Below the pieces are notes generated by a model. The model did no database searches. It saw only the letters and a list, made by a program, of their open reading frames with translations, and was not told where the DNA came from. Both the position numbers and the translations under genes were made by a program. Positions 1 to 64,000 of a stretch of DNA of 64,000 nt are shown one piece after another. Numbering within the stretch: the stretch's first letter is position 1; each line of letters opens with the position of its first letter. The DNA comes from Promethearchaeia archaeon (GTDB lineage: Archaea; Asgardarchaeota; Lokiarchaeia; Sigyniarchaeales; SOKP01): NCBI GenBank assembly GCA_029856155.1, contig JAHQWL010000081.1, positions 7,812 through 71,811 of the forward strand, in the 5' to 3' direction.

Positions 1-1343
1 ATGATATCAAGTGAATCTGCGAAAATTTCGACAGCGAGTTGTTCACGGCCGCCTAGAGTGGATGCGTATTTCCTTAATTGAATGGCGACCTCAATCTCAG
101 GAGCGCCACCACCGCCAACGAGTTTCTGATCTTCTACAACATCTCTAACTACGCAAAGTGAATCATGAATAGCTCTTTCAACTTCATCAATGATAAGTTC
201 AGTTCCTCCTCTTATAAGAATTACAACAGATTTAGGATCTTTACATTCTTCAATGAAAATCCATGAGTCGTTCATAATTTTGCGTTCTTCGACTAATCCA
301 GCCCATCCAAGTTTATCGGAGGTAATATCATCAAGGTTAGTAAAAATTGCACCACCAGTGGCTTTTGCGAGTTTTTCAATATCAGATTTTTTCACTCTTC
401 TTACTGCCGTAATTCCTGCTTTAGTAAGGAAATGCTGAGCCATATCATCAATTCCTTTTTGACAAATTACGACATTTGCTCCAGAATTTGCGATTTTTTC
501 AGTCATAGTTCTTAGCATATGTTCTTCTTCATCTAAGAATTGCTGGATTTGGTCTGGGCTAGTAATTTGAAGTTTGGTATCAAATTCAGTTTTTTCAATT
601 TCTATTGCGCTTTGCAATAGTAAAATTTTCGCATCCCTAATACTTTTTGGCATGCCAGGGCTTACAACTTCTTTATCTAGGATAATACCTTTAATTAAAC
701 TGGTATCATCAATTGAGTCTCCTTCTTTCTTCTGAATTTGGACTTTTTCAATATCAGCAACCCATTTTCCATTCTCAGATTTTTCGGCAACAGCTAAAAT
801 AGCATCCATACAAATCTGAGCTAACTTTTCTTTTGATTCAGATACAATTTTACTAGACATACAAGTCATAGCAGCATTCTTCAATCCTTCCTTATCATCA
901 ATTCCACTTTTAATTGAAATATTATCAAGGATTTCAACTGCTTTTTCTGCTGCTTTTCGGAAGCCTTCAGTAATTACTGTAGGATGTATTTTCTGTTCTA
1001 TCAATTTTTTAGCGCGCTTTAATAATTCTCCGGCAAGAATAACTGATGTCGTTGTTCCATCACCAACTTCTGAGTCTTGAGTCTTAGCAACTTCGACCAT
1101 CATTTTGGCAGCAGGATGTTGTACATCAATTTCTTTTAAAATTGTTGCACCGTCATTTGTGATTACAACGTCACCGAACTGGTCTACGAGCATCTTATCC
1201 ATGCCTCGAGGTCCAAGTGAAGTTCTCACAGCTTCAGCAATAACTATTGCGGCAGCAATGTTGTTTGACATCGCATCTCTTCCACGTTGTCTTTCTGTAC
1301 CTTCTTTCATAATAAATACGGGTGTTCCGCCTAATTGTGCCAT
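1..1343 (-). CDS. ths: Thermosome / group II chaperonin subunit (N-terminal ~447 aa; C-terminus runs off the left edge)
   Basis: Own translation of the minus strand from ATG (complement of 1341-1343): [96 protein letters not shown]. These are classic CCT/thermosome equatorial-domain motifs. It is absent from the ORF track because there is no stop inside the window. Confidence 0.92.
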
Positions 1344-1552
1344 TTTTTTCACTCTTAGTAAATATATTTATTGAATAAATTTTTGAAATAATATTTTATT
1401 TATATAGATCTCTAAGTCATAAAATTAAAAAAGTTTACGAATTTTCAATTCCGTAAGAAAAATAACTGAATTTTATAATTTTTAAAGAATCAGACCAATA
1501 ATGAGAAATTTACCACCTTATTTTATAAAAGATATAAAAATAAGATATGTCT

Positions 1553-1717
1553 TTATTTAGTGAGTTCTCTCTTTTTGAGTCTTAGATCTTTTCCATGGCA
1601 TCTACGGCATTTCTTTGCTCTAAGTGGATTAAGGGCTCCACATCTTCTACATACAGTTTTTTCTAGTAGATGATATCTCGCGATTCTCCTCTTCACTGGA
1701 TCGTCTATAGGGCTCAT
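1553..1717 (-). CDS. rpl40e: Ribosomal protein L40e (54 aa zinc-ribbon)
   Basis: Own translation: MSPIDDPVKRRIARYHLLEKTVCRRCGALNPLRAKKCRRCHGKDLRLKKRELTK, TAA stop. It has a CxxC..CxxC ribbon and basic composition, and its size matches L40e. It falls below the ORF-track length cutoff. Confidence 0.8.
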   Translation of the reverse strand: MSPIDDPVKRRIARYHLLEKTVCRRCGALNPLRAKKCRRCHGKDLRLKKRELTK

Positions 1718-1905
1718 TATTCTTCAATCAATATTTTATTCCAAAGAAATTTATACTTAAATCAAATAGTAATAAGAATAATTTCTAAAACACATGATTA
1801 AAAATAAAATTTTTGTTTAGGCTATAGTAAAATATGATAAAATTAAAATTCTATAAATAATAGATCTATTCATACTTTACATCAAGTAAGATTAGTTGAG
1901 TTAAC

Positions 1906-2100
1906 GTGCCAAGAGAAATTTTTGAAGAAAATAAATTCATAGAAATCTCCGAATATGCAATTCATTGTCGAGTTAAGCGCTTAAAAGATATTGTGAAGCT
2001 AAAATTAAGAACCAAGAAAATTCTTTATACATATAAAACGGATCCAGCGACAGCAGAAAGATTACTAAGAAATATTAGTTGCGATATTATAGAATTATAA
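1906..2100 (+). CDS. rpl38e: Ribosomal protein L38e
   Basis: GTG start. MPREIFEENKFIEIS..VKRLKDIVKLKLRTKKILYTYKTDPATAERLL aligns by eye with eukaryotic RPL38 ([37 protein letters not shown]). Confidence 0.75.
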   Translation: MPREIFEENKFIEISEYAIHCRVKRLKDIVKLKLRTKKILYTYKTDPATAERLLRNISCDIIEL

Positions 2101-2294
2101 AGTTTGCTTAATTGAAAAATGATTAATTTACTCTGCTAATAAAATTGGAGACTAACTTATTTTAAGATTTAATTTGGAAAACTAAAAAAATAAAGAAAAT
2201 ATAATTTTAAACTCCTTTTTTCGGAATAGTTAATTTTTTATTATTTTATAATGATCTTATTTTTAAAAATGATGATGATTAAGATGATTTAGCA

Positions 2295-2643
2295 ATGATA
2301 CAAGCATTATATATTTTTCAGAGTGAGTCAAAGGACCATATGTACAATAAGAATTTTCAAAGTGATGAAAAATTGGAGATGTTTGATTTATTTTTTTCAG
2401 CATTGCAAACTTTTATCTCAGAACTTACTGAAAGCAGTACGGAATCGTTAAATACCATTGAATTAGGCGAGTATTTTGTTTTAATTATACAAATTCATGA
2501 AATTTTATCTGACTTATGAAAATTTTGTAGATATTCAGATGATAGACAAATATAAAGCTCTTGCTAAAATAATACTTAGTAAAAATAAAGTTTCCCGGGA
2601 GGAGTTTAAACAAGCACTGAAAGAAATGTCAACGATTGATTAA
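2295..2643 (+). pseudogene. Longin/roadblock-like small protein, interrupted by an apparent 1-nt frameshift at the T4 run 2503-2506
   Basis: ORF 2295-2519 (MIQALYIFQSE..FFSALQTFISEL..YFVLIIQIHEI) stops at TGA 2517-2519. The +1 frame continues as YLTYENFVDIQMIDKYKALAKIILSK..STID* to 2643. The joined sequence parallels the paralogue at 35041-35790 (..DLIYLATYDSKSELIEVQQFLHKISNSFL). Confidence 0.45.
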
Positions 2644-2901
2644 GAAATAAGCGAGTATTTATCTTTAAATGTATAATTGCGAGTTATGTATGTAAAATTC
2701 AGAATATATCTATATATAATTTTTTATAAAGCAATAATTTGTATAATTCACAGAACATAAGTCTATTTAAAAAATAATTTTAAGAATCCTTATAATAAAA
2801 TTAATTAACCATTTTTAATAGATAACAATCATAATATCATTAATCAATAGGACTTAATAGAATATAATTTAAGCTAGATTAATTAACCCGGTTTAGAGTT
2901 A

Positions 2902-3414
2902 ATGAAAGTTCTTCCTGCAGATAAAACATGCATAAATTCTGGTTTTTTATGTACCAATTGTCAAGCTAGGTTGGATGCGGGAGAAATATCGGAATTTGAA
3001 ATTGATTTGGCAAAAGATTTAATTCAATTAGAGGAACAAGAAGAACAATTTGCTTTTTTAAAAGAAATTTCATTTTATAAGGCTATTGATTATGAAGATC
3101 TAATAATACTAGTTGTTGGGAGAAAAGATAAATTGAAAATAACTCCCGATTTGATAGCATGGATCAAAGAAGCATATGAGATTGATGAACTAATTTTTAT
3201 TGAAAAAACAAATAAACCTCGTCCAGTTGTGGAAGCTTTAATTACGCCATACAAACTTTTATCCCTTAATGAAATATTTTTAGCTACAGGGGATGTTCAA
3301 TTTAGGGCAGTGCTTTGGGAAGATGATAGAGAAAAAATTTTGTTTACTAAAGAGGAACTTGAAGAATTGATTTATGAATTAACTGGAAATATTACACGGG
3401 TTGAATTTCAATAA
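2902..3414 (+). CDS. Zn-ribbon plus NusA-like/KH-like RNA-binding protein (archaeal family)
   Basis: The N-terminal CINSGFLCTNCQARLDAGEISEFEIDL motif and the C-terminal VVEALITPYKL..FRAVL..ELTGNITRVEF pattern resemble archaeal NusA-like KH proteins. No GxxG loop is visible, so the call is tentative. Confidence 0.4.
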   Translation: MKVLPADKTCINSGFLCTNCQARLDAGEISEFEIDLAKDLIQLEEQEEQFAFLKEISFYKAIDYEDLIILVVGRKDKLKITPDLIAWIKEAYEIDELIFIEKTNKPRPVVEALITPYKLLSLNEIFLATGDVQFRAVLWEDDREKILFTKEELEELIYELTGNITRVEFQ

Positions 3415-3461
3415 TCAATAAGATTTAATTAGCTATTTTTCTAATATTTAATAGATTTACC

Positions 3462-3818
3462 GTGGAAGAATATAAACAAGTAATTTTAATAAGAACTGAT
3501 CTTAAAATGGGAGTTGGTAAAAAGTGTGCTCAGTCTTGTCATGCTAGTGTTTCAGCATCAGATCTAGTCCGGATCCAAGATAAATCAGCTTGGAAGTATT
3601 GGAAGAATACTGGACAGAAAAAAGTGGTTCTTAAAATCCAAAGTATGGACCAATTAAAAGATTTAGTAGTTAAATTTGAATCGAAAAAACTACCATATTT
3701 TGTTGTTAATGATGCAGGATTAACTCAATTAACACCAGGCACAACAACTGCTATCGGAATTGGCCCCGTGTTATCTAAGGAGATTGATAAAATAACTGGA
3801 GATTTAAAACTATTATAA
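3462..3818 (+). CDS. pth2: Peptidyl-tRNA hydrolase, archaeal/eukaryotic type (Pth2)
   Basis: [64 protein letters not shown]. Typical PTH2 motifs and size (118 aa). Confidence 0.88.
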
Positions 3819-3840
3819 TATAATCATCTAGGCTAAAAAA

Positions 3841-5232
3841 TTGTTCGATCAAGAAATTGATACTTATTTTTTTAAAAGTAATGATGAAAAAGAAGTAGAA
3901 AAATTTGTAGGTATTGAAGTATATACTACATCTAAAATTAGAGGAATTGGAGGAGAATATAAAAAGAATTTTAAGGATTTTATAGTAAAAGAAATAGATA
4001 ATAATGGGAAAACACTTAGTATTAAGGAAAATTATAAATCTCACCCTTTTTCTGAAGAATTGAAGGATAGGTATACAACCTTCAATTTAATAAAAATTAA
4101 TAGAGATACGTTTGAAGCTTTAAGAAAGATAAGTAACACTTTAAAAATCCCTTATGGAATTATAAATTATTCAGGATTAAAAGATAAATTTTCTATTTCA
4201 GTTCAAAAAATTTCAATTAAGGGAGATTATATTGATGAATTAAAAAAATTAAATTTAAAGGATATTTTCATTAGAAATATACATCCAACTAAGAAACCTG
4301 TCAAATTAGGAAGTCATCAAGGTAATAATTTTACAGTCTTAATAAGAAATATAGAAAATAGTAAGAATTTAAGAGATAATTTAGAAAAATTAATTAATTT
4401 TTTAAGTAATTTTGGATTCCCCAACTATTTTGGCCTTCAAAGATTTGGTAGTTATAGACCAAATTCTCATAAAGTTGGACAATATATTCTAGAAGGTAAT
4501 TTTAAGAATGCATTTGAGGAATTTGTGTCGACTACTTATACTACAGAATCTGATGAATCAAAATTAGTGAGGAGAGAATTCAGAAGTGATAGAGATTTTG
4601 AAAAAGCTTATGCAAACTTTCCAAAAAACTTAAAATATGAAAGAAATATGCTCTATTATCTGATTAAAAATCCAGAAGATTATGAGGGTACTATTAATAC
4701 ATTACCCTCTGATTTAAAAAAATTATTAATTAGTTCCTTTCAATCATATATTTTTAATAAAATGCTTTCTTTAAGAGTTGAGAAAGGCTTCCCTTTATTT
4801 AAACCAATAAAAGGCGATGTAATTAGCATATTAGATGACTATAATGGAAATGTCACTAATGTGAAATACATTTATGGGGAATCTTATGATAAATATCTGA
4901 AAAAGGCTATAGATTTAAATCGAGCGGCAATAATAATGCCTATTATTGGGAGTAATACTGATTTAGAGTTATTTCCATTAATGAAATCACTATTCGAAGA
5001 AATTGCTAAGCGGGAAGAGATTGATAAATATATTTTATGTAGCAAATTGAACACAGAACTAGAAATGAGAGGTGCTCTTAGAACGATTACGGCTAAACCA
5101 ACTGCTCTAAAAATGTTAGAGTTTACGGAGGACGATCTTAATCCTAGAAAGAAAAAAGTCAAATTTGAATTTTCTTTACAAAAAGGAAGCTACGCTACGA
5201 TGTTGATTAGAGAACTTATTGGATCACCTTAA
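3841..5232 (+). CDS. truD: tRNA pseudouridine(13) synthase TruD/Pus7 family
   Basis: GLKDKFSISVQKISI (GxKD catalytic motif) and FPNYFGLQRFG are TruD hallmarks. TTG start. Confidence 0.85.
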   Translation: MFDQEIDTYFFKSNDEKEVEKFVGIEVYTTSKIRGIGGEYKKNFKDFIVKEIDNNGKTLSIKENYKSHPFSEELKDRYTTFNLIKINRDTFEALRKISNTLKIPYGIINYSGLKDKFSISVQKISIKGDYIDELKKLNLKDIFIRNIHPTKKPVKLGSHQGNNFTVLIRNIENSKNLRDNLEKLINFLSNFGFPNYFGLQRFGSYRPNSHKVGQYILEGNFKNAFEEFVSTTYTTESDESKLVRREFRSDRDFEKAYANFPKNLKYERNMLYYLIKNPEDYEGTINTLPSDLKKLLISSFQSYIFNKMLSLRVEKGFPLFKPIKGDVISILDDYNGNVTNVKYIYGESYDKYLKKAIDLNRAAIIMPIIGSNTDLELFPLMKSLFEEIAKREEIDKYILCSKLNTELEMRGALRTITAKPTALKMLEFTEDDLNPRKKKVKFEFSLQKGSYATMLIRELIGSP

Positions 5233-6727
5233 TTTCATGTTTTTTAATAGTTTCGATTCCAAAAATATCAATTACTTTTACTACCACCTTAAAATAGCCC
5301 GGTTTATCATAATAATGACCATCTGATCTTAAAGATAATTTTCTGAATTTTGGGTTTCTATAAGAATAAAACATGTTTTTAAAAATATTATTTTTCGAAT
5401 CAAAATCAATAGCCCAATAGTCAATCCAATCCGAGAAAGACTTTATATTTTCTAATATTTTCTCTGATATTAAATCTATAAATGGTATTTTATAATCTAT
5501 TAATTCTACCGTAATTACATTATCATTTTGATGGATTTTAGTCTTAAATTCAGGAGTTTCTCTGACTTTTAAACTTTTTTCATTCACATTTTCTCTCTTT
5601 AAAAATGCATCTGAGAGGGTATATTCTTCTTCATTTTTATCTATGCCTTCTATTTTAAATGGTTGAGGATTCTTATCATATTTTTTATTCCAATTTATCA
5701 TATCATTACTCTGACTAAGGTTTAGAATTCTTTTTCTCGTCATATGAATCGCATGTTTGTTTGAGTCACATCCAATCCAATATCTTCCTAACTTTTCTGC
5801 TACGGCGAGTGCAGTACCTGAACCACAAAAAAAATCTGCAATGATATCATTTTCCTTTGTTGAGGATAATATTATCCTTTTAAGAAGTCTTTCTGGTTTT
5901 TGTGTGGAAAAACCTTGATATTCTGATGTATTCGCTCTTATATAGGGAACATCATTCCAAACATCTCTCGGGAAAATTCCTTCTTTCTCTACATAAACTT
6001 TTCTCGATAATTTTTTTCGATTATGGCTTCCACCTCTATAATAAAATATCCCATGCTCATCTTTCTTTAACGCGTTTTTAACCCGATTTGAGTACTCCAT
6101 ATAAATATTAGGATTATCGTTAAATACATAATTATCTGATTTTGAATAAAAAAGAATAGTATCGTAGGATCTAATGAAAAAACTTCTGGTTTTAACCGAT
6201 GCTGCGGGATATGCCCAAATTATTTCATTCCTAAAATTTTCTATCCCAAATATCTCATCCATTATTAGTTTTATATAGTGAGAAATATGCCAATCTAGAT
6301 GTACAAATATTGATCCACTAATTTTTAGCAGTTCTCTCATTAAAATAAGCCTCTCATGCAGAAAATTCAAATATGTTTCCAATCCTTCTTTCCACTTATC
6401 TTTATAAGCAATATCGTCTATATAATTACCATCTTCCCCTATTTGAATCTTAAAATTGAAGTTACTTCCCGTACCAAATGGGGGATCGATATAAATTAGA
6501 GATATTTTATTTTTAAATTCATCTAACAATGAATTCATTACTACTTTATTATCCCCCCAAATTAGTAGATTTTGCCATTTTTGTTCCGATTTAGAATCAA
6601 TACTGATAGATGGATATATATCGAGAATATGAAGAGGTTTAGTTTCATATAATTTTGAAATACTATCCTCTCTTTCCACTTTGCCTTTCCATTTCAATTC
6701 AACCATAAATATAAGATAAGAAAGCAA
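5216..6727 (-). CDS. DNA methyltransferase, beta-class N6-adenine/N4-cytosine type, with a ~170-aa C-terminal extension
   Basis: Motif IV LIYIDPPFGTGSNF lies N-terminal to motif I ADFFCGSGTALAVAEKLGRYWIGCDSN, which is the beta-class order. The C-terminal region is DYWAIDFDSKNNIF..YFKVVVKVIDIFGIE. An alternative ATG start sits at 6706. The 3' end overlaps truD by 17 nt in convergent orientation. Confidence 0.8.
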   Translation of the reverse strand: MLSYLIFMVELKWKGKVEREDSISKLYETKPLHILDIYPSISIDSKSEQKWQNLLIWGDNKVVMNSLLDEFKNKISLIYIDPPFGTGSNFNFKIQIGEDGNYIDDIAYKDKWKEGLETYLNFLHERLILMRELLKISGSIFVHLDWHISHYIKLIMDEIFGIENFRNEIIWAYPAASVKTRSFFIRSYDTILFYSKSDNYVFNDNPNIYMEYSNRVKNALKKDEHGIFYYRGGSHNRKKLSRKVYVEKEGIFPRDVWNDVPYIRANTSEYQGFSTQKPERLLKRIILSSTKENDIIADFFCGSGTALAVAEKLGRYWIGCDSNKHAIHMTRKRILNLSQSNDMINWNKKYDKNPQPFKIEGIDKNEEEYTLSDAFLKRENVNEKSLKVRETPEFKTKIHQNDNVITVELIDYKIPFIDLISEKILENIKSFSDWIDYWAIDFDSKNNIFKNMFYSYRNPKFRKLSLRSDGHYYDKPGYFKVVVKVIDIFGIETIKKHEIKVIQ

Positions 6728-6791
6728 AAATTTTATTTTTAATTTAATTTTAAAGAATATGTTCGAGAAAAAATTGAGAGTTGTAGATTAG

Positions 6792-8114
6792 TTGGAGCTC
6801 GATAATTTAGGAGATTGGAGAAAAACGCATTTCACTAAAGATGTAACAATAGAACTTGTGAGTAAAGAAGTTATTTTAGGTGGATGGGTTCGTAATTATA
6901 GAAATCTTGGAGGCTTAAAATTCATCTCTTTGCAAGATAAATATGGAGAGCGTCAAATAACCTTGAAAAAGGGAGTCGTTTCCGATGAATTATTTGAAAA
7001 AGCGAAGGTTGGATATCAATACTGTATAATGGTAAAAGGAATTGTGAAAAAATTTAAGGAGGCACCTGGAGGAATTGAAATAATCCCCTCTGCATTAAAA
7101 ATATTAAATACAACTCCTGATAAACTTCCTATAGATATGACAGGAGAAACCGTCTCAGAGTTAGATCTTAGATTAAATAATAGGGCTTTAGATTTAAGAT
7201 CACTAAAAAATCAAGCTGTGTTTAGAATCAGAGGAGAAATGTTTAAGTCAATTCGAAAATTTTTATTTGAACGTAATTTCACTGAAATGACAACTCCAAA
7301 GATTATAGCTTCTGCAACAGAGGGAGGTACTGAGCTATTTCCAATTATATATTTTGAAAAAGAAGCATTTCTTACTCAGTCAGCTCAATTATATAAAGAA
7401 CAATTAAGTGGAGTTTATGAAAGGGTTTTTGAAATAAGTGATTGCTTTAGAGCAGAAAAACATCGTACAAAAAGACATTTATGTGAAATCCTTACGTTAG
7501 ATGTCGAAATAGCTTTTTCTACAATGGAAGATGTTCTTAAACTTTTAGAAGAACTTGTTTATAATGTTCTAGAGGATATAAGAGAAAACCAGATGACTGC
7601 TTTAGACTATTTAGAAATGGAAAATATATCAATGACACCAGAAATTCCCTTTCCTAGATATAAATACGAAGAAATCATTGAATTAATATCCACTAAATTT
7701 GGAATTAATATTGAGTTTGGAGAGGATATATCTACTGAAGCTTATCGAAAATTGGGTAAAGAATTAACAAGTTATTATTACATAACTCATTGGCCAATGT
7801 CCATTAAACCTTTTTACATTATGCCTTCGAAAGATTCTAAATATAGTGAATCGTTCGATTTGCAGAAGGGAATGTTAGAATTAACCTCTGGAGGAACTAG
7901 AGTTCACAATAAGGAACAACTAATAAATGCCCTTGAAAGTAAAGGGCTGAATTCATCTTCTTTCAGATCTCATCTAAATTCATTTGATTACGGTATGCCT
8001 CCACATGCAGGATTTGGTTTAGGTATAGATAGGTGGCTCACAATGATATGTGGACTTAATGATATTAGAGAAGCTGTAATGTATCCTCGAACAGCGGATA
8101 GATTAACACCTTAA
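6792..8114 (+). CDS. aspS: Aspartyl-tRNA synthetase (archaeal type)
   Basis: Class II motifs are present: FRAEKHRTKRHLCEILTLDVE, GMPPHAGFGLGIDRW, and a C-terminal PRTADRLTP. An N-terminal OB anticodon-binding region is also visible. Confidence 0.9.
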   Translation: MELDNLGDWRKTHFTKDVTIELVSKEVILGGWVRNYRNLGGLKFISLQDKYGERQITLKKGVVSDELFEKAKVGYQYCIMVKGIVKKFKEAPGGIEIIPSALKILNTTPDKLPIDMTGETVSELDLRLNNRALDLRSLKNQAVFRIRGEMFKSIRKFLFERNFTEMTTPKIIASATEGGTELFPIIYFEKEAFLTQSAQLYKEQLSGVYERVFEISDCFRAEKHRTKRHLCEILTLDVEIAFSTMEDVLKLLEELVYNVLEDIRENQMTALDYLEMENISMTPEIPFPRYKYEEIIELISTKFGINIEFGEDISTEAYRKLGKELTSYYYITHWPMSIKPFYIMPSKDSKYSESFDLQKGMLELTSGGTRVHNKEQLINALESKGLNSSSFRSHLNSFDYGMPPHAGFGLGIDRWLTMICGLNDIREAVMYPRTADRLTP

Positions 8115-8145
8115 TTAAAATATAATAATAAAATTTTGTAAGAAT

Positions 8146-9063
8146 ATGACAAATAACTATATTCAAGATTATATTAAAGCTGGGAAGGGAGCTATAGCAG
8201 CGAAAAAACTAGCGAAGAAATTAGTTAAACCAGGAGAATCTTTTTTAAAAATTGCTAATAAATGTGAAGCTGAGATAATTAAAAATGAATGTGAATTGTC
8301 ATTTCCAATCAATATGTCTTTAAATGAAATTGCTGCTCATTATAGTCCTCCAATAGATGATCAAACTATAGTTCCTGAAAAAGGGTTATTAAAAATTGAT
8401 GTTGGAGCACACTATAATGGTTTTATAGCAGATTCTGCATTTACAATAAATATTGATGAAGATCCAAAGCTTCAGAATTATATTGAAGCTGCAAAAGAAG
8501 CTCTTGAAGCTGCAATTGAATTGTTCAAACCTGGAATTAGATTATATGAAATGGGGGAAGTTATCGAGCAAAAGATTATAAATCGAGGTCTAAAACCTAT
8601 AAAAAATTTAGGTGGTCATGAATTAAAACAATATGATTTACATGCAGGTCCTTTCATTCCAAACCATAAAGATATAATACATAATCAAATACTTAAACCC
8701 GGAGATGCATATGCTTGTGAACCTTTCGTAACTTCTGGAGCAGGGAGTGTTGAAAATGGGGATCATGCTTATATATTTCGGTTTTTAAAGAGAGTAAAAA
8801 AAAATATGTCTTATGAACATTTAGGATATATGAATAAAATCGAAAGTAATTTTGGACGACTTCCCTTTACCCCTCGATGGATCGAAAAGAATAATCTTAT
8901 CCCAAAAAGTAAAATTCAACGAACGCTTGAATTTTTCATGAGTAAAAAAATCATAGGTAACTATCCTATTTTAATTGAAATGCTTAAAAAACCAGTTGCT
9001 CAAGAAGAACATACAATTATTCTGGATGAAGAAGGGAAACAAATTGTTACTACAAGAGAATAA
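8146..9063 (+). CDS. map: Methionine aminopeptidase type 2
   Basis: AHYSP.., DVGAHYNGFIADSAFT, GGHELKQYDLHAGPFIPN and EHTIIL give a pita-bread fold with the archaeal type-2 insert. Confidence 0.9.
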   Translation: MTNNYIQDYIKAGKGAIAAKKLAKKLVKPGESFLKIANKCEAEIIKNECELSFPINMSLNEIAAHYSPPIDDQTIVPEKGLLKIDVGAHYNGFIADSAFTINIDEDPKLQNYIEAAKEALEAAIELFKPGIRLYEMGEVIEQKIINRGLKPIKNLGGHELKQYDLHAGPFIPNHKDIIHNQILKPGDAYACEPFVTSGAGSVENGDHAYIFRFLKRVKKNMSYEHLGYMNKIESNFGRLPFTPRWIEKNNLIPKSKIQRTLEFFMSKKIIGNYPILIEMLKKPVAQEEHTIILDEEGKQIVTTRE

Positions 9064-9904
9064 TTTCAAAGAAAAAATATCTGGAGTCATTTTATGCGCT
9101 GGAGAGGGAAAGCGACTTAAAAAATTTACAAAAAATACCCCTAAATCATTAATAAAAATAGAAAAATTAGATAATATTTCAATTCTCCATCATAGTATTA
9201 ATAATCTAATTAATTTAGAAATAAAACAAATAGGCGTGGTTATTGGTTATTTAGGAGATTCCATCCGTGAATTCATTTTATCATTGGAAAAAAAAAATCA
9301 AACCATACAAGATAAATTAATAATAATAGATACTGAAAATCAGTATAAATTTGGACCACTATATTCATTATTATCAATAATCAAAAATAAAGATTTCTTC
9401 ACATTGAAAAATTACTTCTTAGTAATTCCTGGTGATACAATTTTTGATTATAACTTACTAAAAGAAGTTTTATCTATAACATCTAATAATTTTGATTTGA
9501 TTCAGGTGCATCCCTTTATTTTTTATAGGATTATAGGATTACAACCATTAAAAGAACTATATAATGTAAATAGTATAATTTCAAATGCTGAAATTGAGAA
9601 TTTCGGGTCAAAAACTATTTTAAAAAAAATAACTCAAGGAAAAATTAAAAATTTACCTTTAAAAAAGGTTATTAATCAAATTATTCCGGTAACTGTATTT
9701 AATTATCATTTTATTAATGAGATGTTGAATTTGAAAGGAAAAATACCATATAAAACAGTATGGGAATCAATGAACTATATGGTTAATAATGGAAAAAAAA
9801 TCTATGCTTTTGAAATAAAAAGTAAACACCAATTTTATGATATTGATAATAAAAATGATCTTAAAAGCCTAAAAAAAAAAGAGGACAATAGGTGCTCCGA
9901 TTAA
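9026..9904 (+). CDS. Sugar-phosphate nucleotidyltransferase-like protein
   Basis: GVILCAGEGKRLKKFTKNTPKSLIKI is the NTP-transferase G-loop signature. The track ORF starts at 8975 inside map, so I prefer the ATG at 9026. The start remains uncertain. Confidence 0.6.
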   Translation: MKKGNKLLLQENNFKEKISGVILCAGEGKRLKKFTKNTPKSLIKIEKLDNISILHHSINNLINLEIKQIGVVIGYLGDSIREFILSLEKKNQTIQDKLIIIDTENQYKFGPLYSLLSIIKNKDFFTLKNYFLVIPGDTIFDYNLLKEVLSITSNNFDLIQVHPFIFYRIIGLQPLKELYNVNSIISNAEIENFGSKTILKKITQGKIKNLPLKKVINQIIPVTVFNYHFINEMLNLKGKIPYKTVWESMNYMVNNGKKIYAFEIKSKHQFYDIDNKNDLKSLKKKEDNRCSD

Positions 9905-10516
9905 TCCAAGTATAATTGATTCAAGGGACTTTGGCAAAATCATTATCCATTGAAGCAATTTTGTAATCAAAGCTCCTATTTACAAATTTATACCTTTTTT
10001 CGATATAAGTGTACTCAAGTTTCAATGTCTCTGGTACCAAATATTTAAAACTCTTAATTCGACACGAATATAAGCATTAATGCCAAATTGTCTTGTAAAT
10101 CAATATCGAATAAATTTAAGTATAGATGTGCGTGAAAAATAAATTCCTGTTTCAACTTGCTAATTTAGAAGCATTATACATCTTTTCCCCGCGTTAAAAA
10201 AGGAATGAATGATTAAAATCTTTGAAAGATATTAGGTTGATTTTAGATTCTTAGAGCCCGAATAAAAAAACTTTGTCGGAAATAAAATATTAATTCATTT
10301 TAAGGTAACGATTAATTCGGTGTAAAAACCGCAGTTTTGTATCCAAATCCAATGCAAAATTTACCTATTGTCCAGATAAATATATGATAATTTGACTATT
10401 TAAATTTTATTATTAAGGACAATAATAAAATCATTGGTATCTACGACAAAAAATTAATTATTTTTAGAATTAAATTAAAATAATATAAATATCAGAAATT
10501 ACATTATTTATAAAAT

Positions 10517-10891
10517 ATGAGTGTACCAATAAAGATTATTTTGTTCGGAATTGGCACTTTAGAAGGCAATATCATCCGTCATCTCTCTCCTCTTACCGCA
10601 GATGCTATAATTAATAAATTACCTTTCGCACTTAGAGGTAGATATAGTTTTGGTTCAAAAAATTATTGGACACTACCTGGTGTTGAAATTTACAAAGGAA
10701 CTAATCCGAAATCGATAATTAATGCAGAAAAAGGTGATATTCTTTACAACCCTAAAACCGATGAGTTTATAATAGCTATTGAAGAAATTGAAATGTCTAA
10801 TAAAGTAAATAAAATTGGAAAAATAAACACTAATCTTGACCTACTGTTACAAGCAAGGAATGGATTAAACACCAAAATTTTAAAGAAATAA
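10517..10891 (+). CDS. Cyclophilin-like fold protein (TM1367-like family)
   Basis: ..LSPLTADAIINKLPF..YWTLPGVEI..EKGDILYNPKTDEFIIAIEE matches, by eye, the pattern of the small cyclophilin-like family. Confidence 0.4.
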   Translation: MSVPIKIILFGIGTLEGNIIRHLSPLTADAIINKLPFALRGRYSFGSKNYWTLPGVEIYKGTNPKSIINAEKGDILYNPKTDEFIIAIEEIEMSNKVNKIGKINTNLDLLLQARNGLNTKILKK

Positions 10892-10898
10892 TAAGATT

Positions 10899-11732
10899 AT
10901 GGTAGTTTCAAAGAAGCTAACAATAGTTTTTATAATTTTCTATTTATCTGTAATTGTTTATATCTTTCTATTTTTATACCTACCTGATTTTCAGAACTTT
11001 ATTGTTAATTCAAGACAAAATTTAACAATAATCACACAAGGAGCAAATTATTTTTGGGCTCTTTTAATTTCTCTTGGAATATGTTTTTTAGGCTCAGCAT
11101 CAATAGGGTTTCCAGTTCCTTTTCCGTTTGTTTTATTTTCTCTTTCAGACTCAATCTATCGTAATTTTTCTAGTTTGGGTCTAGATATAACACAAATCTT
11201 GCTATCAGGACCTTTTTGGTTTCAAATTATTGGTCTTGCAGTATTTGGAGGTTTAGGCAGTGCTTTAGGAGAATTTACTGGTTATAGCGTTGGCTATGGG
11301 GCCAAAAAGTTAGTAAAAGAAAGAGATTCAGATCTGCTAGTTAATGTAAATGGATTTGGTAAATTAATCTTAGAAAATGAAAAACGTACTCCCTTCTATA
11401 TTTTTTTATTTGCTCTAACTCCACTCCCAGATGATATTTTGTTTTTACCTTTAGGAATGATTAAATATCCTTTTTGGAAATGTATTATTCCCGGTTGGTT
11501 AGGTAAAAATGTAACAACCTTATTTTATTGTTGCTGGCCTATTTTTGTAGCACTTGGTTTAGTAACCCAAGGAATCCAATCTAACGATATTTCAAGCGTA
11601 ATAACGGAAGCAATTTTATTATTAGTCACTATAACAGTAATGTTTTTTATTATGTCTTTTAATTGGACGAAATATCTCGAAAAACGAAGTCAGAAGAAGC
11701 TTAAAAAAAGCCATACACATATAATTGAATAA
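10899..11732 (+). CDS. DedA/VTT (SNARE-associated) family membrane protein
   Basis: Multi-TM protein. FALTPLPDDILFLPLGMIKYPFWKCIIPGWLGKN resembles the VTT-domain motif. Confidence 0.55.
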   Translation: MVVSKKLTIVFIIFYLSVIVYIFLFLYLPDFQNFIVNSRQNLTIITQGANYFWALLISLGICFLGSASIGFPVPFPFVLFSLSDSIYRNFSSLGLDITQILLSGPFWFQIIGLAVFGGLGSALGEFTGYSVGYGAKKLVKERDSDLLVNVNGFGKLILENEKRTPFYIFLFALTPLPDDILFLPLGMIKYPFWKCIIPGWLGKNVTTLFYCCWPIFVALGLVTQGIQSNDISSVITEAILLLVTITVMFFIMSFNWTKYLEKRSQKKLKKSHTHIIE

Positions 11733-11734
11733 TA

Positions 11735-11920
11735 TTATACGATATTATTATTTAAGCAATTCTTACAAACAAAAACAATTTTCCTTTTTTTCTCTGAGTT
11801 TTCATCGTAATAAATTCTTTTATAAATGAAATTCTTACAGATCTCACATATTGCCGGAGTTCGGGTTTCTTCAATTAATGGTCCTAAATGTTCAAAATTA
11901 GCTTTAACTCTTGAATTCAT
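11735..11920 (-). CDS. Small zinc-ribbon protein
   Basis: CEICKNF...CKNC gives two CxxC pairs in 61 aa. It sits 4 nt downstream of the Alba-like gene on the same strand. Confidence 0.4.
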   Translation of the reverse strand: MNSRVKANFEHLGPLIEETRTPAICEICKNFIYKRIYYDENSEKKRKIVFVCKNCLNNNIV

Positions 11921-11924
11921 CGAT

Positions 11925-12251
11925 TTAAATTGTTGATTTGGTTTGAAGAGTGATTTGAATATTAGAAATTATATCAGTCTTCTTTTTATTAACTTTAGTA
12001 TTTTTCCTGTAATAACCTCTTTGTCTATTATCAAAAAATGGTCGGCTTCCTAAAGCAACGTTTGCAATTTCAATTCTAGGGTACATGCGATTTTTTAGGA
12101 TTTCAGCTACTTCTACCGCAGTACTGATTTCTTCTCCTTCACCCTTAATTAATAGTGATTTTCTACCCCCAGAAAATGCAAAAATTGCGTCTTTAATTGA
12201 TTTATCTTTATCGTGTCTGTTTCTAATTATGATTGTAGTTTCATTAACCAT
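11925..12251 (-). CDS. albA: Alba-family DNA/RNA-binding protein
   Basis: TIIIRNRHDKDKSIKDAIFAFSGGRKSLLIKGEGEEISTAVEVAEILKNRM matches the Alba pattern (..ArG.aIskAVdvaEi..). A basic C-terminal tail follows. Confidence 0.65.
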   Translation of the reverse strand: MVNETTIIIRNRHDKDKSIKDAIFAFSGGRKSLLIKGEGEEISTAVEVAEILKNRMYPRIEIANVALGSRPFFDNRQRGYYRKNTKVNKKKTDIISNIQITLQTKSTI

Positions 12252-12414
12252 GAATGAATCCTCATTCGTATCAAAATTTTATACTTTCATTAAAAAGAAG
12301 CTTAGCTTAATTCTTAATAATTTATTGTGTATATAAAATTTTACTAAAGTTTCTAATTTGATTATATTTTTCTAAATTTTTAAAGTTTGATAAATACAAA
12401 TCAAAATATTTTTC

Positions 12415-13539
12415 TTAATTAATTAATATTAATTTTGATCTTCGATTTAACTCGTCTAAAATTTTAGAATATTCAGAACTTCTCTCTTCAAAATATTCAA
12501 CAATTTTTCTTTCATTAGTATCTAGATATGAATAAAATGGAAAAATAATTTCAATTCTTTTAGAAAAATCCTCCATCAATTTATCATACCATTCGTTTGG
12601 TTTTTTTAAAACATTTCTTACCTTTTTTGTCAATTTCTCTTTTCTATCTTCATAGTTTTCTTTCTCATTATTTCCAATTAGCTCATCCAATTCATCATAA
12701 GCACTAGCTACGATTCTTTCTATTCTTGCTCTAAATTTAGGAATTCTATATGACTTTTTAAAAAATTCAGTGTCCCATTCATATAAAAAGCGTTCGTCCT
12801 CTTCTGCAGTTTCTTCATCATCAGTTATAATTATATCGTCCTTAGGTACTAAAATTAAACCATAATTCCGCTGTAATTGAGCTAAAGCTTTTTTACGAAG
12901 CACTTCATCAATGTATTTAACTTCCTTTAGGACTTTATCTATATTTTTATTAACTTTTTTTATAACATTTTCTGCTTTTTGTACCATTATTTTTTCTTCA
13001 AACTCATAATTTAGCTCTATTAAGTTATAAGTGGAGGAAATTCCTAATTCTGGATCTTTAAGTCTTAATCCCGCTATACCTAAAAAGTGTGTATTAGATT
13101 TTTTTTCACAATGATCAAATATTAATCCCACCGCATATGGATTAGGGATCTGATATCCCAATTGTGTCATACAGTCGATTGGGCTATAAAAAAAACCGAA
13201 ACCTGGATGTGTGTGCCACCATCCTATAATAAAATCAGTCTTATCATCTTGAATAGATCTTTCGAATACAGAAGCATCAATTTGAGCCATATCTACATAT
13301 TGTTTGTTTTCATATTTTACTCCCGCTCGATCTCCGACTACCATTGGAATTGCATCTTTTACAATTACTTTATTGTTATTTTCAATAGATCCTATTAAAA
13401 TTCCATAAACTTCACGCCACTTTTCAGGTTTTATATCATTATTGGCGTACCTTATTGCGTACCCGACAATTCTTTTATATGCTTTTAGAGTTAATAGTAC
13501 TGGTGTTTTAAATGGATCAATTTTTTTGCTATTCTTCAT
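12415..13539 (-). CDS. JAMM/MPN+ metalloprotease, Rpn11/CSN5-like, with a ~200-aa helical C-terminal extension
   Basis: The upstream Glu is in REVYGILIG. GWWHTHPGFGFFYSPIDCMTQ carries the complete HxH..S..D JAMM motif and the HPGFG string typical of Rpn11/CSN5. Confidence 0.75.
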   Translation of the reverse strand: MKNSKKIDPFKTPVLLTLKAYKRIVGYAIRYANNDIKPEKWREVYGILIGSIENNNKVIVKDAIPMVVGDRAGVKYENKQYVDMAQIDASVFERSIQDDKTDFIIGWWHTHPGFGFFYSPIDCMTQLGYQIPNPYAVGLIFDHCEKKSNTHFLGIAGLRLKDPELGISSTYNLIELNYEFEEKIMVQKAENVIKKVNKNIDKVLKEVKYIDEVLRKKALAQLQRNYGLILVPKDDIIITDDEETAEEDERFLYEWDTEFFKKSYRIPKFRARIERIVASAYDELDELIGNNEKENYEDRKEKLTKKVRNVLKKPNEWYDKLMEDFSKRIEIIFPFYSYLDTNERKIVEYFEERSSEYSKILDELNRRSKLILIN

Positions 13540-13652
13540 AACTTCTGCAGTCTATGTTTTGCTATGTTATCCTTTAAAAATTTAATTTCTTACTCTATAT
13601 AGAATTTAAACAAAGTCTAAATATATAAATTATATTAGTAAAAAATAAAGAA

Positions 13653-14195
13653 ATGAAATTATTAACGATAGCAGGATTACCCGGTTCTGGTAAAACAACG
13701 GCAATAGACGCAATAAAAGACTTAGGTATTGTTGTAACGATGGGTGATATTATTCGAAATGAAGTTAAAAAAAGAAATTTAGAACCTACTGGAAATAATA
13801 TTGGAAAAATAGCGAAAGAACTACGTAATAAAGAAGGACCAGAAATAATAGCTAAAAAATGTACGGAATATATTATGAATATGGATGAAGATATTATTTT
13901 TGTAGATGGAGTGAGATCTCTTTCAGAAGTAAATGTCTTCAGAGAATTTTGGAAGTTTCCTATAATAGCTATTATTGTAGATGAGAATAAAAGGTTTAAA
14001 AGACTTTTCAAAAGAAGTCGGAGTGATGATCCCCTAAGTTTAAAAGATTTAAAAGAAAGAGATAAAAGAGAAATTCAATTTGGTCTTGATGCAGTAATAC
14101 AGAATGCAGATTATACGATCTTAAATAATTCTACAATAGAAGAACTAAAAAAGAAGACAAGAAAATTAGTTATGAGTATTCTTAATAATTACTAA
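13653..14195 (+). CDS. P-loop nucleotide kinase, UPF0200 / dephospho-CoA-kinase-like family
   Basis: GLPGSGKTT Walker A, DGVRSLSEV and RSRSDDP..ERDKREIQFGL follow the archaeal UPF0200 pattern. Confidence 0.65.
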   Translation: MKLLTIAGLPGSGKTTAIDAIKDLGIVVTMGDIIRNEVKKRNLEPTGNNIGKIAKELRNKEGPEIIAKKCTEYIMNMDEDIIFVDGVRSLSEVNVFREFWKFPIIAIIVDENKRFKRLFKRSRSDDPLSLKDLKERDKREIQFGLDAVIQNADYTILNNSTIEELKKKTRKLVMSILNNY

Positions 14196-14209
14196 TATTA
14201 TTATACTTC

Positions 14210-15112
14210 TTATTTTAAGTAATCTGCAATAATCTTTGCTAGTGAGACTCTACAAACTTCATTGTCAATTGAATCTGTACCAATTATTTCATCTGCTCCT
14301 GCCTTTATAATCCTATATTTAGCTTGCTGTAATAGCAGTGCATGTGTGGCTACTGCGAAAACTTTTCTAGCACCACTAGCCTTTGCTAATTTTATTGCAG
14401 TTGCCATCGTACCACCTGTAGCAATAATATCATCAGCAATAACCACATCTTTATCATTAAGATTCAAACTACCACTCATTTGTATTTCTCCCGTTTTGAC
14501 ATCTCGTTCTTTTTCAAATACTTCTACAGGAACATTCTTACCAAAATGATTCGCAAAAGCACTAGATCTTTCTATAGCTCCTTTATCAGGAGCGACTACA
14601 GTAATATTCTTCGCACCAAGTGATTTAATATAATCTGCCAATAATTTCATAGAATCAATATTAATAGCTTTACAGGAGCACTCATTTAATATTATTGGAG
14701 CATGGATATCAACAGCATAAAATGCATTGATCCCAAAATAATTGATTATGTTGAAAATAGCATTACCAAATTTGCTTTCTCCAGGTCTAAATATCTTATC
14801 TTGACGTGCATATGCTAAGTAAGGGGAGACAACAATTATGTTTGAAGCACCCATTCGTTTCACAGAATCAATCATCATAAAAAGTTCCATTAATCTAGCA
14901 TTTTGATCAGCACTAGCGCTAGGACCTGTTGATTGAACTATTATTACCTCTTTACCAGCAATTAAGGTTTCATCTTCAATATTAATTCTTATATAGGTTT
15001 CTCCATCTGGGAATTTTTTACATTCTGTATTTATTGATTCAATACCTAACTCTTGTGCTATTTTTACACCAAGAATTTGTGATGCTGGACCAACTATCAA
15101 AATTTTATCCAT
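14210..15112 (-). CDS. prs: Ribose-phosphate pyrophosphokinase
   Basis: YLAYARQDK, VVAPDKGA and DDIIATGGTMA are the PRPP-synthetase signatures. Confidence 0.9.
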   Translation of the reverse strand: MDKILIVGPASQILGVKIAQELGIESINTECKKFPDGETYIRINIEDETLIAGKEVIIVQSTGPSASADQNARLMELFMMIDSVKRMGASNIIVVSPYLAYARQDKIFRPGESKFGNAIFNIINYFGINAFYAVDIHAPIILNECSCKAINIDSMKLLADYIKSLGAKNITVVAPDKGAIERSSAFANHFGKNVPVEVFEKERDVKTGEIQMSGSLNLNDKDVVIADDIIATGGTMATAIKLAKASGARKVFAVATHALLLQQAKYRIIKAGADEIIGTDSIDNEVCRVSLAKIIADYLK

Positions 15113-15163
15113 AATTCTCTCCCATTATTATGATAATTGATATTTTATTTATAATTTCTTTCC

Positions 15164-15889
15164 TTATAATTTTTTCAAGAATTCCTTTACTTGATCAAAG
15201 AGTTCGTCTCGATGACCTTCAAATGAATGGTCCCCATTTTCGTATATTAATACGTTCTCGTCTTTTAAACCCAGTTGCTCTTTAATTTGAAGTATATTTT
15301 CAAAAGGAATTCTAAAATCATCCTTACAATGTGCTAAGAGAATTCTTTCATTATTTAATGGGTCTTTATTAATAAAATGTTTTGGACTTATTTTTTTTAC
15401 GAGATCATTTGGCATTTTTATTTGAACTGTTGTATAATCGTATCTAGTACATAACGCAATTAACATTTTTGCTCTCTGATCAATAAAGCCATGAGTCAAT
15501 ATTATTGCTCCACCATAACTCCTTCCAAATAACACAATTTTTCTATCTAAAAGTCTTTTTGATTGAGTTTCTATTATCCAACTAATTACATCGTGAATAT
15601 CTGAAAAAATTTTTGGAGTTGCTTTAATGAAGTCAAAATTACCCGTTTCTTTTTTGGTTTCGCCATGACCTCTATAATCATAAGAGATAACAAAATAGCC
15701 TGCCTTTGCAAATCTCTCGCAAAAATTTATTACAAATTTACTACCTCGATGCGCTAAAAATCCTGCTAAGATGATTATCCATGGAGCTTTTGAAGGCGTA
15801 TTTGAAGAATAGTAAATTGATCCCTTCAGTTGAATGTTATCTAACTTTAAAGGGATATCAATATTTTCAGTTTTTAAATCTATCATCAT
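15164..15889 (-). CDS. Alpha/beta hydrolase (dienelactone hydrolase / S9-like)
   Basis: Nucleophile elbow GRSYGG, YDYRGHGET, and a C-terminal GDHSF (His). Confidence 0.7.
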   Translation of the reverse strand: MMIDLKTENIDIPLKLDNIQLKGSIYYSSNTPSKAPWIIILAGFLAHRGSKFVINFCERFAKAGYFVISYDYRGHGETKKETGNFDFIKATPKIFSDIHDVISWIIETQSKRLLDRKIVLFGRSYGGAIILTHGFIDQRAKMLIALCTRYDYTTVQIKMPNDLVKKISPKHFINKDPLNNERILLAHCKDDFRIPFENILQIKEQLGLKDENVLIYENGDHSFEGHRDELFDQVKEFLKKL

Positions 15890-15898
15890 TAGCTGAAA

Positions 15899-16336
15899 TT
15901 ATTTTTCAATTTTATATTTTTTAATTGCATTTTTCAGAGTTTCAATTGCTAAATCAATACAATGTTTTTCACCAAGTGGTATTCCCCCTAATGCAGAAAT
16001 TCTATCTTCTGGTCTTAAATATTCAGCAAATTTAAACTATTTACCTTTAATTAATAATGTCATTTGACAGCCCGTTGCAACCATAACACCACATCCATCA
16101 GTTACGAATTGTGCTTTAGAGATAAAACTATTTTCAATTTTTAAATATAATCCTAAAAAATACTCCTTTGGTCCTCCTCTCAGTTCTTCAACTACTGTTG
16201 TTTCTTCTTCTGGAGGAATTCCCCAATTTTGAGGATTATAAAAAAAATTTACTATTCTTTCATTATGATCTTCTATTTCTCGCTTAATTATTTCTTTTTG
16301 TAGGCTTTTAGCAAAATTATCAAATTTTTTAGGCAT
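15899..16336 (-). pseudogene. IscU/NifU-N-like Fe-S scaffold gene with an in-frame TAG (16037-16039)
   Basis: ORF 16037-16336 ends ..FVTDGCGVMVATGCQMTLLIKGK*. The same frame continues FKFAEYLRPEDRISALGGIPLGEKHCIDLAIETLKNAIKKYKIEK* (TAA at 15899-15901). The conserved C-terminal helix with the HC motif therefore lies after the TAG. Confidence 0.6.
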
Positions 16337-16355
16337 TTTTTAATCAGTAGAGATG

Positions 16356-16619
16356 CTATTTATGGTTTAATACATGTTTTTCTAATCCTTCTAAATCAGA
16401 TGGCTTTCTTTGATATTTTCTTAAAATTTCAATTATTGATTTGTTTAACTCATGATGCTCAGCGAGGCAACCTGACTTTTCTAAAATATCCTCACCGCGT
16501 CTTATAGTTGTAGTGTTTTCTGTTATTTTAATTAACTCAGTTGCAATTATACCATTAATGTAAATTAAATCTGAAAGCATATTTTTAATATATAAAAGAA
16601 TTGAAGTTTGTTCAGACAT
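16356..16619 (-). CDS. Hypothetical small helical protein
   Basis: 87-aa ORF directly upstream of, and co-oriented with, the IscU-like gene. It ends in TAG. I recognise no motif. Confidence 0.35.
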   Translation of the reverse strand: MSEQTSILLYIKNMLSDLIYINGIIATELIKITENTTTIRRGEDILEKSGCLAEHHELNKSIIEILRKYQRKPSDLEGLEKHVLNHK

Positions 16620-16693
16620 ACTTTTAAAAAGATTACTTAGAATAAAAATAGCAAATATTTGCTTAAATCATTCTAAATGAAAATTAAATCTAA

Positions 16694-18379
16694 TTAAGTA
16701 AAAAATGCTATTAGAACATAGATAGAATAAAATAATGATCCTAGAATTATAAAAGCAATAATACTTATTCTTTTAACGAAAGTTTTAAGTAACTCATCTT
16801 TTAAAATTTCTTTTGGAAAATCCCTTATGTTATTGTAGTATTTATGAAATAAACTTTTACTTTTTAATCTTAAAGTAATTCGGATTCTGTAAGTAATGGA
16901 TGGCGTTTTAAATTCAATAACATCAATTGGAAGACAAACGTATAGTATTACAAAAATAAAAATGATACCCATATAAATAGTACTGATTATATTATCGCTA
17001 ATAACAGAAATTGAATTTACTATTACCCATCCTTCTATTTGTTGAATTGTTAACATAATAAGCATACCCCCTAAACCAAAAATATCAAAAAAATCTAATT
17101 TTCTAAACCACTTTTTTACTTTTACATATTCTATATTATGAGCAGTGATATAATGAAATTTAAAACTAAATTTTCTCTTAAATTTAAAAGTCTTACTTTC
17201 TTTGTTATAATAAAATGAGTCTCCTCCTTTGCTGCTAAAATCAAAGCAAAAAGATTTGACTAACAACATAAAACCGTACATTAATGCAATCCACCAATAT
17301 AAGGGTCCAAATAATATCATTTGGGTCAATATTATGATTGCTGATATTATTAAAAAAAATCCAAATATTAAATCAAATAATTGGAAGTGTGTATCATTCA
17401 CTATTGAAAAAGTCGTATTATTCTCACCATCTCTTTCCATATCACATCCTAAGAATTCAATAAGTTCTTCTGTTAATTCTGGCCGATTTTTTAATTTAAT
17501 AGGAGAAAACCACATCTCATATAAGTGAGTTTTTGTAGCAATTTCAAAATAGTTCTGCTGGAATAAAACAAGTAAGATTAAAGCAATGATTTCTAAGAGT
17601 GATATAATTAGAAAAACCCATGATAAGAGATAATCAGGACCCGCGCGATCAACAAAAAACAATGGAATCCCCGTCATAAGCTGATATACAATAAATGGTA
17701 AGATTAACATTATCCAACCTAATTTTGGACCAAGATGATTATTCTGATACCTTACTGCCTCAATATCCTTCTTTGGAACTTCTGTTAACCACGGACAAAA
17801 AGGCCGTAATTCGTAAAAAAAATAAAAATTTTTTGATCGTGAAAAATTCCCTCTAAAAGGACTTAAGATGAAATAGAATATTAAACCCAAACCAATTCCT
17901 AAAGCTGGAAGTCCTGTCACATAAAAAAAAGAAGGTCCGCCGAGTACAACAGCGCTCCCATATGTAACATGATGGCCTACGTCTGCTCCAAAAATTATGA
18001 GAGTTAGCACACCTATTGATATAAAAATAAAACCAGCGCTCAATCGAGTTATTGCTATAGAATTAAATTTTATATTGACCTCAACAGGTTCTCTCAATTC
18101 ACGTATTTTTTTTATTGTAAGTGAATTTTCTCTTAGATAATATGGTGCGATAAAAAACTTGGAAGTAATTATCATCCCGAGAATAATAATTAAAATATCG
18201 ATAATAAAAGATATATTGATATCATCAATGGATATTCCAAAATCTAATCCAATAAAAATTAATGAAAATCCTACGAAACTTGTAAAAATTCCAACAATTA
18301 AAAAAAAAAATCTAAATATTTTCTTAATTGGATGTGTTTCTTTTAGATTTTCTATTTCTTCTTCTGATAAAAAGCTCAT
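16694..18379 (-). CDS. Polytopic membrane protein, unknown function
   Basis: 561 aa with many long hydrophobic segments. I recognise no family. Confidence 0.55.
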   Translation of the reverse strand: MSFLSEEEIENLKETHPIKKIFRFFFLIVGIFTSFVGFSLIFIGLDFGISIDDINISFIIDILIIILGMIITSKFFIAPYYLRENSLTIKKIRELREPVEVNIKFNSIAITRLSAGFIFISIGVLTLIIFGADVGHHVTYGSAVVLGGPSFFYVTGLPALGIGLGLIFYFILSPFRGNFSRSKNFYFFYELRPFCPWLTEVPKKDIEAVRYQNNHLGPKLGWIMLILPFIVYQLMTGIPLFFVDRAGPDYLLSWVFLIISLLEIIALILLVLFQQNYFEIATKTHLYEMWFSPIKLKNRPELTEELIEFLGCDMERDGENNTTFSIVNDTHFQLFDLIFGFFLIISAIIILTQMILFGPLYWWIALMYGFMLLVKSFCFDFSSKGGDSFYYNKESKTFKFKRKFSFKFHYITAHNIEYVKVKKWFRKLDFFDIFGLGGMLIMLTIQQIEGWVIVNSISVISDNIISTIYMGIIFIFVILYVCLPIDVIEFKTPSITYRIRITLRLKSKSLFHKYYNNIRDFPKEILKDELLKTFVKRISIIAFIILGSLFYSIYVLIAFFT

Positions 18380-18523
18380 AGATCTCTCAATTCTTCAAGG
18401 TAAAATCAATTAATATATTGTTAATTTCTTTCTTTAATAAAATTTTAATTTTATAGATATGTAAAGACTGGTGGTAAAAACTTAGATTACAAAGATTTCC
18501 ATGATGGATTATTATCATTATCA

Positions 18524-18985
18524 TTGATAATTTTATTTTTTTCATTAACTCTGATGATTGGGTCAATCGTATTAAAACCATATATCAGTTTGGAGCCCCG
18601 AGAAAGAGATTTAATTATTATCCTATGTTCAATAAACATTTTATTTTCTTTATACTATTTATGGAATGTTTTAAGATTAGAAAAGATTTTCAAATTAGAA
18701 ATTAAGAACATAATAAAATTTGGAAAGAACATTGGAGTTGTTACCTTACTGTATATTCCTCATGCAGGTTTTTTTGCCTCTCTTTTTTTCAGAAATTTAC
18801 ACAACATAGAAATTATAATGGTCTCTCTCATCTTTCTAATGGAAACAATGTTAATTGGAGTAGTATTCAAAGAAGTTTATGATCTAGTATTTCTAGAAGA
18901 GTCTCAAAGAGATTATGAGATAGAAGCTAATCATAAAAAATACTTAGAAAGAAAAAATAGACCATTATCTAGGCATGAACAATAA
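18524..18985 (+). CDS. Small membrane protein
   Basis: 153 aa with about 4 hydrophobic helices and a charged C-terminal tail. Confidence 0.4.
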   Translation: MIILFFSLTLMIGSIVLKPYISLEPRERDLIIILCSINILFSLYYLWNVLRLEKIFKLEIKNIIKFGKNIGVVTLLYIPHAGFFASLFFRNLHNIEIIMVSLIFLMETMLIGVVFKEVYDLVFLEESQRDYEIEANHKKYLERKNRPLSRHEQ

Positions 18986-19011
18986 ATTGAATTAATTAAA
19001 TATCAGTTATT

Positions 19012-20241
19012 CTATTTTTTAGCTAATTTTTCTATAGCTGAATCGATCATTTTTAGTTTTGTAGAATATTTTTCCATAAGTTCAGCATATTTTTCAATTT
19101 CTATCTCATTATTCTCCTTTAGAAGTTTTAATTCATTTAATGTTCTTACAACCCCAGCCTTCTTATCGATTAGCTTTTCTTTTTTACTATAAGGAATTTT
19201 ATCTTCTAATTTCTTTCGTTGATAAGACTTAAATCGTTTAACATTTAAGTCTTTAGGTACAAATTGTGTTAAATAAATAATACTTTTTGGTACAAAGGGA
19301 GCTAGATTCTCTGGAATAATAATAATTGGTTCAGGGTCTTGTATTTTCTTTATTTCTTCATAATTGAGTTTTTCAACTTCGATTTCTTTTAAATTATCTT
19401 CTACAATAGATAAATTTAACTCAATGTTTTCTTTTTCCTCACTTGAAAGTGAGACATTGTTTAACATATCTTCCCAAATATCCTTTGCTTTTAAATAATA
19501 CCATCTCGCTTTTTGCTTTAATTTTAGAACTTTTTCTTGATTAATAGTTGTTATTGAGGATTCTAATGAAGCTCGTGCTTTAAGAGAGCATGCTTTTCCC
19601 ATATCATAATGAAATTGGGCTCTGATTTGTTGTTTCTTTTTCTCTTCATGCTTTTTAAGGTAAAATAATCTTTTTGATAATAAACTGAGACCTGCATATA
19701 ATTTGGATGAAAAGTAAATATTATTATTGTTTTCTTCCCTTAAAGCAGCAATACTCTGAGCAAGAATTCTTGATTCTTCAGAATTTAACTCGAGGTTTTC
19801 TGAAGTGATGATTACTCCCTTTTCTTTTTGATGTACAACAGCAGCACTAAAGTAAGCAGCAGTCTTATATATCTTGCTACATTCAGTCATTGCTATAACT
19901 GCATTCTCCCATTCTTCTTCCTCTTCATATCTTTCGGCTAATTGCGAATAAGCTTTACCCATAACCCATAATGCTCGTGCACATTCGAACATTATATCTT
20001 GAATTTCAATTTCTTTTTTAAGAATAACATCATTAAAGATTGGAGTGATATCTAAATCTTTTAATATCTCTTTGTGATTTTCATTTCCGTAATTTATATT
20101 TAAAATCTTAGTATATTCAAGAATAAGATTTAGATCATCTAAATTAAAATTTTCATCTTCTCTTTCTAAGGCATTCTCAATTTTTTTTATAGAGAAGTGT
20201 AGGTACCTAATCCTTCTCGTGGTTTCTTCGTCAAATAACAT
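19012..20241 (-). CDS. All-helical cytoplasmic protein, unknown function
   Basis: 409 aa with no TM segment. It has Ala/aromatic-rich helices (ECARALWVMGKAYSQLAERY, CSKIYKTAAYFSAAV) and a C-terminal coiled coil. TAG stop. Confidence 0.55.
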   Translation of the reverse strand: MLFDEETTRRIRYLHFSIKKIENALEREDENFNLDDLNLILEYTKILNINYGNENHKEILKDLDITPIFNDVILKKEIEIQDIMFECARALWVMGKAYSQLAERYEEEEEWENAVIAMTECSKIYKTAAYFSAAVVHQKEKGVIITSENLELNSEESRILAQSIAALREENNNNIYFSSKLYAGLSLLSKRLFYLKKHEEKKKQQIRAQFHYDMGKACSLKARASLESSITTINQEKVLKLKQKARWYYLKAKDIWEDMLNNVSLSSEEKENIELNLSIVEDNLKEIEVEKLNYEEIKKIQDPEPIIIIPENLAPFVPKSIIYLTQFVPKDLNVKRFKSYQRKKLEDKIPYSKKEKLIDKKAGVVRTLNELKLLKENNEIEIEKYAELMEKYSTKLKMIDSAIEKLAKK

Positions 20242-20368
20242 ATCAGAATCAGCAATTTTTAATAGATTTAAGTTAAATAAGATAATTTATTCATCATTTT
20301 AAAATTAATCTATAAAAACATTTTTATGCTCGATAATTCTATAAAAACCAGAATGTTTTGATTTTATT

Positions 20369-21682
20369 TTGACAATGAGCAAAGATTTAATTTTTATATT
20401 TGAATTCGTTTCTGGTGGGGGATTTAGTCAAGTTAATATACCAACCTCCCTTTTTTGCGAAGGATTTGGGATGTTAAGATCGATAATTGCTGATTTTAAA
20501 GCTTTGGGGTTTGAGATTCATACACTATTGGATTTAAGAATTTTTTTCTTATCTAAATTCTTACAAGCTGATGTTATAAGAAAAGTAGATGAACATGAAA
20601 ATTATCTAAAAGCTTTTAAGAATTTAGTAAAAAATTGTAAATATATTTTTATCATTGCCCCAGAAACCTCAAAAATTCTTTATGAATTAACTAAACTCGT
20701 TAAAAATTCTAATAAAATCTTATTAAGTACAAATCTCCATGGAATTAAGAAGGGTACTTCAAAAATACTGACTTATAATTTTTTTAAAAAGAGTGGGATT
20801 TTTACTCCAAAAACTTACAGAATACCCTATATAAAGAAACAATTGGATAAAGAATTCATTCTTCAAAAGTTTAAGACATTAAAATGCCCCATTGTAATAA
20901 AACCCGAAGATGGATGTGGAGCGGAATCAATTCATTATTTTGAAAAAGAATCTCAAATATTGTATTTCCTTAGAAACTATAAGTTAAATTCCGATAAAAC
21001 CCGTCATTTTATCCTTCAAGAGTTTATTAAAGGAGAGGATTTAAGTATTTCACTGCTTGGTAATAAGAATCTAAATACGATTCCATTAGTTTTAAGTGTT
21101 AATTCACAGAATATTAATCTCAAGAATATCAAATCTGAGTATTTTGGTGGATATACACCTTTATTAAATCATAAGGAAATTACTAAACAATTATTTAATA
21201 TACTGAAGAAGATAAATCTCCTAAAAATCGAAGGACATTTTGGTATTGATTTTATACGGAAGCATGATCATTCATTCAGTTTTATAGAAATTAATCCTAG
21301 GTTAACTACATCATATATAGGATTAAGAAATATTATAAATATAAATTGTGCGGAATTGATTTTAAATTCTAGACTCAATAATCTAAATGATCCTGAAATA
21401 AATCTGCAAAGTCATTCTAATTACACCCGTCTTGATTTCTTATATGATAATTTTGAAAATGGGGAAGAATATTTAGAAGATTTAATACCTAAATTCATAA
21501 AATTGATACCTGAATTTGTGACACCTCCTATTTCACTTAATAACTCAAAATACTTCTCATGCTTTATTGCAACAAAGACAAAAGATTTACTTTCTTCGGA
21601 GATAAGAGTGAATGAGATAATTCAATCTATGAAAAATCTAAACTTCAATATTTCTATGCCAAGAAAAATAAAATTATCGTAA
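20369..21682 (+). CDS. ATP-grasp ligase (MfnD-like family)
   Basis: PIVIKPEDGCGAESIHYF, ILQEFIKGEDLSISL and FIEINPRLTTSYIGL follow the ATP-grasp pattern. Confidence 0.7.
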   Translation: MTMSKDLIFIFEFVSGGGFSQVNIPTSLFCEGFGMLRSIIADFKALGFEIHTLLDLRIFFLSKFLQADVIRKVDEHENYLKAFKNLVKNCKYIFIIAPETSKILYELTKLVKNSNKILLSTNLHGIKKGTSKILTYNFFKKSGIFTPKTYRIPYIKKQLDKEFILQKFKTLKCPIVIKPEDGCGAESIHYFEKESQILYFLRNYKLNSDKTRHFILQEFIKGEDLSISLLGNKNLNTIPLVLSVNSQNINLKNIKSEYFGGYTPLLNHKEITKQLFNILKKINLLKIEGHFGIDFIRKHDHSFSFIEINPRLTTSYIGLRNIININCAELILNSRLNNLNDPEINLQSHSNYTRLDFLYDNFENGEEYLEDLIPKFIKLIPEFVTPPISLNNSKYFSCFIATKTKDLLSSEIRVNEIIQSMKNLNFNISMPRKIKLS

Positions 21683-22546
21683 AACCACTATAATGAATTA
21701 ACAGCGAAACTATTAAACTACTTTCAATTTTTAATCCTTTTTTTACACATAAACTATAAGATAATATCCATAAAGCCCAAACTTGGAAAATTATTAATAG
21801 AACTTTATCAAATAAATTAAATATACTAATATTTAATAGATCAGACCATTTGAAAAGCAAATGAACTATAAGATAAAATATCATTGGAAGTTGAATAAAT
21901 GCAAAAGAAATTAAGAAGTTCAAGGTATTTTGATTATTTTTGTAAAACAGTCGAGATATTCCTTCTATTATAATAAAAAATATAAGCAAGTTTAGTATAA
22001 AGCTAAGATTAATTAAAATACGTAACAATAAATCTAAATTATAATATTCACTCTCTATAAAAAATAAAAAGAATGAATAGAAACCATTTAATCCACATAA
22101 AACTGTACCTATTGTTAGGATACCCAAAGAAATTATGATGGTGAATTTTTTATCTTTCTTTTCAAACTGGATAAATTTTTTTGATGAAATCCACGTCAAT
22201 TTGCGTAAAATAGGAGATTTAAACTCCCTATGAGTAAAATCAGGTGTTTTAATAGTATCTATGTTATTTTTTAAAGATTTGTATGCATAAATTCCTAATT
22301 CTTTCAAATAATATTTTTTATCTTGTTTTTGCTCCACTAATTCCGATAAGGTGTCTAAATGATGATAAATAGTTCCTGTACTTACTTTAAGTTCTTTTTT
22401 AAGGTAAGTAAAAGTGGTATATTCATTATCTCCAATGATTTTTATTATTCTTCTTCGAATTTCATGACCTAGAGCATAATAATAACTTGATTCGGCATCT
22501 TGACCCTCGAAGTCATCTTTAGTATTATTTGGTTTTCTAGGAATAG
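21654..22546 (-). CDS. ArsR-like wHTH fused to a multi-TM domain (no canonical start codon upstream of the HTH)
   Basis: The track ORF starts at GTG 22337, but the same frame is open up to the TAA at 22547-22549. That upstream stretch encodes ..YYYALGHEIRRRIIKIIGDNEYTTFTYLKKELKVSTGTIYHHLDTLSELVEQKQDKKYYL, a clear ArsR-type wHTH. There is no ATG/GTG/TTG between the stop and the HTH. Confidence 0.55.
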
Positions 22547-22969
22547 TTAATTACCTTCTGTCTGTTTTTGTAATGTTAATAGAACATTAATTATATTAAA
22601 AAGAACTAATAGAAATCCAGCAACTCCTAAATAGAATCCGATTCCAGAATTAGTGAAGTATTCAATTTCCTGGGAGATATAATCAACAAAAAATATCAAC
22701 ATAAAGCCTAAACCAACAAAAGTTAATATTACAGATTTTACTCTTAACTCTATTCGATAAATAATTAAAAAACTTGCGATTAAACAAACGATACCGCTAA
22801 GTAATGGAAATAAGAATAAAAAGGAATCTGCTAGCTCTACAGATGTGGTGATATAATAAATCTCTAATAAGTTATGATCAGAAAACCATGAAAAAAATTC
22901 AGATATTATTAATAGTATTGAACCAATTAAACCTATTATCAAAGTATTTATATATTTTTTAAGTTCCAT
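22547..22969 (-). CDS. 4-TM membrane protein
   Basis: 140 aa with four hydrophobic helices. Its TAA stop is in frame with the downstream wHTH-membrane ORF. Confidence 0.5.
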   Translation of the reverse strand: MELKKYINTLIIGLIGSILLIISEFFSWFSDHNLLEIYYITTSVELADSFLFLFPLLSGIVCLIASFLIIYRIELRVKSVILTFVGLGFMLIFFVDYISQEIEYFTNSGIGFYLGVAGFLLVLFNIINVLLTLQKQTEGN

Positions 22970-23105
22970 TACAAATCATATTAGTTTTTCCATTAAAATT
23001 AAAAAATTATAAAAATTCAAAAAGAATAATATTAAAATAAATTTCGAAAATATTAATTTATTTTAGATTTCAAAAACAAATAAATCACTAATGATTTGAG
23101 ATAAA

Positions 23106-24527
23106 ATGTCTTCCCCTTCTATACCAGAAATCGAAACTGAATCACCTCCCCTTTTTAATTATTTAATGCAAGAAATCCCTTTAGAAGATATAAGAGATTA
23201 TGCTTCCCCTAGACGGATTCAATCTATAGATTTTGTAAAAGGATTTGCTATTGTTTTTATAATATTAGCTCATACTGCAAGTGGTTGGCTCGAACCCGAT
23301 TCATTTTATGTATATGGGTTATTGTTTGCCTTATTAGATATTTTAGGACCCTCATTATTTGTATTCCTTTCAGCTCTAAGTGTAATATTCAGTATTAAGA
23401 GGAAGGAAGGTATTGTACATCCCAAAATTATTAGAAATCAAGTTTTTACCCGAGGAACTGTAATGATAATTATAGGGATGTTGACTAATATTTTGATTAT
23501 AGAGGGTGGCGAAGTAAAAATTGCTATATATGGTTGGAATATAATTACATTTATTGGGTTTTCTCAAATTTTTTCTTATTATATCTTAAAAATTAGGAAA
23601 TCATGGCGTATTATAATAGGAATAATCATAATTCTTCTCTCTCCTACGATAAGAGCTATACTCTATATAGGGAAAATTGAAGGAAATATATTCTTAGCCA
23701 TTTTGCATTATATAATTACATCTCCAACACCTCATTTGACATTACTTCCATGGATTTCAATTTCTTTTATTTCTACTATATTTGGTGAATATATTTATGA
23801 AGCAATGAATAAAGGCACGAAGAATGCTTATATTGGTCTATTTAGAATATTTGCTGTGTGGGGGATAATTTTTATTTTAATTGGAATTTTTGCTTTCTAT
23901 CCTGATAGTAAAAATTTTATCAATTGGAAACCTGGATGGGCTCTAGAATGGGTTTCAGAAACAGATCCCTTAGATTCCTCAATGATGGGTGGACTTTCAG
24001 AGTATCCTCATTTAAGAAATCTTTTGTATGCAAACCAACAAGATTTTTACTATCTTCCCGGAATGCCAAATTTTTTAATAAGAGGAACAAGTGCTAATAT
24101 GTTTTATAATCAAGGTGCAGCTTTGCTGATAATTTCAATTTTCTTCTACTTTATTGATATCAAGAAAAGATCTAATAATTTAACAAATATTTTAATATAT
24201 TTCGGTAAAGTATCTCTGAGTCTATTTCTCATTCATTTCTTCTTTATCCCTTTGTTTTTTAATCAATTTAATATCCCCTTCTTTCTTACCATTAGCCTCT
24301 CTTATATTGGATTTTTAGGTATTTTTATGTATATATGGATGGAATATGGGAAAGGTGTAGGTTCTCCTGAATGGTTAATGGTGCAATTTGGTAGAATAGG
24401 TCAAAAATCAGGTGAAGCTGTAAAGAAAACAACAAAAAAGATGTATGCAAAGATAAAAAAGCGTGAAAAAGTTAAAAAAATGGAAGATTTCATGAAAAAA
24501 TTGAGTGGAAACGATGATAATCCTTAA
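23106..24527 (+). CDS. DUF1624 / HGSNAT-like membrane acyltransferase family protein (paralogue A)
   Basis: RRIQSIDFVKGFAIVFIILAHT opens a polytopic protein, and the C-terminus carries GVGSPEWLM. It is clearly paralogous to 26005-27273. Confidence 0.6.
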   Translation: MSSPSIPEIETESPPLFNYLMQEIPLEDIRDYASPRRIQSIDFVKGFAIVFIILAHTASGWLEPDSFYVYGLLFALLDILGPSLFVFLSALSVIFSIKRKEGIVHPKIIRNQVFTRGTVMIIIGMLTNILIIEGGEVKIAIYGWNIITFIGFSQIFSYYILKIRKSWRIIIGIIIILLSPTIRAILYIGKIEGNIFLAILHYIITSPTPHLTLLPWISISFISTIFGEYIYEAMNKGTKNAYIGLFRIFAVWGIIFILIGIFAFYPDSKNFINWKPGWALEWVSETDPLDSSMMGGLSEYPHLRNLLYANQQDFYYLPGMPNFLIRGTSANMFYNQGAALLIISIFFYFIDIKKRSNNLTNILIYFGKVSLSLFLIHFFFIPLFFNQFNIPFFLTISLSYIGFLGIFMYIWMEYGKGVGSPEWLMVQFGRIGQKSGEAVKKTTKKMYAKIKKREKVKKMEDFMKKLSGNDDNP

Positions 24528-24541
24528 CGATAAGATTTCTA

Positions 24542-25834
24542 ATGTATAAAACTCGAATATTCTTTTTAATAGCTTTTATTGTCAACGGATTCTATTTAAT
24601 CTTAACCTTCATATTCTTTTATTTTTTAGATAGTCCTTTAATGAGTATAGATGAAAATGATTTTTTATCTTTTTATCATGCGGGTTGGAATGTGCTAGAA
24701 GACTTACCTAATTTGTATGACTCTTCGCTTTCTCCATTTCCATTTAGATATTTACCCATTTCTGCCTACTTTTTTACACCTTTTTCAATTTTAGGATTAG
24801 AACTAGGCTATTTTGTTTTTCAGATCTTCAATTTCTCTCTTAACATCTTAATAATTTATTTAATGTATAGAATCATTCAAATTTACAATAACTTAAGTAA
24901 TGATCCAAATTTTTACTTTAAATTAAACACTTTTAAGGATTCCTTTGATAAAACTGAAAATGCATCTGTTCTTCATCAATACGCTATTTTCCTAATTATG
25001 TTACCGCAATTTATGAATTATTTCTTGGGCCAAATTAACCTTATAGTTTTATTTTTGATTCTCTCTTCTCTAATTTTTTTTTTGAAAGGGGGCATTAAAA
25101 ATGATCTGATAGGAGGATTTTTAATAGGATTAGGTTTATCAATAAGACCAACTCTAATTTTAATTTTGCCATTTTTAATAGTCTTAAAGTACAATAGAGA
25201 AACTAAGAAATTTCTCTTTAATTTAAAAACAACTGTGATAAGATTCTTAGGACCTACAGTTTTATTATTGATCTCAGGAATCTACTTTTTAATATATCCG
25301 CAAATGTTTACAGATTTTATTGATGTAAATCTTACCGGAGAATATACCTATACTACTGAAGGAGGTATAGAAATTAATCCATCATTCAGTCTTACTAGAA
25401 TTGTTTTAATTTTCTTAGATTTGATCAGAGTGGATATTAATGGGTTTTTGATTTTTATAATTATCACTTTAATATTCTTAATACCAATTTATTATTTTTA
25501 TATTCAACACTCAGACCAACCTATAAAATTAATCTATGGATATTTATTAGGAATTTTAGTAATGTTAATTGTATATTTTGATTCTTGGCCTCATCATATT
25601 GTTGTTTTGACACCATTTTTAATTTTTTTTCTTCTCATCAATAAAAATTTCAAATACTATAAACTGTTCAAATATCTTCATTACTTAATAGCGATATTAA
25701 TGGTCATTTTTTGGGGGATTTATTATCTAACTTATCAATTTTTTCCTTTTAACGCGGGAGGATTAATATTATTGATGCTATTATACTACTGCTTAGTTAT
25801 GTATTATGTAAATCAAGTTAGAGAAAAACCATAA
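24542..25834 (+). CDS. GT-C fold membrane glycosyltransferase (DUF2029/GT87-like)
   Basis: 430 aa, polytopic. It has an early loop with an acidic/aromatic motif (DENDFLSFYHAGW) and GLGLSIRPTLILILPFLIV. The call rests on family pattern only. Confidence 0.5.
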   Translation: MYKTRIFFLIAFIVNGFYLILTFIFFYFLDSPLMSIDENDFLSFYHAGWNVLEDLPNLYDSSLSPFPFRYLPISAYFFTPFSILGLELGYFVFQIFNFSLNILIIYLMYRIIQIYNNLSNDPNFYFKLNTFKDSFDKTENASVLHQYAIFLIMLPQFMNYFLGQINLIVLFLILSSLIFFLKGGIKNDLIGGFLIGLGLSIRPTLILILPFLIVLKYNRETKKFLFNLKTTVIRFLGPTVLLLISGIYFLIYPQMFTDFIDVNLTGEYTYTTEGGIEINPSFSLTRIVLIFLDLIRVDINGFLIFIIITLIFLIPIYYFYIQHSDQPIKLIYGYLLGILVMLIVYFDSWPHHIVVLTPFLIFFLLINKNFKYYKLFKYLHYLIAILMVIFWGIYYLTYQFFPFNAGGLILLMLLYYCLVMYYVNQVREKP

Positions 25835-26004
25835 CAAATTCATACTAACCCTTTTAAAAAAAGGAGCTTTTCATGCTTACAGTGTCCCAACTATAATGAT
25901 AACAAAATTTTAATAGGTTAAATGTTCAATAATAATAATACCAAAATTTTTCTTAGGAAATTATCTTTTTCCTTAATTATTCGATAAATTGAGTAGGATC
26001 AAGA

Positions 26005-27273
26005 ATGTCGACAACAATAGAGGAAGAATTCAATACTGATATCAAAAAGGATACATCGAAACGTATTGCTTCAATAGATTACGTCAAAGGATTTGCTATA
26101 GTTTGGATTGTCTTAGCTCATGTAGGTCTCAGTTGGCTTGATCGTGATTGGAAGTATGTATATGGACTTGTTTTTGCATTTTTAGATGTTCTTGGGCCTT
26201 CATTATTCGTATTTCTTTCAGCACTCAGTGTCGTTTTCAGTTATAAAAGAAAACAAGGCAAAATGTCAGAAAAGTCAATTCGAAATGGGATTTTGACAAG
26301 AGGAGTCGTAATTATTGCTATAGGAGTGTTATTCAATCCAATTTCTTTATTAACTGAAGCTGAGGCGGTTCCTTTCCCTGCAAATTTATGGGGTTGGAAT
26401 ATACTTATGTTTATTGGATTCTCTCAGATTTTCTCTTATTATGCAATAAAATTTAACAAAAAATGGCGAGCTGTGATTGGTCTTATAATTATCTACTTCT
26501 CCCCTTGGATTCGAGACGTTCTATACGAGTATAAAGAAGCAGGAAACATATCCGTAAGTGTAATTCATTTTATTGTAACTTCTCCACTTCCTCAAGTACC
26601 AATTTTTCCATATTTAGCAGTGTGTTTTATGTCTACAATATTTGGTGAGTTTCTATACGACGCAATGATAAAAGGGACTAAAAAAGCTTATTATAAGTTA
26701 TTTCGAATATTTTCCATTTATGGGATTGTATTTGTATTATTGGGAATATTCTTAATTGTTCCAAGGGGAGTTGCTTTCAACATCTGGGAAACTGGGTTGG
26801 CACGATTAATTCCTGGAACTCAGGTATCTCCAGGAATTATTGTAAAATCAGAATATTTGCATATTGACTTATTGGCTATTGCTAATCAGCAAAATTATGC
26901 TCACTTTGACGGAATGCCAATTTTTATGGTTAGATGCACCGCTCACAATATGTTCTACAATCTTGGTGTTGCTTTTTTACTTATTGCAATATGTTTTTAT
27001 ATCCTTGATATAAAAAAGAAAATGAATGATGTCATAAGGTTAGTTCTATTTTACGGAAAAACAAGCCTCTCTCTCTTTCTAATTCAATATCTATTTCTCC
27101 CCTTATATACAGGCCAGTTCTCAATCATCTTTTTACTTGGTGTTTGGGTTGGTTATTGTGGCTTTCTAGGTTTACTTATGTATATTTGGTTGAAATATTT
27201 CGATGGTGTCGGCTCACCTGAATGGATTATGAGTAAAGTTGGGAATTTGGGGAAAAAAAAGAAAAAATCTTGA
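26005..27273 (+). CDS. DUF1624 / HGSNAT-like membrane acyltransferase family protein (paralogue B)
   Basis: KRIASIDYVKGFAIVWIVLAHV, LGPSLFVFLSALSVVFS, GWNILMFIGFSQIFSYY and GVGSPEWIM are collinear with paralogue A. Confidence 0.6.
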   Translation: MSTTIEEEFNTDIKKDTSKRIASIDYVKGFAIVWIVLAHVGLSWLDRDWKYVYGLVFAFLDVLGPSLFVFLSALSVVFSYKRKQGKMSEKSIRNGILTRGVVIIAIGVLFNPISLLTEAEAVPFPANLWGWNILMFIGFSQIFSYYAIKFNKKWRAVIGLIIIYFSPWIRDVLYEYKEAGNISVSVIHFIVTSPLPQVPIFPYLAVCFMSTIFGEFLYDAMIKGTKKAYYKLFRIFSIYGIVFVLLGIFLIVPRGVAFNIWETGLARLIPGTQVSPGIIVKSEYLHIDLLAIANQQNYAHFDGMPIFMVRCTAHNMFYNLGVAFLLIAICFYILDIKKKMNDVIRLVLFYGKTSLSLFLIQYLFLPLYTGQFSIIFLLGVWVGYCGFLGLLMYIWLKYFDGVGSPEWIMSKVGNLGKKKKKS

Positions 27274-27474
27274 AAAACATTTAATTAAAGGTACTTAAAA
27301 AATAATAAAGCTATATTATAAAGATATAAATATCTTTAAAAGATAATAAGAAATATTAAGAGATGAATTAATTATTATTATAATTAGTTCTAGTTAATTC
27401 AAATCATATTAATATTACAATATTGATTTTTAAAAAAATATAGTAAAAATTTATTTCGTACGAGGAAATTGAAG

Positions 27475-27996
27475 ATGAGTCCAGAAACTTCGTATAAATT
27501 CAAAATCACACTTTTTGGGCCAGGTGGGGTGGGTAAAACTTCCTTATTGTTACGCTACATAAAAGATTACTTCAGCGATGACTTAAAAAAGACAATTGGA
27601 AGCAATTTTTTAATTAAAGATGTGGAACTTGAAGGGAAATTAGTGCGTCTGCTTTTATGGGATATTGGGGGTCAGCCTCAATTTCATAAGTTAAGAACTA
27701 TATATTTTAAAGGGAGTAATGCAGCATTAGGTGTTTTTGATTTAGCTTCTAGTCAAACTCTCTTAAAAATTCCGGGGTGGATTAGCTCAATTAAAAAAAC
27801 GGTCAAAAAAACTATTCCTATGATTCTTTTAGGTAATAAGGCAGATTTAGAGAGAGAAATTGATAGAACTGAAGCTGAAGATACAGCTAAAAGACTTAAC
27901 TGTGACTATTTAGAGACATCAGCAAAAACGGGACAAAATGTAGAATTAGTGTTTGAAAAAATAGCAAGAGCTTGCTTAGAAGATATTAGTGTTTAA
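27475..27996 (+). CDS. Small GTPase, Rab/Ras-like
   Basis: G1 GPGGVGKTS, G2 T in KKTIG, G3 WDIGGQ, G4 GNKADL and G5 ETSAK give a full Ras-superfamily motif set in 173 aa. The track start is TTG at 27469; an ATG sits at 27475. Confidence 0.85.
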   Translation: MSPETSYKFKITLFGPGGVGKTSLLLRYIKDYFSDDLKKTIGSNFLIKDVELEGKLVRLLLWDIGGQPQFHKLRTIYFKGSNAALGVFDLASSQTLLKIPGWISSIKKTVKKTIPMILLGNKADLEREIDRTEAEDTAKRLNCDYLETSAKTGQNVELVFEKIARACLEDISV

Positions 27997-28019
27997 GAAC
28001 ATCAATATTTTTTCTTATT

Positions 28020-28637
28020 CTAAATAATTTTTAACTTCTTTAATTCTTTAATAAGTTCAACTAAGTTAGTATATTTTATACCAATAATACCTAGTTGCTT
28101 AGCAGAACGGATATTATTCAATCCATCATCTATGAAAATAATTTGTTCTGGTTTGCAAGCAGCTTTTTGTATAGCATATTTAAATATTTCAGGATCAGGT
28201 TTAATCAAATGAATCTCATGTGAAAGAATAAATTCATCAAAATAATCTAAAAAATCCCAATTTTTTTTTAATATGAAATTCCAATGGCTGGAATTTACAT
28301 TAGATAACGCAATTAGTTTAAACTTATCTCTATCTTTTATTTTTTTGATGATATCAATTACATCTAGATTGATATCAGATATTATACTATTAAATGCTTT
28401 AAAAAATTCAGATTGATCTAGCATACAAACTTGGAGTAAATCACATGCAAGTTGGTAAAATTCATCATCAGTCATATTTCCTTGATGATAGATATCAGAC
28501 TGTCTAAAAAATTCTAACATTATTGGTGTTTGGGGTCTATTGAGAGGAGACTGAGTTATAATCCTATTATAAAAGTGTGTGAAATCTAAGTCCACAACTA
28601 CTCCTCCTAAATCAAAAATAATTGCCTTAACTTTCAT
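28020..28637 (-). CDS. HAD-superfamily hydrolase
   Basis: IIFDLGGVVVD (motif I), LSN (motif II), and K..IFIDDGLNN (motifs III/IV). Confidence 0.75.
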   Translation of the reverse strand: MKVKAIIFDLGGVVVDLDFTHFYNRIITQSPLNRPQTPIMLEFFRQSDIYHQGNMTDDEFYQLACDLLQVCMLDQSEFFKAFNSIISDINLDVIDIIKKIKDRDKFKLIALSNVNSSHWNFILKKNWDFLDYFDEFILSHEIHLIKPDPEIFKYAIQKAACKPEQIIFIDDGLNNIRSAKQLGIIGIKYTNLVELIKELKKLKII

Positions 28638-28714
28638 AATGAAAAAAAAAGTAACTTTATGGTTTAAATAACAGATTAAATAAATATTTTATTTAATAGA
28701 AATTAAACGTATTT

Positions 28715-30775
28715 TTAGCGTCTAAAATAAATTTTGGTTGAAAATTTCCTAAAGGGTACTGGTAATTTATATTTTGGAAAATTTCTCGTATCATCTTCAA
28801 GCATTTCAAGCAATTTATCTAACTTTACATTATTAAATTGCTCAGATGTTTGCTTTTTTTGACCGAAAGGTTTATTTATCAATCTTCTTCTAATAGAAAT
28901 CGTTTTATTATCCTGTTCTTTTTTACCAATGATTATTGTATAAGGTATCCATTCAATTTCAGATTGTCTTATTTTTTTTCCTATAGTTTCTTCTCGATCG
29001 TCGAAATCTGTTCTGAATTCTTCGCTATTAAGAATTTTAAGTAATCTTTCAGCATATTCATTCTGTTCATCACTCACTGTTATTATTCGTACCTGTATTG
29101 GAGACAACCAAGTTTTAAACCCTGGAACGAGTCTATCTTTATTTCGAATAGCAGATTCGATTAAACCCCATAAAACTCTTTCTACAGCACCAGTTGGAGA
29201 ATTATGAAGAATAATAGGATGTTTCACTTGACCGTCAGTATCAATGAAAGATATATTGTATTTTTGTCTTTTAACTCCATCAGTATCAAACATATATTCC
29301 AAGGAACTCTCTACATCTATTTGATTAGTAGCTAATGTAGCACTCTTACCATGTGCTGAAAGAACATTTCTTTCAAATTTTAATATATAATAATAATATC
29401 TATCTTCCCATAATTCTAATAATGCGGGATATTGTTCTGATTTGATTAAATCGATGATCCAATGTTTGTTTTCTTTATAAAATTCCTGAGTAACTCTGAA
29501 GATAACATAAGTATTTATACCTAAATCTTTTTCAAGACTTTTGATTAATTTATATTGCTTTTTAAACTCATCAACAGAAGATTCAATATCTTTACACATC
29601 GTGTGCATATCTGGCATTATAAAACTTCGCAACCTCCTTAAACCGCTTAATTCACCTTCTAATTCACGTCTAAACGCATATTGTTCATATTCATAAACTC
29701 TTAAAGGAAAATAATGAGGTTTCAAATTCATTTGAGAAAATAAATCAAATAGAAGGAAATCACATGCATATCTTAAGAGATATCTATCACTTCCAGATTC
29801 AACCCAATAACTCCTTGCTGGAAACCGAGCAGTTTGCGCTGTTAGTTTCTTATTTTTAACAGTATACATAACAGGTGTATCAACAAGTATCGCCCCATAA
29901 TCTATTAATCTATCTTCTATATAATTTTTTATGAGGTTCTTCATAATGATTCCTTTTGTATACCATCTAAAGTTCCCTGCATCAGTGTTAGGATCAAAAT
30001 CTAATAATTCAAATTCTTTCATAACTTTTATATGAGCTGGTTCAAATGCTCTCTCCATTAATCTTGACCCTAATTCAGAATTCAGAAAAGTATGAAATTC
30101 TTTGTCTTTAATCTCCTTTGGTGGCAAAATCTTCTGGTCTTCATCAAAATTTAGATTAAGTTCTTTTCCTGATGTTGTGATTATTTTAAATACTGAGTTT
30201 TTAACCTGTTCCTCAGGTTTAATAGCTAGTTTAACATCTCTATACATCTCTGCTAATTCATGACCCAAACAGTTGATTTTAAATGATTTATACCAGCCAA
30301 AAGGGGAGAACTTTGACTCAATACCTCTCTCTTCTAACCTTTTTGCGATTTTAGGGCACACTTCCATAGCATTGTGTTCATTACTAAGAAATTTACTTAA
30401 ATGTGCCCATGGATAAACTAGAACTTTATCAACATGATACTTATCGCGATCTTTAATAAGCTCTAAAATCTTCCTTGGCTTTCCCTTTATTTCGCCATTC
30501 TCAATCCTTTTATTATACTCTCTTATTTCTTCATTTTTTTGTCTTAACTTATCTGGAAATCCGGTAATTTGTAATATTGCAGCCTCAATTTCCTCAGCTC
30601 CCTGTTTAGCAATTAAATCTGTATCATAAGTATCTTGATCTTCAACGGAGACAAAACAAACAAGAATTAAACCCTCCATTTTTATAATGTCCTCTGTAAA
30701 TTCTTGGGGGTTACTCGTTGCTTCTTTATTTTTAATAACTTCCACATCTTGAGAGTGAATTAATAAGATTTTCAT
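28715..30775 (-). CDS. thrS: Threonyl-tRNA synthetase, archaeal type with N-terminal editing domain
   Basis: MKILLIHS.. matches the archaeal ThrRS editing-domain start. The class II core (FRRELEGELSGLRRLRSF, HNSPTGAVERV) and a C-terminal anticodon-binding domain follow. I prefer ATG 30775 over the track start at 30868. Confidence 0.9.
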   Translation of the reverse strand: MKILLIHSQDVEVIKNKEATSNPQEFTEDIIKMEGLILVCFVSVEDQDTYDTDLIAKQGAEEIEAAILQITGFPDKLRQKNEEIREYNKRIENGEIKGKPRKILELIKDRDKYHVDKVLVYPWAHLSKFLSNEHNAMEVCPKIAKRLEERGIESKFSPFGWYKSFKINCLGHELAEMYRDVKLAIKPEEQVKNSVFKIITTSGKELNLNFDEDQKILPPKEIKDKEFHTFLNSELGSRLMERAFEPAHIKVMKEFELLDFDPNTDAGNFRWYTKGIIMKNLIKNYIEDRLIDYGAILVDTPVMYTVKNKKLTAQTARFPARSYWVESGSDRYLLRYACDFLLFDLFSQMNLKPHYFPLRVYEYEQYAFRRELEGELSGLRRLRSFIMPDMHTMCKDIESSVDEFKKQYKLIKSLEKDLGINTYVIFRVTQEFYKENKHWIIDLIKSEQYPALLELWEDRYYYYILKFERNVLSAHGKSATLATNQIDVESSLEYMFDTDGVKRQKYNISFIDTDGQVKHPIILHNSPTGAVERVLWGLIESAIRNKDRLVPGFKTWLSPIQVRIITVSDEQNEYAERLLKILNSEEFRTDFDDREETIGKKIRQSEIEWIPYTIIIGKKEQDNKTISIRRRLINKPFGQKKQTSEQFNNVKLDKLLEMLEDDTRNFPKYKLPVPFRKFSTKIYFRR

Positions 30776-30900
30776 GATGAATCCTTTTTTTAGTCTTGTA
30801 ACCAATAGAATATAATAAATTCTAAATATTTCTTTTACTTTTGATAAATAATTATATTCAAAATTCAAATTAATTGTTATTGAAATTAATTTCTATTATA

Positions 30901-31512
30901 ATGAATCTTAAAAAAGCTTTTTCAGAAATAACTGAGTTATTAGATATATTATATCAAGATAGAGAAGAGATTTTAAAATTATCTCGTGATGTAATTAGAG
31001 ACTGCAGTATAGCTATAAAAAATGTTCATAGAAAAGAATTTGATAAATTTCATGAAAGAATAAACCAGATTAAGATTAACCATAAGAAGTTAATCGAAAT
31101 AGTCAATAAAAATCCTGGTATATTTTTCAAATATCTAAAGACACCTGAGCAAGAATACGTTGAATCAATTGCTTTTCATTCAATTATTAGTAAAAAAGAG
31201 ATTCCTTCACCTTTGGAATTAAATGTTAATCCTTTAAATTTTCTACTAGGATTAGCAGACGTTATTGGAGAATTGCGGAGATATGCTTTAGACAATATTA
31301 GAAATTCTCGTGTTGAAGATTTAAATTCGATCTTAGAAAAGATGGATGAGATCTACACTTATTTATTCACTATTGATTATCCCTCTGGTGTAACTCAAGA
31401 TTTAAGACATAAAGTAGATGTTGCTAGAAATATAATCGAAAAAACAAGAGGAGATATATCCCTAGCAATTCAAATGGATGATTTGAAGAGATGTTTTAAA
31501 AACAAGATGTAA
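30901..31512 (+). CDS. Translin-family protein
   Basis: GLADVIGELRRYALD is the translin hallmark G..D..GEL.R. The protein is all-helical and about 200 aa. I prefer the ATG at 30901. Confidence 0.6.
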   Translation: MNLKKAFSEITELLDILYQDREEILKLSRDVIRDCSIAIKNVHRKEFDKFHERINQIKINHKKLIEIVNKNPGIFFKYLKTPEQEYVESIAFHSIISKKEIPSPLELNVNPLNFLLGLADVIGELRRYALDNIRNSRVEDLNSILEKMDEIYTYLFTIDYPSGVTQDLRHKVDVARNIIEKTRGDISLAIQMDDLKRCFKNKM

Positions 31513-31555
31513 TTTTAACATTAATTATCTGAAATAGGTATGTGAGCAGAAAAAG

Positions 31556-32008
31556 ATGAATATAGAAAAGAAGAGGATAATGATAGCTGGAACGTTTGAT
31601 CTTATTCATGCGGGTCACATTTACCTAATTAATGAAGCGGCAAAATTAGGAAACGTGTATGTGGTTGTTGCTACTGATAAAAATCGTGAATTATTCTCAG
31701 GAGAACGACCTATTATTTCCCAGGAACAAAGATTAGAAATTATTAAGAATTTAAAAAATGTAACAGACGCTAGATTAGGAAGAAGTGATAATGATACACT
31801 TAAAACAGTTGAAGAAATTAATCCAGACATAATTCTATTAGGGCCAGATCAGAAATATAGTATTGAAATTCTTAAACAAAAGCTTAGAAAAGAAAATCTA
31901 GATCATATTGAGGTAAAGAGACTAGAAACTTATTATGATAAATACAAATTACATAGTTCAAGCTTAATAAAACAAAAAATAATTGAAAAATATAAAGAAA
32001 AAAACTAA
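31556..32008 (+). CDS. ribL: FAD synthetase (archaeal FMN adenylyltransferase, cytidylyltransferase fold)
   Basis: IMIAGTFDLIHAGHIYLINEA is the (T/H)xGH nucleotidyltransferase motif. Size (150 aa) and adjacency to riboflavin kinase fit RibL. Confidence 0.75.
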   Translation: MNIEKKRIMIAGTFDLIHAGHIYLINEAAKLGNVYVVVATDKNRELFSGERPIISQEQRLEIIKNLKNVTDARLGRSDNDTLKTVEEINPDIILLGPDQKYSIEILKQKLRKENLDHIEVKRLETYYDKYKLHSSSLIKQKIIEKYKEKN

Positions 32009-32015
32009 ATCAATT

Positions 32016-32744
32016 GTGATAATGGAGGATAAAGAAAGTATCTCTTCAGAAAATTATGCAAATTGGTTTGCACTTTATCATCTTTGCCAAAATATTGGAA
32101 GTCGAAAAGCTATCCATATTAGTAGTGTTGAATTTGGGAAAATACTTAATTTATCTCAACAAACAGCTTCAAGAAGAATAAATCAATTAGAAGATATAGG
32201 CTGGATACAACGAAAGATTGCGGGGAAAGATCAGATTATAAGAATTACAAAGAAAGGTGCTGCTGTTATGCTTGCAATGTATAAAGATTTAAAACAAATA
32301 TTAGAAGACATATTAATTGTGGGAGAAGTCACTGAAGGAATGGGTGAAGGAGGTTATTATGTTAGAATTAAGGAATATTATGATCAATTTAGAGAAAAAT
32401 TAGGATATAAACCTTATTTTGGAACATTAAATGTTCAGTTAAGTGATCTTAATAAAGAATTATTGGATGAAAACTTAAAAAATCGAATACCCCTTATAAT
32501 TCAGGGATTTGAGAAGGAAGAAGAGGGATATATTAAACGAAAATACGGTTCTGTAGAGTGTTATGATTGTATTATATCTCGTTTAGATGATCAAACAAAA
32601 AAAATAAATAGTGCAATTTTGAAGATTAAAAGAACACACCATAAGAAAAATATAGTAGAAATTTTAGCAGAACCCTATTTAAGAGACACACTTAAATTAA
32701 AAGATGGTGTTCGTGTTAGAATAGAATTGATAAAAAAGAGTTAA
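32016..32744 (+). CDS. ribK: CTP-dependent riboflavin kinase with N-terminal wHTH (RbkR-like)
   Basis: The N-terminus has a wHTH (FGKILNLSQQTASRRINQLEDIGWIQR). The C-terminus has GEGGYYV..YYDQFREKLGYKPYFGTLNVQL, the archaeal RibK signature. The start is GTG 32016 or ATG 32022. Confidence 0.75.
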   Translation: MIMEDKESISSENYANWFALYHLCQNIGSRKAIHISSVEFGKILNLSQQTASRRINQLEDIGWIQRKIAGKDQIIRITKKGAAVMLAMYKDLKQILEDILIVGEVTEGMGEGGYYVRIKEYYDQFREKLGYKPYFGTLNVQLSDLNKELLDENLKNRIPLIIQGFEKEEEGYIKRKYGSVECYDCIISRLDDQTKKINSAILKIKRTHHKKNIVEILAEPYLRDTLKLKDGVRVRIELIKKS

Positions 32745-32760
32745 TTGTATACTACACTTT

Positions 32761-33381
32761 CTATTGATTTTCTACTTTTTTAATTTGAAGGGAAATTTTT
32801 TTAACTCTATAAAGATATGTGCCTATTACAAGCCACATATAAATAAATAAAAATTCTGCGGTAAAACCATAGAAAAAAGCGAATAACATTGTTATAAAAA
32901 TATAAAATAATCTTTCAGATCTAGCCATCAAACCTATGTCAAAATCTCCTTTGAAAAAAACCTCCACTCTAGCTCTACAATAACTAATCATAAAAGAAAT
33001 GAGATACGATATAAGTAAAATAAGTTTCATATCAATATAATTCCATAAATAATTATTCCAATTAAAAATAATAAGTCCCAAGAATATAAAAAATTCTGAT
33101 ATTCTATCCATCACAGAATCAAAAAATCCGCCAATCTTTTTCACTTTCCCAGTCAATCTAGCAATGGCACCATCACAGCCATCCATGATTCCCGTTGTAA
33201 ATACTAAAATAGAAAATATTAAGAGATTTCGAAAAAGTGCTAAATATATAAAACTAAGAAACGCAAAACAGAGCATAAAAATTGTGGCTAAATTTGGAGT
33301 TATACCAATTTTGCTTAAACCTTTAGAGAGTACTGTTATTAAAGGTCTGAAAATATACCGTAACCGATACCGTGAGGGCAT
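32761..33381 (-). CDS. CDP-alcohol phosphatidyltransferase
   Basis: MDGCDGAIARLTGKVKKIGGFFDSVMDRISE matches DGxxAR..G..xD..xD in a polytopic protein. Confidence 0.8.
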   Translation of the reverse strand: MPSRYRLRYIFRPLITVLSKGLSKIGITPNLATIFMLCFAFLSFIYLALFRNLLIFSILVFTTGIMDGCDGAIARLTGKVKKIGGFFDSVMDRISEFFIFLGLIIFNWNNYLWNYIDMKLILLISYLISFMISYCRARVEVFFKGDFDIGLMARSERLFYIFITMLFAFFYGFTAEFLFIYMWLVIGTYLYRVKKISLQIKKVENQ

Positions 33382-33513
33382 AACTAGACTTTATTTTACT
33401 TTATTTATAATTTTAATATAATATATTTTACATATTAATATAGGATAATTTTTTTATTTTGATCATTTTAAATATATAATTAACTCATTATTCAATAGAG
33501 AGATTGATAACTC

Positions 33514-33819
33514 TTGAAATTACGTTTGATTTTAAAAACAAATACAAAGAAAAAAAAAGAAATAATATTAAAATTAAGTATCCCACCAAGTAAACATATT
33601 GGTTTTATAAACTTTATAAACTTAGCCTTAAAACAAGATTTACCAATAGAATTATCTTTTGAAAAAATATCAAAAACGGGAGAAAGAGAAGAAAGCAAAA
33701 TATTTGGGCAATTCAAATTACAAGGTAAACCAGATTCACAATTATATGGATTAGAACAAGAAATCCAGGAAGAAGAGCGCAAGAAAAAAAAATTGCAGCA
33801 AAAAAGAAAACAAAAATAA
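33514..33819 (+). CDS. Hypothetical protein with a Lys-rich tail
   Basis: TTG start, 101 aa, C-terminal EEERKKKKLQQKRKQK. I recognise no family, and coding status is uncertain. Confidence 0.3.
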   Translation: MKLRLILKTNTKKKKEIILKLSIPPSKHIGFINFINLALKQDLPIELSFEKISKTGEREESKIFGQFKLQGKPDSQLYGLEQEIQEEERKKKKLQQKRKQK

Positions 33820-33939
33820 TTCCTCTGGTATGAAAAACTCTCTAAAAGTCTCTGTTTCTGGACGTATTTGCTTAAAGTTTTCTATACTCAAACTCCCAAG
33901 TTTTTTTAACGCAAAGTAAATCATTTATTGTATCATAAA

Positions 33940-34614
33940 TTATCGCTCTTTCACTAAGCCCGCCAGATCTTCTCCCTCTATCTCTATTTGTCTTAATTCT
34001 AATTCTCTTTTTATGTTGTCTATGTTTTCTTGGTATGTCATATCATAATCTAAAAATAATTTTGCTCCTCCAACTATAAGAGCTTTAATATTTCTTTTAT
34101 TTGCACCATGATAGAGTAAATTATTATATAAATCTTTAACTGATGTGTCTACAAAGGTATGAGGGAAAAGTAGATGATAACCTTGTTTCGAAGCTGATGA
34201 CGAGGGCAACGATATATGCGACATTGTAAAGATATTATTCACTGTATCTTTAAGAATTAGAGCAATACCTGATCCTAATCTATGTATAATAAATTTAGTT
34301 GCTGCTTCATCTTTGTCGAAAGAATTTATCAAACCATAATATCCCATAGGAATTTTTAATTCATTATTATTATTTGGATGATCTATTCGATCTAAACGTT
34401 CTTTTTCATATTCATTGAGATTTTTATTATTATCTATCCTTTTTTTTGAAATTCCATTAATTTGAACTTCTTGTTGTACAACTTGTCTTGTATAATCTCC
34501 TACTTGCCTTACTCGGAGCTCAAACTGTTTCTCTTTTTGTTCTACTAATCTTTCTCGTTGCTCTACTTGTTTAGTAAGACGCTCTAAAATTTCTATACGG
34601 TTTTTAACTTCTTG
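33940..34614 (-). pseudogene. Coiled-coil plus CheD-like domain (degenerate: catalytic Cys is Gly, C-terminus truncated, no start codon for the coiled-coil part)
   Basis: The CheD pattern reads HRLGSGIALILKD..FTMSHISLPSSS..KALIVGGAKLF..IEIEGEDLAG, compared with the canonical GLGSCV..AHvMLP..AKi.GGA. The frame is open for about 88 codons upstream of the track ATG (QEVKNRIEILERLTKQVEQRERLVEQKEKQFELRV..) and contains no ATG/GTG/TTG. Confidence 0.55.
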
Positions 34615-34886
34615 TTAAAATACTCAAAAACAGAATAATTTCGGAAAAAATACGTATAGTTTATTGTGAACTTATCGAGGAACAGCTCTATTTCTCTAGG
34701 ATAATTGCGCAAATAATCGATATAGTCCTGATAATAATTTAGGTTTAAATTCTTCATCCTAAAATCAATTCGCTTTTCAAGGAATTTCCTTTGATAATGA
34801 TCAAACTTCATTCCTGTTGCGTTTTTTAGCTCTTCTATAAGAGCATCTATAGATGATGGATTGATCGATGATGATGCTGAAATTTT
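34593..34886 (-). pseudogene. CheR N-terminal (all-alpha) domain fragment without the methyltransferase domain
   Basis: IDALIEELKNATGMKFDHYQRKFLEKRIDFRMKNLNLNYYQDYIDYL..FLDKFTINYTYFFRNYSVFEYF matches the CheR_N pattern (..tGi.l..yk...l.rRl..Rm..; ..ltinET.FFR). The first helix lies upstream of the only ATG (34811). An in-frame TAA sits at 34887-34889, preceded by TTG-GTG. Confidence 0.5.
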
Positions 34887-35040
34887 TTACACCAAAGCGC
34901 CTGCTATTACGATTTTTTACTCAATTGTAATATGAGTATGCTAATATTAATATTCATTGGAAGTAAAATTTGTGATTAAGGGTGTAACATAACATTTAAA
35001 ACAAGTTTTGTGGTAAAAAAATCTATTGACATTATTTTAT

Positions 35041-35790
35041 TTAATTAAATGATATAAATCCGAGTTTAATGAGATTTTTGCATACATTATAAACTTGGTT
35101 TTGATCCACATTTAGTTCTATGGATATCTGATTAACTGTTTTTTTTCCATTTATCTTCTCATAGATTACAATTGACGTCTCTCCTGTTAGATAATATTTA
35201 GGATTAATTTTTTTGGATGTTGTGAAATTGGGTACATATTCATAGAATTCGGGATCTTCTTCTGCACTAACTGTCTCGTCTTTTAGCTCTAACGGTTTTA
35301 TATCATAATCTACAAAACTATTGAAAAACTCAAATATTTTATTATTAGTTTGATCTTGAACTTTTTTATTTTCTTCATCAAGAAATCTTTCAACAGAATA
35401 TTCGAATTTTTTAAAATAATCTAACTTACCGTTCCAATTTGAAATTTGATCAATACTAAACTCATTTAAAAAACTGTTGGAAATTTTATGTAGAAATTGT
35501 TGTACTTCTATTAATTCTGATTTGCTGTCATAAGTAGCAAGATAAATTAAATCTGGAACATTTGAATCTTTTAAGAAAGATAATTTCAGATTATTATTTG
35601 ATAATTTCAACTCAGAAATTGTCCCCATTGACTCAAACGAATCTGAAAAAGAATTCAAAGCTGAAAAAAATCCAGATACCATAATAAGATTGTCTTCTTG
35701 AGACAGAAGATGGTTAATGTTTGAATTAGAAAAATTCTTAGAGAATAAAGGTAATCCATCTTTAATTATAATAACGTCGCAAATCATCAA
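35041..35790 (-). CDS. Longin/roadblock-like N-terminal domain fused to a C-terminal wHTH
   Basis: MMICDVIIIKDGLPLFSKNF..MVSGFFSALNSFSDSF..LKLSFLKD..LIYLATYD follows a longin/SNARE-like pattern. The C-terminal GKKTVNQISIELNVDQNQVYNVCKNLIKLGFISF is wHTH-like. Confidence 0.5.
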   Translation of the reverse strand: MMICDVIIIKDGLPLFSKNFSNSNINHLLSQEDNLIMVSGFFSALNSFSDSFESMGTISELKLSNNNLKLSFLKDSNVPDLIYLATYDSKSELIEVQQFLHKISNSFLNEFSIDQISNWNGKLDYFKKFEYSVERFLDEENKKVQDQTNNKIFEFFNSFVDYDIKPLELKDETVSAEEDPEFYEYVPNFTTSKKINPKYYLTGETSIVIYEKINGKKTVNQISIELNVDQNQVYNVCKNLIKLGFISFN

Positions 35791-35925
35791 TCTCAGAAAT
35801 TTATATCATATATTTTTCAGAATGTTTAAAAGCTATTTAATAATTCAAAAGTATCTATGTATTTGGAAAAAAAAAGAGTTATAATACATCTGTGATATCA
35901 GTGTAATATAACCATTCAGTATATT

Positions 35926-37032
35926 ATGATTCGTATACGCGCTCCTGGCCGGATTAATTTATTTGGTGAGCATCAGGATTATTTAAATTATCCTATTATT
36001 GCCATGGCAATATCGAAATATATATATCTAGAAGCAAAAAAGGTATCTAAGCCTTTCTTTTCAATAGAGCTCTCAGATTTAAATGAGAATCTCGAAATCA
36101 AATTAAATAATAAAGAGTTGGAATATTTTTCAAAAAGAGATTATCTTAGGAGTGCTTATAATCATTATATACGAAAAGGGTTCAGATTTCATAGTGGGTA
36201 TAATATCAAAATTACTGGAGACATCCCAGTTAATGCTGGAGCTGCTAGTTCCTCTGCATTAGTTATAGCTTGGCTATTTTTTTTAAATTCAATCAATAAA
36301 AATCATAAAAAGCTAAATAAGTATCAATTATCATTGATGGGATATGATACAGAAGTAATAGAATTCAAAGAACATGGTGGTTGGATGGATCACTTTACCT
36401 CAGTTTATGGAAATCTAATATATCTAGAACCAAAAAATGATGGACCTGAGGTAATTCACAAAAGTCTAAACCTTGATGGTTTTGTATTGGGTAATTCTTT
36501 AGAAAAAAAAGAAACTGTGGAAGATTTATTTAAAGTTAAAGAGATTACAAAGAAAGCTTTTATAGAAATTAAAAAGATCATGCCAAATTTTAACCAATAC
36601 CGCACTTCATTAGAAGAAGTAAAGAAATTTTTACCTAATCTTAAAAAAGAATATCAGAAAAAAATTATTGGAAATATAATAAATCGTAATTTAACAATAA
36701 AAGCAAAAAAATTAATTTTTAATAGCTTCTTTGATGAAAAATATAATAATAATAAGCTTAGAAATAATTTTTATGTAAAACTAGGAAATTTATTGAATGA
36801 ACACCATTATCAATTGAAAGAAAATATTGAAATTTCAACAGATAAAATTGAGAAAATGATATCAAATTGTTTAGAATTAGGTGCTTTAGGTGCAAAAATT
36901 AATGGCTCTGGCTTTGGGGGAACAATGTTTGCGTTTTTTCCTAATAATGAGGATCGACTTGTTGAATCGATCGAAAAAATAGGAGGAGAAGCATTTAAAA
37001 TAGAAACAAGTAATGGTGTGGAGATCTATTGA
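35926..37032 (+). CDS. GHMP sugar kinase, galactokinase-like
   Basis: RAPGRINLFGEHQDYLNYP is the galactokinase signature. PVNAGAASSSALVIA is GHMP motif II, and GSGFGGTMFAF is motif III. Confidence 0.8.
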   Translation: MIRIRAPGRINLFGEHQDYLNYPIIAMAISKYIYLEAKKVSKPFFSIELSDLNENLEIKLNNKELEYFSKRDYLRSAYNHYIRKGFRFHSGYNIKITGDIPVNAGAASSSALVIAWLFFLNSINKNHKKLNKYQLSLMGYDTEVIEFKEHGGWMDHFTSVYGNLIYLEPKNDGPEVIHKSLNLDGFVLGNSLEKKETVEDLFKVKEITKKAFIEIKKIMPNFNQYRTSLEEVKKFLPNLKKEYQKKIIGNIINRNLTIKAKKLIFNSFFDEKYNNNKLRNNFYVKLGNLLNEHHYQLKENIEISTDKIEKMISNCLELGALGAKINGSGFGGTMFAFFPNNEDRLVESIEKIGGEAFKIETSNGVEIY

Positions 37033-37787
37033 AAGCCGTTATATTATGTGCAGGTTTAGGAAAACGTTTAAGGCCATATACAGATTCATTTCAAAAATCA
37101 ATGATACATATTCATGGTAAACCATTATTAGAATATATCATAAATGGATTAATCTATGCTGGATTCAAAGATCTAATAATAGTTGTAGGATATAGGAAAG
37201 AACAAATCATTGAGTATTTTAAGGATGGAAAAAGTTGGGGGATAAAAATTGAATATCTTGAACAAATAAAACTTAATGGTACGGGTGGAGCAGTATTAGT
37301 GTGTGAAAATTTAATCCATAATTCGCATTTTTTTTTAACTTGGGGTGATATTTTAGTTCCATATAATATATATAAAGATGTAGTAGAAAAATTCAAAAAA
37401 GAGAATCAGAATTTTATACTGGTTACTAATTATACAGAAGATCCATATAAGGGTGGAGCTGTTTATTGTAAAAATGATTACTTATTAGATATTATAGAAA
37501 AGCCATCTATAGGTAAATCTAAATCAAACTTGAATAATTGCGGAATTTTTATCTTCTCAGCAGAAATTTTCGAAGTCTTAAAAACTCTTGAACCTTCTAA
37601 ACGAGGTGAAGTTGAATTAACAGATGCAATAAGGAATGGAATTAATTTAAGGAACTGGAAAGTTAGAGTAATTAAAATGGGAAAAAATCAATTTAGAGGA
37701 GATTTTGGAGATATTACATCATGTGAGAAATTACGTGAAAACTCATCCTGGCTTTCTAAATTGGTTAATGATAAGGAAATTATATAG
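37029..37787 (+). CDS. Sugar-1-phosphate nucleotidyltransferase
   Basis: AVILCAGLGKRLRPYTDSFQKSMIHIHGKPLLEYI. The TTG start overlaps the kinase stop by 4 nt (TTGA). Confidence 0.8.
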   Translation: MKAVILCAGLGKRLRPYTDSFQKSMIHIHGKPLLEYIINGLIYAGFKDLIIVVGYRKEQIIEYFKDGKSWGIKIEYLEQIKLNGTGGAVLVCENLIHNSHFFLTWGDILVPYNIYKDVVEKFKKENQNFILVTNYTEDPYKGGAVYCKNDYLLDIIEKPSIGKSKSNLNNCGIFIFSAEIFEVLKTLEPSKRGEVELTDAIRNGINLRNWKVRVIKMGKNQFRGDFGDITSCEKLRENSSWLSKLVNDKEII

Positions 37788-37897
37788 AATAGATTTTCAA
37801 ATTTAAAGATTTAATTCAAAACTTAAATAAAAAGAGATCAAAAATATATTATTAAACTAAATTCAAAAAAGAACCTTATTATTATCTAATGATCTAA

Positions 37898-39514
37898 ATG
37901 AGGATAAGAACACGAAAAAATCTTAAGAAAAAAAATGCAGTAATTACAATTTTCTTTCTACTTCCACTTATTAGTTTTGGGGCTTATGCTGGTTTATGTT
38001 TTTATATAATTGAAGATGTTGCTTCCTTTACCCAGAATCTTGATCCGCCAAATACAGAATATTTTTATAAATTAGATGAGATATTAGGAAATTCAACATA
38101 CTTAGACAAAATGGCTAATATTTATGATAATCAGATGGAACATTTCCACATGCCTACAAATATTAGTGTTGATATTACCTTTAAAAATGATAACTATACT
38201 GAAATTGAGACATGGCATGATACAGATAATGGAGCGTTAAAAATTGGATATACTTTGGCTTCCCAATGTTTCCGATATAAAGCAGCTGTAGATGAAGGAG
38301 ATGCTAATGAACTTTTAAATGCCACTCGAATGGTAAAAAAATGTGTGTCTGCTTTTAGTAATATGATGGCAGCAACTAATGGGGGTATAGGTCCAGATTA
38401 TCCAGGAACTCCCGCTAGATTTGTTTGTGCCCCTGAAAATCGAAAGTATCATCCTTGGATTTTTGAAGAACATCCACGACATTTTAATGGTACTGGAAAA
38501 TATCAAAAATGGCGAGTTCGACTTCATACAAGTAGAGATGAATTAGCGGGCTATTATTTAGGATTTGCGTGTGTTCTAAAATTTATTGATCCCAATCTTG
38601 ATAGTAATAGTAAATGGTGTGTTGATCGTATTAAATTACTCGTAGAACAAATGATTGAAGGATTTAAAAAGACAAATTGGCTTGTTTTAGGTGGAGAGGG
38701 GGAACCAGTTGGTTCTGATTTAAATCCATATTTTGAAGGTAGTATGTGGCAATTAACTTTGCTTAGGATTGGTGCCACAGCTCTACCCGAAAAATACACT
38801 TCACTTTATCAATATTCAGCTGCTAAGATGCTTTCTATGAATGAAGCAGCTATGGGAGGGAAGCAGAATACTGTATATGATACATATGCACTAGCTTTTG
38901 GGATGGATGTTGAAATTGCTTTAATTCTACTTGAAGATAATCCTTCATTGCAGTATCATTATATTAAAAATTTTGAAAATAAATTTTATAGATATGTCAG
39001 ATATCATCGAAATGCATTTTTTAATATTGGGCATCTAGTTTTTATGACCTTAATAGAGAATCCCTCTAAATTTGAAGATTCTTATTATCCAGACGAAATG
39101 ATAAGATGGGATGTACTTGATCAATTATGGAGATTCAATACTTCTGGATGGGGGAATGGAATTAGAAATTACAATCTTACAGTAAGGCCAAATTCAACAC
39201 GAGCAACAAGTCTTAACCCTGAAATCTCTCAGATGGAAATTGAACCTAACAAAGAAAAATGGCGAAATTTCTTCGATAATAATGTCTATGGTGGACTTTT
39301 TTCTTGGCTCGAAGATGTTATCGATTTCGAAGACCCATTATATATTTTACCTTTAACAGTTTCAGAAATGGGAATACACAGCTACCTTTGGGAGCACTCT
39401 AAATTTTATGGAGAGGGTGGTAATAATGAACCAAGGGATAATGGCTTAAGTCAAGCAGTACCTACATCTTACCTTGTCGTTTATTGGATGGGAAAAGCAT
39501 TCAATATTTTTTAG
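37898..39514 (+). CDS. Membrane-anchored extracellular protein, unknown function
   Basis: N-terminal TM/signal anchor (AVITIFFLLPLISFGAYAGLCFYII), many N-x-S/T sequons, and 538 aa. I recognise no family. It may be a helical toroid-like enzyme (TSRDELAGYYLGF). Confidence 0.5.
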   Translation: MRIRTRKNLKKKNAVITIFFLLPLISFGAYAGLCFYIIEDVASFTQNLDPPNTEYFYKLDEILGNSTYLDKMANIYDNQMEHFHMPTNISVDITFKNDNYTEIETWHDTDNGALKIGYTLASQCFRYKAAVDEGDANELLNATRMVKKCVSAFSNMMAATNGGIGPDYPGTPARFVCAPENRKYHPWIFEEHPRHFNGTGKYQKWRVRLHTSRDELAGYYLGFACVLKFIDPNLDSNSKWCVDRIKLLVEQMIEGFKKTNWLVLGGEGEPVGSDLNPYFEGSMWQLTLLRIGATALPEKYTSLYQYSAAKMLSMNEAAMGGKQNTVYDTYALAFGMDVEIALILLEDNPSLQYHYIKNFENKFYRYVRYHRNAFFNIGHLVFMTLIENPSKFEDSYYPDEMIRWDVLDQLWRFNTSGWGNGIRNYNLTVRPNSTRATSLNPEISQMEIEPNKEKWRNFFDNNVYGGLFSWLEDVIDFEDPLYILPLTVSEMGIHSYLWEHSKFYGEGGNNEPRDNGLSQAVPTSYLVVYWMGKAFNIF

Positions 39515-39707
39515 AAATTTTTAAATGACGTTTTTATTACGCAAAATCCTCTGAGATTTAAATTTCTGATTGATTTTATAAAAATCTTGAAAAAAAAATT
39601 TACTTCTTTTTATATCAGATATTAGATTAGTATTTGAAATAACTATCAAAAAGTCTATATGTTAATTTCATTGGAAAAATAATTAATTAAACAAAGGGAA
39701 CTAAAGG

Positions 39708-40223
39708 TTGGAACAAATTCTCGAGAAAAGAAGGATGATTATCTTCTGTGATCATGCTAATTTATTTCATAACATTGAAGAACTTAAAATTAGGATTAAT
39801 TATTTAAAATTAAAGGAACTTTTTACTAAAAATCATCACCTAGTTGGTTTTATCATCTACATGGGAATTCCAGATAAGATTTTACCTAAAAAACTAAAAT
39901 TTTTAAATTATTTGAAATCTCAGGGATTTATCATCCAACCAAAAAGGGTAATTATTTCTCCAACAGGAATAAAAAAACAGAAAGGAGTAGATATTTTTAT
40001 ATATAAAGATATTGTAGAATTAGCTGAAGAAGATTCGTATGATAAGGCAGTTTTAATAAGTGGTGACTCAGATTTTCTCGATGTTGTAAAAAAACTTAAA
40101 GAATTGAAGAAAGACATTGAAATTTGGAGTTTTAAGAAATCAATCTCGCGAGTGTTAATAGAGGAGGCAGGTCAGGAAAATGTTCATTATATTGATACTA
40201 TATTAGATGAAATTCGATATTAA
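39708..40223 (+). CDS. NYN/LabA-like (PIN-like) domain protein
   Basis: MIIFCDHANLF.. and KGVDIFIYKDIVELAEEDSYDKAVLISGDSDFLDVVKKLKELKKDIEIWSF follow the NYN pattern. The likely start is ATG 39735. Confidence 0.7.
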   Translation: MEQILEKRRMIIFCDHANLFHNIEELKIRINYLKLKELFTKNHHLVGFIIYMGIPDKILPKKLKFLNYLKSQGFIIQPKRVIISPTGIKKQKGVDIFIYKDIVELAEEDSYDKAVLISGDSDFLDVVKKLKELKKDIEIWSFKKSISRVLIEEAGQENVHYIDTILDEIRY

Positions 40224-40529
40224 CCCATCAAAAAGTTACAAGTTTAAAAATAACAAGTAAGAATAATGATCGTTTTTTTGAATAATTTTCTCCTACCAGA
40301 GAGAATGGTGAGAAGATTTTCTAATTAAGTCATTCGCTAATCTCTTTTCCCTTCGAAAAAACTCTTCTCAAAAATTCTCTCTTTTTTTCTTTAAATTTCT
40401 GGCTTTAATATGGACACATAATTCTGATTGTTTTATTTAATCAACTTTATAAAAATTGGACTATTCAAGAATTATTAACAAAGTATCTTTTTGATTGTTA
40501 TAGTAAAAGCTATTATCAAAAAAAAATAA

Positions 40530-41108
40530 ATGATAGAAATGAGTGGAGAAAATAAATATCGTCATAGGTATTATTATAAAGAATCTTATGAAGCAGCTAT
40601 AGGAACTTTTGCTACAGGTATAGTTTTTCTTTTTGTGGCAATATTATCACTGTTTTTTAGAACCTTTGATATAACGTTTATAGGACTTGCATGGTGGGGT
40701 TATTGGCTTTTCATTCCTGCTTTTTTCATCTTCATTGGAGGATTTGACCAACTTTATCGAAATTATAAGTATAAAGAAGTTGTTAAGAATGCTGTTGCTC
40801 AACGAGATTTTCAAGGAACATATAAACTGGAGCATATCGCATTGGAAATAGGTATGAAACCAAGCGTACTACTACGTGTATTAGTAGATCTAAGAAATAA
40901 AGGAATATTAAAGTATAGTTTTGATGCGGATTCAGGACAAATTATCTTAGGCCAAACAATAAAATATACTCAAGCGACTGAATATGTTCCACCTCCTAAA
41001 AAGATAGAAGAGCCTTTACCAACAGAAGGAAAAAACTTTTGCGTCTATTGTGGTCATAAACTTGAATCAAGTGGAAATTTCTGTCCTAATTGTGGGTCTA
41101 ATCTTTAA
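40530..41108 (+). CDS. 2-TM protein with a wHTH-like region and C-terminal zinc ribbon
   Basis: Two hydrophobic helices, LEHIALEIGMKPSVLLRVLVDLRNKGIL, and a C-terminal CVYCGHKLESSGNFCPNCG. Confidence 0.5.
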   Translation: MIEMSGENKYRHRYYYKESYEAAIGTFATGIVFLFVAILSLFFRTFDITFIGLAWWGYWLFIPAFFIFIGGFDQLYRNYKYKEVVKNAVAQRDFQGTYKLEHIALEIGMKPSVLLRVLVDLRNKGILKYSFDADSGQIILGQTIKYTQATEYVPPPKKIEEPLPTEGKNFCVYCGHKLESSGNFCPNCGSNL

Positions 41109-41197
41109 ATTTCTTTTAAAATCTACACCATTTTTTCTTTTTTCATTAATCCTTTTGGCAATTTTAAAAGCTTTTTTTTAATGAACTTATATCTAAA

Positions 41198-41392
41198 TTA
41201 AGTTCTTCTTCTATCAGAAATTAAAATTCCACCAATACCAACATTTTCTGGCAAGTTTTCTTTAATAACTATAATAATGTGTTCTTTTGGAATATTATAG
41301 GCTCTTTCGACAGCAATAGTAATCTCTTTAATTAAATTTCGTTTTACTTCTAGATTTTCGATTTTAGGCCCATCTATTGTGATATTCGGCAT
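41198..41392 (-). CDS. 4-oxalocrotonate tautomerase family protein
   Basis: MPNITIDGPKI..VKRNLIKEITIAVERAYNIPKEHIIIVIKE has the N-terminal Pro1 and the beta-alpha-beta pattern. 64 aa. Confidence 0.7.
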   Translation of the reverse strand: MPNITIDGPKIENLEVKRNLIKEITIAVERAYNIPKEHIIIVIKENLPENVGIGGILISDRRRT

Positions 41393-41730
41393 AAATTAAT
41401 ACCTCCTTATATTTTTTAAAATGTAATGAATTAATTTTTTTATATTTTAAATAAATACTTAAATGATTAAATAAATTAATCATAAAAATCAAGAATACAT
41501 CTTGGTAAAATGAAGAATTTTCTAATCCCTAAACCTAAATCTGGGGGGTCAATCCTTTCTTATAAATGTAACGGCAAATTTAAACATTGTATGTATTTTA
41601 TCCATGTTTGCTTTGATATCAGAAAAGATGTAGTTTTGAAAACTAATAAAATAAATGAACTCACCCCTGCTGAATTATATCATCACATTAAAAAAAAAAA
41701 AGAAAATTTAGAATAGATTTAAATTTAGGA

Positions 41731-43137
41731 TTAAAGGTTTATCTTTTTCTCAGAGTGAAGTTTCCTTGCATCTTCAGTTAATTGAGTATACTTTTCTTTA
41801 TCGATTGGGAAATACCTCATAGCTATTATTCCAATAATTAAAAATACTATTGGTAAGATAACCATGAGACTTCGAAGACCAAATTCCACCGCATATTCTG
41901 CTGTGCTAAGATCGAAGATATTCCAATCTGTTCCAATGAATACTAATCCTATTGAGAGAAATACTACTACATTGGAGAATTTTACGATGAAGCCGTTTAT
42001 TCCATAGAAATTACCCTCCCTTCTTACTCCCGTTTTTAATTCATCCTCATCGATAATTGCAGCAATTGTAATATCTCTAACAATTAATACTCCTGCCAGC
42101 CCAATGCCTAATAAAAAGAAAAATATAAAACCTAAGAGTACTCCTCTAATAAACATGAGAGGTAACAATGTTATAATAAAAACAATCAAAGACAATATAT
42201 AAGATCCTTTAGCACCAAGTTTATTTACAATTATTCGCCATGGAAATACAAATATTGCAGCTGAAACAAAACCAGTACCAAGTATTAAAGATAGCGTACC
42301 GGCATCTGAAACGCCTAAACATACCGCTCCATAAATTGGCATTATAGTAGGAATCATATTAAATGCATACCATAATGAAAAATTCCCAAGAACATATAGC
42401 TTGAACGATTTGTATCCAAATGTATATTTTAATGCTTGTCTAAACGGGGGAACCCTTTCATAGTCCTTAGAAAATTCAATTCTTTCTTTCAATCCAAATT
42501 TAATAAAAATAAACGCCCCAATTGCGCAAATAATTGAAATAACTGCAGCAGCTATTATGTATTGCAAATGTGTAGTTCCAATAGGTATATTTTCACTGGT
42601 GAAGCTATCAATTAGAACTCCAGGTAATAAGAACGCAATCAATAATGATATCACTTGAAAAAATTGGATTGAATTATTAGCTTTAGATCTTTGATCTAAA
42701 TCTCGAAACATCTCTGGAAATAAACTCGTTTGGTTTAATGAATACATTGTATAAAACAGTTCCCAAATTACAATTATGATTAAGAAATAAAAAAATGAAA
42801 GAAGATCAGATCCCCTAGGTGCCGTAAATAGTAGAATATTTAGAACAAGCAGTGGAATTATACCTATTATGATGAATGGTTTTCTACGACCCATTTTAAA
42901 GTGTGATCTATCAGAAATTGCCCCGAGCATTGGATCATTAAAAGCATTCCATATTGCCCAGAGTATGAAACCAAGAGATATCAATCCTGCAGGCAATTCT
43001 ATTATAGAAAAATAAAATGTAAATATTAAGAAAGTAAAAGATTGCAAAAAAATAACATCCGTAAAGCCAGCAAAACTATAAAGCACAGCTTTTTTTAAAG
43101 AATATTCTTCCTCTACATTGGGTTTTTCTTTAGACAT
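41731..43137 (-). CDS. GPH-family (glycoside-pentoside-hexuronide) / MFS cation symporter
   Basis: GAISDRSHFKMGRRKPFIIIG is the GPH loop 2-3 signature. About 12 TM segments. Confidence 0.8.
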   Translation of the reverse strand: MSKEKPNVEEEYSLKKAVLYSFAGFTDVIFLQSFTFLIFTFYFSIIELPAGLISLGFILWAIWNAFNDPMLGAISDRSHFKMGRRKPFIIIGIIPLLVLNILLFTAPRGSDLLSFFYFLIIIVIWELFYTMYSLNQTSLFPEMFRDLDQRSKANNSIQFFQVISLLIAFLLPGVLIDSFTSENIPIGTTHLQYIIAAAVISIICAIGAFIFIKFGLKERIEFSKDYERVPPFRQALKYTFGYKSFKLYVLGNFSLWYAFNMIPTIMPIYGAVCLGVSDAGTLSLILGTGFVSAAIFVFPWRIIVNKLGAKGSYILSLIVFIITLLPLMFIRGVLLGFIFFFLLGIGLAGVLIVRDITIAAIIDEDELKTGVRREGNFYGINGFIVKFSNVVVFLSIGLVFIGTDWNIFDLSTAEYAVEFGLRSLMVILPIVFLIIGIIAMRYFPIDKEKYTQLTEDARKLHSEKKINL

Positions 43138-43440
43138 AATTTTTTCCTATTTATTATTATTAGAACGATCTATGTAAAAAGTTAATAATATTTTGTTCGC
43201 AATATTTATAAAAATTCTTTAAACAAAATAATTATTTTATTTTAATTTTCAATATCATTTTAATGCAACAACCAGCTATTCAAATTTCCACTAAATTCAG
43301 AGAGGCTTTTTTTTTAAATATCAGATCAGTTTTAAATGTTACAAATTTAAATTTCTCCGAGCTGACAAATAATTTCAAAAGGATTTATTAATAAAGATCT
43401 CTCTGATACTTCTTTTGAAAAAACCCCTAATTTAGGGAAT

Positions 43441-43845
43441 TTGAACCTTTTTGATCGTAATGATTTTCAAAATTCAACGAATAGTGTAATTTCGAATCTT
43501 GTCACGGAGTTATTTAATAACATCAAATCAAAGGAAGAGTTTAAATATATTTCTGATTTGTTAATTACTTCTCTACATGAATATAAAAAGAGATTTCCAA
43601 TTGATATAGAAACTGAGAATATAGAAAATTCTTTTATTGAATTCAATAAAAGTGAATCTAACAACTCGAGATATAACTTTAATGATTCATATGACGAATA
43701 TCTTTCCATTTCAAATGATATCCACACTATATTATCAATTTGTCAGGATTTAACTAACACGCAGAAACTTGATTTCTGTAATAATCAAAGGTATTTCATG
43801 AAATTGTATTTAAAAGAATTATTACTAAAAATTAATAAAGCGTGA
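43441..43845 (+). CDS. Hypothetical protein (possibly 43263-43845 with a frameshift at the A4 run 43377-43380)
   Basis: TTG start in the track. An upstream 42-aa ATG ORF (43263-43391, MQQPAIQISTKFREAFF..) overlaps out of frame. Removing one A at 43377-43380 joins the two. The 3' end is duplicated as a remnant at 44788-44886. Confidence 0.4.
   Translation: MNLFDRNDFQNSTNSVISNLVTELFNNIKSKEEFKYISDLLITSLHEYKKRFPIDIETENIENSFIEFNKSESNNSRYNFNDSYDEYLSISNDIHTILSICQDLTNTQKLDFCNNQRYFMKLYLKELLLKINKA
43761..43779 (+). other. Hairpin gcagaaa-cttga-tttctgt (7-bp stem if the terminal G-U pair is allowed)
   Basis: An inverted repeat read directly from the sequence. It lies inside the 3' part of ORF 43441-43845 and is conserved in the non-coding remnant copy. 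Confidence 0.4.
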
Positions 43846-43942
43846 GTTTTGCTTAGAGTTTTAAGAATATTTTTCAAAATTAACTTTAATATAGTAATTG
43901 ACATTAAAAAATTAAAAAAAGGAAAAATTTAATTATTTTCTT

Positions 43943-44653
43943 TTAAGTTTTTAAACCTAGATACATCCAGACAGCAAATGTAGCCATAACAACCCTTATA
44001 ACGCCAATAGCAAGAGGAAGAGTAAGAATTGAATCTAAAGCTCCACATAGGACAAAAATTATGAAACCAATCGATAAATAGGTAAATTTTTTCCTTAATA
44101 AACCTGTTGCTTGTTTTGCCTTTACTGCCATTCCAATTCCTAAGAAGATTAACGATGTCACTAGAAATGCAGCCACCATAATAAACGTTGGATGAGTTTT
44201 ATTAAAACCTGCATCAATTAGACCATCAACGGGGGGTCTAACTTCGATAAATTCAAATGATTGCCCAGGATTTGGCTGAGTCCATAGAAAAAATTCAAAT
44301 ATTGCACCCAAAACTATAAAAATCCCAACCAAAACCCATTTATACTTCGGTATCAGAAGTTCCCCACCTAGATACATAGCAAAAAACAGAGCTGGTGCGA
44401 CCCAAGTGTAACTTAAAAATACATAAATTACTACAGGACTAATATTTGTATCTGTAATTAATTTGAAAAAGAAATCAGATGTTGGTCCGAGCCATAAGAA
44501 ACCAACGAAAATCATAACTAAACCCGCGAAAGTAAGTAGTTTTGCTTTCAGTTTTATTGATTTATAGATAGAAAACAAACCAAAAATAACCGAGGAAAAA
44601 ACTATTAGGGAAGCAGTTATCCCATCCAGCCAACCTTCAAAAACGATTGCCAT
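43943..44653 (-). CDS. 7-TM membrane protein, unknown family (paralogue 1)
   Basis: 236 aa with seven hydrophobic segments. The C-terminal block is nearly identical to the paralogue's (KFTYLSI..CGALDSILTLPLAIGVIRVVMATFA.WMYLGLKT). Confidence 0.6.
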   Translation of the reverse strand: MAIVFEGWLDGITASLIVFSSVIFGLFSIYKSIKLKAKLLTFAGLVMIFVGFLWLGPTSDFFFKLITDTNISPVVIYVFLSYTWVAPALFFAMYLGGELLIPKYKWVLVGIFIVLGAIFEFFLWTQPNPGQSFEFIEVRPPVDGLIDAGFNKTHPTFIMVAAFLVTSLIFLGIGMAVKAKQATGLLRKKFTYLSIGFIIFVLCGALDSILTLPLAIGVIRVVMATFAVWMYLGLKT

Positions 44654-44787
44654 TTGTATTTATACCCCTTTTTTATAAAAATTCAATTCAATTATAAAAT
44701 TATATATTTATTTAACTTAATTCTATTTATAATTATGTTTTTTGATGTAATATAAGAATATAATATATACTGAACAACTAAATTAAG

Positions 44788-44886
44788 ATCTCTATTTCAA
44801 ATGATATCCATTCGAATTTATCTAATTGCTCAGATTTAACTAACTCGCAGAAACTTGATTTCTGCAATAATAGAAATATTTTATAA
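44788..44886 (+). pseudogene. 3'-terminal remnant of a second copy of the 43441-43845 gene
   Basis: ISISNDIHSNLSNCSDLTNSQKLDFCNNRNIL* aligns with LSISNDIHTILSICQDLTNTQKLDFCNNQRYF.. of the intact copy. There is no start codon and it stops prematurely. Confidence 0.6.
44847..44865 (+). other. Hairpin gcagaaa-cttga-tttctgc (perfect 7-bp stem, 5-nt loop)
   Basis: A perfect inverted repeat. It sits in the best-conserved block of the pseudogene remnant, about 115 nt beyond the 3' end of the convergent 7-TM gene. Confidence 0.4.
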
Positions 44887-44978
44887 AATTTTATCTAAAG
44901 GAATTCTTAATGCAACTTAAAAAAACCTAATTTTAAATTAAACAAATTAAAAAAAAAGAAAAAATATTTTAATTTTTC

Positions 44979-45677
44979 TTATGTTTTAAGTCCTAAGTAC
45001 ATCCATAAAGCGAAAGTAGCCATAACGACTCTAATAACTCCTATAGCAAGAGGTAATGTAAGAATTGAATCTAAAGCACCGCATATTACAAATATTATAT
45101 TTGCTATAGACAAATATGTAAATTTTCTTCTTAATTGCCCTGTAGATTGCTTCGCTTTTATTGCAAAACCAATACCTAAAAACACAAGTGCGGATACTAG
45201 AAAAACAGCGACCATTAAAAATGTTGGATGAGTTCGTACAAAACTTGCATCTATTAAATCTTCACCTGGTTTTGCTAATTCCCATGTAAATGATGCATCT
45301 GTTTGAAACCATAAGAAGTATTCAAAGATTAATCCCAAGACTATAAAAATCCCTATTAAAGTCCATTTTCCTTTTGGAAAAATTAATTCACCTCCAAGAT
45401 AGATCGCACAGACTAAAGCAGGGGCAACCCACAGATAGCTTAATAAGGAATACACTTCAATTGGAGCAATATTCTCACCGGTCAATAAAACCATAAAAAG
45501 ATCTACTGTTGGTCCTAACCATAAACAACCAACAAAAAACATCATTAATGCTGCTACAGAAAGAAGTTTAGCTTTTAATTTTATTGATTTGTATAATGAT
45601 AATAACCCAAAAATCACTGAAGAAAGAATAATTAATGTTGCTGTCGATCCATCTAACAATCCTTCAAAGGAGACCAT
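44979..45677 (-). CDS. 7-TM membrane protein, unknown family (paralogue 2)
   Basis: 232 aa, collinear with 43943-44653 throughout. Confidence 0.6.
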   Translation of the reverse strand: MVSFEGLLDGSTATLIILSSVIFGLLSLYKSIKLKAKLLSVAALMMFFVGCLWLGPTVDLFMVLLTGENIAPIEVYSLLSYLWVAPALVCAIYLGGELIFPKGKWTLIGIFIVLGLIFEYFLWFQTDASFTWELAKPGEDLIDASFVRTHPTFLMVAVFLVSALVFLGIGFAIKAKQSTGQLRRKFTYLSIANIIFVICGALDSILTLPLAIGVIRVVMATFALWMYLGLKT

Positions 45678-45841
45678 TACATATTACACCTTATTTTATA
45701 ATTCATTTATTCAATTTTTAAAATTAAATATTTATTACTTCTGATTTTATTTATAACTATATTTTTTGATGTAACACAAGAATATAATATTTGCTGAATA
45801 ATTATATTAAGATTATTCTCTTCCTCATAATTTTAAATCAA

Positions 45842-46399
45842 TCATGAAATTTTTTTATAAATGAAAGTAAAAATTTTTTGTTTTTCTCTCTTATGAGCTA
45901 GTATATATTTTTCTTTCAAAATAGAGCTAAAATTTTCGAGTTTATGCCTATGAGATATAATAACTGCTCCTTTTTTTGCCGTTCTGAATAGATGTTTAAG
46001 ATATCTATGCATTGAAGGGAGTGAATAAATGTAAATATAATCGTATTCTTTTAAATTATGCAGAAAGAAATCTCCAAGCTTAATTTTTGTCTTTTTTAAT
46101 AGTCTTTTTTTATATTTTCCCTCCTTTTTCAATGATTTGATGCGATTATTTGCTTCTTTTTTTAGGTTTTGATTAATTTCAATTCCATGGGCTCTAATAC
46201 AATAATTTAAAACAGTAAAAATTACTATAGTTCCATTTCCCGCTCCTAAATCAATCAATTTTTGATTAGAGGCGTATTTTAAACCAAATTTAAGTTCAAG
46301 TGTTTTAAATATCTCTCTTAAAAATTCATTATTTGTCTCTGAAAAAGGTAGATCTAATTGCGAATGAAATTTGCCAAAATTCTTTACTTTCTTTTTCAA
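45842..46399 (-). CDS. Class I SAM-dependent methyltransferase
   Basis: KLIDLGAGNGTIVIF is motif I, in a short Rossmann-type protein. Confidence 0.6.
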   Translation of the reverse strand: MKKKVKNFGKFHSQLDLPFSETNNEFLREIFKTLELKFGLKYASNQKLIDLGAGNGTIVIFTVLNYCIRAHGIEINQNLKKEANNRIKSLKKEGKYKKRLLKKTKIKLGDFFLHNLKEYDYIYIYSLPSMHRYLKHLFRTAKKGAVIISHRHKLENFSSILKEKYILAHKREKQKIFTFIYKKIS

Positions 46400-46626
46400 T
46401 CTAATATCAATGCCCTTTTAGTTAAAATTTAGGAAGATCTAATATATAATAATTGAAGCTTTTTAATAAATGCCTTATAAAATGGATATAAAAATCTTTT
46501 ATTATTTATTCCGAGTTTTCCTAATATTAAAAGATGTAAATCTCACAAGCCTTTAAGATGTCACTTTAATACGATGTAACCTTTTACTATTTTAAAATTT
46601 CTTTATGATACATTAATATTCTTGTC

Positions 46627-47622
46627 ATGGCAAATATATTAATAACTGGTGGCACGGGTTTTATTGGAGTACCTTTAGTAAGGAAACTACAAAGTTTAGG
46701 ATATAACTTAAAGTTATTAGTAAGAGAGAGTAGTGATATAACTCCATTTGAAGGATTAAAAAACATTGAATATTTCTATGGTGATGTTCGAGATATTGAG
46801 ATTCTTTACAAAGCTGCAGAAAATATAGATTTAATATATCATCTAGCAGCTTATACCAGAATGTGGGCAAAAGACAAGTCAATTATCGAGGACACTAATG
46901 TAAAAGGCACTGAAAATATTGCTCAAATAGCTTTAGAAAAAAAAATTCGCCTCATCTATATCAGTTCTTTTATTGCTTTGGGGGGAACTCCGATTGATCC
47001 TGTGGATGAAACCTATGAGTGTGAGGATGGATTATATCTTGATTATGCAAAGACAAAATTTCAAGCCAAAAAACTAATAAAAGATTTTATTAACAAAGAT
47101 CTTAATGTAACTATATTTTACCCGGGAATAGTCTATGGTCCTGGAGATTTTAATATATTTGGTCAAATAGTTTTAGACATTACGGCAAGGAAGTTCTTAG
47201 GATGCCCTGGAAAAGGAGACAATATCGGAAATTTTGTATATGTGAATGATGTTGTTGATGGAGTTATAAGTGTTATTGATCGAAACGACTTAAAAGGCGA
47301 AGATTTCATTCTTGGGGGAATTAATATCAAATTTAAGGATTGGTTAGATTTAATTGCTGAAATAGCAGGAAATAAAAAAAATCCACGACATTTTCCAATG
47401 AGTTTTGCCAAATTATATGGCTTATTATGTGAATTAAAAACAAAATTGACTAAAACAATGCCATATACCAATAGATCAACCGTTAAAATGATTAATCATA
47501 ATTGGTCATATTCCTCTGAAAAAGCAATTGAAAAATTAGGTTACAAGATTACTCCTTTAAGAGAAGGATTAGAAGAGACGATAAAATGGTACAAAGAATA
47601 TATAGAAAAAGAAAAAAATTAG
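46627..47622 (+). CDS. NAD(P)-dependent epimerase/dehydratase (extended SDR)
   Basis: ILITGGTGFIGVPLV and YAKTK (YxxxK). Confidence 0.8.
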   Translation: MANILITGGTGFIGVPLVRKLQSLGYNLKLLVRESSDITPFEGLKNIEYFYGDVRDIEILYKAAENIDLIYHLAAYTRMWAKDKSIIEDTNVKGTENIAQIALEKKIRLIYISSFIALGGTPIDPVDETYECEDGLYLDYAKTKFQAKKLIKDFINKDLNVTIFYPGIVYGPGDFNIFGQIVLDITARKFLGCPGKGDNIGNFVYVNDVVDGVISVIDRNDLKGEDFILGGINIKFKDWLDLIAEIAGNKKNPRHFPMSFAKLYGLLCELKTKLTKTMPYTNRSTVKMINHNWSYSSEKAIEKLGYKITPLREGLEETIKWYKEYIEKEKN

Positions 47623-47640
47623 GAAGAGTGTTTTAAGGAA

Positions 47641-48111
47641 ATGCTGGAAGAAGAAATGACGAGTAAAATTGTAGATAAAGAAGCTTACAAGACAAAAATT
47701 ACAAAAAAATACACCACATTTCTATCAAAATATCCTGAAATTTTTTCTGATCTAATTAGTGGGTCAGATTTTGATTTTGCCCTTTATGATTCGATTGAAG
47801 CATATGATAAGAGAGCTCCTATAGATATTTTTAATGTCTATCGAAATGGAAATGGGATTGAAATAAAACCGGGGAGTGCTATTGATTCAGATTTGGAACT
47901 AGCACTCTCATTAGATGCCGTAGAAAAATTAATCCAAACAAAAACGAGGTTAGAATATGCACAACTTTTAGGATCTTTTTATAATGATCCAGACGAGAAA
48001 AATGGATGGATTGATTTTATGTTGCATAAAAGAACACAAACCTTAATTGATATGGGTTATGGTAAATTTGCTCAAACTGCCGGCATCCTCAAAGATGAAG
48101 ACGAGACATAA
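47641..48111 (+). CDS. Small protein, possibly SCP2-like
   Basis: ..IEIKPGSAIDSDLELALSLDAVEKLIQTKTRLEYAQLLGSFY.. loosely follows the SCP2 pattern (aD..l......l..l..g....). Weak call. Confidence 0.3.
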   Translation: MLEEEMTSKIVDKEAYKTKITKKYTTFLSKYPEIFSDLISGSDFDFALYDSIEAYDKRAPIDIFNVYRNGNGIEIKPGSAIDSDLELALSLDAVEKLIQTKTRLEYAQLLGSFYNDPDEKNGWIDFMLHKRTQTLIDMGYGKFAQTAGILKDEDET

Positions 48112-48163
48112 GGTTTGCACTTTTTATTCTATATTTGATATTGAAAAAAACTAATTAAGAATT

Positions 48164-49657
48164 ATGCCAAAATTACAAGAATTAGAAATAAAAAATAAGT
48201 ACACTGGTGAACTTATAAGAACAGTTCCCGCTGATACACCGGAAACAGTTAGAGCAAAAATAAAAAAGATACATAAAAATGAACATCTACTAAAAGAGAT
48301 GGATTTTTTTGAGCGTTCTCAACTTCTTTCTAAATTTGCTACTAAATTACGATTTAAAAAATCCCAATTGAAGGATTTGGTTGTGGCAGAAGGAGGTTTA
48401 CCCATTAAGTATTCTGAATGGGAATTAAATATTGTAATGAATGGTTTTAAATTTTGTGATTGGTATTATCAATTCTTAGAAGAAAAACCATTAACAAGTA
48501 TAGAAGGAGAACAACTCGTTAAAATCAGGTACATTCCGCATGGTTTAGCAGCATGCATTTCTCCTCGTAATACTCCTTTAAGTCTTCCTCTCTATCAATT
48601 AGGTGCAAATTATCTAGTAGGAAACGGAGCTATAGTAAAACCCTCTACAGCATGTCCATTAACAATGATAGAAGCTTATTCAATAATGAAAGAAATGGAT
48701 TTACCAGCTCTTGAAGCTTTAGATTTAGCTATAGCTCCTGGAGAATGGGCAGTAGATGAATTCATTAAATCACCCTTAATTAAAACTTTGATGACAATTA
48801 CTGCATCTCATACAGCAAAGGATATCTTAGCACGTTATGGTAGATTTTTGAAAAAAACCGTCGATAGGTCGATGGGAGTTCCTATGTATACTCAACCATT
48901 TAAAAACTTTTTTTTCGAATGTGCTGGTAACGATGCAGGTATAGTAATGGATGATGTAAATTTAGAAAAAGTAGCAAAATGGAATGTCATGGCTAGTTAT
49001 ACTAATTCTGGACAACAATGCTTTTCAATGAAAAGAATTATTGTTCATAAAGACATTTATGATGAATATTTAGAATGTCTTGTAAAAGAAATTCAAAATT
49101 TAAAGTATGGAGATCCAACCGATCCAGATGTAGATATTGGTCCTTTAGGGAGTAGGAGAATCTTGATGATGATGGAGGTAATGGTAGAGGATGCAAAAAA
49201 ATATAATGCTAAAATCTTTACGGGAGGTGAAAAAATCGATACAGGGGAGGATTATGGGTTGTTTTACACACCAACTCTAGTTGAGATTAAACCAGAATTG
49301 TGTGAAGATTTATTAAAGGCTCCATTTCTATGGAGAGAGGAAGCATTTGGACCTGTCCGTTCTATTACTAAAGCTAATGACATAAAAGATGCAATAAGAT
49401 TAGCAAACGCGAGTAACTATGGTATGAGGGCAGTTGTTTACACATCAAATTTGAAAAATATCGAGACTTTTAAGAATGATTTAGAAGCAGCGAATATTTA
49501 TATAAATGCAAGACCCATGCTTGTTGATATTACCGTTTCATTAGGGGGAATTAAAGATTCTGCTTATCCCGCAGGTTGTAAATATTACCCTCAGGAATTA
49601 GTTTATGGAAAATACATCTACGATGGGACTCCAATAAATTTAGAGAAAATTAAATAA
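48164..49657 (+). CDS. Aldehyde dehydrogenase family protein
   Basis: FFECAGNDAGIVMDDV covers the catalytic Glu region, NSGQQCFSMKRIIV carries the catalytic Cys, and EEAFGPV is present. Confidence 0.8.
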   Translation: MPKLQELEIKNKYTGELIRTVPADTPETVRAKIKKIHKNEHLLKEMDFFERSQLLSKFATKLRFKKSQLKDLVVAEGGLPIKYSEWELNIVMNGFKFCDWYYQFLEEKPLTSIEGEQLVKIRYIPHGLAACISPRNTPLSLPLYQLGANYLVGNGAIVKPSTACPLTMIEAYSIMKEMDLPALEALDLAIAPGEWAVDEFIKSPLIKTLMTITASHTAKDILARYGRFLKKTVDRSMGVPMYTQPFKNFFFECAGNDAGIVMDDVNLEKVAKWNVMASYTNSGQQCFSMKRIIVHKDIYDEYLECLVKEIQNLKYGDPTDPDVDIGPLGSRRILMMMEVMVEDAKKYNAKIFTGGEKIDTGEDYGLFYTPTLVEIKPELCEDLLKAPFLWREEAFGPVRSITKANDIKDAIRLANASNYGMRAVVYTSNLKNIETFKNDLEAANIYINARPMLVDITVSLGGIKDSAYPAGCKYYPQELVYGKYIYDGTPINLEKIK

Positions 49658-49669
49658 TTTTAATGCACA

Positions 49670-50077
49670 ATGGATACTGAAGAATTATTCAAAAAATTGA
49701 AGGGTTATTTTTCAACTAATCTGGATTTAATGAGACATCTTAATGTACACGCATGTTGGGAATATATTATTGCTACAAATTCTACGAATGAAGAAAATTT
49801 CAAACTACACTATTTTTTGTATAAAGAACAAGAGAAAAAATTGGAAATAACGAAAGATAATCCAAATATTAAACCAGATTTAATTTTATATTTTACTGAA
49901 AAAGCAATATTGGATTTAATTAAAGGAGATCCGAGTGCTGAAGAATATTATTCTCGGTATCGTGAACTAATGAATAATTCTAAACCTGGAATTGAAGTGG
50001 ATAATAAAGTGAATAAACCTCGATTGAAACTATGGCAAATGGGATATAAAAAGTGGCAGTCTGATTTTAAATTTTAA
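49670..50077 (+). CDS. Small protein, possibly SCP2-like
   Basis: KPDLILYFTEKAILDLIKGDPSAEEYY resembles the SCP2 core (aDv.l.......dl..Gkl.p..a). Weak call. Confidence 0.35.
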   Translation: MDTEELFKKLKGYFSTNLDLMRHLNVHACWEYIIATNSTNEENFKLHYFLYKEQEKKLEITKDNPNIKPDLILYFTEKAILDLIKGDPSAEEYYSRYRELMNNSKPGIEVDNKVNKPRLKLWQMGYKKWQSDFKF

Positions 50078-50212
50078 AACAATTAATTTAATCATTTACG
50101 TCCTTATTTTAATCTAACAATTTTAGATTCTATTTAACATTTTAAAGAGTAATTTTTATATTAGTTAATATCACAATTAATTCTATTGATATTAATTAAA
50201 TAATTGGTTAAA

Positions 50213-51631
50213 ATGAATAAAGAAGATATTTGTTTTATGTCTGCTTATGACATGAAAGACGCAATAATAAGACAAGAATTAACTTCACAAGAAATTACAG
50301 AGATAATAATTGAAAGGATCGAAAAAATAAATCCAATTATTAACGCATATTGCACTCCAACCCTCGATATCGCGAGGGAACTCGCAAAAAATGCAGATGA
50401 AGCTGTTAAAAGGGGTGAAAAACTAGGTTTATTACATGGAATTCCTACCTCCATTAAAGATTTATTTTTAACTAAGGATATTAGAACTACTTTTGGAAGT
50501 ATGATTTATGAACATAATGTTCCTGAGCGAGATGATGTCGTCGTAAAACGCTTAAAAAAAGCAGGAATTGTACTTCTTGGAAAAACAAATACACCCGAAT
50601 TTGGATATGCTGGTGTTACACATAATTTTGTTTTTGGCAAATCTCGGAATCCTTGGAATACAGATAGAATACCTGGCGGTTCAACTGGAGGTGGAGCTGC
50701 TGCTGTAGCTTCAGGTTTAGGACCATTGGCTTTAGGAAATGATGGTGGTGGTTCAATAAGGATCCCCGCTAGTTGTTGTGGTGTTTTTGGGCATAAGACA
50801 AGTTTCGGGAGAGTTCCAGTCTATCCTAGAACAGAACTTCATGCTGAATCTTATGTTCATGTAGGACCTATAGTAAGATATGTAAGGGATGCCGCTTTAA
50901 TGTTAGATGCAATAAAAGGACCTCACGATGGAGATAGGTACAGCCTACCTGAGGAAAAAATCAATTATTCTGATTCCGTTTCAGAAAAACCAGATAAATT
51001 AAAAATTGGGTATTCCTTAGATTTAGGATATGCGAAAGTGATTGACCCTGACGTTGAGAAAAATGTTATTAACTCAGCTGAAAAATTTGAAGAATTGGGT
51101 TGGACTGTTGAAAAGGCGACCTTCAAAATGAGAAAACCAGAGGTACCATTCTACACATTATATACTGCTGATTATGCATTTGATTTAAAGTCGAAATTAA
51201 ATGAATGGAGAGAGAAAATTGATCCCGAATTAATGAAAATGGTGGACGCGGGGTCTGGGTATTCTGCATTTGATGTAATGAAAGCTATGAGTCAACGCAC
51301 CAAGATTTATGAGACTTTCTATAAATACTTCAAAAACTTTGATATTCTAATAACTCCAACAATAGCTATTCCTCCTTTTGAGTTAGGAATTATGTTTCCA
51401 CCAAAAATCAATGGAAAAAATGTATCACCCACAGCATGGATGCCATTTTCCTTCCCTTTTAATTTAACAGGTCATCCTGCGGCATCTATTCCTTGTGGTT
51501 GGTCCAGTGGAGGGTTACCGACAGGTATGCAAATTGTTGGGAATAGATTCAATGATCTACTCGTTTTACAAGTATCTCAAGCTTTCGAAGAATTAGCGCC
51601 TTGGCAAGATAAAAAACCTAAATTTGAATAA
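50213..51631 (+). CDS. Amidase (amidase-signature family)
   Basis: GGSTGGGAAAVASGLGPLALGNDGGGSIRIPASCCGVFGHKTSFGRVP is the AS signature with the Ser-cisSer-Lys context. Confidence 0.85.
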   Translation: MNKEDICFMSAYDMKDAIIRQELTSQEITEIIIERIEKINPIINAYCTPTLDIARELAKNADEAVKRGEKLGLLHGIPTSIKDLFLTKDIRTTFGSMIYEHNVPERDDVVVKRLKKAGIVLLGKTNTPEFGYAGVTHNFVFGKSRNPWNTDRIPGGSTGGGAAAVASGLGPLALGNDGGGSIRIPASCCGVFGHKTSFGRVPVYPRTELHAESYVHVGPIVRYVRDAALMLDAIKGPHDGDRYSLPEEKINYSDSVSEKPDKLKIGYSLDLGYAKVIDPDVEKNVINSAEKFEELGWTVEKATFKMRKPEVPFYTLYTADYAFDLKSKLNEWREKIDPELMKMVDAGSGYSAFDVMKAMSQRTKIYETFYKYFKNFDILITPTIAIPPFELGIMFPPKINGKNVSPTAWMPFSFPFNLTGHPAASIPCGWSSGGLPTGMQIVGNRFNDLLVLQVSQAFEELAPWQDKKPKFE

Positions 51632-51667
51632 TTTTTTTCAAATTAATTTAATCTTTTTTTGAAATAT

Positions 51668-52756
51668 TTAAAATGACTTCATATTAGAAGTAGTTATATA
51701 AGAGGAATCTCCTATTGTAATGCTTTTCTTAATTAAATCCTCTAATATCGAATAATCACCGACAATACTCTCTGAAGAAATAATTTTTTTTAATTTTGCT
51801 CCATCCCCTATTACCGATTCAGATAATATACATTTTTCTAAAACTACATCATCTCCTATAGATACATTTGGCCCTATAACTGAATCAGTAATTTTTGTAT
51901 TTTCACCAATAAAAACGGGTGCAACGATTTTTGAATCAACTATATTATTAGATTGAAATAATTTCTCGTATGTGGGATCTTCTCCTTTGATTTCTGCTAG
52001 TAATAGACGATTTCCTGCGATTAAAGTTTCAGGTCGACCAAAATCTAATATATCTCCTTTCATTTCATTTATTTTTAATTTAAACCCTTCTTCGACTAAT
52101 TCTTGAATAATTGGTGTTATATGATGCTCCTGTCCATTTTCTAATGGAATTTCACTTTGTTTTTCTAACAACTCAAATAATCGGGATATCATACTCATTC
52201 CAAATAAATATGCTCCTGATACCGCATAATTTGATTTAGGTTGGTCTGGTTTTTCAACAATATTTTTCACCGTACCATTTTCATCTAATTCAATTACTCC
52301 GTAAAATTGCGGATTTTCTACTTGTTTAACATTCACAACACCATCACAAATATCTTGATGAAAATTCAATAAGATTTGTGAGTAATCTTCAATAGGAAGC
52401 CTATCACTCAAAAATATGAAACAATCATCATTTTTGGCAAGATCTTTGGCCAATAAAATAGCATCTCCAAGACCACTAAAGAATGGTGTATCTGCTTCAT
52501 ATCCTAATGGTTTTTGCTTGATAAAGTGGAGATTAAAATAATCTGAATGATTATTTTTAAGATATTCGGTTATTTGTCGTTTTTTATAACCAACTATGAA
52601 ACAAATGTTAGTTCCTTTAGGAAACGAGTTTTTCAATTTTATAAGAATATGATCAATTAATCTTTTTCCAGCTATTTTCAAAAACGCCTTTGGCTTAGAA
52701 TATGTAAAAGGTTGTAATCTTCTACCCACGCCAGCAATAGGACAGATAAGCCACAT
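51668..52756 (-). CDS. Sugar-phosphate nucleotidyltransferase with C-terminal left-handed beta-helix domain
   Basis: The N-terminus has CPIAGVGRRLQPFTYSKPKAFLKIAGKRLIDH. The C-terminus has hexapeptide repeats (IGENTKITDSVIGPNVSIGDDVVLEKCILSESVIGDGAKL). Confidence 0.75.
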   Translation of the reverse strand: MWLICPIAGVGRRLQPFTYSKPKAFLKIAGKRLIDHILIKLKNSFPKGTNICFIVGYKKRQITEYLKNNHSDYFNLHFIKQKPLGYEADTPFFSGLGDAILLAKDLAKNDDCFIFLSDRLPIEDYSQILLNFHQDICDGVVNVKQVENPQFYGVIELDENGTVKNIVEKPDQPKSNYAVSGAYLFGMSMISRLFELLEKQSEIPLENGQEHHITPIIQELVEEGFKLKINEMKGDILDFGRPETLIAGNRLLLAEIKGEDPTYEKLFQSNNIVDSKIVAPVFIGENTKITDSVIGPNVSIGDDVVLEKCILSESVIGDGAKLKKIISSESIVGDYSILEDLIKKSITIGDSSYITTSNMKSF

Positions 52757-52844
52757 TTATTACATTCAAAAAAGTGTCTAATTCTTAATATAAAAAATAT
52801 AAAAATCGATAAAATAAAAAGTATTTTGAAATTTGCTAACAATG

Positions 52845-53390
52845 TTAGAATTTTTTGATTATTTCATCCAAAATCTCATAATATTCTCCTTCTTTTAGCT
52901 TTTCTTGAATAAGACTTTTTAATTTTCTTAAATAATAGTTGTCTGAATTAGTTCTTTTTGTACCATAAATTTTTTTATTTATTGCAACTCTGGTTTTCTC
53001 ATCCAGAAGTTTAGGTGGAATTTCTTTATATTTTTTAATAATCTCTCTTTTTTCATCTTTTTCAATTAATTTTTCCTTCTGCTCAATTACAGATTGAACT
53101 GTTGAATGTAAATTTCTTATCCATATTTCAATTTTATCAATATCTCCTTTTAGATAAGTTCTCTGGTTTAACCAATCCTTAAATTCAATCACTTTATTTA
53201 AAATCCTATCTTCCTCTAAAATTTTACTGGAGATTTGACTCTTTTTTTTTACCATATCTCGAATTTTCTTCTTTTTTAACTCCTGAACCTCATCCTTTGT
53301 AAGACGCTTAAACGCAGCTTCTCTTTTCATTCTATCTTCTTTTGAATCTTTTTCAGAGAGCCATTTATCAATTGACATTTTAATTCTCAC
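52845..53390 (-). CDS. Hypothetical Lys/Glu-rich coiled-coil protein
   Basis: 181 aa, highly charged. I recognise no motif. Confidence 0.4.
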   Translation of the reverse strand: MRIKMSIDKWLSEKDSKEDRMKREAAFKRLTKDEVQELKKKKIRDMVKKKSQISSKILEEDRILNKVIEFKDWLNQRTYLKGDIDKIEIWIRNLHSTVQSVIEQKEKLIEKDEKREIIKKYKEIPPKLLDEKTRVAINKKIYGTKRTNSDNYYLRKLKSLIQEKLKEGEYYEILDEIIKKF

Positions 53391-53517
53391 TAGTATTAAA
53401 TGCCTTTGTTAATATTTTATTTTTTATTAAGGATTTAACAGAAACGAAAGTTATCACACTTACGTTTTAATTTGGTTAAATTAAAATTGAGAATCGATTT
53501 TTATTATTATTAACACG

Positions 53518-54288
53518 ATGATGATTAAAGGAGTAATTTTTGATTTTGGTTTTACTTTATTCTATTTTGATAATCCTTCTGTTGAGAGGTATTATGAATG
53601 TTTTAAGAAAGGTTTACTAAAATCAATCGCTAGATTAAAAGAGAAGCAAGTTTGGAATGAAAACTTAACAAATGAAGCATTCGTGAAGAATTTTAGTAAA
53701 AAAAGAGAGCATTTCTTTAGAAAAAGCCTTAAAACAAAAATGGAATACCCGACTTCTTTGATTTTCCAAAATGTTTTAGAATCACTCAAGGATGAGGAAA
53801 TAATCGATAATTTAGATAATTTAACAGAATCTGCATATAACGAATTAGCTGAACTTTATCATTCCTGTGAAGAGGATGAATGGGAACCTTTTGAAAATAC
53901 TAAAGAGACATTAGAAGAATTAGGTCTGAAAAATTTGAAACTAGCTTTAATCTCTAATCATCCTAATCATAAAACCATTAAAAATGTGTTAAAAAAACAT
54001 GGTTTATTTAAATTTTTTAACGTTGTAGTAACATCTGCTAAATATGGGAAGAGAAAACCAGATCCAAATATCTTCTATCATACATTAAAGAAAATGGGTT
54101 TAGAGAATCAAGGTAATTCTGTAATTATGTGTGGAGATGAATATGCTGACATTATTGGGGCTGAAAGAGCGAACTTGCAATCAATTTTATTCGAAAGAAA
54201 ATATAAATTTCCCTTCGAAAAGGAAATTAATGTATCAAATTTAAGAAAGATCAATAATATTTCAGAAATCTTAGATTTTCTTGAATAA
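53518..54288 (+). CDS. HAD-superfamily hydrolase
   Basis: VIFDFGFTLF (motif I), ISNH (motif II), and K..PDP..GDEYADIIGA (motifs III/IV). Confidence 0.75.
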   Translation: MMIKGVIFDFGFTLFYFDNPSVERYYECFKKGLLKSIARLKEKQVWNENLTNEAFVKNFSKKREHFFRKSLKTKMEYPTSLIFQNVLESLKDEEIIDNLDNLTESAYNELAELYHSCEEDEWEPFENTKETLEELGLKNLKLALISNHPNHKTIKNVLKKHGLFKFFNVVVTSAKYGKRKPDPNIFYHTLKKMGLENQGNSVIMCGDEYADIIGAERANLQSILFERKYKFPFEKEINVSNLRKINNISEILDFLE

Positions 54289-54319
54289 TTTTAAAAAAAA
54301 GGCAAGGAGTTTAAAATAA

Positions 54320-54394
54320 TGGCCTGGGGGGGATTTGAACCCTCGATATCTGGCTCCGCAAGCCAGCGCCCTATCCAAGCTGGACTACCAAGCC
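54320..54394 (-). tRNA. tRNA-Arg (anticodon GCG)
   Basis: The reverse complement folds by hand as a cloverleaf. Acceptor GGCTTGG/CCAGGCC (one G-U), D arm GTCC-AGCTTGGATA-GGGC, anticodon arm CTGGC-TTGCGGA-GCCAG (anticodon GCG), variable ATATC, T arm GAGGG-TTCAAAT-CCCCC (one A-C mismatch), discriminator A. CCA is not encoded. It is a GC-rich island in AT-rich DNA. Confidence 0.85.
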
Positions 54395-54531
54395 ATTATA
54401 ATCTTTATATGTAATTCTTGATAAATAATTATTTTCTCTAATAAGTATTGTATTTATTTTAATATTTCAAGATTAAAAATGTAATCTAATGCAAAAAAAT
54501 TAAAAAAAAGATAAAAAAAGGGTTAATAATG

Positions 54532-54929
54532 CTAGTATTCTCTCATAATTTCTGTATAGAGATTCTCAATAAATTTGCTAAAATTGTCTTTATCATATTT
54601 GACATTAAGTAAGTGCCATAATATCTTTGGAATATGCTTTTGATCTTCATATACGGGAATCAGTTTTATCAAACCTTCTTTTCTCATTTGGAACGCTGCT
54701 TGCCATTCATCTTTTACAGCTTTAGATTTCACAGAATTTTCGCTACAAAAGAGTAGAAAGGTATTACTTACTTCTAGTGTTTCTTCCATGAATTCTACGA
54801 TGTTTGGTTTGCTATCTTTTTCCCAATACGAGACTTGGTTGATGTTAGGATACTTTTTGAGCTCTTCACAATCTTTTCTATCTGAAAATGATCTCGATCA
54901 GCGGTAGAATAACTTATAAAGAGATTATA
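54532..54929 (-). other. TIR-like domain coding region, split across two frames by a 1-nt frameshift at the T4 run 54874-54877
   Basis: Frame A reads YNLFISYSTADRDHFQIEK. Frame B, after adding one A to the A4 run on the coding strand, reads DCEELKKYPNINQVSYWEKDSKPNIVEFMEETLEVSNTFLLFCSENSVKSKAVKDEWQAAFQMRKEGLIKLIPVYEDQKHIPKIL.. This fits the bacterial/archaeal TIR pattern (FISYs..D...; vvvlS..s..S.w...E; .iiPv......p..l). Confidence 0.65.
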
Positions 54930-57900
54930 CTTTTTTTCTTCCTCTTTCTTTATTATAGGTGGAGGGATAACCGCTTTTTTTATTTCTCTTTCTTTAACGG
55001 GTGGAGCTACTTCTTCCTTTATAACTGGTTTAGAAATTTCTACTTCTAATTCTTTACAATCTTCAACCTTTTCATTTGCTCTGTTAAAAATGTAGTAGAA
55101 ATCATACATATCCGCGGTATCTTGAATTTTTCCTAAATTTTTATAAGCTAATTTAATTTTCCTTTCCCTTATGAGATAATCGACAAAATCCAGCTTTTCT
55201 TCAAGTTTAGCTCTAACTTTTTCTTTTTTCTTCTCACTTATTTCTTTTTCCTTCTTTGTTGGAATTGATATTCTCTTTTTTATAATTATGGCTGCCCCCG
55301 TAACTCCAACAACTACTAAACCAATTATCAAAACGATTATTAAAATATCAAAAGGAAATCCACTAGGTAGCCTTGGTAAAATATTATTTAAACCAATATT
55401 ATTTCCAACACCCGTATCTACAATTGCTTGACCATTATTCAATAGAGTGTTCCAATCAATAGAATTATAGTTAGACTGATCCAGAAATATTCCTATTCCG
55501 TTGTTGTTTATTATATTATTTGTTATATTATTATAATGACTGTTAGATAAATGAATACCATATAGCTCGTTAAAATTTATTGTCTCTTTATTATTAAGGA
55601 TATCGATATTACTACAATCAATCAATACAATTCCAGACCTCTCATTGTTATTAATTGAATTCTCTGTTATCAAAATGTTTTGACAAGAATCTAAAATTAT
55701 TCCATTCGCGTTATTAAACGAACAATTATTATAGATTAATTCACCATTTATCGTTGAGTCTAGTTTAATTCCCCCATCATAAAGATCGTCGCCAGAATTA
55801 TAAAAAGTACAATTTTCAATCCTGAAATCTACATTCGAATTTCTAATTGTAAGACAACTAGTTGAATTCAAGCCATCAATTGTAATTAATCCAATTATAT
55901 ATGGATCATTTAAAGTACCAGAACCATAAATCCATGCTAATTGGCTAATACATTCTACCCACGTAAAATCTCCAGTTCCACTATCATCAATAATAATTGG
56001 ATCTGTGAAACCATTTTCAACATTCCAATTAAAGATATTATTTACACCACCACTTTCATAGATACTATATAAGTTTCCAATGAATACATTACCTATGACC
56101 TTAGTATTATTGCTGCTCCATAAATACAGTCCCGCAAAAGTGTTATAATTTGCTATATTACTTGCAACGATGGCATTATTGCAGTTCCATACAAATATTC
56201 CATTCCAACCATTATTATCTACGATATTTCCTACAACTTTAATATCTTGACCATCATATATGTCTATTCCATTGTCACCATTAAAGGTAACATTGTTGTT
56301 CATTATAGTATTGTTATTACTTGAAGATGATAAATAAATGCCTTTTTGGTCATTATTAAAAGCTGAGTTTTCTGAAATTGTATTATTGTTACTTAAACCT
56401 AAATACATCCCATCAGAATTTTCATTTAAAATGTTTCCCGAAAGAATATTATTATGACTTACTTCTAAAAATATTCCAGACTCTTCATTATTGTTTACTA
56501 TATTTCCATCAATCGTAACGTTTTGACTTTGGTATAACCCAATTCCGACACCATTATTATTTGAACAGTTATTGGTTATCAATTGTCCATTAATAACATT
56601 TGTTAATTTAATACCTGCATTATACACTCCTGAACCGGAATTAGAAAGTGTGCAACCTACTATCTTAAAAAATACCGTAGAATCCCTAATTTCTATGCAG
56701 CTACTTGAATTTTGACCATCGATAATTAAATTTTGAATTATAAACGGATCAGAGTAGCTGCCAGAACCTGTACACCAAATAAACAGATAAGCTGCTTCTA
56801 CCCATATAAGATCGCCTCCTCCATTGTTATCTATAACAAATGGAGAAAGCATTCCATCAAAATAATTTAAAATAAAATTGTTATTTACACTTTCAAATTC
56901 ACTAATGTGTTGAAATAAGTTCCCAATGAATGAATTACTTATAACATCTGTATTATTGCTTCTATATAACCTTAATCCGAATAAATCGTTATTACTTAAA
57001 GTGTTTCCAATAATTGTATTATTATTGCTTTCCCACAACCACATTCCATAATCGTTATGGTCTACCGTATTTCCTATTACTGTATTATTATGACTATGAG
57101 CAATAAATATTCCTTCATCATTATAGGAAAAATTATTATTTAAGATCCAATTGTGATTACTTGAAGATTCTAAATAAATCCCTCTTTGGCCAATATTATT
57201 AAAAGCTGAATTATCTGAAATGTTATTGGCGGTACTTAATCCTAAATAAATCCCAGAATAATAATTCTCATTACAAACATTTCCCGAAAGACTGTTATTA
57301 TGACTTGTTGCTAGAAATATGCCATACTCATCATTATTACCTGCAGTATTTCCTGAAATTGTAATATTTTGACTATCAGATAAACGCATTCCATTGCCGT
57401 TATTATTTGAAAAGTTATTGGATATCAATTGTCCATTAATCACATTTATTAATACGATTCCTGCATTATCTAGCCCTGAAGAAGAATTAAACGTTATACA
57501 GCCTACAATTATAAAATACTCATCGGAGTTCTTAATCGTGATACAACTGCTTAAATTTAATCCATCTATAATTAAATTTTTTATAGTATAAGGATCCTTA
57601 AATGTTCCAGATCCAGAACACCACGCTAATTTATTTGATGCTTGATCCCATTTAAAATCCCCTCCCCCACTATTATCAATGGTAAATGGAGAACTTTCAT
57701 TATTAATAACATTCCAATGAAATGTATTATTAAAGCTATTTATTTCATTATACCATCCGTTTACATTATCATTCAAAATATTACCACATATAAAGCTGTT
57801 ATTACTATCATGTATAGTTAATCCAAAATCATAGTTTTCTTTAATTAAATTTGCGATAATAAAATTATCTTCACAATTATATAAATAAAGCGCGCTTAAA

Positions 57901-59834
57901 GTGCTCTCTGTTATAGTATTTCTTGAAACCGTATTATTATAAGAGTCTGAGTATAACATAATTCCATAAGTGTTGTCTCTAACTAAATTTTCTAGAACTG
58001 TATGATTATTACCAAAAGATAAAAAAATCCCATACATCGAATTAGATTGTAACAAATTTCCTAAAATGGTACTATTTTGACACCAGGCCACAATAATTCC
58101 TCCTAAATTATTGTTATTTAAATTGTTACCTGAAATGGTGCTATCATCACTCCAACTTTGAATCCCACGTTCATCATTATAACTTATGTTATTTCCTAAG
58201 ATTTTACTATTATCACTGTGAAAAATATGTATACCATCGTGAACATTATGGTTTACGATGTTTCCTATAATAGTACTATTATCACCTTCCCAAATGTATA
58301 TTCCATTTCCATTATTATTTGAACAATTATTACCTATTAATGTACCGTTATTTGAATGGTCTAACTTAATTCCTGCATGATTTAAACCTGTGGCGGAATT
58401 AAAAACTGTACAATTTTCAATCTTAAAAAAAACATCAGAATTCTCAATTGTGATACAACTGCTTAAATTTAATCCATCTATAATTAAATTTTTTATAGTA
58501 TAAGGATCATTAAGAGTTCCCGAACCAGAACACCATGTTCGAGTTTTAGCCCAATTCCAGTTATTAGATGCACTATCATCAATGGCAATCTTACTTCCAT
58601 TATGTCCATCATCCCATAAAGGGAAATGATCTTGACCTCCTGCAATACCTGAAATATTATAAGGTGAATCTCCAATACCATCATCATTTTGATCTATTCC
58701 TGTATAATCATCCCAGAAATTTCCCATATTTGTTTTATTCCACTTATTATTTGTACCAGTACCTCCATCAAAAGCGTTAATTCCATTTTTAATAAAAGAA
58801 TTATTATAAAAAAGATTATGATTACTATCTGTGAATGCGTCTTCAATATAGATACCACTATTATTATTTTCATGAATCTCATTATTAGTGAAATTATTAT
58901 AATCACATTGATCGCTTAACCATATTCCAATGTCATTTTTACTCAAATTATTTCGCGAAAGCACGCTATTATCAACATACATGAAATATATTCCTTCACT
59001 AGTACTATTATATATTATATTATCAGAGACTGTGTTAAAATTACTATGCTGTGAGAAAATACCCTGATCATTATAATATAATGTATTTCGGACAATAATA
59101 TTACTATCACCGGAGAAGTAAATCCCACTATGACCATTATTATATATTTTATTGTCTGTAACATTATTATGGTTACCACCCGATAAATAAACTCCAATCC
59201 AACCATTATCAATAGTATTTTCAGAGATTATATTTTGGGTACTTATAACCTCAATAATTGCATTATGGCTATTATCAATAGTATTTATTGAGATGTTATT
59301 TTGATGACTGTATCTTAGAGCTATTCCTGAATCTCCATTATCTTTTAAAGTGTTTCCTGTGATTGTGATATTATTACAGGTTTCAATCCACATTCCAGAA
59401 CGTCCGTTATTAGAACAATTATTGTTTTCTATTGTTCCATTGTTGACATTTTCTAAAAAGATTCCCCCATATAGATTATCATCCTTTGAATTAAAGAGAG
59501 TACAGTTACGAATGATAAAATATACATTAGAATTCCGAACTGTAAGACACCTAGCAGTCGTTTGTCCATCAATCGTTACATTTTCAATAATATATGGATC
59601 ACTCCATGTACCTGAACCTGAGCACCAAGGTTGACCTACTGCCCAAGTCCAATTATTACTAGGATTTAAATCATTAATAAGAATTGGAGTACCGGTGAGA
59701 TCCCAATATCCTGCATTTTTTAAGCTAGTTTCATAATTATTGTTAGGTTGATCAAAAGTATCTAAAATGAAATTAGTTAAAGTTATAAATGTAATGATTC
59801 CCATTAAAGACATTATTTTTAAGTTCTTTTTCAT
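54795..59834 (-). CDS. Giant surface protein: signal/anchor, five tandem right-handed beta-helix (PbH1/NosD-like) modules, one TM helix, cytoplasmic coiled coil and the start of a TIR-like domain
   Basis: 1679-aa ORF with an N-terminal hydrophobic segment. Five modules each open with W(C/I)(S/T/Y)GSG(T/S)..DP(Y/F)(I/T)I..(L/V)(I/T)IDG (aa 70, 434, 738, 1020, 1301). Each module continues with many ~22-aa N/G/I-rich PbH1-type turns (..NN.GIYL..S.NN.I.GN..). The TM helix is FPFDILIIVLIIGLVVVGVTGAAIII (nt 55281-55355). The last residues, YNLFISYSTADRDHFQIEK, start a TIR-like domain. Confidence 0.8.
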   Translation of the reverse strand: MKKNLKIMSLMGIITFITLTNFILDTFDQPNNNYETSLKNAGYWDLTGTPILINDLNPSNNWTWAVGQPWCSGSGTWSDPYIIENVTIDGQTTARCLTVRNSNVYFIIRNCTLFNSKDDNLYGGIFLENVNNGTIENNNCSNNGRSGMWIETCNNITITGNTLKDNGDSGIALRYSHQNNISINTIDNSHNAIIEVISTQNIISENTIDNGWIGVYLSGGNHNNVTDNKIYNNGHSGIYFSGDSNIIVRNTLYYNDQGIFSQHSNFNTVSDNIIYNSTSEGIYFMYVDNSVLSRNNLSKNDIGIWLSDQCDYNNFTNNEIHENNNSGIYIEDAFTDSNHNLFYNNSFIKNGINAFDGGTGTNNKWNKTNMGNFWDDYTGIDQNDDGIGDSPYNISGIAGGQDHFPLWDDGHNGSKIAIDDSASNNWNWAKTRTWCSGSGTLNDPYTIKNLIIDGLNLSSCITIENSDVFFKIENCTVFNSATGLNHAGIKLDHSNNGTLIGNNCSNNNGNGIYIWEGDNSTIIGNIVNHNVHDGIHIFHSDNSKILGNNISYNDERGIQSWSDDSTISGNNLNNNNLGGIIVAWCQNSTILGNLLQSNSMYGIFLSFGNNHTVLENLVRDNTYGIMLYSDSYNNTVSRNTITESTLSALYLYNCEDNFIIANLIKENYDFGLTIHDSNNSFICGNILNDNVNGWYNEINSFNNTFHWNVINNESSPFTIDNSGGGDFKWDQASNKLAWCSGSGTFKDPYTIKNLIIDGLNLSSCITIKNSDEYFIIVGCITFNSSSGLDNAGIVLINVINGQLISNNFSNNNGNGMRLSDSQNITISGNTAGNNDEYGIFLATSHNNSLSGNVCNENYYSGIYLGLSTANNISDNSAFNNIGQRGIYLESSSNHNWILNNNFSYNDEGIFIAHSHNNTVIGNTVDHNDYGMWLWESNNNTIIGNTLSNNDLFGLRLYRSNNTDVISNSFIGNLFQHISEFESVNNNFILNYFDGMLSPFVIDNNGGGDLIWVEAAYLFIWCTGSGSYSDPFIIQNLIIDGQNSSSCIEIRDSTVFFKIVGCTLSNSGSGVYNAGIKLTNVINGQLITNNCSNNNGVGIGLYQSQNVTIDGNIVNNNEESGIFLEVSHNNILSGNILNENSDGMYLGLSNNNTISENSAFNNDQKGIYLSSSSNNNTIMNNNVTFNGDNGIDIYDGQDIKVVGNIVDNNGWNGIFVWNCNNAIVASNIANYNTFAGLYLWSSNNTKVIGNVFIGNLYSIYESGGVNNIFNWNVENGFTDPIIIDDSGTGDFTWVECISQLAWIYGSGTLNDPYIIGLITIDGLNSTSCLTIRNSNVDFRIENCTFYNSGDDLYDGGIKLDSTINGELIYNNCSFNNANGIILDSCQNILITENSINNNERSGIVLIDCSNIDILNNKETINFNELYGIHLSNSHYNNITNNIINNNGIGIFLDQSNYNSIDWNTLLNNGQAIVDTGVGNNIGLNNILPRLPSGFPFDILIIVLIIGLVVVGVTGAAIIIKKRISIPTKKEKEISEKKKEKVRAKLEEKLDFVDYLIRERKIKLAYKNLGKIQDTADMYDFYYIFNRANEKVEDCKELEVEISKPVIKEEVAPPVKEREIKKAVIPPPIIKKEEEKKYNLFISYSTADRDHFQIEKIVKSSKSILTSTKSRIGKKIANQTS
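57538..57596. repeat. Exact 59-nt intragenic direct repeat, copy 1 (module 3 of the giant gene)
   Basis: gtgatacaactgcttaaatttaatccatctataattaaattttttatagtataaggatc is identical to 58450-58508, 912 nt (304 codons) away. Confidence 0.9.
58450..58508. repeat. Exact 59-nt intragenic direct repeat, copy 2 (module 2 of the giant gene)
   Basis: Identical string to 57538-57596. It encodes DPYTIKNLIIDGLNLSSCIT in both modules. Confidence 0.9.
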
Positions 59835-59983
59835 AATTATTCAACTCTATAGATCATAATACCCTCTATTTTAATTCATAATTATGTTTTCTTAATATTT
59901 AAATCAATTTCTAATTGATATTTTAAAATCTTAAATCCTTAATAAGAATGTATTTTAAACATTGAATGAAATTTTGATCTAAA

Positions 59984-60661
59984 ATGAAATATAATACTAT
60001 TTATTCACAATATTGCATTATTTTTGATATGGATGGTGTCCTTGCTGACACAGGTCCTATTCATTTTGAGAGTTGGGTAAATTTAGGACGAGAGATTGGA
60101 GTAGAGTTTACAAGAGAGTTTTTTGAACAAACTTTCGGTCAGCAATCACCTGCAATCACACAAAAATTAGTAGGTCCAGAAGCAGATGAAGAACTTATAG
60201 AAGAATGGTCTGATTTTAAAGAAAAAAATTATCGAGAAATTGTAAGGGACAAATTAGTGCCTTTACCCGGAGTTTTGGAAATTTTAGCTGATCTAAAATC
60301 AAAAGGTTTTAAACTAGCCATAGGGTCTAGCGGTCCATCTGAAAATGTAGATTTATTATTGACTAGTTTAAAAATAAAGTATTATTTTGATGTTATTATT
60401 ACCGCAGCAGAGGTTAAAAAAGGAAAACCCGAACCAGATGTTTTCCTAATTATTGCTAAGACTTTAAATATTGACCCAAAAAATTGTATAGTTATTGAAG
60501 ATGCGCCAGTGGGAATAGAAGCAGCGAAGAGAGCAAGAATGACATCGATTGCCGTTACAACTACACATAATAAGGTAGAACTTCTTGATGCAGATTTAAT
60601 TATAAAGGATTTAACAGAGATCAGTATTGAAGATATACTGAGATTATATAAGTTAAAGTAA
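59984..60661 (+). CDS. HAD hydrolase, beta-phosphoglucomutase-like
   Basis: IIFDMDGVLADT, GSSGP, and KGKPEPDVFL..IEDAPVGIEAAKRA. Confidence 0.8.
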   Translation: MKYNTIYSQYCIIFDMDGVLADTGPIHFESWVNLGREIGVEFTREFFEQTFGQQSPAITQKLVGPEADEELIEEWSDFKEKNYREIVRDKLVPLPGVLEILADLKSKGFKLAIGSSGPSENVDLLLTSLKIKYYFDVIITAAEVKKGKPEPDVFLIIAKTLNIDPKNCIVIEDAPVGIEAAKRARMTSIAVTTTHNKVELLDADLIIKDLTEISIEDILRLYKLK

Positions 60662-60763
60662 AAATAACCAAGAAAATGAAATTTTTTATTTTTTACTGTA
60701 ATAGATTCTATCAATTAAATTAAATTAAATTTTTACAATATTTTAAAAAGAAGTGATAGATTT

Positions 60764-61729
60764 ATGATAAAAACGAAAGTTACAGAAATGTTGGGGATAA
60801 AATACCCAATTTTCTGTGGAAATATGATGAATATAAGTTATCCCGCTTTTGCCGCTGCATGTTCAAATGCAGGGGCCCTTGGAATTCTCGCTTCAGTTAT
60901 GTACAGAACATCTGAACCACTACGTGAAGCTCTTCATGAATTACAAACTTTAACGGATAAACCATATGCAGTAAATGTAAATTTATTTCCTATGCTCAAA
61001 CCGGTAAAACAAATCGATTTAGTTAAAGCAATGATTGATGAAGGTGTTAAAATTATTGAAACATCAGGACATCAAGCTCCAGAAAAATACATCCCTTTAT
61101 TTAAAAAAAATGATATTATTTGGATCCATAAATGTGCGGGTTTGAGATACGCAAAAAAAGCAGCTTTATTAGGAGCAGATATAGTAGAAGTTGTCGGTTG
61201 GGAAAATGGGGGCGCTACCGGGCGATATGATATTGGTACGCTAGTACTAACACCTGCTACGGTTGATGCATTAGATATTCCTGTTGTTGCGGGAGGGGGG
61301 ATTTCAGACGGAAGAGGTGTGGCTGCTGTTTTAGCATTAGGAGCCAAGGCAGCGTTAATTGGTACCCGTCTTTTAACTACTCAAGAATGTCCTATTCATG
61401 ATAATTTAAAGAAAGCTCTAGTTAATATTAGTATCTATGATACAACTATCATTATGCGATCACTTAATGCTACTCATCGAGTTTGGAATAATGATGCCGC
61501 TAAACTAGTCCTTGAGCTAGAAAACTCAAAAAGTGACCAAATGGAGATATTTAATGCTGCTGCCGGTGCAAAATCAAAGCTTATGTATGAAGAAGGTGAT
61601 TTAACTGCTGGTATAATCTCTGTAGGGCAGGGTATTGGACTAATTCACGATATACCTACAGTTAAAGAATTAATTGATCGAATTATGAAGGAGGCTAATG
61701 ATATCATTCAAAATCTTTACAATTCATAA
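60764..61729 (+). CDS. Nitronate monooxygenase / FabK-like FMN TIM-barrel oxidoreductase
   Basis: LGIKYPIFCGNMMNISYPAFAAACSNAGALGIL and PVVAGGGISDGRGVAAVLALGAKAALIGTRLL. Confidence 0.8.
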   Translation: MIKTKVTEMLGIKYPIFCGNMMNISYPAFAAACSNAGALGILASVMYRTSEPLREALHELQTLTDKPYAVNVNLFPMLKPVKQIDLVKAMIDEGVKIIETSGHQAPEKYIPLFKKNDIIWIHKCAGLRYAKKAALLGADIVEVVGWENGGATGRYDIGTLVLTPATVDALDIPVVAGGGISDGRGVAAVLALGAKAALIGTRLLTTQECPIHDNLKKALVNISIYDTTIIMRSLNATHRVWNNDAAKLVLELENSKSDQMEIFNAAAGAKSKLMYEEGDLTAGIISVGQGIGLIHDIPTVKELIDRIMKEANDIIQNLYNS

Positions 61730-61750
61730 AATACCAATTTTAAAGAAAAC

Positions 61751-63031
61751 ATGATGAGCTCAACAGAAGAGGCAATGGATAAATGGTTCGGTAATTTTCC
61801 ATCTAAGCCATTTGCAGATGATTCTTGTTATCTTATCGGAGCTTGGGCCAATGTTAGTGTGATAAAAACTAATCAGGGTTTAGTTGTTTTTGATCTGTCC
61901 AATAGGATATATCATCGTCGCATATTCAATAAAATTCGAAAGTTTTCAGATAAGCAAATAAGATATATCATATATTCTCATGGGCATTTTGATCATTGCT
62001 TTGGATATGCTTCGATTGTTAAAGAAATCAAGAATAAAGGTTGGGAGATGCCTCAAGTTATTGCACATGAAAATATTTTAAATAGATTTGAGAAATATAG
62101 AGAATTAGACAGTTATCATAGTTGGATCAATAGTCAGCAATTTTCTTCACTAGGGAATATACCAAAAGAGGGGGTTTCTGCTCATGATACACTCAACCCA
62201 ACAATAATAATTCATGGAAATAACAAATATGACTTTAAATTAGGAAATTATTCTTTTGAGCTTTATCATGATAAAGGGGAAACAGATGATAGCTTATGGA
62301 TGTTTTTTCCTGAAAAAGAAGTTCTATTTTCTGGGGAGTTAGTATCGAATCCTACATTTCCTAATGTAGGAAATCCATTTAAAGTACAACGTTTCCCTAA
62401 ACAATGGGCTATAGCTATGGAAAAAATGTTAGAAAAAGATGCCAAATATTTGGCACCTGGTCATGGACCACTTATTGAAGGTAAAAAAAGTGTTCAAGAG
62501 GCTTTATCAATTAGAGCAGAAGTACTGCATTTTGTGTATGATGAAGTCGTAAAAAGATTAAATGAGGGAAAATGGTTCGAGCAAATTTATTATGAGATGC
62601 TTGATATTTATCCTGAAAAATTCAAAAAACACAAATACCTAACTCCCGCATATGGTTGTTATCGATTTGCAATACATGCTGTTTATAGACTTTTTCATGG
62701 CTGGTATACTACAGGAAATCCAACTGATCTTTTTCCCGCTAAATCTAATGAAATTGCAGAAGAGTTTTTAGCAATTAATAATGAGGAAAAATATCTTTCT
62801 CACGCAAAGAAATTATATAGTCAAGGAAAACTCCAATTAACTTTACATATTCTCGATGTAATAATTAAAGGTTCAAGTTCAATAAATAAAAGCGTACTTT
62901 TGGAAGCTTGTTCTTTAAAATCAATGATCTTAATGCAAAAAGAAGAACAAGAATCTTCATTCATAGCAAAAAATATACTAAGAAATGCTATTAATGAATT
63001 AGAAACCAAAATTACAGAATTGAAAAACTAA
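61751..63031 (+). CDS. Metallo-beta-lactamase fold protein, alkyl/aryl-sulfatase-like (MBL plus dimerisation domain, no SCP2-like C-terminal domain)
   Basis: YSHGHFDHCFG is the HxHxDH motif. AVYRLFHGWYTTGNPTDLFPAKSNEIAEEFL..LQLTLHILDVII..AKNILRNAINEL follows the alkyl-sulfatase dimerisation-domain pattern (GWfdGnp..L.p...). The ORF ends before any SCP2-type domain. Confidence 0.65.
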   Translation: MMSSTEEAMDKWFGNFPSKPFADDSCYLIGAWANVSVIKTNQGLVVFDLSNRIYHRRIFNKIRKFSDKQIRYIIYSHGHFDHCFGYASIVKEIKNKGWEMPQVIAHENILNRFEKYRELDSYHSWINSQQFSSLGNIPKEGVSAHDTLNPTIIIHGNNKYDFKLGNYSFELYHDKGETDDSLWMFFPEKEVLFSGELVSNPTFPNVGNPFKVQRFPKQWAIAMEKMLEKDAKYLAPGHGPLIEGKKSVQEALSIRAEVLHFVYDEVVKRLNEGKWFEQIYYEMLDIYPEKFKKHKYLTPAYGCYRFAIHAVYRLFHGWYTTGNPTDLFPAKSNEIAEEFLAINNEEKYLSHAKKLYSQGKLQLTLHILDVIIKGSSSINKSVLLEACSLKSMILMQKEEQESSFIAKNILRNAINELETKITELKN

Positions 63032-63057
63032 AACAATTAATTTGATGAAAAAATTCA

Positions 63058-64000
63058 ATGAAAGATGAAGAAATAAGAGAAATTCTTTGGTTAAGTGGTT
63101 TGAAGAACGCAGTTAAATTTGATGGTAAGCCAAATAAAAAAGCTATAATGGGAAAGCTTATGGCTTCAAAACCAGATTTGCGCTCACAAGCTAAATCAAT
63201 CATTCCTATATTGGATTGTATCATTTCTGAAATCTTAAAACTTAGTTTTAAGAAACAAAAAGAAAAATTATTAGAATTAGATCCTCATGCATTAGATAAA
63301 AAAGAAAAAACAGAAGAAGAAAAAGAATTACCAGAGTTACCGAACCTTTCTGAATTTGATAAAGTAATAATGCGTTTAGCTCCTTATCCGAGTGGAGCGT
63401 TACATATTGGGAACGCAAGAATGATCGTACTAAATGATGAATATGTCAAAAGATATAATGGTGATCTTATTCTATTTTACGATGATACGATCGGAAGTCC
63501 AAAATCTTTACGAGATAGCCCTAAAGCTAAATACGTATTACCAGAAGCTTATGATTTAATTAAGGAAGGATTGGAGTGGTTAGGTGTAAAGTATAACAAA
63601 ATTTATTACAAAAGTGATCGATTAGAGATTTTTTATGAATACTGTGAAAAACTCATCAAAGATAATATTGCTTACGTTTGTTTTTGCTCCGCCGATGAAT
63701 TTAGGGAAAAATATAAGAAAAGTAAAAAAGATTGCCCACATAGGAATCAATCGATAGAAAAGAATTTAGAATTATGGAAGGCTATGCTTAATAAGGAATA
63801 TCACGAAGGTAAAGCTGTAGTAAGACTAAAAACAGGAATGGACCAAAAAGATCCAGCTTTAAGAGACCAAATTATTATGAGGATTTCTGAAGCAGAACAT
63901 CCTAGAGTTGGTAATAAATATACAGTATGGCCAATGTTAGAATATTCTTGGGCTATTGATGATTACCTAATTGGAGCAACTCATATATTGAGAGGTAGTG
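63058..64000 (+). CDS. gltX: Glutamyl-tRNA synthetase, archaeal/eukaryotic type (N-terminal ~314 aa; runs off the right edge)
   Basis: Own translation from ATG 63058: MKDEEIREILWLSGLKNAVKFDGKPNKKAIMGKLM.. (archaeal GluRS N-terminal helix bundle), then VIMRLAPYPSGALHIGNARMIVLN (HIGH motif) ..WPMLEYSWAIDDYLIGATHILRG. Confidence 0.85.
   Translation, partial: MKDEEIREILWLSGLKNAVKFDGKPNKKAIMGKLMASKPDLRSQAKSIIPILDCIISEILKLSFKKQKEKLLELDPHALDKKEKTEEEKELPELPNLSEFDKVIMRLAPYPSGALHIGNARMIVLNDEYVKRYNGDLILFYDDTIGSPKSLRDSPKAKYVLPEAYDLIKEGLEWLGVKYNKIYYKSDRLEIFYEYCEKLIKDNIAYVCFCSADEFREKYKKSKKDCPHRNQSIEKNLELWKAMLNKEYHEGKAVVRLKTGMDQKDPALRDQIIMRISEAEHPRVGNKYTVWPMLEYSWAIDDYLIGATHILRGS

Follow-up and report, generated by a model that had tools for sequence, protein, structure and literature searches.

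A predicted membrane-spanning TIR protein with a beta-helix ectodomain, a member of an Asgard family with exchangeable outer parts

TIR domains recur throughout innate immunity as a common currency, in animals and plants as well as in bacteria, and the prokaryotic TIR proteins known to us are cytosolic enzymes answering intracellular cues. The gene described here, located on the minus strand at 54532..59834 of a 64-kb stretch of DNA (the window), raises the question of whether such a domain may instead be governed from outside the cell. Judging by the flanking genes, which are 75-95% identical to those of Promethearchaeota MAGs and keep their order, the source organism is an Asgard archaeon. 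Here, we addressed how the encoded protein is built, whether its C-terminus is a genuine TIR domain, and whether sensing, surface structure, or defence explains it best. If the receptor reading developed below is true, the closest archaeal relatives of eukaryotes would have a TIR domain wired via one membrane helix to big, fast-evolving ectodomains. These would be the first prokaryotic “outside-in” TIR receptors and would offer a testable model for the coupling of surface sensing to a TIR output that predates metazoan TLRs or arose apart from them; the 250-aa cytoplasmic cassette, an invariant Glu, and a candidate SLOG-domain reader are supplied as reagents.

Layout of the gene and topology of its product

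As assembled, the open reading frame (54795..59834, minus strand, as all features below) encodes 1679 aa; with one base restored, the gene yields a predicted type-I membrane protein of 1767 aa. Its parts follow in the order signal or anchor, five NosD/PbH1 beta-helix modules, one transmembrane (TM) helix, helical domain, linker, and TIR domain. All elements listed by an earlier sequence-only reading of this DNA were recovered, at the coordinates it gave except for the end of the TM helix. Since the frame stays open over 5 kb in DNA of 28-29% GC and profile E-values go down to 1e-126, this architecture is far above chance expectation. The N-terminal 27 residues (59754..59834) combine a KK n-region with a hydrophobic core, MKKNLKIMSLMGIITFITLTNFILDTF, whose Kyte-Doolittle peak of 1.74 bears out the hydrophobic anchor suggested before and is consistent with a signal peptide or signal anchor.

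The ectodomain, about 1465 aa long, matches the proposed array of five tandem PbH1/NosD-type modules (~1470 aa). Pfam assigned nine stretches of it to NosD (E=1.1e-126) and 11 to Beta_helix (E=2.4e-117); these were the only matches within aa 28-1492, where no LRR model was detected. Modules begin at aa 58, 422, 726, 1008, and 1289, each start being marked by the cap W..W[CI]xGSG[ST]..DP[YF].I, and in pairwise comparisons the five are 36-54% identical (E 1e-24 to 1e-78). Module 1 (aa 58-421, 58572..59663) bears its cap motif at aa 70 and is covered by NosD/Beta_helix matches. Modules 2 (aa 422-725, 57660..58571) and 4 (aa 1008-1288, 55971..56813) are delimited by Pfam, cap motif, and module comparison, module 3 (aa 726-1007, 56814..57659) by Pfam and cap motif with 54% identity to module 4, and the membrane-proximal module 5 (aa 1289-1492, 55359..55970) by Pfam and cap motif.

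The single strong hydrophobic segment before the C-terminal TIR domain, FPFDILIIVLIIGLVVVGVTGAAIII (aa 1493-1518, 55281..55358), has a Kyte-Doolittle value of 3.02, is directly followed by KKR, and is helical in the AF2 model. The TM helix placed earlier at 55281-55355 is thus retained together with its start, while its end moves to 55358. Six K/R residues occur in the following 15 aa versus one in the preceding 15; this positive-inside flank supports a cytoplasmic C-terminus of the predicted receptor-like protein, in line with the orientation assumed before. The region between TM helix and TIR domain comprises 116 aa with 31 K+R and 25 D+E, in keeping with the ~120-aa Lys/Glu-rich helical and Pro-rich linker described initially. 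The “coiled coil” seen in it corresponds in the AF2 model to three helices predicted with confidence (aa ~1527-1601, 55032..55256, pLDDT ~90, conserved in alignment A3) followed by a Pro/Lys/Glu-rich disordered stretch of about 30 aa (aa ~1602-1634, 54933..55031, pLDDT ~30), in which aligned homologues differ in length. The helical unit, about 65-70 aa, is family-specific and is matched across family members at E 1e-40 to 1e-6, being present in one copy in beta-helix members and in five tandem copies in multi-TM members.

The TIR domain and the frame break in this copy

The C-terminal domain is split between two frames. The long frame reads ..YNLFISYSTADRDHFQIEKIV, then passes through 23 out-of-frame codons to a premature TAG (54795..54797), while the -1 frame carries on as EELKKYPNINQVSYWEKD..FLLFCSENSVKSKAVKDEWQAAF..LIKLIPVYEDQKHIPKIL.. 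up to the stop at 54532. Accordingly, the N-terminal part of the TIR domain, KYNLFISYSTADRDHFQIEKIV (54868..54932), is read in the same frame as the long ORF and the C-terminal part, EELKKYPN...TEIMREY with the stop (54532..54867), in the -1 frame, within which an 85-aa ORF (54532-54789) is called separately as P0093 in the deposited assembly. DNA alignment with five orthologous loci (L001-L004 and L007) placed a 1-nt deletion at 54867..54868, in the third base of the Val1656 codon (TIR codon 22): the orthologues read ATTGTAGAAGAG and the window ATTGT-GAAGAG. The earlier assumption that a frameshift separates the two parts and that the adjacent frame completes the TIR domain is thereby substantiated.

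After repair, the TIR domain forms the last 133 aa. Searched as a 134-aa C-terminus, it matched Pfam TIR_2 (PF13676) with E=2.1e-16 and 60.9 bits against a cutoff of 28, over profile positions 2-108 of 122; the 85-aa ORF by itself reached 38.1 bits. PF01582, the eukaryotic-type TIR, scored 22.4 bits (cutoff 21.3), far under TIR_2, and the ThsB_TIR profile 26 bits. The AF2 model (pLDDT 87, pTM 0.83) has a flavodoxin-like alpha/beta fold with five parallel strands at 6-11, 35-40, 62-67, 94-99, and about 115, and the best 50 Foldseek matches in the PDB are all TIR structures (TM 0.6-0.75). With Pfam, AF2, Foldseek, and PDB profile search agreeing, the repaired C-terminus is, on sequence and model grounds, a bona fide TIR domain, as the sequence-only reading had proposed. 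The TIR blocks named there were recognized as such, but one of them, LIKLIPVY, corresponds to strand beta-D of the model and not to beta-E.

The Glu of KDEW (Glu1710, codon 54706..54708) stands where NADase-type TIR domains (SARM1, AbTir, ThsB, and plant TIRs) have their catalytic Glu, in helix alpha-C. Singled out before as a conserved block, it is invariant in 23 of 23 family TIRs, and the PDB profile search aligned it with the Glu of Cat1 “WDELEQ” and of 9m0n TIR-TPR “VKKEITE” (DEL/WxxxE motif). The Trp of WxxxE is absent from the family consensus K-A-V-x-D-E-W, in which position E-4 is Ala or Ser (Ala in the window copy) and an invariant Trp directly follows the Glu. The Ala in place of this Trp renders catalysis uncertain, and >70% of TIRs overall have a conserved Glu, non-enzymatic ones among them (PMC7075850).

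Read as assembled, the frameshift would leave the window copy without a TIR domain. Syntenic orthologues at L002, L003, L004, L006, and L007 are uninterrupted and a 95%-identical metagenomic allele, P0248, is intact (IEKIVEELKKY), so that the window copy is, by these comparisons, either mis-assembled or a very recent pseudogene or TIR-less derivative. That the shift is real, the copy being a pseudogene or a truncated surface protein, we regard as a plausible but not the expected outcome. It would agree with the separate calling of P0093, with the location of the missing base outside any homopolymer run (GT[A]GAA), an atypical spot for an indel error, and with decayed family copies elsewhere, namely L062 with an in-frame stop and L063/L064, which lack the N-terminal half of the TIR domain in two samples. 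Against it, the 112 TIR codons past the shift are free of additional defects and retain every invariant residue, the site is intact in 60 of 60 genomic homologues as well as in P0248, and a T-rich tract resembling a terminator lies behind the TIR stop and not behind the premature one; a single-base assembly error may be responsible, the base to be restored at 54867/54868 giving ATTGTNGAAGAG. Whether the shift is real bears on the function of the window copy and fits any reading of the intact family. Programmed -1 frameshifting is unlikely, no slippery heptamer being present and relatives encoding the site in frame.

An Asgard family with a common C-terminal TIR domain

The impression of a singular architecture given at first has to be abandoned, the gene belonging to a large Asgard family rich in paralogues. 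At 50% identity this family comprises no fewer than 252 clusters, the representatives matched at E<=1e-30 numbering 252. The family is defined by one or more helical units of ~65 aa and, behind them at the very C-terminus, a TIR domain bearing the motifs F[IL]SYST.D, NIVE[FY]ME.T, LFCSENS.KS.AV.DEWQAAFQ, and IPVYE; the TIR domain of the window shares 52-84% identity with 22 family TIRs and has all invariant residues. In 138 of the 150 best matches the TIR domain ends 20 aa or less from the C-terminus; 52 combine a beta-helix with a TM helix and 13 another ectodomain with a TM helix. Genomic loci number 60, all in Asgard MAGs, several genomes harbouring 4-6 paralogues. Upstream of the TIR domain, members with one TM helix carry beta-helix arrays, SBP_5 solute-binding domains, or FG-GAP propellers; others have multi-TM bundles, cytosolic ones LRR+PCI, TPR, or SPFH domains, and soluble TIR-only paralogues exist too. 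No paper on this family was found in the literature, and an archaeal family with swappable outer parts and a common TIR output is apparently undescribed so far.

Among orthologues, identity climbs from outside to inside, from 33-42% in distal modules (module 1 of the window merely 37-41%) through 54-94% in the TM-proximal module (81-94% for module 5 against L001, L002, and L006) to 81-90% in the TIR domain, a level comparable to that of flanking housekeeping genes. Such a gradient would be expected of a sensor that is free to vary and whose output is under constraint. Module number varies freely, giving orthologues of 979 to 2206 aa. Neighbours of the gene in the window are metabolic genes, and no candidate effector gene, whether SLOG, SIR2, or another, was found within its 64 kb. 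In L002 the orthologue adjoins a kinase with SBP_bac_3, HisKA, and HATPase domains, and in L003, L004, and L007 its head-to-head neighbour encodes a beta-helix surface protein of 940 aa, anchored at the C-terminus and devoid of a TIR domain. Paralogues in at least 10 genomes are followed 170-560 bp downstream by a RelA_SpoT+TPR+SLOG gene; this association sits in one conserved synteny block, so that its occurrences are not independent, and the most divergent homologue lacks it.

Resemblance to known systems and the probable role

Like Toll and TLRs, the protein joins a solenoid ectodomain and a single TM helix to a cytoplasmic C-terminal TIR domain and belongs to a paralogue family with variable ectodomains and conserved TIR; TIRs of MyD88, TLR1/2/10, and Hydra TRR-2 are among its best fold matches. 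The TLR-like domain logic advanced by the sequence-only reading holds to this extent. It does not extend to the ectodomain, a right-handed beta-helix where TLRs have LRRs, nor to the TIR domain, which scores as prokaryotic TIR_2, with PF01582 only marginal; the family-specific helical unit and disordered linker between TM helix and TIR set the Asgard protein further apart, and we know of no death-domain adaptors for this family. By comparison of domains, the resemblance is one of architecture, probably convergent, an analogy and not TLR membership. NADase and signalling TIRs (ThsB, AbTir, SPARTA TIR-APAZ, and CRISPR-associated Cat1) have the fold and a Glu at the catalytic position in common with the Asgard domain, but those proteins are cytosolic and respond to cues from phage, to nucleic acids, or to cyclic oligoadenylates, whereas the Asgard domain lacks the WxxxE Trp and belongs to a protein that crosses the membrane and carries an ectodomain of 1465 aa. 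Some paralogues adjoin a SLOG-domain gene, as ThsB adjoins ThsA in Thoeris; however, their RelA_SpoT+TPR+SLOG neighbour is not a known ThsA type, and the gene in the window has neither an adjacent SLOG/Macro effector nor a SLOG/SIR2 homologue within the 64 kb. Bacterial defence of the Rst_2TM_1TM_TIR type likewise attaches TIR to a TM segment, in short proteins with a 2TM partner and no large ectodomain; PADLOC gave no match of this type for the TIR of the window.

As regards the outer part, strong NosD and Beta_helix matches and tandem modules with an N-terminal cap motif are shared with NosD/CASH/PbH1 surface proteins, which nevertheless as a rule terminate in an anchor to the membrane or cell wall and have no cytoplasmic signalling domain. 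In P0125 and P0128, SBP_bac_5 is followed by a TM helix and a cytoplasmic output, the wiring of SBP-fused histidine kinases and chemoreceptors, except that the output is TIR and not a kinase or methyl-accepting domain.

The reading we lean towards is a modular type-I TIR receptor of an Asgard family, broken at Val1656 in this copy, in which ligand binding to the ectodomain would cluster the TIR domains and yield an output. In this family, a nearly invariant cytoplasmic cassette, helical unit(s) plus TIR, is joined to interchangeable parts that would act as sensors. The ectodomain would bind a ligand outside the cell, for which a glycan or surface polymer is the probable candidate; its occupancy or clustering would bring the cytoplasmic TIR domains together, and their self-association would turn on the output, whether the TIR domains cleave NAD+, make a messenger derived from ADP-ribose, or recruit soluble TIR-only paralogues. 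The surface sensor envisaged at the outset gains support from SBP_5 and FG-GAP ectodomains preceding the same TM-helical-TIR cassette. The RelA_SpoT+TPR+SLOG gene beside paralogues points the same way, SLOG being the type of ligand-binding domain by which Thoeris ThsA perceives TIR products. Against a signalling receptor speak the Ala in place of the WxxxE Trp, the conserved Glu of non-enzymatic TIRs, the metabolic neighbourhood without candidate effector gene in the window, the confinement of the RelA-SLOG association to one synteny block, and the frameshift here together with decayed copies elsewhere. The modularity of the family, with varied N-terminal parts and a common TIR, favours a transmembrane sensor over a plain adhesin.

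This plain alternative, which we hold to be unlikely, assumes a structural surface protein, adhesin, or glycan-processing enzyme whose TIR domain merely anchors or organises it through TIR-TIR contacts without any signal. The beta-helix array would then be the working part, holding cells to one another or to a substrate, shaping the envelope, or binding or cleaving polysaccharides; beta-helix/CASH proteins with structural or glycan-processing roles are common at cell surfaces. NosD/Beta_helix as the sole ectodomain signal, the TIR-less 940-aa neighbour, free change of module number, the missing WxxxE Trp, and the scaffold role of TIR domains in TLRs, MyD88, and MAL all accord with it. Yet the same cassette stands behind SBP_5 domains, which are typical ligand sensors and not structural parts, and on cytosolic LRR, TPR, and SPFH proteins; TIR conservation at housekeeping level across paralogues with unrelated N-termini makes a passive anchor hard to explain.

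A more specific version of the receptor reading we consider tentative and on balance improbable. Dozens of paralogues with swappable beta-helix, solute-binding, or FG-GAP ectodomains and one TIR output would act as Toll-like Asgard receptors, clustered TIR domains producing a NAD-derived messenger for the RelA/SpoT-TPR-SLOG protein, with TIR-only paralogues as adaptors or modulators. The SLOG domain of that protein would act as the reader and so link surface events to alarmone-type nucleotide signalling.

Least probable, and quite doubtful, is a dedicated sensor of the abortive-infection type modelled on SPARTA, Cat1, and the TIR effectors known from further defence systems, in which virus attachment or envelope damage would lead to NAD+ depletion by the TIR domain and thereby halt the infected cell: it is in keeping with defence TIRs among the closest sequence and fold matches (9m0n TIR-TPR, Cat1, SPARTA, and AbTir), weak PADLOC matches to ThsB and TIR-NLR, multi-copy birth-and-death behaviour with decayed copies, fast-evolving outer modules, and a weak match of the paralogues’ RelA_SpoT+TPR+SLOG neighbour to the candidate defence protein PDC-S33, but PADLOC matched no membrane-TIR system and all its matches are weak (E>=1e-4), no family members were found in viral contigs, the orthologous locus lies, in the genomes compared, in stable metabolic synteny and not in a defence island, and the TIR domain is conserved to a degree unusually high for a defence gene.

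Layout of the gene and interruption of its frame

Two adjoining open frames on the minus strand of the window, a long one of 1679 aa (54795..59834) and a short one of 85 aa (54532..54789), make up the gene, the latter being called as a separate gene in the deposited assembly (P0093). The long frame starts with Lys-Lys and hydrophobic residues (aa 1-27) and proceeds through five tandem beta-helix modules beginning at aa 58, 422, 726, 1008, and 1289, each opened by the cap motif W..W[CI]xGSG[ST]..DP[YF].I and sharing 36-54% identity with one another; Pfam profiles NosD (E=1.1e-126) and Beta_helix (E=2.4e-117) match this ectodomain. Then comes a single, very hydrophobic transmembrane (TM) segment (aa 1493-1518, nt 55281-55358, minus strand; Kyte-Doolittle 3.02), directly followed by KKR and flanked by 6 basic residues within 15 positions on its C-terminal side versus 1 within 15 on the other; the layout as a whole is topologically compatible with an outer beta-helix array and an inner C-terminus. 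Past a 116-aa Lys/Glu/Pro-rich stretch the long frame reads KYNLFISYSTADRDHFQIEKIV and turns into nonsense for 23 codons up to TAG, and the -1 frame carries on as EELKKYPNINQVSYWEKDSKPNIVEFMEETLEVSNTFLLFCSENSVKSKAVKDEWQAAF...TEIMREY. The description given by the sequence-only reading (anchor, beta-helix modules, TM helix, linker, and split TIR domain) is confirmed throughout by open frames, Pfam matches, and hydropathy, since each listed element is present in the sequence. N-glycosylation sequons, considered as a sign of outside location, were dropped as an argument because they are not enriched (49 observed versus 43.6 +/- 6 in composition-matched shuffles). No further family copies or beta-helix proteins were found elsewhere in the window.

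DNA alignment with five related loci located the frameshift: exactly one base, the third of a Val codon, is missing between 54868 and 54867, where the relatives read ATTGTAGAAGAG and the window reads ATTGT-GAAGAG. Restoration of this base (the site then being ATTGTNGAAGAG) gives a 1767-aa protein, the last 380 aa of which are 95% identical, ungapped, to the uninterrupted metagenomic allele P0248, reading IEKIVEELKKY across the site. The TIR frame is open in all 60 genomic homologues, and the 112 codons past the frameshift bear no damage. The missing base does not fall in a homopolymer. The missing base may be a one-base assembly error; that it is a very recent inactivating mutation, making the window copy a real pseudogene, is a serious though less likely possibility, orthogonal to any reading of the protein’s function. 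Programmed -1 frameshifting was rejected, since ATT GTG AAG contains no slippery heptamer and the site lies in frame in all relatives. A conserved split was likewise rejected as the explanation of the 83-85-aa ‘MEETL...’ ORFs that recur among database proteins, for they share no frameshift and are explained by a contig edge (locus L061), a nonsense codon (L062), or N-terminal decay of the copies (L063 and L064).

The TIR domain and the cytoplasmic tail

The C-terminus of the repaired protein is a TIR domain. Its 134 aa match Pfam TIR_2 with E=2.1e-16 and 60.9 bits against a cutoff of 28 (profile 2-108/122), ThsB_TIR and PF01582 TIR being weaker matches. Given 23 family sequences, AlphaFold2 predicts a beta-alpha flavodoxin-like order (pLDDT 87, pTM 0.83), and the best 50 Foldseek matches of this model in PDB are all TIR domains (TM 0.6-0.75), including those of MyD88, Hydra TRR-2, SPARTA TIR-APAZ, AbTir, TLR1/2/10, SARM1, and Cat1. 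Both the profile search and the predicted fold thus bear out the assignment proposed from the split frames. By sequence, the family profile matched the TIR-TPR protein 9m0n (E=1e-4), Cat1, a prokaryotic SEFIR domain, and AtTIR.

In NADase TIRs, catalysis depends on the Glu of the WxxxE/DEL motif. Aligned with this residue (E75 in PMC7075850) is the invariant Glu1710 of the repaired protein (KDEW; nt 54706-54708, minus strand). Since the Trp position of WxxxE is occupied by Ala, catalysis is not settled by sequence alone. ThsB, AbTir, SPARTA, and Cat1 have the TIR fold and Glu in common with the window TIR, which differs from them in being membrane-tethered, in its huge ectodomain, and in the lack of this Trp. 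A search with PADLOC and NCBIfam gave weak matches to ThsB, TIR-NLR, and retron-TIR with no system assigned, and none of the PADLOC membrane-TIR systems was matched. The layout resembles that of Toll-like receptors, but their defining LRR feature is absent and the TIR scores best as prokaryotic TIR_2; the protein is not a member of that family, and the likeness is an analogy.

The AlphaFold2 model of aa 1485-1767 comprises the TM helix, three confidently predicted helices (aa ~1527-1601, pLDDT ~90), some 30 disordered residues (pLDDT ~30), and the TIR domain. Specific to the family, the three-helix unit occurs once in beta-helix members and as five tandem copies in multi-TM members; fold search with the whole tail returned TIR matches only and recovered no known fold for this unit.

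An Asgard-wide family and the orthologous loci

The frameshifted window gene belongs to a family of receptor-like TIR proteins spread across the Asgard archaea. Among 5.8 billion proteins, word-indexed search found 39 relatives, the named ones all being Asgard MAG proteins, and the scan of 185,579 species genomes gave 60 loci, all Asgard (mostly Promethearchaeota, plus Thor-, Hermod-, Hod-, and Odinarchaeota), with paralogues at 4-6 loci apiece in several genomes. When 1.84 billion representatives were searched exhaustively with HMMER, 252 matched at E<=1e-30; among the best 150 of them TIR lies within 20 aa of the C-terminus in 138, and 52 combine beta-helix with TM, 13 have another ectodomain with TM, the rest being multi-TM, cytosolic, or fragments. 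Pfam architectures other than beta-helix are SBP_bac_5 + TM + TIR, FG-GAP/beta-propeller + TM + TIR, LRR + PCI + TIR, TPR/SNAP/MIT + TIR, and TIR + DUF4268 + LRR; there are SPFH/Band-7 + TIR and short TIR-only proteins as well. TIR modules are 50-85% identical despite unrelated N-termini, the family being modular with a constrained output. Database records bear automatic names only, such as ‘TIR domain-containing protein’, and full-text literature searches and the papers checked, among them surveys of Asgard defence (PMC11291487) and of TIR domains (PMC7075850), gave no description of an Asgard membrane-TIR family.

Some members (P0119-P0122, P0191, P0200, and P0224) carry two to four tandem TIR modules per polypeptide. 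A TIR-only gene with in-frame TAA inside TIR (L062:625-876) and a copy devoid of the N-terminal TIR half, obtained from two different samples (L063:1696-1947; L064:359-610), are decayed, which suggests birth-and-death turnover in the family.

The search for orthologues and their neighbours proposed by the sequence-only reading revealed syntenic copies in the Promethearchaeota (Lokiarchaeia) MAG loci L002, L003, L004, L006, and L007. The genes flanking it in the window (two HAD hydrolases, nitronate monooxygenase, MBL-fold protein, amidase, aldehyde dehydrogenase, epimerase, and NTP-transferase) are 75-95% identical there and keep their order, the receptor gene always lying between the two HAD genes. 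Its product is 2206 aa long in L002, whereas those of L003, L004, and L007 have 979-989 aa; identity among orthologues is 33-42% for distal modules, 54-94% for the membrane-proximal one, 60-89% for TM helix and linker, and 81-90% for TIR.

Several other features of these loci were observed. Divergently, head-to-head with the receptor gene, L003 (4438-7257), L004 (4431-7256), and L007 (4486-7299) encode on the minus strand a 940-aa NosD/beta-helix protein with signal peptide and C-terminal membrane anchor and no TIR; this gene is absent in the window and L002, where a much longer receptor is found instead. The TIR stop is followed, 137 nt downstream, by a tRNA-Arg(GCG) gene (54319-54395, minus strand) that L003, L004, and L007 have at the equivalent site. 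Extra genes, one for an SBP_bac_3 histidine kinase, separate the TIR and HAD genes in L002 and L003, those of L003 sitting just beyond the tRNA, and this region may be an insertion hot spot. The gene at 52845-53390 (minus strand) encodes a Lys/Glu-rich protein of 181 aa that has no Pfam match; each of the five orthologous loci has a counterpart in the corresponding position (62-84% identity). The 185-aa product of 45842-46399 (minus strand) matches the DOT1 histone-methyltransferase profile (E=4.6e-8, 33.3 bits, cutoff 23) and may be a DOT1-like methyltransferase encoded by an Asgard archaeon.

Proposed function and neighbours of the paralogues

While the architecture put forward by the sequence-only reading is supported, its functional part is plausible only. 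The protein is probably a transmembrane sensor in which ligand-driven clustering would couple outside binding to TIR self-association, the flexible linker permitting the TIRs to cluster. Such self-association is the trigger of every TIR output known so far, whether enzymatic or scaffolding, which makes ligand-driven clustering the natural coupling; TIR filaments and oligomers are among the Foldseek PDB matches. Candidate outputs are NAD+ cleavage, a messenger, or adaptor recruitment. The strongest case for sensing by the outer part, rather than mere envelope building, comes from SBP_5, a classical ligand-binding domain that in other members occupies the position of the beta-helix array. That the protein is a structural component of the surface, an adhesin, or a glycan-processing protein, with its TIR as a passive anchor, appears unlikely. 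A dedicated antiviral abortive-infection sensor is quite improbable: as far as neighbours show, the window locus is not a defence island, and no family members were found in viral contigs.

A codirected gene for a RelA_SpoT+TPR+SLOG protein of ~856 aa follows a TIR-family gene, after a gap of 170-560 bp, in at least ten genomes and in 7 of the 9 metagenomic loci with enough flank. The protein is encoded in this position in many Lokiarchaeal genomes, at loci L016, L019, L021, L023, L025, L027, L033, L042, L050, L060, and L067-L077 (for example, L016:3106-5676). Its RelA_SpoT domain is small-alarmone-synthetase-like (PDB match YwaC, E=1e-9), and its SLOG is of the LSDAT_prok type. In Thoeris, TIR products are read by SLOG domains, and the RelA_SpoT+TPR+SLOG protein may likewise read a TIR product. 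Mere synteny may also account for the adjacency: Aminotran_3 and BKACE genes always accompany the gene in one block, and because this block is common to the occurrences of the pair, they are not independent.

Often near both genes is one for a highly conserved 526-aa coiled-coil protein; the window has neither it nor the RelA_SpoT+TPR+SLOG gene. Pfam and PADLOC gave no match for the 526-aa protein, and PDB and NCBIfam coiled-coil noise only. It consists of an N-terminal globular part, a long coiled coil, and a C-terminal part, shows about 85% identity between its Loki- and Odinarchaeota versions, and adjoins TIR-family genes in at least seven loci (examples of the gene are L018:10517-12097, L041:5030-6610, and L075:470-2047).
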